The notes under the pieces: generated by a model | Database searches by the model: none | Seen by the model: only the letters and a program-made list of their open reading frames with translations | Told to the model about the DNA's origin: nothing | In this document: positions 1 to 64,000 of the stretch, piece after piece | Layout of the letters: the number at the start of each line of letters is the position of its first letter | Numbering within the stretch: the stretch's first letter is position 1 | Translations under genes and position numbers: made by a program | Origin: Octopus vulgaris | Lineage: Eukaryota | DNA: 64,000 bases | Direction of reading: 5' to 3' | NCBI GenBank assembly: GCA_951406725.2 | Contig: OX597826.1 | Coordinates: 40,734,001-40,798,000, forward strand

Positions 1-267
1 TCAGTATTAACATCTATGTTGATAAATTTATAATTAACTAACATCCATCCGTGCAAAACAATTATATGACATTAACAGTCATTTTGTATTAATTAACTCT
101 TAATTAAGATCCTTAAAAACAACATTAAGTAAAATACATTTAGCACACGCATCTCCAAAAATGTTCAAATTCTAAAAAAAAATTTCAGCCTAAAAACACT
201 TCCTAAAATCACTGAAATCTCAAAATTTCTCCCTGCTTTCTAATATGTATGTGAGGTGGTGCGGTTC

Positions 268-353
<86 letters not shown>

Positions 354-361
354 TAGATATA

Positions 362-560
362 TGTATATATATATTGTTGAAATTTACAGAAAAACATGAG
401 ACGAAGAAAGGTGTTTGAACAAGAAACAAGTGTATTAGTTTAACGCTCGGGAAGGTGAGAAAGTCTTTTACGTTTCGAGCCTACGCTCTTCAACAGAAAG
501 GAACATGATGAAATAAACAGAGAGAGAATAAAAAGAGCTTTTGGAGCAAGCGATCAATCA
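362..560 (-). mobile_element. Short non-autonomous PLE/pLTR-like repeat carrying a minimal hammerhead-like motif (family A)
   Basis: Shares TGTATTAGT...CGCTC.GGAA...AAGTCTTTTACGTTTCGAGCCTACGCTCTTC.ACAGAAAG with 59105-59303; inserted next to (TG)n/(TA)n. Confidence 0.6.
465..500 (-). ncRNA. Minimal type I hammerhead-like motif, variant core
   Basis: Minus strand CTTT-CTGTTGA-A-GAG-cgtagg-CTC-GAAAC-GTA-AAAG: stem I CTTT/AAAG, stem II GAG/CTC, palindromic minimal stem III (ACGT); A6 is replaced by U. Confidence 0.55.
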
Positions 561-814
561 ATATTCTTCGGTCGCGATGCTTTCGCAGATTCTCATGACT
601 CTCTGTCTTCATCCAATTCCATTATTATGAATTTGAATTAGGAGCTTGAGTCACAGTGAAATTTTCCAGTGGCTGATCACACAGTTATGGATGTCACCCC
701 TACGGATATGTTGCAGTTACTCTCTTGATAGAGCTTGCTGATCCTGACAGTTGATCCAGGATTCCTCCGCTCAGAATCAATGTAAAAAGCTCCATTGGCT
801 CAGTTGACAAAGGC

Positions 815-858
<44 letters not shown>

Positions 859-883
859 GCTCGCACGCGCACACACACATATC

Positions 884-1049
884 CAGGGCCAGCTCGAGGC
901 ACCGGCAATTCGGGCAGTCGCCCGGGGCGCCATGTGCTAGGGGGCACCAATGAGAGCGTCACAAAGACAATGAAATTTCCACGAACGTCAGCTTGTACAC
1001 GCCGAACTTCAACTTGCCCGGGGCGCCAGCATCCCTAGGACCGGCCCTG
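884..1049. mobile_element. hAT-type MITE
   Basis: TIRs CAGGGCCAG...CCGGCCCTG; internal repeat GCCCGGGGCGCCA twice; GC-rich insert in TA/CA tract; 8-bp flanks only partly match (CACATATC/TATATATT). Confidence 0.65.
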
Positions 1050-2077
1050 TATATATTGTATTATGCTTAGGAGCGTTGCGCGATGCCAGAATTTTCCGAT
1101 TCGAGTCGAATAGAATAAAACAAATCACTCCAAATACTTGTTGTTAGAGTATCCGTCTAAATGGAGTAAGGATTGGCAAGCTTGTAATTTACATGAGTCG
1201 TATAATACATGATAATGAAGTCAAACCAAATAATGAGATTATGAATGCATTTAATACATGCGTTTCACATCATTGCGTAATATTTTGAAACGTGTTAATT
1301 GAGGAAGATCTATACAATACTATCACCTAAAATTAAGTCTCATTACATTGCCTTTTATCTTTTGTTATTTATTTGTTTCAGTCATTGGAATGTAGCCATG
1401 CACGGGCACCGCTTTGAAGGGTTTAGTCTACGGGTTCTCAACCAGTTTTTACTTATGAATCCTTTTCTTTACAATTTTATAGCCACTCCCTTCAAAATTC
1501 TTATTTTGTTTCTCCCACATTAACTTGGTGTAGATTGAACTATGTAAAATATTAGAGAAAGACGCTGAGCTGTTTCTTGCAAAAAAATACTAATACATGC
1601 ACCGAAAGTAAAATTTTCTCAGAAGCCCTTACTATTGTGGATCCCCAATTTGCTATTTTGTTGCGAAAACCCACCATCACCAAAAAAATTTTTTATGGAC
1701 CTTCAGAGACCATCATCTGGATCCTGGTTGAGAACCACTGGTTTAGTCGAACAAATCAACTACATTGCATATTTTAAAGCCTGCTACTTATCTATTGCGT
1801 GTGTATGCGTGTGGGGAGGGGGTACATATACATTTACACACACACACACACTAAACTGACTTGAGCATCTTAATTCTGCTACTTTCTTCCATACACATGA
1901 CAATGTTCAACCCGGGTTTGACAAAAGAGGCAAAAGCGATTTCGAATCGTGTGCATCGATTTGGTTGCTACTTCAAGGAGTTCATGATGATAAACAATCC
2001 GAACTGAGGCTTCTTTATCGTCGCAAGCGGTCTCGTTTTCGCCGGTGGTCTCGTTGTCTGACCTAACAGCAGACCAC

Positions 2078-2113
<36 letters not shown>

Positions 2114-2408
2114 AGTCAAGCAGGCAGGCAGTAGTGAATAGGTGCCAGCGTAGTTACTGTCTGAGATATACAATGCCGTTTTGACCTAACCAAGAAAATA
2201 TCAAGATAATAGCCACATGTCTCAACAGTTGCTACCAATTAGATAATTTCTAAGGTGATCTATTGTGGCCGGAAAATGTCTTTCAGTGAGCATAAAAAGA
2301 GAGAAGAAAGAAGAGAAAGAGAGAGAGATGGAGCGAAGGGGTGAGTGAAACGAGAATACGAGAATGACAGAGAAAGCAGACGCGACTGCATATACAAGAG
2401 AGAAAGGT

Positions 2409-2464
<56 letters not shown>

Positions 2465-2973
2465 CAGTCATACATATTTAATCAATATATTGTGTGTGTG
2501 TATGTGTATTTGTATATATCTATCTATATATATATATACATATAAAGTAACAAACTAAGAAAAGGAATTCCTTCAAAGGGGTGTGTAAAAACATCCAATT
2601 CACTGGTACGTCAGTTGAATACCACATAACTATGGGTATAATACAAATTACAGACAATAAATTAAATAGAGAAATACAATTGACAATTCAATAATTTATT
2701 AATATAGCATAATATACTATGAATATAATATAACATAAAAGATTATTAAAAAACCAACAAGCCAGCAATTTGTTTCGACTTGTATACATTATTTGATTTA
2801 TAAACAATTCAATTCACTTATTTAACTCTACCAGAGCTATGGTTTAAAGATAGACGAAATTCTGTGTGAAAGGACGGCTGGATTGGAAAAGAATAATTCA
2901 AATGCTTATGTATTATGAGCGTGAGCGTTAACTTTTCAACTTGGCTAATATAATACGGTTTTTCGCTGGTACA

Positions 2974-4530
2974 ATGGAGAAATTACCTACTGACATATCA
3001 CTGAAAGACATTCTGGTCCAACACAGGAAGGACTTTATGAAAGACCTTATTACTAAGACTTTCGCATTCATACATAGAATTCGTTGGATCACTTTTCATC
3101 ATGAAAGGGATATTGTTAAATAAGGAAACTTTCTTAATGAAGATTTTGAAATTTATAAGAAATTCAAAACCAGAAAATTTCCACCTCCTAACCGTCATTT
3201 GAAGGCTTTTGAGAAGGATATATGGAACATCGTCAAGAATACCAAGTTTGTCAAATATCCCCTTAGAGGGAATGAACACCTGTTGAAAATGAAGGCTCTA
3301 GTATGTGAACTAAAAAAAAATAAGAGCAAAAAGGGAATTATTGTACCTTCGGTCAAAACTGGTAATTTATATCGTTTGGATATTCATAGATATCATGAAT
3401 TAATGGAAAATGAAATTACTCCTAACTATAAAGTAGTAAGTAAAAATGTATTAAGATCTATTAACTTAGAAGCTAAAAAAATTATGAGTGATTTTGATCT
3501 TGAAGACAGAACTGAGCCTTTTGTGCCTAGAAAGCCCAAAATCGTTTTGAAAGATCATAAAGATAACTTTTTCTCCAACCCTAAAGTTAGATTAATTTAC
3601 CCAGGCAGTTCCGACCTGGGTAGATTAAGCAAAATTATTCTAGACAAGTATATACCTAAACTTAAAGAAATATTAAAGCTAGATATCTGGTCCAATAGCC
3701 AGGAAGCCATTAATAGGTTTGATAAATTAGATAATAAAAATAGAGGTAAATTCATTCAGTTCGATATTAATAATTATTACTCTTCAGTTAATCCAATTGT
3801 GCTAAATGGTGCACTTATATTCGCTAGGGAAAATTCTAGCCTCAGCTTAAGAGAAATTAAAGTTATTTTGGAAACCAAGAAGTCCATTATTGTATTTGAT
3901 AACAAATACTGGTCCAGAAAAAATACTAATGATTCTTTTGACATAACCATGAGCTCTGCCGATTCCGCTCAGGTTACTGACTTAGTAGGTATGTACACAC
4001 TATCATTTCCATAATGAATTTCCAGACATTAAAGGTGGACTCTATAGAGATGATGCACTATTTTTGGTTAATAGTCAAACCAATAGAAAAATAAACCTAT
4101 ATATGAAAGATTTCCATAATTGTTTCAAAAGACTTGGTTTATCTCTATAGAAAATGAGCATGATTCAGTTAATTACCTGGGTATTAATCTGAACCTTGTT
4201 ACTGGCCTATACAGTCCTTATCACAAACCCAACAATAATTTAAAATATATCAACTTTCATAGTAATCATCCTAAAGCGATCACAAGAACTTTGGTTAATA
4301 ATGTTTCGAGACGTGTTTCTCATATATCCTCTGATGAGGAAATCTTTATTAATATTGCCGAATATTATAATGATGCTCTTCAAAAAGCAGGATACTGGAA
4401 TAGAATAGTATATTGTAATAAGAATGGGAACTGCAATAAATCTTATCATAATAAGGGAAAATTGATTGATAACGAAGTTAGTGGATCTAATAGTAAAAAT
4501 GTATCCAATTTATTCGTAAGTAGTAATGAC
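2974..4530 (+). pseudogene. Penelope-like retroelement reverse transcriptase, disrupted (stop at 3121, frameshifts near 4010 and 4120)
   Basis: Motifs SLKDI...FIHRIRW; KTGNLY; LKDHKDNFFSNPKVRLIYP; FIQFDINNYYSSV; FDITMSSADSAQVTDLVG; GLYRDDAL (4036-4060 region); thumb YHKPNNNLKYINFHSNHP...RRVSHISS...YYNDALQKAGY. No GIY-YIG domain seen. Confidence 0.85.
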
Positions 4531-4532
4531 AT

Positions 4533-4592
4533 ATTATTTACATTTGACGGGTATTTGTATCCATCTTTGTTGTTAACACAACGTTTCGGCTG
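4533..4592 (-). mobile_element. Inverted fragment of the hammerhead-bearing repeat found at 16288-16455 (3' half of the HHR plus downstream sequence)
   Basis: Reverse complement CAGCCGAAACGTTGTGTTAACAACAAAGATGGATACAAATACCCGTCAAATGTAAATAAT matches 16364-16426. Confidence 0.75.
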
Positions 4593-4597
4593 GTTCG

Positions 4598-4623
4598 TTG
4601 AGGTTGTTATTGTTATTGTTGTT

Positions 4624-4658
<35 letters not shown>

Positions 4659-5310
4659 TGTTGTTGTTGCTATTTTTGTTGCTGTTGTTGGTGGTGGTGG
4701 TAGTGGTGGTGGTGGTGGTGGTGGTGGTGCTAGTGGTGCTGGTGGCAGCAGCAGCGGCGACGGAGACTACGGCAGGGACGGCGGCGGCAGCGGCGGCTAC
4801 GGCGGCAGCGGTGGCGGCTACGGCTGCAGCGGCAGCGACGGCAACCGCAGCGGCGGAAGCGGTGGCAGCAGCGGCGGTGGCAGCGGCAGTGGCAGCGGAG
4901 GCGACAGTGGTGGCGGCAGCGGCAGCGGCAGTGACAGCGGAGGTAGCAGCGGCGACGGCAGGGGCAGCGGCGGCGGCAGCTGCAACGGCGGCGGTAACGG
5001 CAGTGGTAGCAGCAACGGCAGCGGTAGCGGTAGCGGCAGCGGCAGCGGTAGCGGCAGCGGCAGCGGTAGCGGTAGCGGCAGCGGCAGCGGTAGCGGCAGC
5101 GGCAGCGGTAGCGGCAGCGGCAGCGGTAGCGGCAGCGGCAGCGGTAGCGGCAGCGGTAGCGGCAGCGGTAGCGGCAGCGGTAGCGGCAGCGGTAGCGGCA
5201 GCGGTAGCGGCAGCGGTAGCGGCAGCGGTAGCGGCAGCGGTAGCGGCAGCGGTAGAGGCAGCGGTAGCGGCAGCGGCAACAGTGGTGGTGGTGGCAACGG
5301 CGGTAGTAAT
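4598..5310. repeat. Compound GTT/GGT/GGC microsatellite grading into a (GGCAGCGGTAGC)n array
   Basis: Visible tandem units; near-perfect 6/12-bp array at about 5020-5275. Confidence 0.95.
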
Positions 5311-6174
5311 GTTTATTCATATCAGTCTTAATAATATTTGGTTTTATAAAGTCATCAAATCAATTACAAAAATATTAATAAGAAATCTAAGCGATAGGGA
5401 TGAAGGTGATGAGGATTAATGATATGCGTACCTTTCCCAACAACATTAGTACAATATGTGAAACTGTTTTTAATCAAGAATCGAAAACATAACGGCGGAA
5501 GTAACTTATTACGATCACGGAGCATTTTATTTAAAAAGAATAAGTAAAAAAGTAAAAAAGAATAAGTACTTGATAATATTAAGCACAATGACCATGTTTG
5601 GAGAAATTGCTAACAACTCCATGTGATTATCTGTAATTAAAATATGTGACTTTTAATGTATTTTATTTGATTAGTCTATGTTAAAGTGACTATATAATGT
5701 AAATTATTTGATTTCATACAATGTATTACAGCTAAATATTTAAGGATAGGAGAGCAGTAGGCTTGCAGAATCATTAGAGCGTCTGAGAAGAGAGCTGTTG
5801 AACAACAGTCTGACATAAAATGGGCGAAGGCGTGTTTACTGCTAAATGACAAACTTTTTGCGAAACAGTTGTAAAGAAACACAGTTTATTTTTCTGTGCG
5901 AAGAAAGTTAATGGTTTCAGAACAATACTTCAAAGACCGTAGATATAACTACATTATATATGTATCCACACTTCTATATATACGCTATGAATATTTAATA
6001 CTTAATTAATAACGTAGCATTTATTAATTAATAACGTAGTGTCTCGTCTATTTCTCGGTTTCGGAGTATTAAGCTATAGCTCCCAATAAAAGTAAAAATG
6101 TTGAATAAGAAACTAGCGTATATATGCCTTTAAGTATATGCGTATATATGTGTGTATGTTTGTATGTATGAATG

Positions 6175-6208
<34 letters not shown>

Positions 6209-6213
<5 letters not shown>

Positions 6214-7104
6214 TAAATATAAATTACAAAATGGGACAAGAACGCAAAAACACAAAGAGACGAAACAAAAAAAAAAACAGACGGGTCATTCGAAGCCTCT
6301 AATCTTCAGTCGGGAACCGGATCATCTTAGCAATTTCGGCTGATTAATTCTGATGTCGCTCCGACACGGCCAGCCCCAAAGAAAAACTAAGCTATGAGCA
6401 TTAGATTTCTTGGAAAAAGGATCGAATGTATACGAAACAAGGACAGGATGCCACACGAATATAAATACAAGAAACAAAAAATAGAAATAAAAGACAAGAA
6501 TAGTAATAACAGGACAAAACAGCGGGTGTCTTACGACTTCATACAATTTTTAACTTATCTTGGCTGTCGTATTTTGAAAAAATGCCTTTGCGGCAAACGA
6601 AGACAACAGTGTTAACATGGCAGCGGTCAAGCCGAAAAGACCAGTTTGAGCGGCAGTCACGTGAGAGGACAGAAGAGAGAGAAAGAAAAGCAGGGGGCAA
6701 GGAATCAAAGAGAGAGAGAAAGAAAGGGACAAAGGCACCAAGGGGGAGAAAGAGAGAAGGAAGGAATTAAAGAGGGGAGAAGAAACAGCGTGCCAAGGAT
6801 TGGCTTAGCAATAGAAATAATGGTGCAAAATAAGAAAGACGGAGAAATGTAAGAGAGTGGGGGAAGAATCAGAGGCAAGGAAAGAGAAAGACACAGACTA
6901 TAGAGAAAGTGTGTGTAACGAAGTCGTACAAGGTGGAATGTGCATACATAGGAGATAGGGGTACGTTATGCCGCAATAATATATGTATAGAAACTAAATA
7001 TAAATTACAAAATGGGACAAGAACGCAAAAACACACAAAGAGACGACACAAAAAAACAGACGGGTCATTCGAAGCCTCTAATCTTCAGTCGGGAACCGGA
7101 TCAT
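6209..7104 (-). mobile_element. Non-coding tandem (retrozyme/pLTR-like) element: 781-bp unit plus a ~116-bp terminal direct repeat
   Basis: 6209-6325 is repeated at 6990-7104; GA-rich block 6660-6910; flanked by TA tracts; carries a permuted HHR-like fold. Confidence 0.7.
6298..6405 (-). ncRNA. Decayed non-circularly permuted hammerhead-like ribozyme
   Basis: Minus-strand order TCTAA...GGCTG...AGCGAC-A-TCAGAA...CAGCC-GAAATTGCT...TTCCCGA-CTGAAGA-TTAGA; stem II GGCTG/CAGCC, closing helix TCTAA/TTAGA; U16.1 and stem I are mutated. Confidence 0.55.
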
Positions 7105-7151
7105 GCGTATGAATGCGTGTTTTTATGTGTATACGTATACGTATACACATG

Positions 7152-7210
<59 letters not shown>

Positions 7211-7675
7211 CATATATATGTATATACATATATACATACATACACAGACACGCATACGGATGTATGTATACCAATTTAGGTGCATAAGGTATATGATTCA
7301 CCCTTTCTGTATGAATGCGTGTGTGTATGTGTGCGCGTAAGTGAGTGAGTGAGTGTGTGAATGTGCGCGCGTGTGTGTGTATGTGTGTGTGTGTGTCTGC
7401 GTCCGTTCTAGAGAAGCACCAACTAAGCCCCATCATCTTATCTTCTTTCAGTCACCGAATAACCCTGCACCAATCTAAAAGGTTCTTGTGTTCTTATCTA
7501 ATATAAATATATATAGAAATACATAAATACATCAACGTACAATCACACTTATATTTACATACACAGATAGATTCATAAACGAATTGATAGACACGCATAC
7601 ATTCAACAACATAAGCATATATGGATGGGCGTTTCTGTGTTTGCGTATATATGTATATACCCATAACTATATATA

Positions 7676-7715
<40 letters not shown>

Positions 7716-8020
7716 CATATATACGTGTGGATATATGCATATATTTGTATATATACGAATTTATTTGTTTGGGTATGATTTTGATTTTGATTTTTCCAGT
7801 TTCAGCTAATGAGCTGTGGCCATGCTGGGGCACCGCCATTTGTATATATATGTATATATATATTTATATTTATGTACTTCTGGTATATTCTATTGATGAC
7901 GGTAAAGTAATTTGTATTACTAAACCAGAAATCATACGGATTTACCTCAGAATTTTACTAAATCTCTTTTCTTTATTTGTTCGATTTCAGCCTTGTGCTA
8001 ATAATAATAATAAAAATAAA

Positions 8021-8092
<72 letters not shown>

Positions 8093-8109
8093 TTCTTTTA
8101 TTTGCCATC

Positions 8110-8580
8110 AGGGCGAAGGAAGAGAGGGGCGTTACAAAGACAGACATTAAGTGTAGGGTTTACATATAATGAAATGAGAGAAAAAGAATATATATTTATA
8201 CATGTATAGAAAGCATATACAGTATACAATAAGACAGAGTGGGGGAGTATACATAGCATACAATAATAAAAATAAAATAATAAAAAAAATTTTAAATAAA
8301 AAAATAATGGGTGTACGATGATAATGATGCGGCCCTCCTGATACAGGAGGACCTCTAGGGATAATCGAGGAAGCCCATCGTCCAAGATTACCCTGAACGC
8401 CAAAGGCAGGTGCCCGCTGCAATTCCTATTTTCCGAATCAGAGATTTATACTCCGATTGGTACCATCCACTCTTGTCATTTCTGCAACTTTCACCCACTT
8501 TTCAATACATTCACTTAAAGACAGCACCTCCCTCTCCATCCACACTTTCCTTTTCAAGTGAAACTTGAAAAAGTCAATGT
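8110..8580 (-). mobile_element. L1/Tx1-like LINE 3' end remnant
   Basis: Minus strand reads IDFFKFHLKRKVWMEREVLSLSECIEKWVKVAEMTRV, homologous to 43560-43725; followed by T-rich 3' UTR and (TTA)n. Confidence 0.65.
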
Positions 8581-8596
8581 TTGTGCAAATGTTTTA

Positions 8597-8818
8597 TGTG
8601 TCTGTGTTTGTCCCCCAACACCGCTTGACAATCGGTGTTGGTGTGGTTACGTCCACGTGACTTAGCTGTTAGGCAAAAGATATCGATAGAATAAATACTA
8701 GGCTATAAAAAAGTACTGAAGTCGGTTCATTCGACTAAAAAAAACAATTCTTGAAGGTTGTCCTCTAGCATGGCCGCAGTCTAATTTATGATTGAGACAA
8801 GTAAAAGCTAAAAGATAA
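8597..8818 (+). mobile_element. tRNA-derived SINE family 1, 3' half
   Basis: TGTGTTTGTCCCC...CGCTTGACAA.CG...GCATGGCCGCAGTC...ACAAGTAAAAG matches the full copy at 58434-58847. Confidence 0.8.
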
Positions 8819-9245
8819 ACACCAAAAATTCTATTGGACTTTGACAATCTAGACAGGTAGAATAATTGAACACCACAGACCAGTTATGATTGTATATGAC
8901 ATGTGAAAACAATAAATGCTTTATAACAGACGTTGCAATTCCTTGAAACCAAAACATTGCAAACAGGGAATTTCAAAATATCTCGAAATATGATGACTCA
9001 ATATAAAAGCATCAAGATTGTAGAGATGCCCAGCAACAAAAGTGAAACTTGTACTAGTTAACATTAGATGTGTGTACCTACCCTCTTCAGTTAGTATCTG
9101 TGAATAGGTACATCATATTTCAACTACAAGACAACTTTGCTCTTCAGGAACAGTAGATACTTGATGAATACCTGATCAACAACAAAAGATACGGTTATCT
9201 TTGATTCCTACTTTTTGATAGACTGTGTGAATTGCGTTATATACG

Positions 9246-9531
9246 CTTGTTTGTTCCTTCTCGAGCCATGCCTGGCGCTTAAGGGCCGGTTTCCCGGTTT
9301 CTTTGGCGTATAGGTTCCCCACCTGGACGGGACGCCGGTCCGTCGCAAGTGAGCTGCAAGATGCAGGAGGAAAGAGTGAGAGAAAGTTGTGGCGAAAGAG
9401 TCAGTAGAAGTTCGCCATTACCTTCTGCCGGAGCCGCGTGGAGCTTAGGTGTTTCGCTCATAAACACACACATCGCCCGGTCTGAGATTCAAACCCGCGA
9501 TCCCTCTAACCACTAGGCCATGTGCCTCCAC
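9246..9531 (-). mobile_element. tRNA-derived SINE with V-domain-like central block
   Basis: Minus head GGCACATGGCCTAGTGGTTAGAG...GGTTTGAATC (A/B boxes); central GCGACGGACCGGCGTCCCGTCCAGG. Confidence 0.7.
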
Positions 9532-11246
9532 CTGTTATATATGTGGATATCACTTACATGATTCGTAGCTGCCCCAAAATTATTTGCTGCATATCACCTT
9601 GCCAATGAACTTGGCATTGTGGCCCAAACTATTTACAATACCGTCCATACTGATAGTCATACAAATTGGACCAGAACCAGAAAGGGCTCATTTTTTTTAA
9701 AAGGAATACTGTCGGAACATTCCAACAAAAACAGCAGTTTCGATATTGTTTTATGGGACAGGGAGCAAAATGTCTTGTACCTTTGTATGCGTACATATTT
9801 CGGTCTATATGAATATATATGAGTACATGTGTGTTTGTGTGCATGCATGCATGCATGCATGTATGTATCTATGTATCTATGTATTATGTATGTATGTATG
9901 TATGTATGTATGTATGTATGTATGTATGTATGTATGTATGAATGTATGTATATATACATATGTATGAGTGTATGTATATATGTATGTATGAGTGTATGTA
10001 TTAATTGCATGTATGCATATATGCGTATATATATGTATGTTATGTGTGTGTGCGTATGTGTGCACGTATGTTTTGTCTGTACGTATATATTTATGTATGT
10101 ATATACGTACATATGTATGTGTAAATGCATGTATGAACATGTATGTGTGAATACATGTATTGTATGTACATGTGTGAATGTGTGAATGCATGTGTGTACA
10201 TACGTAGGCACATACCTACATACACGCATACATACACGTGTACATACATCCAAACATACACCTAAGTGTCTGTCTGTCTGTCTGTCTGTCCGTGCCTGTG
10301 TGCGTGTGCATACATACAAGGCGTCAACTAGGAGGCAAATTCCTGTTAGTTTTTAAGTATTTACACTTAAACAACAACCATTTCAGACAATTCTTTAATG
10401 CCACCCTCACAAGCAGCAAAGAAAGAAAGTAAAGAAAGAAAGAAAAGACAAACGGCGTATGGACCAAAAGAAACCAGTAAGGAAGGGTATTATAAAAAGT
10501 GGAACATGAAAAGTAGAAAACGAAAAGAGCAAAGAGATAATAGCTAGTGTCAGAATGGAGCGTTGTATACAGAAGATGTCTGTTCGGCAGACATTCTTTG
10601 TTTATAACTTCACAAAATATCAGGTCTGCAAAACCACCGCCCAAAGCCTACATTGGACGTTCACAGGATCTAATATCAGACTTGTTAAAGGTTTCTATAA
10701 AGAAAAAAAAAGTTTTGTTTAAAAAATAATTTTAAGATTGAAAACAAAAGCAAAAACAACTGCTACAAAATGAAAGACTAAGAAAAGGTCAAGCAGTTTT
10801 CATTGACTATCGCTCCATTGTGAGCTTTTTCGACATGTCTTCCTCTTAACTTCTACGATTTATTTATCAGAAGAGAAAGAGTGAAAGACGGGAATTGAGC
10901 AAAATTATACATAATCTCCGTATTTTATACATAATCTGTGTATTTTGAACTTAGTCTATGATGATTTTCTTTCGAATACGTTTCAGTTTCTGTCTTTATT
11001 TTTTTTCTTGGCTAAATTCGAGACGACCACTAACAAAGTGATAAGATTCTTTTGTTTAAATCAAGATAACAGTTGAGGTTTGCGGTTATCGGAATTGGTT
11101 GATGCTTGCATACATGTGCGGGTGTGAATGTGTGTATGACTGAAATTGCACCAGTGAAGTGGATGTACATGACATTTTAGTACAAATGTGTGTGAGTGTG
11201 CTCCGTTACTTTTTGCGTGTGCACGCGTTTCTGTGTGCGTGCGTGA

Positions 11247-11291
<45 letters not shown>

Positions 11292-11292
<1 letters not shown>

Positions 11293-11548
11293 CATCTCTT
11301 GTGAAAGGTAGAAGAGTCCAGTTTGCTGGACGTTGCTGTAGAGCTGAAAACGAGGCAATTTCTACTCTTCTCCTCTGGAAGCCATCTATTCGCGATACCA
11401 GAGGGCGCACACTCTACTACTCTGATGTAATCTCCAGGGATACAGGCATCCAGCAACAGGACCTCCGTAATGCTATGATGGACCGTGAAGTCTGGCGTAG
11501 CGTAGTAAATTCCATTGTCTCGACCACGGTCGAACAATGATGATGATG
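11292..11548 (+). mobile_element. RTE-group LINE 3' end
   Basis: RRVQFAGRC.R...LLLWKP...RGR...DLRNAMMDREVWR C-terminus followed by (TGA)n tail. Confidence 0.8.
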
Positions 11549-11556
11549 TGTGTGTG

Positions 11557-11701
11557 TTTCAGTTTCCATCTACCAAATCCGCTCACAAGGTTTTGGTTAG
11601 CCCGTGACTAAAGTAGAAGGCACTTGCCCAAGGTGCCACGCAGTGGGACTGAACCCGGAACCATGTGGCAGGAAATGAAGCTTCTAACCACACAGCCACG
11701 C
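11557..11701 (-). mobile_element. SINE family 1, 5' half
   Basis: GTGGCTGTGTGGTTAG...GGTTCCGGGTTCAGTCCCACTGCGTGGCACC on the minus strand. Confidence 0.8.
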
Positions 11702-11974
11702 TTAAACATGTATATATATATATATATATATATATAAAACCATAAATATAACAGGTGTATAATCCCACTGGAAATATCTGCCAAAGTCTAATCCAGTCGT
11801 TCGTCAAACTGAAATCTCTCTCTATTGAATTGTGTAAGCGGTTGAGTATACCACAGATATGTTCACTCTATGTAATTCTAGTGTAGAAACAGAGTTACAT
11901 TGTGTATAACAAGATGTAAAAACTATACACGCAAATGAACACACACACACACATACACACATACACATTCTCAT

Positions 11975-12048
<74 letters not shown>

Positions 12049-12146
12049 CTACGTACCGACAACGAAAATCACTTTTCTGAATCACAGCCTCACATATCGA
12101 ATACCTCACTCTATGTGTGTGGTTGGAGTGAGTCAGTCAGTCAGTC

Positions 12147-12215
<69 letters not shown>

Positions 12216-12566
12216 GTGTGTCGGTGTGTGTGCCGGGTGTGCGTGTGTGTGTGTATGTGTGTGTTTTATGCGATTGTCTCCCTCTGCAGCTCATCTATAT
12301 TATTTAGAGAAATTGACACAATTATAAAATAATTAGCATCGCCACCACCACCACCAGCAATATCATCATCACTTCCAACACCACTACCCCCACCACCACC
12401 ATCATCATCTTCATCGTTATCACTACTACCACCATTAACACCACCACTCCACCACACCCGCACCATCTCCACCATTACCATCGTCATCACCACCGCTCCA
12501 CCATTACTATCATCATCATCATCATCGTCATCATCATAATCATCATCATCATCATCATCATCATCG

Positions 12567-12618
<52 letters not shown>

Positions 12619-12833
12619 TATCACTATCACCACCGTCATCACAGCCACTCTCACCATCAACATCATCATTAGTTTTGCTTGTTTAATGTTTTTTGTTCTT
12701 TTTGTATTTTTTTCTTTCTTCCTTTCATTCCACTTTTGACACGAGTTTATGGTTAAGTGCGTTTTCTTGTGAATATACACTCCACATATATATATTACAT
12801 TGTACAACCGTGTGTATATATACAAATACATGC

Positions 12834-12935
<102 letters not shown>

Positions 12936-12978
12936 ATATATATATGTATATATATATATGTATATATATATGTATATA

Positions 12979-13063
<85 letters not shown>

Positions 13064-13382
13064 ACACATATATACATATATATATATATGAATATAAATA
13101 TACATCTATATATGTATATATATATATATATATATATACATATATACGCGCGCACACACATATGTATGCATGCATATATGTAAGCACTATGTTTGTGTGT
13201 ATGTATGTATATCTGCATGTATATATGTATGTATGTATATCTGCATGTATGTATGTATGTATATGTTGTTGCTAGGGAGAATTTATCTTTGTCAAGGAGC
13301 TTAATTACTTCGGTAATGCGACTAAACAAGAGGCATACAGCTTCAGATAATAACTGGGTCCCTGTTTGATGTCACCAACACC

Positions 13383-13418
<36 letters not shown>

Positions 13419-13643
13419 ACTATCAACACTACCAACACCAACAACAAGAACAGCAACGACAACTCCAACAGCATCACTAACTACAACAACAACAACAACA
13501 ACAACAAAACAATATTCGATACTAAACCAATAGTGAAACCCACTTCCACCACCGCTGCTACCATACACCTTCGCATACACCATGACAGCCAAGAAGAGCT
13601 CAACCGCCTACCCTCGTACCTTCAGTTTCACTCGCACAGATAT

Positions 13644-13683
<40 letters not shown>

Positions 13684-13949
13684 TCACACATACACAGGCA
13701 TACACACACCCCCCATTCAATCTCGCCCTTTTTCACCTTTCTATCGGCCTCTCCCTAATAGAGGTTGCAGTTTGCAGTTTTTACGGGTGATCCGGGTGAG
13801 CCGGGTGAGACGGGTGGCTCTACTATGTTTACACTATGGAATGGTTCATTGATGAAAGTTACTTCCTAAAGCTATGAGTGTCAATCTGAAGACAGCTGGC
13901 CTCCTAATATGGCGTTTACGATATCATTAACACTCATATGAGTAGTTTA

Positions 13950-14160
<211 letters not shown>

Positions 14161-14225
14161 ATGTATATATATATATATACAGATACACACACACATACAT
14201 ATACAGACATACACACACACACATT

Positions 14226-14284
<59 letters not shown>

Positions 14285-14954
14285 AACACACATATAAATA
14301 TAAACAAAGATATACGTACATACACACACACACATATATATGTACACATAGAGACATAGCCAACTATGCATACACACATATACACCTACACAGTGACACA
14401 GTCAGTAAGATCCTAGCCACAATCTTTTAAACGGAGGTCAAACTGGTGTACAAGAGGATGTGACGCTGTTGCTGATGCTAATTAACCCAGCTGCATTGTA
14501 AATGAGGGTAAACCTATTTGGCGGTCTGAGTTCGAATCCTCGGTGAAGCCGTTTCACTTGCGCGCGCGCGCGCGCGTGTGTGTGTGTGTCCCACTTTCAA
14601 CACACTTTGCTGCCTTTATTGTCGTCCCTCTGTTTCTAATCCTTTAGGATATTCCTCCAAACGTTAGCCATATTTTTGTCTCCTGTCTAGCCCAAAGGTC
14701 TTATTCTGTTAATTTATATTATATCATTTGTATGCCCACATTCCGCTTTCTGTTTTTTTTTTCCTCTTTATCCTTTGTCCGTCCACTATTCGTCTCGTTT
14801 TGAATATTATTTCATTTGTATATTGTATATTGCATACTCACTTCATATTTGTATGTTCACTTTGTCGTATTTGGTCCCTTGCTTTTGACTCGCTAGTTCC
14901 CGGTGGCTTCTCGCGATATTATCGTCAAATGCGCGAAATTGCCGAGATAACTAA

Positions 14955-15246
14955 TCTAGGCTTCGACAAAGATCAACTGGCCAACCTCTTCCAAAGAACA
15001 TTCGGGCCGGGGCCTATGGATAATTACCAAAAGTCCCTGGCCTGGCAATGTTACAGAGGAGCTTTACCGGTTCGTGATAAGCTCTTAAGACATGGGTGTG
15101 CGCCTTCGCCGGTTTTTGCAAGATGCGAGCAGGGCAGTGAAACTGTCCTGCACGCGATTGTGCAATGCCCCAAGGTGACTGAGCTCTGGGCTTATGTCGA
15201 ACACCTGTTGTCGCATTCGAGAAGTGTACAACTGTCGAGCGAATCT
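14955..15246 (+). mobile_element. L1/Tx1-like LINE ORF2 fragment (zf-RVT-type region)
   Basis: KSLAWQCYRGALPVRDKLLRHG...ARCEQGSETVLHAIVQCP. Confidence 0.75.
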
Positions 15247-15332
15247 AGAAGAAGAAGAAGAAGAAGAAGAAGAAGAAGAAGAAGAAGAAGAAGAAGAAGA
15301 AGAAGAAGAAGAAGAAGAAGAAGAAGAAGAAG

Positions 15333-15958
<626 letters not shown>

Positions 15959-16032
15959 TAATAATAATAATAATATTAAAGGAGTTAAGTCAATTATACA
16001 TTGACCCCAGCACTCAACTTGTACTTAATTTA

Positions 16033-16191
16033 CATTATTTACATTCGTGGGATATTTGCCCTCATCTTTTCGATGTTATTAATATTATTGTTAGTGTTCA
16101 TGTCACTGCTTGGAATCGAACTCGGAACCTTCGGGTTAGTAGCCCGCACTCTTAATCACTACGCCATATGCCCGTGGGCATGAACACTAAC

Positions 16192-16288
<97 letters not shown>

Positions 16289-16455
16289 TCGAAAAATACC
16301 TTATGAATGAGAACTCAGGTTCGAAATTTCCCCAAGACACCTAAAGAAGGCTTGAGGGTATATCAGCTGAAACGTTGTGTTAACAACAAACAAGACGAGG
16401 ACAAATATCCGTCGAATGTAAATAATGTACATAGTTCCTCATCTCTTAGATTTAG
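16033..16455. mobile_element. tRNA-headed, hammerhead-bearing insert with inverted partial duplication and 17-bp TSD
   Basis: TSD AACT(T/G)GTACTTAATTTA at 16016-16032 and 16456-16472; minus-strand tRNA-like head 16104-16173; CATGAACACTAACAATAAT...ATCGAAAA present in both orientations. Confidence 0.7.
16337..16380 (+). ncRNA. Decayed minimal type I hammerhead motif
   Basis: ACAC-CTAAAGA-A-GGCTTG-agggtatat-CAGCT-GAAAC-GTT-GTGT; stem I ACAC/GTGT; G5 is mutated in this copy. Confidence 0.6.
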
Positions 16456-16576
16456 AACTGGTACTTAATTTATCGACCCCGAAAAGATGAAAGACAAAGC
16501 CGACCTCGGCGGAATTTGAGCTCAGAACTTTATGACGTGCGAAAAACCGCTAAGCATTTCGTCTAGCGAGATAACG

Positions 16577-16649
<73 letters not shown>

Positions 16650-16671
16650 TAACAACAACAACAACAACAAT

Positions 16672-16710
<39 letters not shown>

Positions 16711-17414
16711 AATAATATTAGTTTATAAAAATTAGTTCAAGTTCAACATTGGATAATGAATACCAAGATATATTGCCTGAAAATAAGCTGGTATGGTCAT
16801 AGTTGGAACGTCTTTGAACATAGTATGTTTGATCAGAACTTGCCTAGAGCTAAACGACAACAATAATCCACTGCCTTTGTATGATCGTCTTTGATAATCT
16901 TTGATGAAACACAAGGAACAATAGGAAATGTTGATTTTGCCACCGAAAACCAATGAGACATCGTGTTACTTCGACATCGTGATGTGTCTTGGAATTTGGT
17001 TTCAAAACGACTAATGACTGATTTCTGTTGTTACATTAAGGCAGGGTGTGACGCCATCTGATATCTCCGACCTACTGCTGCGACTACTGCTGCCCCTTCT
17101 GCTGCTATCAGAGACAGGTTAATACAAATGATTGTTGCTTTACAACATTGTTATCTTCCTATCGGTGTGATTATTACAAAGAAAAGCTTTTTACATACGA
17201 AAACAAATAAATAAATAAATAAATAAATAAATAAAATAAAGTACTTCTCCGACTGCTAACGCTATGTCGAGATTAATGTCGGCTTGAAACACAGCGGTTT
17301 TGATTATTTTGTTATGTTGTGCTGTTAGTTATTTCTTGGTTCTCCTATTACACCCCCTCCGTGACCACCACCACCTGCTGGTCTACGTTCTCTTCCCCCT
17401 TTCCTCATCTCTCT

Positions 17415-17491
<77 letters not shown>

Positions 17492-17867
17492 TTTCATATG
17501 AATTCACTGATTCAACAACTAATGTTATGACAAAATACATTCGAACCTTAAAAACATCTTGTTAACGTCTATACATACATATATACATACATACCTATCT
17601 ACCTACCTACATACATACATACATACATACATACATACATACATACATACATACATACATACATACACATACATACATACATACATACGCCCAGTGCATT
17701 GATTTACACGAGGCCTGTAAGTCTGCTTAGACGGCTCTGTATGTGTATATGTATGTATGTATGCATGTATGTATGCATGTATGTATGTATATATAAATAT
17801 ATATACACACACACATAAATATATATATCGATACATAATACATATGCTCATATACATACAGCTAAAA

Positions 17868-17902
<35 letters not shown>

Positions 17903-19331
17903 TATGTATGTGTGTGTGGCTATATGTGTGTGTGGTGTGTGTATGTAAATCTGTGTGTGTCTATATGTGTGTACGTGTGTGAGTGGGTGTAAAACAAAGA
18001 ATATACCTCAAATATTCTACATAAGAATGTTACCTCATGGGTCATATAAATGCTTTGGTCACTATTCACATCGTCAGCCACTGTTGAATTAGAGCCAGAT
18101 ATCTGTTTAGTCACACAATACCTCTAACTACTCGTCTTAATTCTCATTGGTCCAGTTCTTCCAGCTTATAATAAGTGCAACCTAACTAACTATAAGCGCA
18201 ACACGAATTCCCTACGTGGTCACTTGTCTTACTAAAAATAGCAACCAAATTCCCTTCAAATTATATCCTACCCTCTTAGCAAAGGTCCGATTAGATAGTA
18301 TTGTCACAGAGAGAATGCCTTCGATCTTATGCCCGTCTAATCAGAGATGAAGTGAGAAAAGGAGCAAGAACGCAACGACTACATAAATTGATTACTTGCC
18401 CAGCTTTGCTGCAAGACATCATTGAAGATACCATGTGTGCAGTCTATCTTCTGTAAAGCAAATGGGGTGCAGGGATATAAAGTTAATGTGGCTTTGCAAT
18501 GTAACGAGTGCTCCGTTAGGATGCAATAGCACGTTCGAATCTCAACGTCGCTAAACATCAACAGAGTTAGTAGTAGAGTAGAAGGATAGCGGCAGTGATT
18601 CGTTCGCCTCAACAAGCAGTAAATACAAACTGTTCACACAAAAGACGGTCCCAGAGTGATGGATCGACAGAACTGTGAGAATGCTGGACCAGATGCCTTG
18701 CAGTATTTGTTCCGGCTCTTTCTTAGTGTTCTGAGTTCAAATCCTATTGTGGCCTACATAGGCGATGAACTTCATTCTTTGATTGGTTTAACACCATCGC
18801 TTGACACCTCGGGAGCCTGCCTCATGCAGAGAAGGACCTAAAGATTCGGGTGGCTCACTTCATTTGAAAACTTTGCGTCTACCATTGATGTAGCTTGGAG
18901 TTTACCACTGATGTAGCTTGGGGTGGGTTCAACAAGAATGAGTTGTTCGTGATACATCCTAAGGAGGTAACGTGGTACACTTATAAAACTCACATCTGTA
19001 CCATTCATCAGTGGTGGGTTTGTGTTCGTGCGTGTGTGTGTGCGTGTTTTAAATTAATTGCTATTTGTCATTTAAGAGCGTATCTATGGTAGTTCGTATC
19101 TTCACATCTCAGGTGATTAATGGTGATGAAGCTAACGACGTCGACGACAGCAGCGGCAATGATATGATGACGACGACAACAACGGCTACGACTACAATGA
19201 CGACGATGATGATGATGATAATGTTTTTTTTCCTAAAAGAAAAAGAAAAGATGCTCTTCTTTCGAACCGTGAATTTTGAGTATACACGGATTTTTGACTC
19301 ACCATGCAAAGTAAATTTTGAGGTTAAACCA

Positions 19332-19401
<70 letters not shown>

Positions 19402-20666
19402 GTAATTTTTTGTTAATCACTCATTCTCATTTAATTGTACATATTTTAATTGTTTGTTAATTCATACGTTTCGTCTCATTCGATACCATGACCCCAACGT
19501 TTGTTTTGTCTGTCCCCGTATTGTCCCCTCTTCTTCTCAACCTTATGGTGAATAAAGAAATAGTCTCTCTCTGTAATTAAGAAAAGGAAATCGCCCTGGC
19601 TAGTGTCAGTATGCCTTGCCTCATCAGAGATCAGTTACACATTTTGCTGACCACAGAGACAATAGTAACTTGTAGGCTGTGTATGATATACACAAACAAG
19701 AATAGAATTAAATTCACCCAGTCCTACTTTGCATAAAAGAATAAACGCAAGCAGTATGAACAATTAGTTTTAAAAATTACAAGTTACCACCTTATGTTTA
19801 ATAGACCTGCAACATAAACCTACGTGCAAGTGTGCAGAGTAAACAGTTTCGTTGCCAAAAGTGGATACCCAAGCTAAATCATAATTTTCTATCTTTATTT
19901 TTTCTCCTCACGCCAGTGCTTGTACCGTTACAAGAAGTAGGGCAGACCAATTTAATTCTATTTGAATTTGTGCATAGCATAAACAGCTATAAAGTACTAT
20001 TTTTTCTATAGTCAGAACAGCACGTTACACATGCCTGATGAAGCGATAAAAAAAATACAATACTAAAAACCAATTAGGTCAGTTTCTTTTATTGTCTATC
20101 TTGAATATGGATCTTCTACTATATTTTCGGATTGATAAATACATTGACGGAAGCTGCCAAGAGCCTCCTAGAAAAAGACAGTGTCTTTCCCTTAATGACA
20201 TGTTAATTCCGATAAACTGTTGACTCCTTGAGATTATTTCACCTTTGCATTCAGAGATGGGGGCATAACCTTCATTAATAACGATTACCGTTAGGTGTTT
20301 GTTTACCTTCTCTCAAAATTTCAATGTATTCTGTATGATATTTGGTATTCCTTTCTTCGTTTTTATTGATTACAGTGAATTATTTCTCTTAACATATTTT
20401 ATTTATATATACGTATAGGCATACATATCAATGTATGTATGCATATATATATATATATAACTCGAATTATTACGAATTGGACAGCCATGAAACGATCGTA
20501 GTGTTTTACTCATTATCTTTTATTAAACTTTTAATAATTTTGATATATATTTAAAATAATATAAATTAATTAATTTTATGTATTGGCTTAAGTTTTTCAT
20601 TGTTTGATTTGCCTAATAGTGGTTTTATCTCTAATTTAATATAATATAATATATATATAACATAAG

Positions 20667-20914
20667 GGACTAAAGCCATCTGAATATGGCTAGGGACAGG
20701 GCAGGGTGGTGGGGGTGTTACTGTTGCATTTAGCCCCAGGCGAACATCGACGTCACCAGGTAGGCCCGACACCGTCACGGTGTCCTTTAACCTGCAAAGG
20801 GAGGTAATTCCCCGATGAAGCGGAAACCACACACGGACCATGGTTTCAAGGTGTATTGCCTATCATCGGCGTGTGGTAGGCCTTCGCTTCCTCGACGAAT
20901 TCTCACTCTGCAGG
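20667..20914 (+). other. GC-rich multi-helix island, candidate structured RNA or retroelement 5' UTR
   Basis: Helices GGGACTAAA/TTTAGCCCC, GCCAT/ATGGC, GACACCGT/ACGGTGTC, CCTGCA/TGCAGG, AATTC/GAATT, GAAGCG/CGCTTC, GAAACCA/TGGTTTC, GCCTATCA/TGGTAGGC. Confidence 0.5.
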
Positions 20915-21019
20915 ATATTCATATATAGATTTTCAAGCAAAATACATTTGCTGATTTCGAAAATCTGTTCGAAAGCAATAATAATTCTCTAAAAGAGATA
21001 TAGACAGTAACTGCTCGAT

Positions 21020-21073
<54 letters not shown>

Positions 21074-21681
21074 TAAAGTTGAAGTGGAGAACAAATATAT
21101 AGTACGTGTGTTTAATTGGCAAAATATGACCAGCCCCAAGTATAACAATATATATCAATACACACACACACACATACACACACAATGAACGCATACATAC
21201 ACACATACATAAACACAAACATACACACATACGTGTGTGTGTATGTGTGTGTATGTGTCTATGTCGGTCACGTAGTATGGCCTTTATGTCGCGTTCAACA
21301 AACAAAAACAAAAACGATGAAATAAATGAGGTCGATATGATTAACTTTTCCTTTTAGCTAGTGCACCAGCATGGCCGCAGTTTATTGAGTAAATGTAATC
21401 AAATAATGTGTGTTGGATGTTTGGCATAGTTTTTCTCTTTCTCTCTCTCTCTCTCTCTCCCTCTCCCTCGCTCTCTCTCTCTCTCTCTTTCTTTCTCTCT
21501 CTTTCTTTCTCTCTCTTTCTCTCTATCGATACACACACACATACACTTATATATGTGTATGCGCGTATATCTAAACATCTGTCCAAATCTCTCCTTTTCA
21601 CTTCTTCAACAGTCACACACATACATATATTATACATACATACACATACATACATACATACACATACAGACACACATACGT

Positions 21682-21720
<39 letters not shown>

Positions 21721-21786
21721 CATACATACATACATACATACATACATACATACATACATACATACATACATACATACATACATACA

Positions 21787-21820
<34 letters not shown>

Positions 21821-22228
21821 CATACATACATACATATACAATCATAATATTGTGTAAGCAAATTTATTTGAAGTAAAAGTTCTTTCTTTGAATGTTTTAT
21901 TTCTTTTCTGTTTTTGTTCATTATAATTTATTATATTTATTTATTTTATTCTTTATTTTGTTCTTCTTTGACTTGATCGATGTAATTCTACTGAAAAATG
22001 GACGGCAAAATGACATTATTTGGAATATTAATCGATTCCGTTCACTATCAGATTCCTTGTTGATAATTTAGGGCTCATAATTCTTTTGAGGGTGTCGACA
22101 GAACCTTAGGAAATTATCGCAAGCTTTGCTATGAAAATAATGGTCCTTTTGGGTGGTGGTGATGGTGGTGATGGTAGGGGACGTGGTGGTGGTGATGATG
22201 GTAGAAGCATCTACCAGCAGCATCAACT

Positions 22229-22308
<80 letters not shown>

Positions 22309-22323
22309 GGTGGTGGTGGTGGC

Positions 22324-22354
<31 letters not shown>

Positions 22355-22384
22355 ATGGTGGTGGTGGTGGTGGTGGTGGTGGTG

Positions 22385-22451
<67 letters not shown>

Positions 22452-22923
22452 CTCTATCGAAAGCGACTGAGAAGAGTAACAGACATATAGAAGTTCTTGA
22501 AGTACGTATAATTATGCTGTTGTTGTTTGTTGTTGCTATTATTGTTGTGGTTGTTGTTGTTGTTGTTGGGGGTTATTTAAAGGATTGTGACAGTCAGGGG
22601 AAATGTTAGATGTAGCATGTAGAGCATAGTAAGATAAAACTTTTATATCCCACTGTGTCATACATATATACATAACATATACGTGCATATATGTGTGTGA
22701 GGGTGTGAGTGCGAGCGCGTGTGTGTCTATTTTATGTATGTTATTTATGTATTACATCTGTATATATGTACATACTATATAGTATGCATATAGGGATACG
22801 CACGCGCTCACACACAAGTATGTATGTATATATGCATACATATATATATGTGCATATATATGTATGTTTACTTATGCAAAAGCGCACTGTGACAAGCGAT
22901 GTGTTACATGTTAGCCTGGTCGG

Positions 22924-23047
22924 TCACATGGTTTCGGGTTCAGTCCCATTGCGTGGCACCTTGAGCAAGTGGCTTCTGCTATAGCCTCGGGCTGACCAAA
23001 CACTTGTGAGTGGATCTGGTAGACGGAAACTGAAAGTAGCCTGTCGG

Positions 23048-23104
<57 letters not shown>

Positions 23105-23300
23105 TGACTGTGTTTGTCCCCCCACCATCGCTTGACAACCGATGTTGGTGTGTTTACGTGCCTGTAACTTAGCGATTCGGCAAAAGAGACCGATAGAATA
23201 AGTACTAGGCTTACAAAGAATAAGTCCTGAGGTCGATTTGTTCGACTAAAAATGGTTGGTGGTGCCCCAGCATGGTCACAACATTATGGCTGAATCTTAT
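22924..23300 (+). mobile_element. SINE family 1, near full length
   Basis: Matches 58434-58847; internal (TG)n. Confidence 0.85.
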
Positions 23301-23309
23301 AAAAGAAAG

Positions 23310-23550
23310 AAGCTTATATAGCGTACACGCAGCTTATATGCTCTTTCTGTATAGCTTATATATAGTTCGTATGCATAAGCTTCTATACGGCTTATAAAGA
23401 GCTTATATATGACATATATACAGCTTATATATATGCCTCATATATAGCCCATATTTATATTACAGCATACATACACCTTCTATACAGTTTATATACAGTT
23501 TCTATATACTTTATGTAGAGCTAATATACGACTTGTATACAGTTTATATA
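23310..23550. repeat. Degenerate ~11-bp minisatellite (ATATACAGCTT-like)
   Basis: Recurrent AGCTTATAT/CAGTTTATAT units. Confidence 0.7.
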
Positions 23551-23574
23551 ATACCAGACTTCATTTCATTTTCA

Positions 23575-24047
23575 GGGAAAGGGTACACCAGGCACAAGCA
23601 TCACAACCACATGTGCGCAACATAATGATCTCATAGGAAGATGAGGAGCACATGACCTTGCAGGTAGGGTCCAGTTAGAATTTTCTTTGGGTAGAGTATT
23701 CCATCCCACTCAAAAGGTCCCTGAATGAGGGTTGTTTAAAGATTTTGAACGAAACACCCATGTTTCCAGAGGTGAATTATTCAAACCCCCCAAAGAATTC
23801 CTCTTAATACATGATGCTCTACCAACTACTTCTGCTCGTGATCAGAGATGCACATATTGTCAGCCATTAAGGGACATGCTCAACTGGTCATAGTCAAATA
23901 ATTGACAAGCAAATCTGTGGTATTGAGCAGAATATTTGCTGTAGCCCATCTTTTACACCAAGACAAAACATGTGCATGATAACACTTCCAATCAGTTATG
24001 ATCAGAAGCCATGAGAACCACCGCCCGGTGTTGCATCAGGGCATTTA
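23575..24047 (-). mobile_element. Probable LINE 5' region remnant inserted in a TAA-like tract
   Basis: Starts after (TAA)-like repeat on the minus strand with a hairpin CTTCTGATCA/TGATTGGAAG; no clear protein motif. Confidence 0.35.
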
Positions 24048-24823
24048 TGATTATCATTATTATTGTCAGCTTGGCAAACCACGCTTGATCTCGCTCCGTG
24101 GATTTTGTAAGGAAAAACATACAATACGTGTATTTGTACCTTGAAGTTTCTACCATCGTGGAAAGTTAATTGCTGTCGACTGGTGAGTTTCTTTTCCTCC
24201 AATTTTAGGGGGCGAGTCAATTGAATTAAATTTTTAGTCAAAATTCTGTTTGCGCTTTCCCTGTCAACGTGGAGGAAACACAACAGAATACGGTGACGCT
24301 CATATGTGAAAGAGGAGGAGAGAGTCATTAAGAGAGAGTGTGGACAGAGGGCCAAATTTTTTCGAGAAAGATCTCTTAAAGGCTCCCGTTTCGACAACAT
24401 GATTCAAAATAGCAACAATACCTTTGAAAATATAAATAACGAAAGCCATTCCGTGTGTGAAGTGACACAACAAACAACAACAGCAATAACAACTACTACA
24501 ACAACACTAGTACAGGTGAAACAACAACAACAACAGCAGTAGTAACACCAACAACAACGATAAGAACGACGAAGAAACTGAGCAACAAGCTGGTGCAACG
24601 GCTTGGAATAGCACTAAACTTTCTTCCTCTCTTCTGAGAAGAGGAATTTAGAAATGCTAGACAGCTAGTCGAGCGAGATATCAAGCTAAACACTCCCATA
24701 GACACTATCCAAAGTATGTTGCGTCGCACAGTGACGTACTGTACAACTGGATTAAAGTCAAGGAAGGTGGAAAGAACCACAGAGGCTCAAATATAAAAAG
24801 GCTGTAGGTTTTGTCTGGAACCT

Positions 24824-24965
24824 AAAGGAATACATACAGATTGGAAGGGGCTACGGGATGATGGAGGTGGGATTCCGCACAAAAGGAACGCAAAGGAATA
24901 CATACAGAGAGGAAGGGGCTACGGGATGATGGAGGTGAGATTCAACACAAAGAAGGAAGCTAAAG
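24824..24965. repeat. 68-bp tandem duplication
   Basis: AAAGGAATACATACAGA..GGAAGGGGCTACGGGATGATGGAGGTG at 24824 and 24892. Confidence 0.9.
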
Positions 24966-25129
24966 ATGGATGCACCCAAAACAGACACTGGTTCGCCACC
25001 TCTACCGAACACCTGAAACACTACCTCAACCAACAACACCACATGCACGAGCCATCCCAGACACACAACCGCAACAATCACAACCACAATGATAAGAGCA
25101 ACAGCAGCAGCAACAACAATTACAAACTA

Positions 25130-25975
25130 TCAGATTGAGTAAAAAGTAAGCAACGTTTTGAACAATCGAGAATTTGTACCGGATTTTTGCAGTTTTGAAT
25201 GTTTTTTCTAAACATTTTTTTGTCTGAAAACACAGACATAGACTTGCCCAAATGCATCAATAATTTAACATTGATATTTTTTTCACCGTTGTTACAATCA
25301 CCTGAAATGGAATAGTCAAAGCGCGATATTCGAGCAATTTTACTATTCAACTTCAAAAAAAAAGGATGTAAAGTAGCTGAAACTGCTCGCGATATCAACG
25401 AAACGTTTGATGGGGAAATGACCAGTGAGTGGTCAGCTCGAAAATAGTTTAAACGCAGTGGAGACCTGAGACTTGAAGATCGTGAGCGTAGTGGACGCCC
25501 ATCTGTCATCGACGACGGTCAATTAATGACCGTCATTGATAAAGGCCCACGTAAAACCACTCGAGAACTGGCAAAAGAACTTCAAGTTAGCCAGAAAACT
25601 GCCTGCAACTATTTGCATACGATCAGAAAATCAAAAATGCTCGACAAATGAGTACCACACGATTTGAGTGAAAATCAGAAAATTGCAGATATGAAATTTA
25701 CTCGTCGCTTCTTCTCCGTAACCAGATCGATCCATTTCTCGACTGTATTGTAACTTGCGACGAAAAGTGGATTCTGTACAATAATAAAAAATGGTTCTTC
25801 GCAGTGGTTGGACCAAAATGAAGCACCAAAAACCTTCCTTATACCCGAACTCTTCAAAAAGAAGGTAATGGTGACTGTTTGGCAGTGTACTGCTGAACTC
25901 GTCCACTATAACTTCTTAAAACCCGGAAAAACCGTTATTGCAGAAACAAATTGCCATGAAATTGCCAAAATTGCC
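25130..25975 (+). pseudogene. Mariner transposon remnant (transposase pseudogene, 3' truncated)
   Basis: ETARDINETF...LEDRERSGRPS...TTRELAKEL...K*VPHDL...IVTCDEKWILYNN...KKVMVTVW; stops and frameshifts. Confidence 0.9.
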
Positions 25976-26278
25976 ATTTTAGCAGTCTCTTAATCTTTTC
26001 AATACGCAATTAACTACTTCTAGGAATGCATCCTCCCAGTACAACCCACCCGAGATATCAAGGAAACTTATGTAAACAATGCAATAAACAGTGCAATATT
26101 CTGACAAGCTCTGTGACTTGCGCAAAGTCGCTAGATCCCATCGTTATATCAAAATTATTAGATCTGTATTTCCTGGTCTATAATTTCTCATCAAACTTTG
26201 TAACTAGGCGTCTAGAACTTAAAGATAATACCCATATCCCTACGGGTGAAAGAAAAAGTTTTCATTACAAAACATACG

Positions 26279-26434
26279 ACGGTTTCTTTCAGCTTCCGCC
26301 TACCAAATACACAGACCAGGCTTTGGTAGACCCGAGACCTATAGAAGAAGACAATAGGCCAAGGTGCAACTCAGTGGGACAGAACCCGGAAGTATGTGGT
26401 TGGGAAGCAAGCTTCTAACCACACAGCTACGCCC
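26279..26434 (-). mobile_element. SINE family 1, 5' half
   Basis: Diverged match to the SINE head. Confidence 0.7.
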
Positions 26435-27018
26435 GATTTATATATATATATATATATATAGTGAGAAATTTTCAATCCAGCAAAAATGCTTCGTAAGTTC
26501 TCTGGTGGCACACCACACATCAGGCTAACAAAATTAATTGGATTAAAGAAGAACATTTTTGGTAGGTATTCTTTTGGTAGGGTTCCAAGTTATGGTTCAT
26601 CACAATTCTATATTGTAAATCCGTGGATGGTCTCCATATAAACTGGTTTTTACAGAGTGACTATAAATGGAGTGAGTATAATGATTGCTGGAAAGAGCTG
26701 CAAACCAAATTTGCTCCAACAAATGAATTATATGGAATGACCATTATTTTAACTTGTTCCTTACACACACACGCACACACATACATATGAGTATGTATGT
26801 GTGTATGTATGTATGTATGTATGTATGTATGTATGTATGTATGTATGTATGTATGTATGTTTGTATGTATGTATGTATGTGCATATATATGTATGTATGT
26901 ATAATGTATGTATGTAAGTACGTATGCATGTATTTTCACTGTGACAACTAAAACTGGATAACTAAAGATTATGCACAAGAAGCAAACATACATTCATAAA
27001 TAATACTCCCATACGCAG

Positions 27019-27097
<79 letters not shown>

Positions 27098-27315
27098 TAC
27101 ACACACTCATACACACATACACACGTGCACGAGAAGTTGTTGTTTTTTTATAGATTAATGTTTTAGTCAAACAGCAACCAATAAATACCTGTTTCTGCAG
27201 TGAAATAATAATCATTTTTGCAATAATACAATGTTAAAAATAAATCTGTTTGTAAAAGAGATTATTTATTTTATGCATGCAGAAATACACATGTACTCAC
27301 AACACACACACACGC

Positions 27316-27354
<39 letters not shown>

Positions 27355-27958
27355 TACACACAAATATGATAATGATGACGATGATGACGTTCATGATGAT
27401 GGCGATGACTTTCGTGTATATGATCGTAATGATTATGATGACAATCATGCTATTTTTGTTTATGATGATGATGACGATGACGTTTATGATGATGATGGCG
27501 GCGGCGGCGGCGGCGGTGGTGGTGGTGGTGGTGGTGGTGGTGGTGGTGGTGGTGGTGGTGGTGGTGGTGGTAGTGGCGGTGCTGGCGATGGAGGTGGTGG
27601 TGGTGGTGGAGGTGGTGGTGGTGGTGGTGGTGGTGGTGGTGGTGGTTATGGTTGTGATGATGATGGTGATAGTGATCATGATGGTGGGGGTGGGGGTATT
27701 GGTGGTGGTAATGGCGGTGGTGGTAATAGTGGTGGTAGAAGCAATGATGATCCCGTATAATATCTTGATCTAGTTGTATTATCATATATATACATAGATA
27801 GATCACATCATGTGATACCATAACGACATCATGGAATAAACTGTCGCCATCTTGAAAGAAAACCAGAGTGAGACAGGATGAGGAGACAATCATTCCACAC
27901 ATATTCCGGCTTTACAAACTACACATGCATACATAAACACACAATCATATATATAAAC

Positions 27959-28009
<51 letters not shown>

Positions 28010-28798
28010 CACACACACAAACATACACACACACACGCATATATATATACAGATATTTGTGTGTATATATATATGGGTGTATGTGTGTATACACAGACAC
28101 ACATACAGATACACACATGCATACATACACACACATACACAAACATACACATACATCACATACATACCACACACATGTATATGTATATATATATGTGTGT
28201 ATGTATGTATATGTATATATGCACTCATATTATACACACACATATATATACACGCACATATACATACATAAACACGCGCACTTACACGCACGCACAACAT
28301 ATATACATACATTTATAAATGTATGTCTGTATACTGATATATATGTTTATATATGCCTGTATACACACACACACCTAAATATATGAATATATGTATTCAA
28401 TTATATGCAATACATACATGTGTGTATATCTTTGTGTGAACGCACTCGCACACACATATATACACACACACAAACATCACCTATATATCACTGCAGCGTC
28501 AGCCATAGTGTTATCAATTTGTTAAGGCAGTCAAAATGCTGAAGTTTTCCCCAATCCAATTATCTACATGTGGTTAGTGTAGCATGCTGTTCAGTCTACT
28601 GCCTGATTGTCTGCTTCTCTGCTTGCCTGTCTAACTGCCTGACTGCCTTGTGTCTCTGCGCTCTCTCATTTGTGTATCTGTCTGTCCGGCTGTGATGATC
28701 GGTTGACTAGCTGACTCCTCTTATATTTGCTTATGGTTCTATCTACGTTCATACGTATGGTATATATATATATTTGTGTATGAATATAAGATAGATAA

Positions 28799-28916
<118 letters not shown>

Positions 28917-29049
28917 TGATTGATTGATTGATAGATAGAGACATACATACATGATGGCTGCCCCCTCGTTATCGAGTATGGCCATTGCACGAAGCTTAAC
29001 TGTTATACATACATACACACATACACACATACATACATACATACATACA

Positions 29050-29081
<32 letters not shown>

Positions 29082-29087
29082 CTTTAT

Positions 29088-29205
29088 TGCGGCCATGCTG
29101 GAGCTCCGCCTTCAAGGGCTTTTTAGTTGAAGAAATCGACCCCAGGACTTATTCCTTGTATGCCTAGTGTTTATTTTATCGGTTTATTTTGCCGAACCAC
29201 TAACT
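29088..29205 (-). mobile_element. SINE family 1, 3' part
   Basis: TGCGGCCATGCTGGAGC...ATCGACCCCAGGACTTATTC. Confidence 0.75.
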
Positions 29206-29337
29206 TATTCGTAGCCACTTCCCCTGCTCGCAATTTATCGGATGCAGCTTTGCATCGTTAACCAGTTGCAGTAGATGTCCTCATCGCAGTAGAGTCCATT
29301 CGAACGGATATCCATGTTGAAGTGACTACAAATATTA

Positions 29338-29387
<50 letters not shown>

Positions 29388-29459
29388 AAAATGTGTGTAT
29401 GTATGTATGTATGTATGTATGTATGTATGTATGTATGTATGTATGTATGTATGTATGTA

Positions 29460-29975
29460 TGATGGCTGCAATTCGATTTTGTGCAGACATCACCTGTTTG
29501 TTTTCTTAAAGCGGTACGGATGTGACTTTTCAATCCCTCTAGGTACCCAAACGTTTTTGCCCAAATGTGACAGCGACGGATTCCTCTTGCAGGAGGCCTT
29601 CAGAGGGCGTAATACACACCATTAGCACGACATGCCTTTATTCCACCATGGAATTTTTCATTGAATGTTCGGCCGTTCTCGACTACGGCCAGCCATAGTA
29701 TGCAGTACATAATGGCGATGTTAAAAATGAAGCGATACTTGAGTCTGAAGCGTTGCAAAGTGAGGAAAGACCTAGCACAAGGCCAATCTCTTTCTCTAAG
29801 GAACTTACGCATTTCTCCAATAATAACTAGTCTACGTAACTGAGTGTAAGTGTTATTGCAGGAGATACACCAAATATTTCTTTCGCACAGAGAGATGTCA
29901 AAATAAAGACAAGTGTCACCCGCTCCTTGCTGTTCAATGGCTCTTGATTCTACTGAGTTCATCTCTTCCTTTTCA
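29460..29975 (-). mobile_element. Highly decayed LINE (I/Jockey-like) linker fragment
   Basis: Only KIPWWNK...KRNPS is recognisable; many stops. Confidence 0.3.
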
Positions 29976-29997
29976 GGATTTTCTTTTGTCCTTCAGG

Positions 29998-30390
29998 ATG
30001 CGCATGGCTTAGTGGTTAGGCTATTCGATTCATGATCGTAAGGTCGTAAGTTCGATTCCTGTCGACGCGTTTTGTCCTTGAACAAGACATTTTATTTCAC
30101 GGTGCTCCAGTCCACTCATGGAGTTGTTCCTGTAATTCAAAGGGTTAGGCTTCTCACGTCCTTTATCATGCTGAATCGCAGTGTAACCTACGTTAAGGGT
30201 ACGCGTGTCTGTGAGTGCTCAGCCAGTTGCACGTTAATTTCACGAATAGACTGTTCCGTTGATTGGATCACATGGGAAACTCGTCGTCGTAACCAATGGA
30301 GTACCAGTTTGGATGTCCAACGGAAAACACCCACCATACCAAGCAGGCTTGATGTAGTAGCCGGTTTAGTCGCCGACGATTCGACCATGT
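29998..30390 (+). mobile_element. tRNA-derived SINE family 3
   Basis: Head GCGCATGGCTTAGTGGTTAGG...AAGGTCGTAAGTTCGATTCC; related pieces at 34893-35050 (+) and 47890-48005 (-). Confidence 0.75.
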
Positions 30391-30832
30391 AACACAGACA
30401 TACATACATACATACATACATACACACACACATACATACATACATACATACATACATACATACATACATACATACATACATACATACATACATAAAAAAT
30501 ACCGTGTTGTTGATGTTCCAATGAAGGAGCCTTGGATCTAGGTTAGAAACCGAGTCTTTCTCTATTGACAAGAAATCTTGAAATAAACTGAATAATGACA
30601 TACATACATGCCTATTTTAAAGCATGCCTTAAAACGGAGCCTTAAAACATTTACTGATGGGGTCATCCAATACTGTGAGTAGGGTCCAACTTGTAAAATT
30701 CGAGTTGACTGGGTCTCCATGTTTAACGTTCAAGCTAGCAGAAACTTAAAGCCCCAATCAAATCAGGTTGTAGCCCATCTGTCTGTCTGTCTGTCTGTCT
30801 TTCTGTCTTTCTGTCTCTGTTTGTCTATCTAT

Positions 30833-30918
<86 letters not shown>

Positions 30919-31132
30919 GTCTGTCTATTTATTTACCTATCTATCCTTCTAACTGTCTGTCCGTCTAATTATAAGTATATATGTTTGTGTGTCTATAAGT
31001 ATGCATGTGTATATATGTATGTAGAGACAGACTGACCGACAAACACGCACACAAACAAAGACAGACACAGACACACAGACATCTATACAGACAGTCTGAT
31101 AGATAGACAGACAGACAGACAGACATACAGGC

Positions 31133-31207
<75 letters not shown>

Positions 31208-31213
31208 CATGCG

Positions 31214-31251
<38 letters not shown>

Positions 31252-31261
31252 TGGATGGATG

Positions 31262-31338
<77 letters not shown>

Positions 31339-32433
31339 TGTTCTCTGCCAACAACACCAATGCGGTTGTGTCGTCTTCTTTATCAGGTTGCATGCAGCTG
31401 TATATAACATGATACGCCTTGATGTCCTGTACCACAACAGTGGCCAATAATATTCACCCTGCATTAAGAAACAATCGCAGAGATAGACAGGACGTGTCTA
31501 TAAATCCAGATAGGTATGTGGCTAAGTATGACTCTATATAGACCGTTATTTTGCCGAGTACAGATATGTATTTAGCTGGGTAAAGCTGGATATAGAGAGG
31601 CATTTAGCAGAATATAGCTGAGGATAGATAGGTATTCATAAGGTCTTCAGTATCTGCCCCACCCATGTTTTAGTCTTCATGCCAAAACGTAGGAATTTCA
31701 GACAGGCTGACCTTGGAAACTTTTGTATGCTGAAGGCCGCCACGCCTCAACTAGCCATCTCTATTACAACTCAAAACCAACAGCAGCAATAGCAATACCA
31801 TGACTATAACTACGTCTACAAACACCACCAACAGCAACAACACCACCATCGACTCCACAACCATAACGACAATCACTACCACCCTACCGCCACCATCACT
31901 CCTATATCCATCACTGTAACCACCACCACCACCACCACCACCACTACCACCACCACCACCACCACAACCACCACCACCACCACCACCACCACTACCATCA
32001 CCACCACCACCACTACCACCACCGAAAACCACCACCACCACCACCACCACTACCACCACCGCTACAGTGACAGTGATATAGAGAAAGAGAATCCAATAAT
32101 TACATTTGTATTGATGGCTTCAAATGTTAGGAAATTAACTGGATATTATGTTGTCGTGGTAGTCGTGGTGGTCGTGGTTCTCGTAGTGGCCGTAATGGTG
32201 GTGGTGGTGCTGGTGCTGGTATTCGTCGTGGTCGTCGTGACATTGATGGGATGGGAGTGGAATTGTTGTTGTTGATGGGGGTGATACTGGCGGTGGTGGT
32301 GGTAGCTGGCAGAAAAAGTTGGCGTTACTCCTTTCTTAGTGATGTCGAGGTTATAATGGCAATATAATAATCATTGTAACATAAATTTGAGGTTTGCCTC
32401 TGAAGGAACCAGGAACAATCATTGGCGTTGTTG

Positions 32434-32465
<32 letters not shown>

Positions 32466-32783
32466 GGTGGTGATGGTCGTGGTCGTGGTCGTGGCGGTGG
32501 CGGCGGGGGCGGCGGCGGCGGTGGTGGTGGTTGTGGTGGTGGCGGTGGTGGTGGTGTTTGCAGTGGCGTTGGTGTTGGCGGTAATGGTAGTAACGTGGCC
32601 GTGATGGTGGTGGTGGTGTAATGGACGTAGTGGTAAGTTGTAATTACAAAATCAGTAAAGCTAGTTGTTACAGCTCTAATAAGGAGACTAATTAATGCAA
32701 TTACAAATTACTTTGGGAACATTCCTTTTCCAGCTCAGACTCGCTCCTTCTCCAATTCTTTCTAATTATTCATCTCATTTATT

Positions 32784-32830
<47 letters not shown>

Positions 32831-33320
32831 ATCTCTACCTTTCTACCTCTCTGTCTCTTTCTCCCTGTCTTTCTCTGCCCCATACTTCTCTTTTTCTCCA
32901 TTTTTTTCCAGTTATTACTACAACTGATATACATAAAAACAGACAGGCAAATAGCAATACTTTTGGGGAAAGTCAGTCATACGATAATTCAGCAACCTAT
33001 CCTTGGGGGTTTATTTATCCCTAATTTCTTTAAACGTTCACCAATCCGAAGATAAGCTCTGTGCTTCGTTAACCAGCTTAATTCGTATAGTGTTACACTT
33101 TTAACAATTAAGAGGTTACAAATGACCTCCAACTCTGAAATAGACGTTAAATAAATAATAAATAGTTCTGGCATAAGAGCAATATCTTTAATTAAAAGTC
33201 ACTGCTTCTGATGGAAAGTATAACTTGAATATTTTGATTCCCATTACAACATGTATACGTTTATTCTATTTCATATTATGTTGTTGGCACATCCTTAAAC
33301 ATATAATTGCCACCTTGGTA

Positions 33321-33369
33321 GGTAGATCCTGCCACACCAGTCCTAAGCACCAAAAAAGCAGGATAGTTG
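33321..33369 (+). ncRNA. Decayed twister-like motif at the RTE 5' end
   Basis: TAGA-TCCTGC...CCAGTCCTAAGCACC-AAAAAA-GCAGGA-TAGTTG resembles the twister GGTCCCAAGCCC...GAGGG pattern; TCCTGC/GCAGGA helix; ~150 bp upstream of the APE start. Confidence 0.4.
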
Positions 33370-34890
33370 TACAAGCAATATAATCCCGTAGAACAAGAAC
33401 AGCTAAAGAAGCAGCAAAAGAAACTCAATCGCAAAACCTACGGGAGGAAGGCGATCTAATGAAAGCCATATAAAAGTTAGGGTCTCAAAATGCTAAATTA
33501 TGAGCAACAAATAACAAACCTAGCTAAATGGAACATACGAACATTGTATCCAAGTGGAAACATGAAAAAAACTTATGACAGAGTTCAAGGAATACCAACT
33601 CAACATCTTAGGAATCGGTGAGTTGAGATAGGGAGAAAGTGGGAAACTATGCAAAGACAATCATTTACTCTAGTCATGATGGTCAAATGGAGGAAAGAGC
33701 AGCTGAAATATACCAGTGATAGATAAACAGGGAAGGACTTTGCTGACAAAACACTAAATCAACCAACACCAACAGGACTTTACAACTTTACCAACAAAAT
33801 AAGAGAGCCCTGGATGTAGATGAAGATCCAATCATGAGCGAAGAGACAACAAAAGCAATCAAAATGTTGAAAAACAACAAAGCTTTTCGACTGGATGAAA
33901 TCATCGCAGAAATGTTCAAACGTGGTGAGAACACTGTAGTGACTGAACTAACAAGTTTGATAAGTTGCTGCTGACGTGAGCTGAAGGTTTTACAGAGTTG
34001 ACAAGGGGGAATCATTGTGAAACTGCCGGAGAAGGACGACCTATCCAACTGTAATTACTCGCAAAGTATCACCCTACTATCAGTGCCTGGTAAAATGTTA
34101 TGAAAAATGATTCTAAAGAGGCTGTACTACGAGAGGAACAAATCGGATTTCATATTAATCGATCCTGTACTGAGCAAACCTTTATATTCAGATATATTAT
34201 TGAACAGTGTATTGGGCATCAAAGATCACTGACTTTATTGACTTTAAAAAGCATTTGATATTGTCCACATAGAGTCCTTGTTGTGAGTTGCCTAGCAGTA
34301 TGGCGCCTCTCAACGCTTTTATCAATATCTTTAAAGAATTATGTTCAAATTCACGATGCTGTGTTTGAACAGAAACAGTGAAAGCAGTCTTCATTGACAT
34401 CATTACTTTAGTGAGATAAGGTTGTATTCTGTCTACCCTTCGGTTCTTACTGGTAGTAGATTTTGTCCTAAAGAAAACAGCAAACATACTCGATGGAAGA
34501 ATACCATGGAAACAACAGACCAGACTGAAAGACCTGGACTTTACTGATGACATTGCTGAAGATAATAAAAACCTCACATCAGAACTAGAACAAAATGCAT
34601 GAAAAATTAGTCTGAGAATCGGTGTGGAGAAGACCAAAACAATGAACATTACAAATTATGACCACTGAACAACAGCAATCATAAAGATCAGTCAACGATA
34701 TACCGAGACAGTAGAGAGATGCACCTATCTAGGTGACACTATCAATATCAATGGCAATGTTGAGATTGACGTCAACCATTGAACTGGCAAAGTCACGGCT
34801 GTATTCCAGAGAATATGCACCATACAGTCCTCCAGCACCATCAGCTTACAAAGATCCGGCTTTATAATGGCATAGTTCTACCAACAGCTC
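33321..34890 (+). mobile_element. RTE-clade LINE, internally deleted and decayed
   Basis: APE start KWNIRTL...LNILGIGELR; RT motifs LKNNKA..LDEIIAEM, LPEKDDLSNCNY..ITLLSVPGK, LREEQIGF..NRSCTEQ, FIDFKKAFD, GCILS, LKDLDFTDDI, TYLG. Confidence 0.85.
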
Positions 34891-35229
34891 TCTTGAACAA
34901 AACACTTCATTTCAAGTTGCTCCAGTCCACTGGCAAAAATGAATAATCTGCAACCGACCAGCATCTAGTTCAGTGGGGGAATATATACGCCACAAAAACC
35001 GGGAGACCAGCCTTAAGCGTCTATATGACTTGGGTAGGAGCATTATCCTTTTCTTTAAGTATGTGTAGCGGAGATCATTACACTCCTAGATGCATCTAAT
35101 CCTTTGCTATCCAAAGTGTACCGCATCTTTCTAACAAAATTATATCCGTTACACAATTTTGATAAAGCAGAGTCAGTTAATGAAACAAACTATACATGCA
35201 TATATACATACATATATATATATATATTG

Positions 35230-35464
<235 letters not shown>

Positions 35465-35491
35465 CATGATTTATAACATTATATATGTACG

Positions 35492-35809
35492 CAATGGCGG
35501 ACTGGGTCTAAAATTATTGGTTTGCCAGGAGACTGAGGGGGCCCACCCGCAACTACAAGGGGGCCCAGCCACAACTACAATGCTGTCATTTAATTTTCTT
35601 TTTCATATGTTTTAAGTATTCTTTTCAACTGTCTACAAACACAGTCAGGCTGAAATAATAAATACAGTCATCCAGGAGTGAATTAAAAATTCTCAAACTT
35701 GATGGATTGGGCCCCTGAGATACTAACATGGGCCCCCATATATGGATTCTAATGACGCAGGGGCCCACTTGCCATCGGGCAAGCGAGCAACCTGGCCAGT
35801 CAGCCACTG
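35492..35809. mobile_element. hAT MITE with perfect 8-bp TSD
   Basis: TIRs CAATGGCGGACTGG / CCAGTCAGCCACTG; TSD TATGTACG at 35484-35491 and 35810-35817; internal GGGCCC repeats. Confidence 0.9.
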
Positions 35810-36024
35810 TATGTACGGAAGTATATATATGTGTGCATATATGTATACGTACACACATATACATACCTATTGTTAAACTGAAAACGCATGCCAGTGATCT
35901 GGTGCCCTCAAGTAATGTATCTTGTAGCTTTAGATCACTTTTAAAGTAGTTCTTAGAACTTGGCAAGTTGGAGAAACGCTTATGAATCACAGGGTCTCCT
36001 CCATGTTAAATGCTCCAACAATTT

Positions 36025-36185
36025 CATACACACAACACCAGAGTAAGCACATAAAGGTAAAACGAGCTGGGGAAAACAGTACTCGAATACTGGAGGTAGA
36101 ATAATATGCTTTATTATTAAAGATGTGATCACAAATGGCCAACGAACGGGAACGTGAAACTCTGAGTAGCAGTTTTTTGTAATAT
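36025..36185 (+). mobile_element. pLTR-like repeat (family B) with decayed hammerhead motif at 36139-36172
   Basis: GAGTAAGCACA...TACTCGAATAC...GAACG.GAACGTGAAACTCTGAGT shared with 63609-63856; core reads CCAACGA instead of CTGACGA. Confidence 0.6.
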
Positions 36186-36371
36186 ATATATATATATATA
36201 TAAACATAACGTCGCAAGAAATTTGAAAAGCTAAACGCGAAACCGGTCTTTCTTCTAAATTATGTCATTGTAAGGAAAAAAAATGTTTAATATTCTTCAG
36301 ACATATTGACGCAAATATATATATTTTTTTAACCTTTAAGCCTTCTGTAGTTTTTTCACTTTTTACTATTT

Positions 36372-36437
<66 letters not shown>

Positions 36438-37157
36438 TATAGAACTACTGCAGATATACGAAATCGTAATTGTTTTTCAAAACCCTACATAGCATTTTGA
36501 ACTCAACGCTGACATTTTCGTAATCAAAGACGAAAATTAACCTCGTTAATCTTTTCTTTTAAAATCTGCTTTCTATTTCCATGAAGTGAATTCATGGGGA
36601 ATTGAAAGTATTGTGTCTAGAACTGTGGTAGTATATAAGCATAACCATACACAACGCAGGCAGTCAATACACCTCATATATCTCATTACTCATTTCACTT
36701 GTCAAATAATAGACTGCTGAATTCTGTTCAGTTAGGTTCAGCACAAAATATGAAAAAATAATGAATTCCGCTTATATGTCGTATGTTCGGAGTGAGGTAT
36801 ATCTGCCATCTCCAGGTTCGATTCTCAGATATACCCATGACACATTCAAATACTCACTTTAATTGTACCCTCTGATCCTTCAAATGCTTTAACAGTATTT
36901 ACACTGTTGCCAACATTTAGATCACACCTCAGATTCCCTCATCCTGCAGATTTTCATCTGCAAAGGTTCAAACTGCATAAATCTTACCAATCAGAGATCA
37001 TAGACTTTGCTTCTCTTCTTGTGACTAACGAAGAATAAAGAAAATTACTTTACAAACCCCCCATAAAGTAAGGCGACATGAACTCCTGATCTGGTATAAT
37101 GAATCTCTTAATTTTATCGCATAAATAATTCTTCATCTTTTTTATGGATATTCTCAA

Positions 37158-37208
<51 letters not shown>

Positions 37209-37317
37209 GTTATTATTATTATTATTATCATCATCAGTCTCCCCCTTCTCATCATTGTCATCATTTATATTACTATTATTGTTCTTATTATTATTAATAT
37301 CTTCGTTGTAGTCGTCG

Positions 37318-37348
<31 letters not shown>

Positions 37349-37371
37349 TATCCTCATCGTCATCGACATCA

Positions 37372-37425
<54 letters not shown>

Positions 37426-37684
37426 GCATATTTAAATGTGTTACAGAATTGTTAGAAAATAAGGTATTCTGAAATGTAACTTTTGTGAATATTCCCCCTC
37501 AAGAGAATAGAACAGACACGAGGCGATGCTTAATTCGAAAAGAACATTCTACAGAGGCAGCTGTCTCTTGAATTATCGCTAATTCTGATAACTTGTTTAG
37601 AATGGTGAGTGACTCACAGAAGTCAAAGGACGAGAAACGTCAGAGCAGAGACTTCTACTTTTTAAGTGGTTGATGTTGTTGTTG

Positions 37685-37716
<32 letters not shown>

Positions 37717-38443
37717 GGTGGTGGTGGTGGTTGGTGGTGGTGGTGGTGGTATTGGCGGCGGCGGTGGCGGCGGCGGCAGCGGTGGTGCTGGTGGTGGTGG
37801 TAGCGGTGGTGGTAATTCTGGTGATGGTGGTGGCGGTGGTGGCGGCGGCGGCGGTGGTGGTTCTGGTGATGGTAGCGGTGGTGCTGATGTTGCTGGTGGT
37901 GCTGGTGGTACTAGTGGTGCTGGTGCTGGTGACGGTGGTGGCGGTGGTGGCGACAGCAGCGGCGGAAGTGGGTGAGTTTTGTTTTTTTAGCCCCAGATCA
38001 GCCTCGATCAAGCAGACCTATGATCTTTGATCATAGGTCTTTTGGATGTGTGTGGTTGAGTACATTATCTAATATAGTCTTCTTCTTTCATTAGACACTT
38101 TCAGTGTAATCTGAGGCAGTTTTAGCCTCTATTTCTTTTACGTCTACCAACCACATAAACGTTTCCCGGCCGCTCCGTGTGATCAGGTATCCTCGGGTAA
38201 TGTTCCTTGTAGCTTTAAGCCACTCTTAAAACCAGTTCTTCGAACTTGGCACTGCAAGCTGGAGAAACACTTATCTATCATAGAGCCTCATTCATACACA
38301 CAACATATATATATTCTATTTCTATCAACCCTTTTCACATTTCACATTTCTTGGCATTATTTTCTTTAATTTCTCTACTTTCCTCTATTATCTCCCTTGT
38401 ACATTTCCCTCCGTCCTTTCCTCTGTCCCTGTCTCTATCCTTC

Positions 38444-38477
<34 letters not shown>

Positions 38478-38482
38478 CCTCC

Positions 38483-38513
<31 letters not shown>

Positions 38514-38571
38514 AGTTCCTTCCCTAATTCTTCAATCCCTCTGCTCCCTACCCTTTTTACAAGATTGTTGT

Positions 38572-39430
38572 TTAGACGGCCAACTGAGATTAACAGCGAC
38601 AAAATGAAGGAATTAGTCAAGACCAACCGTCGTTATACACCCAAGATGATCGCAAGTATTCCTCACATATCCAAATGGACAATAGAAAATCATCTGCATC
38701 AAACTGGTTACGTAAGCAGGCTTGATGTTTGGGTTCCACATCAATTGACTGCGGTGAACCTCAGCCAGCAGTTTTCCATCGGCGATCCGTTGCAGAAATG
38801 TGAAGAAAATTATCCAGTTTTGAAGAGAATGTGACAGGAGATGAAAAATGGGTCATTTCTAACAATGTTATACGCAGACAATCACGAGGGAAGTGCGGCG
38901 AACAACCACAAACAACCTCCAATGCTGGACTTCACTCGAAGAAGGTCATACTTTCTACTTGGTGGGGTTGGAACGTTCTTCCCATGAACAGGGCCAAAAA
39001 TTCGAAAGTGTACTATGAAAAGCTGAACAAATTAACTGCAGCGAATCACCAGAAGCGTCTAGCATTTGCTAATGGTAAAGGCATTGTCTTTCATCAAGAT
39101 AATGCTAGACCTCAGAAGTTACTGGAGCTTCACTGGCGAATTTTGATGCACCCTCTATATTCATTCAACCTTACAACAGATTTTCACCTGCTTTGGTCGC
39201 TTCAAAATTGCTGAATACACAGACATTTAAATCTGAAGAGGATGTAAAAATTCACCTGGAAGAATCTTTTGTCAGTAAAGACAAGAAATTCTTTGAGTTG
39301 GGAATCATGGATCTGCTCGCAAGATAGCAGAAGATAGTGGAACGAAAGAGTAATTCTATCATTCATTGAATGACTCACTTTGTGTAAAAAAAGTATCTTA
39401 TTTTCGCTTAAAAAAACGGACAACCCAATA
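38572..39430 (+). pseudogene. Mariner transposase pseudogene with 3' TIR remnant
   Basis: WVPHQL, TGDEKWV, HQDNARP, HPLYSFNL.TDFHL motifs; ends ...GGACAACCCAATA. Confidence 0.9.
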
Positions 39431-39712
39431 CATACATATACATGCATATACATACATATATATTTATATATATATATGTGTGTGTGTGTAAGTATGTGTA
39501 TTCTTAGATGAACGCACACACTCACACATGCACACACAAGCATACATGTATGTGTACGCGCGTATGTGTATGTGTATGAAAAAAGAAAGCTTGGACTAAG
39601 CCGTATGTCTATGTGCTTTTATGTAAGGGAGACACAGAATGAGAGTGTGTATGTGCTTGTGCATGTGGGTGTGTATGCTTGTGTGTGCGTGCGTGTGTGT
39701 GTGTGTGTGCGT

Positions 39713-39753
<41 letters not shown>

Positions 39754-40050
39754 GTAGAGAATGTGGCTGAAAGAGAGGCTGTTTCGGTGAGTGCTGTCCC
39801 ACAGATGAAAGCCAAAAGGGCAACCATCTGCAGAACATCGGCGGAAGATATAACGATGCGATGGTTTGAAAGAGTAAAACACACGTGAGTGTCGAGAGGG
39901 GGGGTAGGGAAATGTAGTGGAGAAGGGGGTAATGAATGGAGTCTGGGAAAACTAAGAGATGTAAGTTGTAGAGGTGTAGGAGTAGAAGGAAGAGGAAGGG
40001 AGGAGGAGGAGGAGGAGGAGAAGAAGAAGAAGAAGAAGAAGAAGATGATG

Positions 40051-40082
<32 letters not shown>

Positions 40083-40498
40083 GAAGAAGAAGAAGAAGAA
40101 GAAGAAGAAGAAGAAGAAGAAGAAGAAGAAGAAGATGAAGAAGAAGAAGAAGAAGAAGAGGATGAGGAGGAAATGGAAGAGATGATTAAGGAGAGAGAGA
40201 GAGAGAGGGGGGGAGCTGACGAAAAGAGAAAAAAGGAAGGAATGTAAAGCAGAATGAGGAAAAGCAATAAGTACAACAACAAACTGAGATGGATAACAAA
40301 CATCAGTAAAAATTATTAATCAAACGTAAACTGTTCAATAATTTGCTGAACACGTGACCTAACCTCCCAATATGGACGGCCTGAGATATTAATATAATCC
40401 ACATGCCATTAATTTGGTCGGCCATTAACAACGATTTATTTCAGGAGAGGTTTCGTATTTGGGGGTCCTTTTAATCGTTCGTTTTTATTGTTCTTGAT

Positions 40499-40555
<57 letters not shown>

Positions 40556-40569
40556 TTGTTGTTGTTGTT

Positions 40570-40620
<51 letters not shown>

Positions 40621-40644
40621 CGTTTTAATTTGTTTTACATATTT

Positions 40645-40826
40645 CTTTACTACCCACAAGGGGCTAAACACAGAGAAGACAAAAAAAGGACAGACAAAGG
40701 AATTAAGTCGATTATACCGACCCCAGTGCGTAACTGGTCCTTAATTTATCGACCCCGAAAGGATGAAAGCCAAAGTCGACCTCGGCGGAATTTGAACTCA
40801 GAACGTAACGGCAGACGAAATACCTA
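40645..40826 (-). mobile_element. SINE family 2, partial
   Basis: Matches 60187-60388. Confidence 0.8.
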
Positions 40827-41177
40827 TTTTGTTTTACATGAAATGGAATTGTCTTTGCTGCTTTTGCTTAGCTCTAGATCAATCACAATTTTTCAGCAGA
40901 CCAACGATCGAAAGCCTTCCAGTCGTGACCATTCATCATCGTTCATATATCCAGGAGTATATAGTTTAATGTGACATTTTTTTTCTATAAAGTAAGTTTG
41001 TAATCTGTTGGATAGATATTTGGCTCTTATTTTAAAACATGTCAAGGTTCCCAATCATTAGTTATTGATATTGTTATTTAACGGTGGGTTTTCCTTGAGC
41101 AAGTAGATATATAATCAACAGCGTTTCTTCCTTGGCCGCTGCGTTTTATTAGATGCACTGCTTATATCTTGTACGTA

Positions 41178-41422
41178 GGCGCAGGCGTGGCTGTATTGTG
41201 AGAAGCTTGCTTTTCAACCACAAGGTTCCGGGTTCAGTCCCACTGCGTGGCACTTTGGCTAAGTGTCTTCTACAATATTTTCGGGCTCACGAAAGCTTTG
41301 TGAATGAATTTGGTAGACGAAACTGAAAAAAGCCCGTCTACCATATATGGTGTTGTGGATTTCCACTTCGGCATCTGAAACTCAGTTTTATCTTGACTAT
41401 TGAGTAATGTAACATATTATTT

Positions 41423-41505
<83 letters not shown>

Positions 41506-41663
41506 TGTTTAACTTAGCGGTTCGGCAAAAGACACCGATACAAGATGTACTAGGCTTACATAGAATAAGTCCTGGGTTCGATTTCTTCGACTAAAACCCT
41601 TTAAGACGATGTTCCAGCATGGCCGCAGTCAAATGACTGAAACAAGTAAAAAAAATAAAAGAA
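41178..41663 (+). mobile_element. SINE family 1 with internal insertion
   Basis: Head 41178-41340 and tail 41505-41663 match the family. Confidence 0.8.
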
Positions 41664-41799
41664 TATCCACATTATCCAATGTGTCCTTCATTTCTTTTTA
41701 ATGATGGTAGGATATTTGGGAGAGGCTTGTCTACTATTTCTAGTAGGTAGAGCAACCACATGATATTATTATATATACACTAATAAACTTCATAGCCCT

Positions 41800-42300
41800 G
41801 AACAATGCTATTGAATAAATTCCCTACCATACCACTTAACCATAATATTGTCCGACATTGCTAGTAGCTAATGTATTGGACTATATTCAAACATTCGGTT
41901 ATTTATAAGAATACTTATATCTCATTAATGCCAACAACTAAATGCAAATCGTTCATGTGTGCTAGCTAATTCCCTGCTTTAGTTAACCATCATTTAGTCT
42001 TACCTTAATTAATAATGTATTCAACTATATCCAGACATTTTACTACCCAGATCAATACAATTGTATAATTTCTCACCTTGTTGACCAGACTATATTCAAA
42101 CATACTGCTATCTGCAAAAATACTTATTGATCCTAGCACCTTAAATTTAAATAGTTCCTTTATGCTAACTGTACCTAACCTTGCTACCCTATCATGATAG
42201 CACGATTTTTTAATTCTACACATCCAAACCTCTATATACTCTTGTTTGCATCAATCTTAGACATTATTTCCTTTTTCTTAAAATACATGGTTCAATAAAT
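41800..42300 (-). mobile_element. Very decayed CR1-like RT remnant
   Basis: VLGS..IFAD...LVNKVRNY weakly resembles CR1 RT motifs. Confidence 0.3.
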
Positions 42301-42474
42301 TTGCTCCTATAATCAACTTTGGCGGATTCAATCTAACTGAAGTGTTTACCGTATGCCATTTATAGCCTTACGCTTATTTATAAACTTGTTTGTTATATTG
42401 CGATGTCTATATGTGTATGTATATATTGTACCTATGCGTGTGCATAGGCATACGCATAGGGCATACGTATCTAT

Positions 42475-42522
<48 letters not shown>

Positions 42523-43239
42523 ATATCTATATATCTATCTATCTATCTATCTATATATATATCCTTTATACAATATATATATATGCTTTTATTAAAATAT
42601 ATGTATATACGCATACATATGTATCCATAAATGGATGACGTAAGTTTAAATTTGTATATTAAATATGCAGGTGCGTTTACAATTATATAGGTCTGTGTGT
42701 TTTTGCTGTATATATTCATGTATATGTATCATTTATGCATATTTAAATGAGTATATATATGTGAGTGTGTGCGTATATGTATCTATATATGCGTATATAT
42801 AGATACATATATATGCGTATATATGCGTATATATGTCTATATATGTGTATATATATATATATGTCTTTGTGTGTTTATTTGTAATTATATGTTGTGTATA
42901 TAGTTGTAAATAGATATATGCGTGTATAAATGTGTATATGTTTATATGGGTGTGTATGCAGTCGAATGTGCTTAAACAGGTATCTATCTACTCTGTATAT
43001 ATGAGCGTGTCATCTACGCAGTAATGTATGGGTGTGCAGATATAAATACGTGCCTCTATGCACGCAGGTTTTTGCAGTTACATATATGAATGTATTCCTT
43101 TTCGTACAAATTTTTTGTATGTATATTTACGTTTATATTGTGTGTATGTATGTGTTTTGTATGTATTTAGCTATGTGTGATGCGCAGACATGCGCTGAAG
43201 CTGCGACATCTCCAGAGTTTCTTTGACAGTGGGCAAATG

Positions 43240-43958
43240 TAATCACTGTTTCTCAGACGGGATTTTCCGCAGCTCGTCTCATTGACGGAGCTACTCTTCT
43301 AGATCAAGCGCAAACCGAGAAAGGGCGCTTGGCACCTGGAATATCAGCAAGCGTTCATAGTACCCCACCAGTTGGGCAATGTGGACAGTGAAAGTTCCAC
43401 GTTGGAGTTCTATAGGGGATCCCGTTATCAGCCGAGTCCATCGTGAAGATCGCCTCGCCATCTTCGTTTGGACGAGAAGGGAAGACAGTTTTCTTCTGTC
43501 TGATGACTATGTCGAAAGTGGTAATGTGGTGGATAAGTTTGAAAAACTGAAGACAGATACTATCCTCTTTGGCCAAGTCCTCGTCAACTTTTTCAAGTTC
43601 CATTTGAAAAGGAAAGTGAGTTTGGAGAGGGAAGTACTGTCACCAGTAGGTTTTTTTTTCTTTTTTTTTTTTTTTGAAAGGTGGATGAATGTGATGAAGA
43701 TGACCCGTGTAAACCGGAAGAGTTGAGAAGCAGAGAAGCACCTGCAGAGTACCCCTGACGGTCAGGGTAACCAGGATGTGTGGGATTCCTTGGTTGTCCC
43801 TTTTGGGGAATTTTATTGGTTGTCCCCCTTTGGGGGAATTTTATTCTTGAATTTATATTGTTAATTGTTCTTAAGCTTTGTGCTAAGCCCCACTTTCCCT
43901 TGTGTTGTATTGTCCCTTTTTTTTACCTTTGTGCCCTTGTACCAATAAAGAAAACAAT

Positions 43959-44001
<43 letters not shown>
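43240..44001 (+). mobile_element. L1/Tx1-like LINE remnant with 3' end
   Basis: LVNFFKFHLKRKVSLEREVLS...ERWMNV; T-rich UTR with TTGTCCC repeats, AATAAA at ~43944, (ATC)n tail. Confidence 0.7.
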
Positions 44002-44002
<1 letters not shown>

Positions 44003-44199
44003 GTTCTGCTTTCGCTTTTATTTGTAAAAGCCGTACCAAAGTCTCAACTGGAGACGTCAAGAGACAACAAGATTTTAGCATCTAAAGGTATTAACAGGTG
44101 AGATGCCATGCAATTGTGAAAATGATGTCTACGTGCGAAAAAAATATCTTTATAAAATTTATAACACTGAACGAGTAGGATAGCATTCACATGAATGGG

Positions 44200-44770
44200 A
44201 ATTTATATAAAATATATGCGGTATCTGTATGTACCATCTTTTACAATTCACCTATTTGAGAGTCGCCAGGAATTCGATCTATGTATTTGTTTGCTTGTAT
44301 GCTTTTTTTTTTCATTCTAAATGCCCCAACAACAATAGGTAATGTTGTTGCTCTGAGATGCCACACCTTTCTAATTTCTGACTCCATGTCTTTATATTTG
44401 CTCAATTTTTCCAACGTTTCCAGAGATGTGGTTTTGTCCGCAGGAGCTGAAACATCTATATGAAATAACGTATCTTTTCAACAGGATTTTCCACAATGAT
44501 ATCTGGTCGGTTAGCCTGAATTTCCCGAATAGTCTAAAACTGAAATTCCAAAGGATGATAACTTCAGCAATCTGCATAACTAGTGGTGTTTATTCCCACC
44601 AATTATTTTTTTACGGTTTGACAAATTGACTAGTGTATGTACTGAGCTGCACTGTCATATCCTCACGAGTACTCCGTTGGTGCAAGCTGACCGTATCTAG
44701 AGATTATGTGAACGATTGTCTATGAATGTTCTCTATACACAAGAGTCAGCCATGAATAGGTAGGGCTTTC
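44200..44770 (-). mobile_element. Dong/R4-clade REL endonuclease remnant
   Basis: IILWNF...REIQANRPDIIVE...DVSAP...KLSKYKDMESEIRKVW...LPIVVGA. Confidence 0.8.
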
Positions 44771-45088
44771 GTCTACATTTGAGTCCCAGGCTCGAATTCA
44801 ATAAATAGTTTTTGCTCTCATTTCTTCATAGCGTGTTGAATGCTGATTAATTTCCCTACAGTTTTTTTTCCAGTTGGGGACACATTTTCTTCGGGTACTG
44901 GTTTCCCTTCGCTGAGTATATTTTTGAATCTTCACGTTTGCGAACATTATTGTTATCATCATTATTATCGTTGTTATTGTTATCATTTTTTCATATCTAT
45001 ACATACATATCTACCTATATATCTACATATATACATATATATATGCATATTTATATATTCATATACATATATACATATACACATACGT

Positions 45089-45165
<77 letters not shown>

Positions 45166-45647
45166 TACGTATATATATATACACATATACATATACATGA
45201 ATATATATATATGCACATATGTTTACATATACATATATATACATATATACATGCATATATACATACATATATATATATATATGTATGTATATGTGCCCAT
45301 ATTTATAAACATATATATATATCATGTGTGCATGTATTGCAGATATACCTGTGTGTATGCGTTAATGCATGTGTGAATGTGGGTGCGTATGCAGTTTTTA
45401 TATTTGTACAATATGTGAGCCCCTCCATCGCTATCCTCCTCTTGTAACAACATTTTAAGTGCAAGTAGCTTATCTAGATATTTTACTGCCGTTCAGCGGT
45501 TGACATGTTGCACATCAATGACCTCACTCACCTTAATGATCTGAACGACCTCCAAAGTCTAGTTAAAACTATAAATCAACGAGGATATACACAAAACAAG
45601 CTTCAGGATTGATGTTATATATTTACCTATGTTTATAAAGATACATG

Positions 45648-45691
<44 letters not shown>

Positions 45692-45708
45692 CCTACGTAA
45701 AAAGAGGC

Positions 45709-45759
<51 letters not shown>

Positions 45760-45820
45760 ATATATATATTTAGATATATATATAAATATATATACACAAT
45801 ACAGGCGTATACATGTATTC

Positions 45821-45869
<49 letters not shown>

Positions 45870-45945
45870 CATACAAATATTTCTCTCTATATATATACAT
45901 ACATATATATATAAATATAAGCATATATGTATATAAATATATGTA

Positions 45946-45983
<38 letters not shown>

Positions 45984-46082
45984 TACATATATGCATAAAT
46001 GTATATATTTAAGCATATATGCATGTATATATATATATGTACATATATATATATATATATGATGTGTATATATATATATATG

Positions 46083-46114
<32 letters not shown>

Positions 46115-46239
46115 GTGCATGTTAGTGTTTATACATATACATATATACATATATATAGTGTGTATTTACATATATATATATATGCATATATATACATACA
46201 TACATATATTCATATATATATATAATTGCAAACATGTAT

Positions 46240-46284
<45 letters not shown>

Positions 46285-46291
46285 TATATAC

Positions 46292-47563
<1,272 letters not shown>

Positions 47564-48297
47564 TACATATTTACATGCATATACTTATACACATATATAC
47601 AGAGTTAGGACGGTCTTTGAGAACTGACTTATGGTTTTAAAAAACGCTTATATAATAACAGAAAAAAACTATATTTTTATAAAAGTAAGATATACATAAA
47701 GCTAGATTATTAATTTAATAATTTCATTCAATAAAACGACCATAAGCATCAATAACTACCCCTACGCTGAGTTGAAATCGTTTACAAGCTCGGATTAAGT
47801 GGTCTCTTTTCATATTGGACACAACTCGAACTATGGCAACTTTCAAAGGATCGTTGGTGCTATGCATTATATATATATATATTATATAAAGGAACGTAGC
47901 ACTCCCTCGGCTACGCCGGCGAGGCTTCCAGTTGATCCGATCAACTGAACATCCTGCTCAAAACCGCGGGTCTGCTGCCCTAACCCCTGGACCAATTCGC
48001 CTCCTCATACGTTGTATATATATATATATATATATATAATAATATATATATATATATATATATCTCTATAGTATATCTCTATAGAAAGATGAATATATAT
48101 ATATATATATATATAAAACAGCACGGTTGATATATATATATATATATGTATGTATGTATGTATACCAAATCGATATATATATATATAAATAGAAAGTTAA
48201 ACAGAAAGGGAGAATATGTATATATGTATGTTTGTTCTGCTTGTTCTGTGTTTTCCAAATATATATGGTCCATATATATTTGTCCTAACATATAGAA

Positions 48298-48352
<55 letters not shown>

Positions 48353-48466
48353 CATACATACATATATACATATATACATACATGCATACATATACATGCA
48401 TACATATATATATATGGAAAAAAATTCAAGACAGAAAATGCTAAAGTAATTTTATAAAAAACATTT

Positions 48467-48502
48467 CAGTACCGGTTTCAGTCATTGAGACTCTTTCGAC
48501 TG
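48467..48502 (-). ncRNA. Minimal hammerhead-like motif with atypical core
   Basis: CAG-TCGAAAG-AGTC-tcaat-GACT-GAAAC-CG-GTA-CTG; stem I CAG/CTG, stem II AGTC/GACT, palindromic stem III ACCGGT. Confidence 0.45.
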
Positions 48503-48652
48503 TAAGTATGGAAAACAATTAAATTTTGGAAAAATTGGAAGAAAAGTTTTTTTAAAAGAACATTTTCATAATGCTCAAATACAAATGGCATTTTCCTTGG
48601 TTCTGTCTATCTCTTTCTCTATATATATAACATTCTGGGGTTAAAATAGGTG

Positions 48653-48917
48653 TTTAGGCAAGGCAAACATCTCAAGTCACATACGATATAATTACAGGAA
48701 GAAATTCAAAATCTTACAGCTCCTTATTCTCTTACACCCTTCCTCTATGTTATCATCTTATAAATATATACCATTCTCATTTTCCATATTTTCCCTCCAA
48801 TTTGTCTCTGATGACGGAATATACCACACTCGAGGATATCCCAGAAACTGCTGTAAGATTTTGAATTTTTTCCTGTAATAATATCGTATATGACTTGAGA
48901 TATTTGCCTTACCTTAA
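48653..48917. mobile_element. PLE-type insert with ~68-bp inverted terminal duplication
   Basis: 48653-48720 is the reverse complement of 48850-48917 with about 6 mismatches. Confidence 0.8.
48805..48858 (+). ncRNA. Minimal type I hammerhead motif
   Basis: TCT-CTGATGA-c-GGAATAT...ATATCCC-a-GAAAC-tgct-GTA-AGA; intact CTGATGA/GAAA/GUA. Confidence 0.7.
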
Positions 48918-49426
48918 TGTTTGACGTCCTGTTCAACAAATATATATATATACATATATCCATATATATATATACATATATGTATATCTATATATATACA
49001 TATATATATATACATACATTCATATGTGTGTATTTATGTATGCATATATATATATATATATATATATATGCGCATGCATATAAGAATATACTTACGAATG
49101 CGTGTATATATATTTCTTAGATCACAAAACAATTGTTATTGTATCAAATACAACCTTGTTAAGGCTCCCTTGTTTTCCTAATAACATCCGTCTGTGTGTC
49201 TTCCTCTATTTTTACGGCCCACCCCTTCCACTCGCACCCTCCATTCCCATATAAAAAACACTTGTTGTTGGACCCTCTACATCTGAACCTGATGAATAAC
49301 GATAACCTTCTGTGATTCATTACAGTACCTCGTACCAAAGCGCTCCCTTGACCTGTACCGTATTCTTTCCATCATGCTTAGAACACCACAGGAACAGACG
49401 CTATTATGTGTGTATGTGTGTGTATT

Positions 49427-49464
<38 letters not shown>

Positions 49465-49487
49465 CATGCGTATATATATACACATAC

Positions 49488-49529
<42 letters not shown>

Positions 49530-49551
49530 GCGCATATATATGTACACATAC

Positions 49552-49589
<38 letters not shown>

Positions 49590-49750
49590 CGTATATATGA
49601 ATATATATATATATATATTACACAAATATATTGCACAAATATTACAAATATATTATATATATAAACGTATATATATATATATATTTACATATATATAATA
49701 TATATATACGCGTATATATATATATGTATGTATGTATACATACATTATAT

Positions 49751-50130
49751 AGGAGTGGCTGTGTGTTAAGTAACTTGCTTATCAACCATATAATTCTGGG
49801 TTCAGTCCCACTACGTGGCACCTTGGGCAAGTGTCTTCTATTATAGCCTCTTTGGTTGACTCGAGGCTTGTGAGTGGATTTGGTAGACGGAAACTGAAAG
49901 AAGCCCGTCGTATGTGTGTGTATGTCTGTGTCTGTGTCTATGATTCCCCCCCCCCCCAACATCGCTTGACAACCGATGCCGGTGTGTTTATGTACCATAA
50001 CTTAACGGTTCGGCAAAAGGGAACGATAGAATAAGTATTAGGATTACAAAGAGTAAGTCCTGTGGTCGATTTACTCGACTAAATGGAGTGCTCCAGCATG
50101 GCTACAGTCAAATGACTGAAACAAGTAAAA
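49751..50130 (+). mobile_element. SINE family 1, full length
   Basis: Matches 58434-58847. Confidence 0.88.
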
Positions 50131-50177
50131 GTGTAAATGCATATTATACAAATATATTATATATATGTAACATATGG

Positions 50178-50690
50178 TTAGTTAGTTAGTTAGTTAGTTA
50201 ATTAATTTTTGCCTCAAAAAGCAAAAAGCAAGGCCATGTAGGGGGACATGGAGTTATGTATAGGGTAGTGTTCATGTAACGAGTTCAGGCCACTTAAGGT
50301 CAAGGGAGACTTTGAACAAAGAGGTCGTCGGCATCTTCACCATCTCATCTGGCAGCTTGTTCCACGGATCCGCAACCCGGACGGAGAAAGCCCCTCTCCT
50401 TCGATTGAGATGAAATCGTCGCAGATAGAGCTTTTCGGAATGACCCCGCAGCCGACACTCTGGAGCAGGAGTGAAGAACAGCTCTTTCGAGAGGTTACAC
50501 TTTCTGCTTATGATGTTGTGAGCGAGAATGAGATCACCACGGCGGCGGCGTTTTTCTAGAGAATAAAGGTCGAGCGTCTTCAGCCTTTCTTCATAAGACA
50601 AATTCTTGAGACCATGAACCATGCGGGTAGCCAGCTTCTGGACTCTTTCGAGATGTTGTATGTCTTTGAGGAGATAAGGAGAAGAGGCTT
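50178..50690 (-). mobile_element. CR1-clade LINE 3' end
   Basis: SPYLLKDIQHLERVQKLATRMV.GL...YEERL..LDLYSLEKRRRRGDLI...RGH...FSVRVADPWNKLP; (CTAA)n tail. Confidence 0.9.
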
Positions 50691-51009
50691 GATAATTATG
50701 AACAGGGCATATTTTAGACATTTCTCTGCAGACTGAAATTAGTAATGGACAGCGTTAGTCAATTTTCGAATCTAATTAGGTTCTCATTAGAGGCGTCCAC
50801 ATCATTCTGACAGTCTCCAAAAAAAAAAAAAAACAAGCAGCCAAACTGTTTATATACTCAACAAATGCTGCAGTCACTCTATGAAGGAATCCCAAATTTG
50901 CATGCCGAAAGTGTTTAATTCCCTATAAATACTAGCAGTCTGTCATATACAATGCATATATATATTATACATACACATGTCCATATATACGAGCAAAACT
51001 CTTAAATCG

Positions 51010-52270
51010 TCTAAATGACCAGTGAAGGATAACAAACGATCCCACCTCAAACAAACTTTGCTCGAGATCGAAAATGAACTCTAACACTCCCATGAAAAGG
51101 AGAGGGCAGAATAGGAGGCCAGGGCTGTCAAAAATATGAAGACAAACCGTAAAGACTTCTATAGGTATGCAAAATAAATCTGCTTCAGTACGGTACAAAA
51201 TAGTGTCACTATTTGAAGAAAATGGTTCACCGACTGCAGACCCGCAGCGGATCAGTTAAATAATGAATATGCAATACAAGAGTGCTTTCACCATTCCACT
51301 GGGACACTTGCAAGTAGCTATGCTTGATGAGTTCTTTGGCTCCACAGATCTACACAACAAAATGGCAATTATTGATAGCATCAACATAGAGGAAACTGCT
51401 GTGATATCAGCCATTAATGAGATGAGCTCAAACTCAGCAAGAGACCCTGATGAATTCCCAGTAATTCTCCTAAAGAAATGCAAAGGGGCTCTAGCAAGAC
51501 CACTTCAGATTCTCTTTCAGAGCTTCCTCACAACAGAGAGACTTCCCAAAGAGTTAAAGGAAGGCATAATATGCCCTATCCATAAGGGAGGTAGCAGAGC
51601 AGATGCTAAGAATCATAGACCTGTCAGCAAAGGCATGAAGCGCATTGTCAGGAAGAAACTAATTGCGTTCTTTGAAGATAATGGCTTGCTTCCTGACATT
51701 CAGCATGGCTTTCGCTCAGGAAGAAGCTGCCTTATACAGCTTTTGCAACACTATGCCTGAATGTTGAAACAATTAATGAATCGCTCAAACGTGAAAGTGA
51801 TATATTTCGACTTTGCAAAGGCCTTTGATAAGGTTGATAATGGGATGATACGTCACAAACTAAGGAAACTCGGCATTGCTGAGAAACTCGGAGAGTTGTT
51901 GCATGACTTCTTAAAAGACATATGCTAGGCTGTAGCAGCCAACGAAGCCCTCTCCACGAAGACATTAATAGAAAGTGGAGTACCTCAGGGAACTGTATTG
52001 GGGCCGCTGCTGTTCATGGTGGCTCATTCAGACATGCCATTAGTTATACAGACAGGCACACTTACTAACTATACTGACGACACAAAAGTAGTACAAGCAG
52101 TGAAGGAACCTTCTAATGCCAATCTTCTACAGAAAGACATAGATGCCATATATAAATGGGCGGAGGAGAACAACATACAATTTAATGCAGGCAAATCCCA
52201 AGCTCTTCGCTACCAGTTAACTGGTGTCCGGAAGTCACAACAACGATACTTTGGACCAAAAGAAGCCGTT
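51010..52270 (+). pseudogene. Decayed CR1/L2-group RT
   Basis: ICPIHKGGSRADAKNHRPVS; QHGFRSGRSCLIQL; DFAKAFDKV; [14 protein letters not shown]; YTDDTK. Confidence 0.88.
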
Positions 52271-52570
52271 GCACACTTGTCAACGTTTGAACGAAGCTTT
52301 TGCACATTTGTCACGGCCAAATTTCATATTGATATCATTACTGGGCGGTTTTTTTTTTTCAGTTTCTAGTAGCCCTTTCAGATCCTCATCATCTTTTGTA
52401 TATAATTTCAGATCATCCTTGTAGAGCCAGAGTGAGATGATCTTGTCAAACATTTTGCAGTCGTAATTTGTTCTACTCAGTTCGTGAGACATGGGAATGG
52501 GGGAAAGACAGAAGAGGAGAGGGGAGAGTAAATTTCCCGGGAATATTCCACGGTTTTGATGTTCTCTGAC
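52271..52570 (-). mobile_element. Dong/R4-clade RT core fragment
   Basis: RGIFPGNLLSPLLFCL...LYKDDLKLY...DINMKFGRDKCAK. Confidence 0.8.
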
Positions 52571-52592
52571 ACATATTATTATTATTATTACG

Positions 52593-52654
<62 letters not shown>

Positions 52655-52714
52655 CATCATTATCATTATTGATATTATTATAATTATTGTTGTTGTTGTT
52701 GTTATTTTATTTAT

Positions 52715-53990
52715 AATCTACATGCTTGTTACAGTCACTTGCCGAGACAAACCCAGCGACCTGGGGCGAGTGAAGGATAAGAAATGCTACAGTATGACTA
52801 AAAGTTTGGTGAGGGGAGGTAGCGAAATATCTACGTGTAATACATCACAGACATTTAAATGGGTTTTTCTAAGGATGTGGGCAGTACTTGTCGGCACAAT
52901 TTTTTGGATTTCTCTGAGACATGTTTCTCCTGGGATCTTGTCTAGATGTTTCTGACACCCCTTATCATACCTAGGGCACCTACAATAACAGAACAGTTCT
53001 CGTTTTAAAATGTCTCATATTTTGTATTTCAATTTCCAGGCCCTTATATTTACTTAGTTTGTCAAATTCCGTGACAGATATATTTTTATCAGTAGGAACA
53101 CTTATATCTATTAATTTACAAATAATTTCTTCACTGTTTAATAATTATGTCTGGTCGATTAGCCTTGACAGTTCTGTCAGTGTTGACTGGAAAATCCCAG
53201 AGGATAGTGACATTTTTACCTTCAGCGACTGGCTCAGAATGGTGTTCGTACCAGTAAGTAGGAGTGCTGATTTTGTACTGTTTCATATTTTCTAATGTAA
53301 CTATTGTACTACCCTATCATAGTGATTTTTATATTCGTTTGGTGTCAGCACAGGACATTCTGAGACGAGATGGTCTATTGTTTCGTCAAATGCGTCGCAG
53401 AATCTACATTTAGAGTCAAAACCGTTTTGAAGAACGTAGCCTGGTATCTTTTTTTTTTTTTTTTTGTAGCAACCTTTGATCTTGTGCCTCTAATATGAAA
53501 CCTTCAGTCTCTTCATTCAGTCCTGAACATCTCAGTCACTGATGGGTTAATTGATTGATCTACATCAGCATTTCGACTTCGAAGTATATACTATCCATGC
53601 AAAGGCTTCTGGCTCCACCACACCTCAATTTGTTTCTGCCCGTTTTCTTTTTATTTGCAGTCTACTTGATCCATTTTGCATGTTTTGTGGCTGTGGTTTC
53701 GGGTTCTTCAACTATTTCAGGGTTAACACCAAGTTCCCTTGCGAATTTGCAAGTTTTCTTTACAATAGAATGCGAGTTTTTGCTGCTCTCGTATTTGCAC
53801 ACCAATCGCAGCGTCCAGTCCTCTGAACTAGATAAGTACCTTTTCATTGCTATTGTGGACGTCTTATAGCACAATTCTACCTGCATCGTTTCTCTTCCCC
53901 CGTTACTTCTAGGTAGGTACAGACGATCAGCATCTGCTTTTAGGTGGTGCATCTTAGATGTTAGTATTTTTCTTGACTTCCTGTTCAGGC
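52715..53990 (-). mobile_element. Dong/R4-clade LINE 3' portion (thumb, CCHC, REL), decayed, with (TAA)n tail at 52573-52710
   Basis: HHLKADADRLYLPRSNGGR; CRFCDAFDETIDHLVSEC; ILWDFPV...RPDIII...IDISVP. Confidence 0.85.
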
Positions 53991-54076
53991 CTTAAATTCG
54001 CCTTAAATGGTCCCTTTGCATACTGAACACTTGGTGAAATTGATTAATAATTAATTAATTTTACCCTCAATTGTTG

Positions 54077-54122
<46 letters not shown>

Positions 54123-54239
54123 CATTAATAGGATTTCTGAAAAACTGCTAAGATGCAGTGGGAATGTATTTGAGTAATCGTTAACCATATTAATAACTAT
54201 AATTTACCTTAATGTACGGATGAATTAACCGCAAACTTT

Positions 54240-54355
54240 GATCCCACTGCGTGGGACCTTGGGCAAGTGTCTTCTACTGTAGCCTCTGGCCGACCAAACC
54301 CTTGTGAGTGGTTTTGGTAGCTGGAAGCTGAAAGAAGCCCGTCGTTTACATGTAC

Positions 54356-54405
<50 letters not shown>

Positions 54406-54552
54406 TTGTGTTTGTGTATGTGCTCTCCCACCATTTGAAAACCGGCGGTGCTGCGTTTACATCTCCATCACTCAGCGGTTCGGCATATGAGACAGATAGA
54501 ATAAGTACCAGTACTCCAGCATGACTGAAGCAAGTAAAAGATAAAAGATAAA

Positions 54553-54553
<1 letters not shown>
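54240..54553 (+). mobile_element. SINE family 1, internally deleted
   Basis: Matches family head and tail. Confidence 0.8.
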
Positions 54554-54554
<1 letters not shown>

Positions 54555-54633
<79 letters not shown>

Positions 54634-54645
54634 TGTATGTATATA

Positions 54646-54738
<93 letters not shown>

Positions 54739-54754
54739 TGTATGTGTATGTATG

Positions 54755-54817
<63 letters not shown>

Positions 54818-54822
54818 ATATG

Positions 54823-54873
<51 letters not shown>

Positions 54874-55021
54874 TGCATTTCGGGATGGTCATGTTCTTCT
54901 TTTTTTGCCAACACAAATTCGTATATGTATATATATATTGTAAAAGGTAAAATATTCACCACTTAAAAGTGGATGTTGAAATTCTCAGAAATTCTCCGGT
55001 GTGTGTATGTGTGTGTGTAAC

Positions 55022-55057
<36 letters not shown>

Positions 55058-55492
55058 CGTGCGTACGTGCGCACGTGTACATGTTCGTATTTATATGCTG
55101 TTTGTCTGTCTGTGACGATTTGTACGTATGTATATGTGCATGCTTTATTCTTCTTTGTGTATTACGACAAATCTGCAAAACCACTGAATTTTTAAAAAAT
55201 TTATTTACTGTCAACCAACCTCCATACAGCGTCACCCACTTTCTATGGGGGAATAACTTTAAAACATTCCAGCAGTTCATTAGTTAATCAAACAATGTAT
55301 ATCAATGCATCTAACATACACATATATATACATATATATACAGACACACATATATACATATATATATACATTTACACATATACATACGTACATATAGATA
55401 CATATACCATGTATATACATACGTATATATATTACGTTTAAATAAAAATGTATATATATTTCTTACATATATTTATATTCGTATACATATAT

Positions 55493-55523
<31 letters not shown>

Positions 55524-55764
55524 CATACATATATACATACATACATACATACAGACATACAGACATATATACTCACATACACATATACATATACAACACA
55601 CACACACATATATACATGCATGTATATATCTATATATATATAATATATATATTTAATATATATAAATATACATATATATATACACATGTATACACACACA
55701 CACATATACATACACAACACAACACACATATATACATGTATGTATATAAATATATATATGTATG

Positions 55765-55832
<68 letters not shown>

Positions 55833-55898
55833 TACATATATACATATATATATACATATATATTTATATACATATATACATATATATATATTATATAC

Positions 55899-55929
<31 letters not shown>

Positions 55930-55958
55930 TATATATATATACACACATATACATATAT

Positions 55959-56049
<91 letters not shown>

Positions 56050-56562
56050 TATATTTTATACAATAATGACATTTCAGGAATCACAGTTTTGACAGTATTT
56101 TTCCTCTCTCTTCCTTTTCTCATTCTTCGCATTTATATTTCTTTTATTAATTTATCTTTTTATTTTTTATTTATTATTTTTGTAAGGATTTTACTGAACA
56201 GTCACAAAAGAAGGCAACAATTTGGCGATTCCACAATTTGGTAAAATTAGTTCGTTCTGCAAAAGTTCCTAGGCATTTCCTTTGAAATTGACGTTCGTCA
56301 TTTGTATTTTTTCCTTATTTTTGTATTTTCATTGTGTTTACATTTCGTTTCTATAATTTAACTGTCTTCTTCTCTTATTCTATTTTTTGGGGTTTGTTCA
56401 CGGAAAATAGATAAATGCAAGTAGTTGCATCTCGTGTACCTGGCTATACATATGATTATCCATGTACTCCATAGTCATCAATATTATATATATTTGCATG
56501 TATATGTGTACATATGTGTGTGTATGTGTGTGTTTGCATGGGTGTATATCTGCGTGTATATT

Positions 56563-56615
<53 letters not shown>

Positions 56616-56775
56616 GTTTGCGCGCAGGTATACATATATGTATGTACATATATATATATACGTATATCTGTATCTACATACGTATACATGAACGTATATC
56701 TATATGTACATATGTATATATATATATATGAATATATACATATGTATATATATATATGAATATATATATATGTAT

Positions 56776-56838
<63 letters not shown>

Positions 56839-56932
56839 GTATACATGTGTGTGTGAAATATATATACAGATATATGTGAATATGTATATGTACATATACA
56901 TATATACATAATATATATACATGTATATATGC

Positions 56933-56965
<33 letters not shown>

Positions 56966-57555
56966 CATACATATATATATATATTTTTATATACATACGC
57001 ACACATATATTAACATATATATATTTAATATATATATATATACATATATAGACATTTTTACATTCATATATATACATTCATATATTTATACATACATAAA
57101 TATACTATAAATGTATAAGATATATACACACATATACATAGATGTATGTATGTATGTGTATAAGTATGCTTGTATGTATGTATGCGCATATGTATATATG
57201 TACATACATACACATGCGTACATATCTAAATATGGTGATACATTTCTCGGCATATATTAGTATTATATGCATGAAAATATATGCACATGTACATATATAC
57301 GTATATATAAATAGATATGTATACTATCTACGTATGCCGTTAAATAATATGTATATGATGAACATATTTTACACACGTCTTGATATACTTAGAGATAAGC
57401 ATATTTCATACTCCTAAATAAATATATGCATGTACGTACATCTGTATGTAAGAATATGTGTATGTGTGTGTGTGTAAATATATACGTAAATGATATATAC
57501 ATATATATAAACATATATGTATGCATATCTATATATACATATATGTATGCATATC

Positions 57556-57627
<72 letters not shown>

Positions 57628-57800
57628 TATGTATGCATGTATATATTTATATATATATACACATATAAATATATATATATGTACATGTATATATATACAT
57701 GTATTTATACATATACATTATATATGCACATATGCATGTATATATATATATATATACACATACATATGTATGTATGCATGTATGTATGTATGTATGTATG
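54555..57800. repeat. Extended degenerate TA/CA/TATG microsatellite field (a similar field lies at 44995-46400)
   Basis: Alternating purine-pyrimidine low-complexity sequence with short unique interruptions. Confidence 0.9.
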
Positions 57801-58015
57801 TATACTGTGGTGCTGTGCACCTATAGGTATCCGTCAATTTGTATTCAGCTCCGACGCCCACACATGTTGTGGCCAACCTGTTCGTCCTTTTCCCTTCTTA
57901 TTCTCCATAAATTCTGTCTCCTGGAAAAGAAAATGAAAGACCAACGCATTATTGGACTGTTAGACACAGAAAACATACGCATACCCACACTTTCACTCAC
58001 ACTCACATGCACGCA

Positions 58016-58047
<32 letters not shown>

Positions 58048-58433
58048 ACGTACATATATTCAATACGCATATACGTACGAATATTCAAACACATACACGT
58101 CTATAACAACGTCTGTATATTTTTATTTAATGTATGTATGTGTGTATGAGTGTATGACTGTGCTTGTTGATGACTGTGTGCGTGTGTCTGCGCGCGCGCG
58201 TGTATGTAAGTGCGTGTGAGTTCATATAAATTATCGTTTACGAATTAATGATATTTATGCATTATCATAGTATAGTTTCAAATACCGATATAATGCTACA
58301 TTTACCGAGATACATATATACATATATACATGAATACATACATGCACATATTGAGATATATACATAAAATATGTATATCTATGTAATATATATAACATAC
58401 TATAATATGCACGAATGTGAAATATATATATAT

Positions 58434-58845
58434 ACTCTTTACTCTTTTACTTGTTTCAGTCATTTGACTGCGGCCATGCTGGAGCACCGCCTTTAGTCGA
58501 GCAAATCGACCCCGGGACTTATTCTTTGTAAGCCCAGTACTTATTCTATCGGTCTCTTTTTGCTGAACCGCTAAGTGACAGGGACGTAAACACACCAGCA
58601 TCGGTTGTCAAGCGATGCTAGGGGGACAAACACAGACACACAAACATACACACACACACTTATATATATATATATACATATATACGACAGGCTTCTTTCA
58701 GTTTCCGTCTACCAAATCCACTCACAAGGCATTGGTCGGCCCGGGGGCTATAGCAGAAGACACTTGCCCAAGATGCCACGCAGTGGACTGAACCCGGAAC
58801 CATGTGGTTGGTTAGCAAGCTACTTACCACACAGCCACTCCTGCG

Positions 58846-58847
<2 letters not shown>
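58434..58847 (-). mobile_element. SINE family 1, best-preserved full-length copy
   Basis: Head GGCGCAGGAGTGGCTGTGTGGTAAG...GGGTTCAGTCC (A/B boxes), central (TA/TG)n, tail GCATGGCCGCAGTCAAATGACTGAAACAAGTAAAAGAGTAAAGAG. Confidence 0.9.
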
Positions 58848-58883
<36 letters not shown>

Positions 58884-58900
58884 TGTATAAATGTACATAG

Positions 58901-58972
<72 letters not shown>

Positions 58973-58974
58973 AG

Positions 58975-59103
<129 letters not shown>

Positions 59104-59104
59104 T

Positions 59105-59303
59105 AACGGGAAGATTTACGAAAATAAACAAAAGACGAAGGCAGGTGGAGTACAAACAAACAATGCATTAGTATGGCGCTCAGGAATAGAAATAAAACAA
59201 GTCTTTTACGTTTCGAGCCTACGCTCTTCGACAGAAAGATACACAGAAAAGAAACAAAGAGAGAAAAAAATTGCGTGTAGGGGCTAACGATTCAACATGG
59301 CGT
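59105..59303 (-). mobile_element. Family A pLTR-like repeat with hammerhead-like motif at 59202-59239
   Basis: TCTTT-CTGTCGA-A-GAG-cgtagg-CTC-GAAAC-GTA-AAAGA; homologous to 362-560. Confidence 0.6.
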
Positions 59304-59365
59304 TATATATATATATATTTATATATATGCTTGTGTGTGTGTTTGTGTGTATGTATGTCTTTTTG

Positions 59366-59585
59366 TTTGTGTTTGTCCTCCAGCACCGTTGAACACCCAC
59401 TGTCGGTGTGCTTATGACCCTGTAAATTAGCGGTTCGGTAAATGGTACCGATATAATAAGTACCAGGCTTTGAAAAAATATGAAAAGTACCGGGATCTAT
59501 TCGCTCCCATAAAACAGTTTAAGGCAGTGCCCCGACATGGCCACAATCTAATGACTGGAATAAGTAAAAAGTAAAGGATAAAGAT
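59366..59585 (+). mobile_element. SINE family 1, diverged 3' half
   Basis: TTAGCGGTTCGG...ATAAGTACCAGGCTT...CATGGCCACAATCTAATGACTG. Confidence 0.7.
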
Positions 59586-59840
59586 ATGCACATACGACAC
59601 ACGCATTTTTACATACAGTATAAATACATACATAAGAAGACATGCATCACATACATATATGCATGATGGACTTGTTCTCATTCGGGTATGACGACGAGTG
59701 TCCCAGTTGATTCGGTCAAACGGTTTTATTCTAAAGCATTTGTATTTGTTTTTTAGTTCTAATAATAGGTTGTTAGTATCGCTATGCCAAGGCGGTATCT
59801 TAGAGTATATTATACACCAACACACACACACGCACACACA

Positions 59841-59912
<72 letters not shown>

Positions 59913-60130
59913 CAAAGTCAATCTCTCTTATTAATCAAAAGCCAACAACATGCGAATGTCCGCTGTGAAGTTGGTGACACTGGAGGTGCTCCAGCATAGC
60001 TACAGCCTTTGAGTTGAAATTCATTAAAAAATAAACAATAAAAGAAGATATACACTAGATATATCCAGTATATTATATATAATATGTTTGATATACAATA
60101 CATTACATACACACACACACACACACACAT

Positions 60131-60167
<37 letters not shown>

Positions 60168-60186
60168 CCTTTATATATGATCCTAT

Positions 60187-60388
60187 TATAGGCACAAGGC
60201 CTGAAATTTGCGGGGTAGAGGTAAGTCGATTACATTGACCCCAGTGCGTAACTGGTACTTATTTAATCGACACCGAAAGGATGAAAGGCAAAGTCGACCT
60301 CGGCGGAATTTGAACTCAGAACGTAGCGGCAGACGAAATACCGCTAAGTATTTCGCCCGGCGTGCTAACGATTCTGCCAACTCGCCAC
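60187..60388 (-). mobile_element. tRNA-derived SINE family 2
   Basis: Head GGCGAGTTGGCAGAATCGTTAGCACG...GAGTTCAAATTCC; body GTCGACTTTGCCTTTCATCC...ATAAGTACCAG. Confidence 0.85.
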
Positions 60389-60550
60389 CTTACACAAGTA
60401 TATACAATATTGACACACATGATACGCTTATGTGCATTCTTTACACACACTCACACACGCACACACACACACAAACACATACTTGTATACATACATAGAC
60501 ATGCACATACTTATACATATAAGTACCCATATATATATATATACACAAAT

Positions 60551-60860
60551 CAGGGCCGGATTAAGACCCATAGAGGCCCTAGGCACTTGAAAGGTTTTGC
60601 TGCCCTCAAGTATATGTAAATGGTTCAAAATGTAAACAAAAATAATTCAAAATGAAACAAAATTCACAGTAAGATGAAAAATAATGTTTATTTTTCTATG
60701 CTTCCATTATATTCATATTTGAAAAGTTCTCTCCTTCGTTTTTTTTTTTTAATTGCAAAGTGTTCAATGATATCGTCAAAATTCACTTAACGTAAAACGT
60801 CTGCTTCTATACTTAGTAGAGATAAGGCATTACAAATATTATTTCAGCAAGTTTAAAGTG
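60551..60860 (-). mobile_element. hAT transposon end with transposase C-terminal remnant
   Basis: TIR CAGGGCCGG at 60551; minus strand NALSLLSIEADVLR*VNFDDIIEHFAIKKK (hAT dimerisation-domain-like). Confidence 0.75.
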
Positions 60861-61035
60861 ATTTCTTTTGTGCCGTAAACCATTTTCATTTCTGTAGCGC
60901 CCCGATCCCTTGATGCTCTAAGCACGTACTTATTTTGTTTAATGGGTTAATGCAGCGCTGACACAAATACATACACACAGGCAGAAACACACACGCGTAC
61001 ACACACGCAGACACACACACCCCATACACACACAT

Positions 61036-61078
<43 letters not shown>

Positions 61079-61396
61079 GACTCGCTCGCACACACATTTC
61101 CTCCACTTTTACCTCTCCATACAGACTCAGTATTTTTCTATCAGGTGCACATATAGGACTTTGTAAATTTCTTAACCCCCCTCAAAGGTTGTAAGCACCT
61201 ATGATAAGCTATGGACTGGCACCGACTTGCTGGGAGATATGAACCAAATAGCTCTTCAATGCTCCACACAACTATAAACACCGTAGCATTACGAAGAGTA
61301 GCAGCAGCAGCAGCAGTGCTACTACTGCCGTTGCCATTGCTGCCGATGATGATGATGACGATGACGCTGACAATGACGACGACGATGACGATGACA

Positions 61397-61427
<31 letters not shown>

Positions 61428-61457
61428 TAATGACGATGACGATGATGACGATGATGA

Positions 61458-61491
<34 letters not shown>

Positions 61492-61554
61492 GGTGGTGGT
61501 GGTGGTGGTGATGCTTCCGCCACCGCCGCCGCGTCCCCTGCTGATATTGGTACG

Positions 61555-61591
<37 letters not shown>

Positions 61592-61881
61592 TAATTACAT
61601 GAGACGGCGGGTTTGTAGCTCATCATCACATAGACGAGTCTATTAGTGTCAAAACATGACGTATTAACATCTCCCTGACATTGGAGATGAGCTAAGGAAG
61701 AATGACAGTGTGTGTTTGTATGTACGTCTAATGTGTGTGTGTGTGTGTGTGTAAATAAACATTCATAAATATATACATACACACGCATCTACACACAAAC
61801 ACACACACACACATACACACTCACACGCACACACACACACACACACATACGCACACACACACACATATATATATATATAAT

Positions 61882-62020
61882 TTAATAAATAAAATATATG
61901 CATACATACATACATATATGTACGTACCTACATCTATATGTATATATACAAGCATATATATATGTATATATATATATATATATATGCTTGTATATATACA
62001 TATAGATGTAGGTACGTACA

Positions 62021-62073
<53 letters not shown>

Positions 62074-62155
62074 TAATAAATAAAATATATGCATACATAC
62101 AAACATATATGTACGTACCGACATCTACATGTATATATACATGCATATATAAATA
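61882..62155. repeat. Direct-inverted-direct triplication
   Basis: 61911-61958 is exactly inverted at 61981-62028; 61882-61960 is repeated directly at 62074-62155 with a few substitutions. Confidence 0.85.
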
Positions 62156-62308
62156 TATATAAGTACAGGACACCACAAAAAGACGTAAAACTCAACAGAA
62201 ACGAAAACGGAAAAGCCATTTTGTTACAACAGAAGGACAGAGACGTGGAACAGGACGAAAACGGGAAAAACATTATGTACAACAGAAAAACGAGGTACAG
62301 GAAAAATT

Positions 62309-62422
62309 CCCTTCATCAGCTGTCACTAGCAGACATAGCGTGTTTCGAAGGCAAGACAGGACACGTCTGGTCATGCTAGGCCTTCCTACGAGAGAATTAA
62401 AATAAAATAACCTCGCAGAGGG
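62309..62422 (-). ncRNA. Non-circularly permuted hammerhead ribozyme candidate, copy 1 (GUC; predicted cut between 62360 and 62359)
   Basis: CCCT-[CTGCGAG..CTCGTAG]-GAAGGC-CTAGCA..CGTGT-C-CTGTC-TT-GCCTTC-GAAACACG..TGCTAG-T-GACAG-CTGATGA-AGGG; all core nucleotides intact. Confidence 0.8.
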
Positions 62423-63034
62423 GTAAAACAAGCAAGAAAAAATGTAACACAAAAAGGGACGTAACAGAGAACTGCACAATAAAATACAAGAAAAAAATAC
62501 AAAATTAAAGATATATGTACAAGAAAATACAAAACGAGAAATAAATTACAATACGAGAAATCAAAATAAACAAGAGAACAACGAAAAAGACCAACGGAAG
62601 GCCTTTGTTCTGGCAGGGACGGAAGAGGTAACTGGCGAGCGCTGGGAAACATGACCTTAGGGCCTGAAGGCAACGTACGAAAGGATTAGCAGTGACGAAA
62701 GTGAGGAGGAGTGGGAGAGAGAGAGAGACAGATAGAGGAAGACACGCGGCTGAGAGAAGGGTGAGGAAGAGGGAGAGAGAGAAAGAGAGAGGGGAAGGCA
62801 AAGCAAAGGGAGAGAATTTTCGCGTCATAATATTAAACTATAAAACAAACTGAGAGGATAGAGACGGAACGAAGTGAAAATTCGAAAAATCGAAAATTCA
62901 AACGAACCCGACGCGAGGACAGCACAAATAAACGTAGAACACAACGAGAAACGAAAACATAAAAACAAACTAGGAAACGGACTTTTTTTAACAACGAAAA
63001 AACAGAGTACAAGACAAACAATACAAGGAATATT

Positions 63035-63154
63035 CTCCTTCATCAGCTGTCCCTGGTTCGACTCAATGCGTGTTTCGAAGGTAAGGACAGAACACGATCC
63101 GGTCGAAATAGTCCTTCCTGCAAAAGAATTAAATAAAATTCTTTTGCAGAGGGG
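63035..63154 (-). ncRNA. Non-circularly permuted hammerhead ribozyme candidate, copy 2 (GUU; predicted cut between 63091 and 63090)
   Basis: CCCCT-[CTGCAAAAGAATT..AATTCTTTTGCAG]-GAAGG..TTCGAC..CGTGT-T-CTGTCC-TTA-CCTTC-GAAACACG..GTCGAA..GGACAG-CTGATGA-AGGAG. Confidence 0.8.
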
Positions 63155-63608
63155 TAAAACAAGGAAAGAAAAAAAGTGACAAGAACAGGACGTAAAAGCA
63201 ATACAAATAAAAATACAGTACACATAAAGAATAAAAACAGGACAATGAAACCAACATTGAGGGCTTTTTTTAAGCCTAGACAATGGAAAAATTCGGAGCG
63301 CAATTTAGAATCGACTTTCTAGAGACAGAAAAAGTCGATGTTGACTTGCAGAAAGCTACGAGCAAAAGAAAGATAGTAGTCCACTCAGCAGAGAGAGAGA
63401 TGAGGAGGAGTGAGAGAGAGAGAGGAAAGGAAACCAGAAAGGGTGAAAAATAAGGAGAGATACAGGTAGAGAGGAAGACAGACAGGAAGGAAAGGTCAAG
63501 TAAAGGGTTAGAGAGTGCGCGTCAATGCACATATATATGTCTATACATATATATGTGTGTGTATATGTATACGGACATTTATACACGCGCGCTCGCGCAC
63601 ACATACAC

Positions 63609-63856
63609 ACACGAGTAAGCACACAAATGCAAATCAAGAGAGAAACAAATATTACTCGAATACCTACGGTTAAGTAATATAGTTTTTTTTACTAAAGCGA
63701 CAAAAACAGCAGAAGAGTTTCACGTTTGCGTTCGTCAGACAGCCGTGATCAAGACTGGAATAAAATTTTATTCTTGATCACCACTCCGTCGAACGAGAAC
63801 GTGAAACTCTGAGTCACAGATTCTTGTGATGTTTCTGCAGCTGTAATTTTAAAAAT
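63609..63856. mobile_element. Family B pLTR-like repeat with fold-back and two opposed hammerhead halves
   Basis: 63714-63742 minus: CTGT-CTGACGA-ACG-caaa-CGT-GAAACTCT; 63783-63819 plus: CCGTCGA-ACG-agaa-CGT-GAAACTC-T-GAGT-C-ACAG; central GTGATCAAGA/TCTTGATCAC hairpin. Confidence 0.7.
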
Positions 63857-64000
63857 GTGTGTGTATGTATGTATGTATGTATGTATGTATGTATGTATGT
63901 ATGTATGTATGTGTGTAGGTAGGTAGGTAGGTATGTATGTATGCATGCATCTATGTATATATAGATAGATAGTTATACACACACACATATATATATATAT

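Follow-up and report, generated by a model that had tools for sequence, protein, structure and literature searches.

A Penelope-like non-coding retroposon of Octopus vulgaris carries a hammerhead-like fold rearranged in four strands that probably self-cleaves

The window analyzed here, a stretch of 64,000 nucleotides from Octopus vulgaris, contains at 6209-7104 a repeat in which, according to the original prediction, a permuted hammerhead recurs with the strand order of two motifs at 62-63 kb and with different helix sequences. This locus raises the question of whether unrelated repeats share a genuine ribozyme architecture and whether the element was copied from a self-cleaved template. Sequence comparison identifies a real, conserved, high-copy hammerhead-like fold with new connectivity, and we consider it probable that the RNA of this non-coding Penelope-like retroposon, its core rearranged in four strands, self-cleaves at 6354/6353.

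RESULTS

The repeat has the ends of a Penelope-like element

The 781-bp unit with a terminal direct repeat that had been proposed proved to be real: in a self-comparison of the window, 6198-6325 matched 6979-7104 with a period of 781 and 93% identity, which makes the repeat 11 nt longer than first stated (Table 1). Inspection of open reading frames (ORFs) found no coding-like frame in the 781-nt unit, and a tRNA search found no tRNA in the element, so that a tRNA origin was rejected. A 191-base query returned 4,169 first-look candidates from the genome, which measures 2.8 Gb and is rich in microsatellites; 40 of these were scored and were 92-97% identical, the window itself excepted. Among 30 fetched loci, the 3' ends were fixed and the 5' ends scattered. 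A 28-mer near the 3' end gave 80 exact matches, for which 75 contexts were retrieved, and the removal of five belonging to another subfamily left 70 rows. The large majority of these (58 of 70) terminated straight in a TA or CA repeat, six carried a 35-nt tail into the next unit, and five extended through a full unit, whereas inverted 5' pieces were present in L012, L017, L154, L157, and L180.

The family thus shows partial tandems with a pseudo-LTR, a fixed 3' end, variable 5' truncation, a 30-40 nt tail, inverted 5' pieces, and a microsatellite target. The accessible text of PMC8557442 describes (TA)n targets, partial tandems, 30-40 nt tails, and inverted 5' pieces for Penelope-like elements (PLEs), and that of PMC11167929 explains the tails by internal initiation of the reverse transcriptase (RT). 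Judged by its ends, the 781-nt repeat is a non-autonomous Penelope-like retroposon. Four contig runs cover the element and dip near the cut, where the window copy is divergent, and these contigs may be DNA, so that we give the dip no weight; the sequence records searched that carry the element were contigs only, with no RNA record among them. A whole-window Rfam scan gave sub-threshold, microsatellite-driven miRNA matches among the matches listed (150 of 394).

Table 1. Features of the element at 6209-7104 and of the two related motifs in the window
Feature	Positions	Strand	Evidence or remark
5'-truncated partial-tandem retroposon copy, non-coding, Penelope-like	6209..7104	-	A 781-nt unit and 115 nt from the unit before it; 3' end runs into (TA)n
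(TA)n target microsatellite at the element 3' end	6172..6208	.	Sequence
Upstream terminal repeat (pseudo-LTR)	6979..7104	-	Only 2.x, CUGAAGA, and closing strand; begins 28 nt beyond the equivalent of the cut
Strand X (6420-6416) and distal strand (6428-6422), predicted closing-helix partners of the bases after the core	6416..6428	-	79% paired in family A; 88% in B/C with double changes
Upstream hairpin containing UCUAA	6376..6413	-	92.7% paired, 2/500 shuffles; present in the MFE fold
Strand Y, pairs with 11.x, first G with C11.1 (stem II equivalent)	6371..6375	-	Covariation
Joining helix between stems II and I, 5' strand, partner 6322-6317	6364..6369	-	81.9% paired, double change in 4/6 pairs
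Block S: 16.x (6360-6356), 16.1 (6355), H17 (6354), predicted cut 6354/6353, 1.x (6353-6348)	6348..6360	-	Alignment, 5'-end pile-up
Block G: 11.x (6342-6338), GAAA (6337-6334), 15.x (6333-6329)	6329..6342	-	Covariation
2.x (6315-6310) and core CUGAAGA (6309-6303)	6303..6315	-	Terminal repeat, covariation
3' closing strand, partner of X and the distal strand, not of 11.x	6287..6300	-	Canonical stem II 16% paired
Same architecture, family B, intact core	62289..62458	-	Alignment, descriptor
Same architecture, second B-type subfamily copy, intact core	63016..63188	-	76% identical to the 62.3 kb copy

A hammerhead core opened beside A9

Sequence comparison placed the strands in the order X, hairpin, Y, joining strand, 16.x-U-H^1.x, linker, 11.x-GAAA-15.x, joining strand, 2.x-CUGANGA, and X'. 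Every base of the hammerhead core is kept, but in a non-circular order, with the cleavage site first, GAAA next, and CUGANGA last (type SGC). The family has CUGANGA, GAAA, and U16.1-H17, with invariant core columns in the alignments. Among 23 representatives, U was found at 16.1 in 22, a base other than G at H17 in 22, and C at 11.1 in all. Stems I and III are formed around the cut as in any hammerhead, with the A15.1-U16.1 pair. The partner of 11.x is Y, and the strand that continues Y pairs with the strand before 2.x as a fourth helix. On the alignments, the fold is a type-SGC hammerhead opened between A9 and position 10.1, in which the first G of Y would replace G10.1 and X:X' together with the hairpin would close the junction beside A9.

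The pair between the first G of Y and C11.1 was present in all 10 cluster representatives, which had been selected by a descriptor that required it. The spacings in these representatives are tight, at 21-28 nt from Y to the cut, 13-16 nt from the cut to GAAA, and 23-25 nt from GAAA to CUGA, as expected of one folding unit, and stem III has 4-9 bp and no short palindrome. Both properties speak against a ribozyme that acts between two tandem units or two RNAs, as a dimer or in trans, with a single-unit topology that is only apparent; PLE hammerheads are often dimeric (accessible text of PMC6765202) and the elements occur in partial tandems, but we hold this to be the least probable of the explanations considered.

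The same strand order recurs across families that are unrelated by BLAST, including the motifs at 62-63 kb, as had been claimed. In the window copy, the strings named in the original prediction all lie on the minus strand where they had been placed, namely, GGCUG (6375-6371) with CAGCC (6342-6338), AGCGA (6360-6356) with UUGCU (6333-6329), the extension 6370-6363/6323-6316, GAAA from 6337, and CUGAAGA from 6309. The proposed closing helix was not borne out: UCUAA (6405-6401) and UUAGA (6302-6298) are there as text but unconserved as a pairing (62.5% paired, with 409 of 500 shuffles as high). UCUAA instead pairs inside the upstream hairpin (92.7%), and the sequence that follows the core has its partners further upstream.

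Mutations had been noted in stem I and at U16.1 of the window copy, and it does have C at 16.1 (6355) and A at 1.5 (6349). In 31 aligned copies, 30 have U at 16.1 and 29 have G at 1.5, the window copy being the sole one with C16.1 and one of two with A1.5. Given C16.1, it is likely inactive, as suspected, and the descriptor, which accepts both motifs at 62-63 kb, rejects it. The family was expected to restore NUH and stem I: U16.1 and most of stem I are restored, whereas a mismatch 1.3-2.3 persists in the common stem I. Stem I is fully paired in L030, and five copies have an inserted G.

A CGAAUG-like word 3' of the core (alignment A1, columns 171-175) is almost invariant across family A. The two B-type copies adjoin at 62150-63520 on the minus strand; they come from separate subfamilies, with 76% identity in the motif region, and are not one tandem element. 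An imperfect inverted repeat of ~100 nt lies beside them at 63714-63810.

Compensatory changes support the helices

Covariation was assessed in sequence-only MAFFT alignments of 12 hand-picked representatives each for family A and for families B/C. These representatives had been picked by a descriptor that scores stems I and III, and their kinship shares changes and inflates the covariation counts, which were as follows. In family A, 87.3% of the cells of the four core helices were paired and 17 of 23 pairs were doubly changed, which none of 500 shuffles reached; in families B/C, the values were 83.3% and 16 of 20, reached by 0 of 500 (cells) and 1 of 500 (pairs) shuffles. Slid-register controls gave 16-50% pairing. 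The Y:11.x helix covaries, with Y reading GGCUG, GAAGG, GAGCA, GCCCA, GGGCA, or GACAC. The joining helix was 81.9% paired in family A and 53% in the gappier B/C alignment, and at least four of its five pairs were present in 76 of the 91 motifs that passed the descriptor; an extra helix of this kind is part of type SGC.

The closing helix X:X' is, on these alignments, the least secure helix of the fold. In family A, it was 79.3% paired (17 of 500 shuffles), with a covariation score not above shuffles (36 of 500). Together with the hairpin base, it was 90.7% paired in families B/C (0 of 500 shuffles), and it was present in 85 of the 91 descriptor motifs, an uncontrolled count to which we give no weight.

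Canonical stem II was paired in 16% of cells in family A and in 58%, the level of shuffles, in B/C, and 10.1 paired with 11.1 in 2 of 10 representatives. The base following A9 was A in 11, U in 7, G in 4, and C in 1 of the 23 representatives. The canonical G10.1-C11.1 pair of stem II is thus lacking, as is an uninterrupted Block C (2.x-CUGANGA-10.x pairing with 11.x). Since the upstream strand Y provides the G that pairs with C11.1, we file the element as a hammerhead-like variant and not as a canonical member. The low pairing of canonical stem II, the presence of G after A9 in only 4 of 23, and covariation of Y:11.x through six sequences, from GGCUG to GACAC, are difficult to reconcile with an ordinary type-SGC hammerhead that would build stem II from the bases right after CUGANGA, the Y pairing being an alternative or inhibitory fold. 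Such a hammerhead would agree with the S-G-C order described in the available text of PMC10085705 and with the purine-rich 3' strand of family B, which partly pairs with 11.x (3-4 of 5 including G-U; 77-80% in slid registers); we judge it very improbable.

Rfam hammerhead models had no match at E ≤ 10 in 6235-6480 or 62250-63250, which is expected because the topology is new and which gives no support either. Nested MFE folds miss the active fold, which is doubly pseudoknotted, and the z-scores were mostly weak (-1.1, -1.7, -0.7, -3.7, and +0.9).

The core pattern is abundant in the genome

GAAA before CUGANGA matched the genome 68,166 times versus 17,328 times for the reversed pattern, much of this excess being due to a separate canonical type I family. 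A pattern with tighter core spacing had 32,976 raw matches versus 1,592 reversed, a forward count inflated by overlapping matches, and we estimate ~20,000 places with the core pattern, from twice the reverse count minus the control. Motif loci from the pattern lists fell into 11 clusters under 80% identity. The descriptor was passed by 91 distinct motifs, from loci that the preceding searches had enriched for the motif, and by 24 of 4,550 upstream-shuffled controls.

Another abundant repeat, seen in L035, L045, and L215 and as fragments at 4533-4592 and 16364-16426 of the window, contains a canonical minimal type I hammerhead. The stem II of this hammerhead is GGCUG/CAGCC, as is Y:11.x of family A, and there is one extra A after the core.

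The 5' ends of genomic copies accumulate at the predicted cut

The 5' ends were tabulated for 69 of the 70 rows, one duplicate L167 row having been removed; among the 69 are three inverted pieces, a local duplication, and an end clipped by the yardstick (L199). The 20 nt from -3 to +16 of the predicted cut contained 18 of the 69 starts, with ~2.5 expected, compared with 2 starts in -23 to -4 and 10 in the flanking 80 nt. For this peak window, which was chosen after seeing the data, the Poisson probability is 2e-10 and the step of 18 versus 2 has p = 4e-4. In this subfamily, the cut is preceded by ATAT, which resembles the target and makes 6 of the 18 junctions in the peak ambiguous.

Most of the larger sister subfamilies carry C17 and are free of the ATAT mimicry. 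By eye, 98 sister loci among the matches listed (100 of 762) comprised 15 starting upstream of the cut (over a span of 19 positions), 35 at +1/+2, and 48 at +3 to +12, and a second listing had seven upstream of the cut among the matches listed (100 of 706). With the anchor moved 26 nt downstream, ~82 started at +8 to +17 and 18 at +18 to +38 among the matches listed (100 of 357); because the pile-up persists with the shifted anchor, the peak is not an anchor artifact. A step was also present in family B, where a script could assign 27 of 29 distinct junctions, placing 8 upstream of the cut, 3 at it, and 16 downstream, or 7, 5, and 15 when L212 and L229 are read by eye as at the cut. The single copies L101 and L315 have the step at the predicted scissile bond, and L167 starts at the cut of the upstream unit.

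The 5' ends of genomic copies are thus tied to the predicted cut, as the original prediction anticipated, by the tabulation in family A and by the step in family B. The 5' end of the window element (7104, equivalent to 6325) does lie 28 nt downstream of the predicted cut; at +28 it falls outside the peak and by itself says little. Since 37 of the 69 rows begin upstream of the cut, cleavage would be incomplete or reversed. The pile-up is, in our opinion, indirect evidence of self-cleavage. The same step could mark a transcription start in the pseudo-LTR if the fold were real but non-catalytic and served to bind the RT or set its start. PLE pseudo-LTRs contain promoters and start sites, according to the accessible portions of PMC8557442 and PMC6765202, and over half of the copies extend past the site; however, in sequence-unrelated families (A and B; L101 and L315) the step coincides with the predicted scissile bond, and the catalytic bases are constant while the helices vary, which makes this account unlikely.

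The predicted cut lies ~145 nt upstream of the element 3' end. If the RNA does self-cleave there, tandem or read-through transcripts would be cleaved into cut-to-cut monomers. A Penelope-like RT would prime on nicked (TA)n and start inside the RNA, leaving the 35-nt tail. The 3' product of a hammerhead begins with a 5'-OH at 1.1, where the RT would run off, giving a class of copies of roughly 130-146 nt, whereas uncleaved, dimeric, or circularized templates would give longer, more-than-unit copies such as that of the window. Catalysis, cut-to-cut monomers, and circular or dimeric templates are what we infer from these data. Of the proposal that the element was copied from a self-cleaved, more-than-unit-length or circular template, the link between 5' ends and cut has stood; a circular template fits, as would a linear dimer.

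Some Naiad elements appear to share the fold, and a young PLE is a candidate mobilizer

The accessible text of PMC8557442 reports no canonical hammerhead in Naiads, only an "HHR_half_core" in eight families. In 10 of the 49 published Naiad 3' ends that we viewed in part of its supplement (about 330-420 bases each, so that misses do not mean absence), we recognized the same architecture by eye, across four phyla, namely, in Naiad_Obim, Ovul, Esco, Amil, Aacu, Anas, Naiad-3_Chem, Naiad-2_Movir, Plae, and Bfor. In Plae, X is outside the view, and in Bfor, stem I has only 2 bp. In Amil, X:X' (6 bp), the hairpin, and Y:11.x (6 bp) abut without an unpaired base, with a stem III of 12 bp and a stem I of 6 bp. 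Six nematode Naiads (Naiad-1, -2, and -3_Nbra, Hcon, Hpol, and Asuum) have, by eye in the same partial view, the order C-S-G with a normal stem II, which corresponds to type CSG of Eckert; Nbra-3 and Hpol are among the "HHR_half_core" cases. The bivalve, hemichordate, and two Clytia Naiad 3' UTRs seen there have a different recurrent conserved motif with no hammerhead core, which may be another structured or catalytic RNA.

In the octopus genome, the Naiad-type core had 333 exact pattern matches. L333 and L336 align over 1,329 bases, in a stretch that extends from a frame resembling an RT end to the motif, and L336 follows, by eye, the Naiad_Obim consensus in the part of the supplement available. 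The L336 peptide had no match in Pfam, Atlas, or the homologue search, and its RT identity rests on the by-eye match because these peptide searches were empty. BLAST found no similarity between the 781-nt unit and the Naiad (L336, L322), Neptune-like, or family B sequences compared, and with Naiad it has only the fold in common; with no ORF for GIY-YIG and RT and no descent by BLAST, we do not place the unit in the Naiad clade.

Cephalopod Naiads have long been inactive, according to the available text of PMC8557442. A candidate mobilizer is a young two-frame PLE at L261:775-4682 (G000:C1:37062000-37070000), in which a 557-aa frame overlaps a 775-aa RT and GIY-YIG frame; it has many near-identical copies, and its 3' end lies in (TA)n. 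The CUGANGA motif is absent from its 3' region. We take this PLE to be Neptune-like from its linker motif. A word resembling CGAAUG also occurs close to its 3' end and is a possible RT recognition site. GIY-YIG fragments near motifs in L221 and L112 look like separate neighboring insertions and not, in the case of L112, like a Naiad junction, and L322, the sole Naiad 5' match (GIY-YIG E 0.0015), is broken with no motif downstream.

The window also contains a degenerate RT-like fragment at 2980-4500 on the plus strand, presumably Penelope-type by its motifs, with a 296-aa open frame at 3124-4011 that had no Pfam match. LINE-type RT fragments were seen by eye in translations at 46296-47423 and 50275-52366, and another dispersed repeat, 70-87% identical, at 8578-8819, 11557-11736, 22925-23320, 41176-41652, 49668-50158, 54242-54666, and 58310-58934.

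DISCUSSION

In the literature searched, which mostly excluded subscription papers, we found no description of the four-strand topology or of permuted hammerheads in animal PLEs. Core insertions of one or two bases are on record in the accessible text of PMC3088659, and variants with additional helices are mentioned in PMC13725137; the part of PMC10162972, cited by the latter, that was available held nothing relevant. Standard descriptors and Rfam models miss the four-strand fold in an animal genome, and the motif offers a direct answer to the apparent absence of hammerheads from Naiads. The 5'-end pile-up would be a genomic footprint of the end of a Penelope-type template and would bear on the role of ribozymes in retrotransposition. 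We lean towards the view that an active hammerhead with a fourth-strand stem II and a core opened at A9 serves Naiad-type Penelope elements in animals ranging from ctenophores to cephalopods, along with their non-coding dependants in the tens of thousands, that its cleavage products are tied by four helices, which would hold the monomer ends for circularization, and that Naiads of nematodes rely on another non-circular form (type CSG). If so, non-circularly permuted ribozymes would be common in animal genomes.

Comparison with known systems, for which the sources cited were accessible in part, places the motif closest in order to type SGC. Hammerheads with a non-circular permutation were described from environmental sequence in 2023, and the type SGC RNA HRIMA-1 (Eckert 2023, PMC10085705) has, like the motif here, the order S-G-C, the full core, a short linker from stem I to stem II, and an additional helix that connects these two stems on their other sides. 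In SGC, the 5' strand of stem II directly follows CUGANGA (Block C, assumed to be uninterrupted), whereas here this strand lies on the 5' side instead, with a closing helix and a hairpin at A9. The six-order scheme assumes that CUGANGA is joined to a stem II strand, an assumption that the four-strand fold breaks. The SGC RNAs came from metatranscriptomes, none being in the genomes of known organisms, whereas the present motif is high-copy in an animal genome.

The 781-nt unit resembles Naiad (Craig et al. 2021, PMC8557442) in (TA)n targeting, partial tandems, tails, and inverted 5' pieces, and the 3' ends of Naiad_Obim and Naiad_Ovul have the same motif; it differs in having no ORF and no BLAST similarity outside the fold. 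The minimal type I hammerheads of PLEs (PMC6765202) likewise lie near the element 3' end, but they are circularly permuted and dimer-dependent, with a palindromic tiny stem III, of which none was seen here.

Non-LTR retrozymes (PMC7229834, bioRxiv 10.64898/2026.07.22.740005) are also PLE-linked non-coding units with one hammerhead each, and for them, too, cut-to-cut monomers and circular RNA templates have been proposed. A retrozyme has a type I hammerhead in each tandem unit, of about 230-350 bp, whereas the order here is S-G-C and the unit, known from contigs alone, measures 781 nt, is mostly dispersed and 5'-truncated, and carries a pseudoknotted, permuted core.

Follow-up and report, generated by a model that had tools for sequence, protein, structure and literature searches.

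On the minus strand of the window analysed here, a stretch of 64,000 nucleotides from Octopus vulgaris, a complete hammerhead core is present at each of two sites, 62309-62422 and 63035-63154. Both sites have the same strand order. Read 5′ to 3′, the first half consists of a closing strand (X), a hairpin (Y), a GAAGG strand and the first strand of an interaction helix, and the second half continues with stem III-UH-stem I, a 2-nt linker, stem II-GAAA-stem III, the second strand of the interaction helix, stem I-CUGAUGA and the second strand of X. We refer to this layout, in which the 5′ strand of stem II lies displaced upstream together with G10.1, as a split core. An earlier note made from the letters alone had located CUGAUGA, GAAA and GUC or GUU at both sites, and all of these elements lie where it put them; the cleavage positions that it predicted, after 62360 and 63091, do fall at H17 in the sequence. 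It had also described a closing helix AGGG/CCCU and peripheral helices that change sequence while still pairing. The closing helix is present as described except that copy A has one mismatch in it (AGGAG against CCCCU, with five pairs in family A as a whole). The peripheral pairing is likewise kept, although family A has a longer interaction helix than was stated; its best-preserved copies show about 10 pairs by eye. Copy A carries two further mismatches in this interaction helix.

The two sites belong to different non-coding Penelope-like families, with an element of family B (876-nt unit) nested in an element of family A (782-nt unit), and the two units are about 70% alike over their 3′ halves. 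This nesting rules out a tandem of one element with a 731-nt monomer. The coordinates of all features are collected in Table 1.

Table 1. Split-core hammerheads and their host elements in the 64-kb window (- = minus strand).
Feature	Position	Strand	Remark
Split-core non-circularly permuted hammerhead, family B copy	62309..62422	-	predicted cleavage after C62360 (GUC)
Split-core non-circularly permuted hammerhead, family A copy	63035..63154	-	predicted cleavage after U63091 (GUU)
Copy B, closing helix X 5′ strand and hairpin Y	62386..62422	-	putative two four-way junction arms between A9 and G10.1; covariation
Copy B, closing helix X 5′ strand	62422-62419	-	
Copy B, hairpin Y	62418-62386	-	
Copy B, displaced stem II 5′ strand	62385-62380	-	G10.1 = 62385; covariation
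Copy B, stem I-II interaction helix, 5′ strand	62379-62374	-	directly after displaced stem II strand; covariation
Copy B, stem III first strand	62365-62361	-	
Copy B, H17	62360	-	C62360
Copy B, stem I first strand	62359-62355	-	followed by 2-nt linker
Copy B, stem II 3′ strand	62352-62347	-	
Copy B, GAA	62346-62344	-	
Copy B, stem III second strand	62343-62339	-	
Copy B, interaction helix second strand	62331-62326	-	
Copy B, stem I 3′ strand	62324-62320	-	
Copy B, CUGAUGA	62319-62313	-	
Copy B, closing helix X 3′ strand	62312-62309	-	
Copy A, H17	63091	-	U63091; layout identical to copy B
Copy A, CUGAUGA	63046-63040	-	
Family B non-coding Penelope-like element	62068..62916	-	unit positions 16-877, nearly whole 876-nt unit; ends in (TA)n; inserted in element A
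Family A non-coding Penelope-like element	62916..63524	-	unit positions 59-647 of 782
Remainder of element A	61871..62003	-	unit positions 654-785; displaced by B insertion; overlaps short inverted piece 61936-62045
Family F decayed copy, split-core layout	6279..6445	-	
Second family F copy, 5′-cut	about 7040-7105, core at 7088	-	779 nt from first; partial tandem, 779-nt period

We searched the window with a descriptor of the split-core layout, composed after the sites had been seen, and obtained two matches, which are exactly the two sites. The same descriptor gave no match in 150 locally shuffled windows (2-mers shuffled within 200-nt blocks). Rfam models gave no match at gathering score anywhere in the window; the earlier note had expected standard hammerhead descriptors to miss such a variant. 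The nested minimum-energy fold of copy B includes X, Y and stem II. That of copy A differs from the proposed fold, which counts against it, as computed by a program that cannot fold pseudoknots.

The elements that carry these sites show the marks of Penelope-like elements, namely 5′ truncation, partial tandems, inverted pieces, (TA)n targets and tails (PMC8557442). Among 29 copies of B the 5′ ends are scattered, while 23 of the 3′ ends fall at unit positions 875-877 and another four at 967-977. Nearly all copy ends are followed by TA repeats, a sequence that is very common genome-wide. The unit junction is crossed in nine of the 29 copies, and seven copies are longer than one unit. Partial head-to-tail tandems are common, with spacings of 898, 826 and 776 nt, and the units are mostly dispersed, single or partial. 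Inverted truncated pieces lie beside elements at four further loci (L011, L033, L041 and L151) and in the window itself at 61936-62045. No long coding frame common to A and B copies was present among 60 loci. One R4/Dong-like LINE frame, recognized by eye on the other strand beside a B copy (L002:1650-3141), was unique among these 60 loci and was rejected as a partner. Words resembling a splice donor, branch point and acceptor span the B unit junction, from position 827 to 82 (about 62118 onward in the window). Their arrangement hints at a possible retained intron, about 130 nt long, with an ATG after it that is common to family A, and most B copies terminate inside this putative intron.

We then compared copies across the O. 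vulgaris genome (2.8 Gb, 227 contigs) using the two sites as well as diverged hits as queries in DNA searches and scoring the best 40 candidates of each. Six families, A to F, keep all six helices while their sequences change. One exact pattern alone gives at least 278 copies, where a control pattern gives none, and at least 127 exact matches were obtained for family E, which carries the Naiad_Ovul/Obim motif (control, none). Family F surfaced unprompted through the descriptor, at L135. All three hammerhead stems (I to III) occur together with G10.1-C11.1 and A15.1-U16.1, and each stem has at least one pair that is changed on both sides. A decayed family D copy of the layout also lies about 0.6 kb past the window end, on the strand opposite to A and B (L097:1075-1206, plus strand).

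Pairing was quantified in an alignment (A1) of 35 sequences from A, B, B-like and C copies, hand-picked for full length. Overall 92.9% of the cells pair, as opposed to 40-46% for slid partners, and eight of the 30 pairs are changed on both sides; stems I, II and III each contribute one of these. These changes amount to only a handful of events, because they are inherited within families, and the count of pairs changed on both sides, one of five whole-structure measures, did not rise above shuffles (it was reached by 121 of 500), which counts against the split-core hammerhead proposed below. The interaction helix pairs in just 79% of cells because its register shifts between families. When the upstream strand is taken as partner, the fourth pair of stem II is G-C in 24 of 35 sequences and C-G in nine, whereas with the downstream GAAGG (after CUGAU) as partner it is lost in nine of the 35. 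The earlier note had held that an upstream strand supplies G10.1 and that two helices separate it from A9, and had asked for covariation across family copies; stem II covaries with the upstream strand and not with the bases after A9, so that its assignment passed this test.

The differences between families are larger. Stem II reads GAAGG/CCUUC in A and B, GAACG/CGUUC in C and GAGCA/UGCUC in D, with GACAC/GUGUC and GGCUG/CAGCC as the other variants (GGCUGG/CCAGCC over six pairs in F), and G10.1-C11.1 is fixed throughout; in D, E and F most of the stem is altered on both strands. Stem III occurs as CGUGU/ACACG, CGCGU/ACGCG, CUCAU/AUGAG and GCAAU/AUUGC, and helix X as CCCCU/AGGGG, CCCU/AGGG, UGACCCU/AGGGUCG and, in F, UUUCUU/AAGAAA. 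The interaction helix that would connect stems I and II differs in sequence in each family. The stem I-II linker is 2, 2, 2, 5 and 4 nt long in A, B, C, D and F, and the run from A9 through X and Y into G10.1 without unpaired bases, noted earlier for the two window copies, extends to A, B and C and to the majority forms of D and F. Helix X is invariant in A to C and has only three pairs in E, which also counts against the proposed hammerhead.

A covariance model trained on A, B and C alone, with stems I and II left out, finds family D with E-values of about 1e-10 to 1e-12, and the D copy past the window end was turned up by such a model. It finds E more weakly (three of three loci, E-value 3e-4 to 0.03) and F likewise more weakly (three of four fetched loci, 0.04 to 1.1). 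The full set of 11 core bases survives in 29 of 29 copies for B, 25 of 29 for A, 17 of 30 for C, 13 of 30 for D and 25 of 30 for F, the values for A and B being biased towards intact cores because in these two families the copies compared were those that match the window copies best. Against this, most copies are decaying, and of the loci examined the strict descriptor accepts only 14 of 29 for A, 4 of 30 for C, 7 of 30 for D and none of 20 for E. The family also occurs under four organism labels in four runs that consist of contigs; these give no starts, ends or strand, do not distinguish a circle from a genomic tandem, and were weighed neither for nor against.

Taken on this comparative evidence, the six-helix RNA structure is real and selected. 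We put at roughly four in five the probability that each window site is a self-cleaving split-core hammerhead, of the same kind as the 3′ ribozyme of Naiad elements, and belongs to the terminal repeat of a Penelope-like retroelement that is non-autonomous. It is unlikely that the fold, once catalytic, now serves as a structural signal (for reverse transcriptase binding, for example) that does not cut or cuts only with the aid of protein. The predicted cleavage triplet is GUU in family A and AUA in family D, which would suit such a signal, and GUU is a slower cleavage site. The genomic copies also run through the site, although this is uninformative since the copies were picked for spanning it. 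What speaks against a purely structural role is that the stems vary freely while the catalytic bases stay fixed in the six families and, by eye, in the covered parts of Naiad consensi from five phyla.

Slightly less probable still is an active form assembled from two neighbouring copies or two molecules, or a monomer that is held off by pairing of G8-A9-A-G-G with CCUUC and switches. Partial tandems are indeed common (898, 826 and 776 nt), and minimal Penelope hammerheads have been proposed to work as dimers (PMC4209133); here, however, all helices are complete inside one copy and stem III has five to six pairs. The off-pairing, which the earlier note had raised as an inactive conformer, is perfect (5/5) in A and B only and drops to 4/5 in C, 3/5 in D and 2/5 in F, so that it is complete in the families of the window copies and not kept in the other three. 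Finally, an ordinary type-SGC hammerhead, a published form (PMC10085705), with an intact CUGANGA block, a weak stem II made from the bases after A9 and an accessory upstream strand, X and Y, is about as improbable, for although that register gives 4/5 pairs in A and B (two of them G-U), it opens with A-C rather than G10.1-C11.1 in all five tabulated families and keeps only 2, 2 and 0 of five pairs in C, D and F, where the upstream strand pairs fully, and the interaction helix begins right after the upstream strand where the SGC model, in the portion of that paper available, puts it after stem II.

The self-cleaving split-core reading leads to the Naiads, a group of Penelope-like elements that Craig et al. 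(2021) describe, in the text available, as being without canonical hammerheads, with some entries, including Naiad_Ovul, marked 'HHR_core' or 'HHR_half_core' (PMC8557442). We parsed by eye the roughly 300-420 nt at the 3′ end of 51 of 54 published consensi (PMC8557442 File S5), without scoring the parses, over a portion of the file that took in the first 58 of its 62 CTGATGA places together with some of the other core words. Within that portion a split core with X, Y and an interaction helix can be read by eye in 10 of the 54 consensi, namely Bfor, 3_Chem, Amil, Aacu, Anas, 2_Movir, Plae, EuTe, Obim and Ovul. The three entries from Acropora are almost the same as one another, as are the two from Octopus, and the ten thus reduce to seven independent cases from five phyla. 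Naiad_Plae may serve as an example, with X as AGAGG/CCUCU, eight pairs in Y, stem II as GGCCCC/GGGGCC, the site GUA and stem I as GAGGA/UCCUC; Bfor has a stem I of only two pairs. Six nematode Naiads (1-3_Nbra, Hcon, Hpol and Asuum) read by eye as type CSG, with one extra base after A9 in Asuum, and Naiad_Smim looks SGC-like with a weak stem II. The remaining 38 consensi were unparsed, twister-like or had nothing in the part seen. The ends of Naiad-1_Movir, Naiad-4_Chem and Naiad_Mley look twister-like. As separate observations from the same portion, GAAA precedes CUGANGA in the ostracod (Dst) and Euprymna Naiad ends, and bivalve and hemichordate Naiads have another conserved 3′ motif in common.

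The octopus genome also links the layout to a reverse-transcriptase remnant. A decayed reverse-transcriptase end lies upstream of one family E copy, and when the 30 best loci for that protein piece were checked, the E motif was found downstream on the same strand in 16 of them, one of which was in the profile. There was a hint by eye only of an N-terminal endonuclease in family E, and Pfam returned nothing relevant. None of these 30 loci has an A-, B-, C- or F-type motif, and hence none is a coding element with such an end; an autonomous partner of A or B was likewise not found among the loci examined. Going by these sequences, the split-core layout is tied to Naiads, and the parent of A and B is not among the loci found. 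The proposed Naiad origin of A and B rests on the common layout, because no coding element with such ends was found. This Penelope-like host and the recurrence in Naiad elements of other phyla go beyond the interpretation in the earlier note. We also observed a young Neptune-like family (L204, L209 and others) with many open frames of 781 amino acids and ends in (TA)n. No split core was seen by eye after its endonuclease in 30 loci; this family is a candidate for supplying A and B with their enzyme. In the window itself, reverse transcriptase frames of Penelope type, now broken, can be recognized by eye at 3124-4500 on the plus strand.

Hammerhead variants were reportedly described by Weinberg et al. 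in 2015. The closest known relatives of the present form are the permuted hammerheads of Eckert et al. (2023), who divide the hammerhead into blocks C, G and S and validated types SGC and CSG as cleaving in vitro, each with a stem I-II linker of about 3 nt and a helix that connects these two stems at their far sides (PMC10085705). In the available part of that paper SGC comes from metatranscriptomes and two CSG sequences from metagenomes, with only one GCS candidate in genomes of known organisms (PMC10085705). The non-circular order of the window sites is that of published type SGC, as the earlier note had suspected: the site block, GAAA block and CUGANGA follow one another in the same cyclic order, and the linker, interaction helix and core are alike. 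The uninterrupted block C of type SGC is not found, since the partner of stem II lies upstream, and the cut between A9 and G10.1 is bridged by two helices, which was assumed impossible there (PMC10085705). Judged from sequence, this is the SGC/CSG cyclic order opened at a new place, between A9 and G10.1. The window forms further differ from those of Eckert et al. in that they sit in animal genomic DNA in hundreds of copies (PMC10085705).

Other hammerheads resemble the window sites in part. The pseudo-LTR hammerheads of Penelope elements (Cervera and de la Pena 2014, PMC4209133) also lie in a repeated end and are assigned a cut-and-circularise role, but they are type I or minimal with a three-way junction and a continuous core, unlike the split core of A and B. 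The non-LTR retrozymes of a recent preprint (Li et al. 2026, 10.64898/2026.07.22.740005) likewise carry a hammerhead in the repeated end of a non-coding unit with the same proposed role; those are tandem units with type I hammerheads, whereas A and B differ in topology and are mostly single or partial units of 780-900 nt. The pseudoknot-containing hammerhead of Zhan et al. (2024, PMC11300833) has an extra helix and a pseudoknot around stem II, as here, yet unlike the split core it runs from A9 straight into G10.1 and places its extra stem on helix I. No A9/G10.1 insertion appears in the available text of Perreault 2011 or Forgia 2023. With respect to the Naiads of Craig et al., the (TA)n targets, 5′ truncation, partial tandems, inverted pieces and tails are alike, and the 3′ motif of Naiad_Obim and Naiad_Ovul has the same split-core layout. 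In contrast, A and B have no coding frame, their tails are about 50-100 nt rather than 30-40 bp, and they are young (best matches 93-99%), where cephalopod Naiads are described as long inactive (PMC8557442).

We propose that X stacks on Y and stem II on the core, so that X, Y, stem II and the core's A9-G12 end meet in a four-way junction. Pairing of A9 with G12 beside G10.1-C11.1 is a feature of solved hammerheads (PMC11300833), and the junction would hold A9 and G10.1 where the backbone normally does so. Counting against such tolerance, no known hammerhead, according to Eckert et al., has more than one to two bases inserted at A9/G10.1 (PMC10085705). The short stem I-II linker and the separate interaction helix would keep stems I and II side by side. 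The core would be complete only once the last strand has been transcribed, whereupon the RNA would be cut after H17. Both cleavage products would stay clamped by X, II, III and the interaction helix, and with four helices clamping them, re-ligation should be favoured. In this way a transcript that reads through a partial tandem could be trimmed to a single unit and circularized, and a Penelope-type reverse transcriptase/endonuclease acting in trans may copy the circle into (TA)n sites, in some cases going round more than once. A cycle of cutting, circle formation and more-than-unit reverse transcription has been put forward for Penelope hammerheads (PMC4209133) and agrees with the observed ends, as would copying from a tandem transcript left uncut.

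We consider it probable that A9/G10.1 is a fourth break point of the hammerhead and that the split core is an old, active and widespread ribozyme of animal Naiads and their non-coding derivatives, beside Naiads of CSG and SGC type. If so, Naiads would be a main genomic home of non-circularly permuted hammerheads rather than ribozyme-free, and duplication and deletion in their tandem ends would be one way for CSG to turn into the split form. This would overturn the view that the hammerhead is made of three indivisible blocks with six possible orders (PMC10085705), and the view that Naiads are without canonical hammerheads and manage without them, which Craig et al. use to question the role of the ribozyme in Penelope-like elements (PMC8557442). 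Non-circularly permuted RNAs, until now from anonymous environmental contigs, would also gain a known host element in the genomes of animals, in which their origin and role are open to testing, and A9/G10.1 would become a possible place for grafting helices into an active hammerhead. The nematode CSG ends, if right, add to a form known in the available text from two metagenomic sequences (PMC10085705). Because the split core is missed by standard descriptors and Rfam, counts of invertebrate ribozymes may fall well short.

The layout may well be undescribed, as the earlier note had supposed: in the full-text literature, where subscription journals are thinly covered, we found no report of a split core and none of permuted hammerheads in Naiads or octopus. 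The same literature yielded permuted hammerheads only from Eckert et al., and Naiads together with hammerheads only in Craig et al., a 2026 preprint in which type I alone was searched, and one fungal genome paper. A hairpin at 63720-63850 of the window, considered as a further new ribozyme, was rejected, since two Penelope-type ends face each other there and their hammerhead is a canonical minimal one of type I that has decayed. The foldback repeat around it (63600-63860) consists of two inverted Penelope-type ends, and its relatives at L060, L141 and L002 retain CTGATGA.
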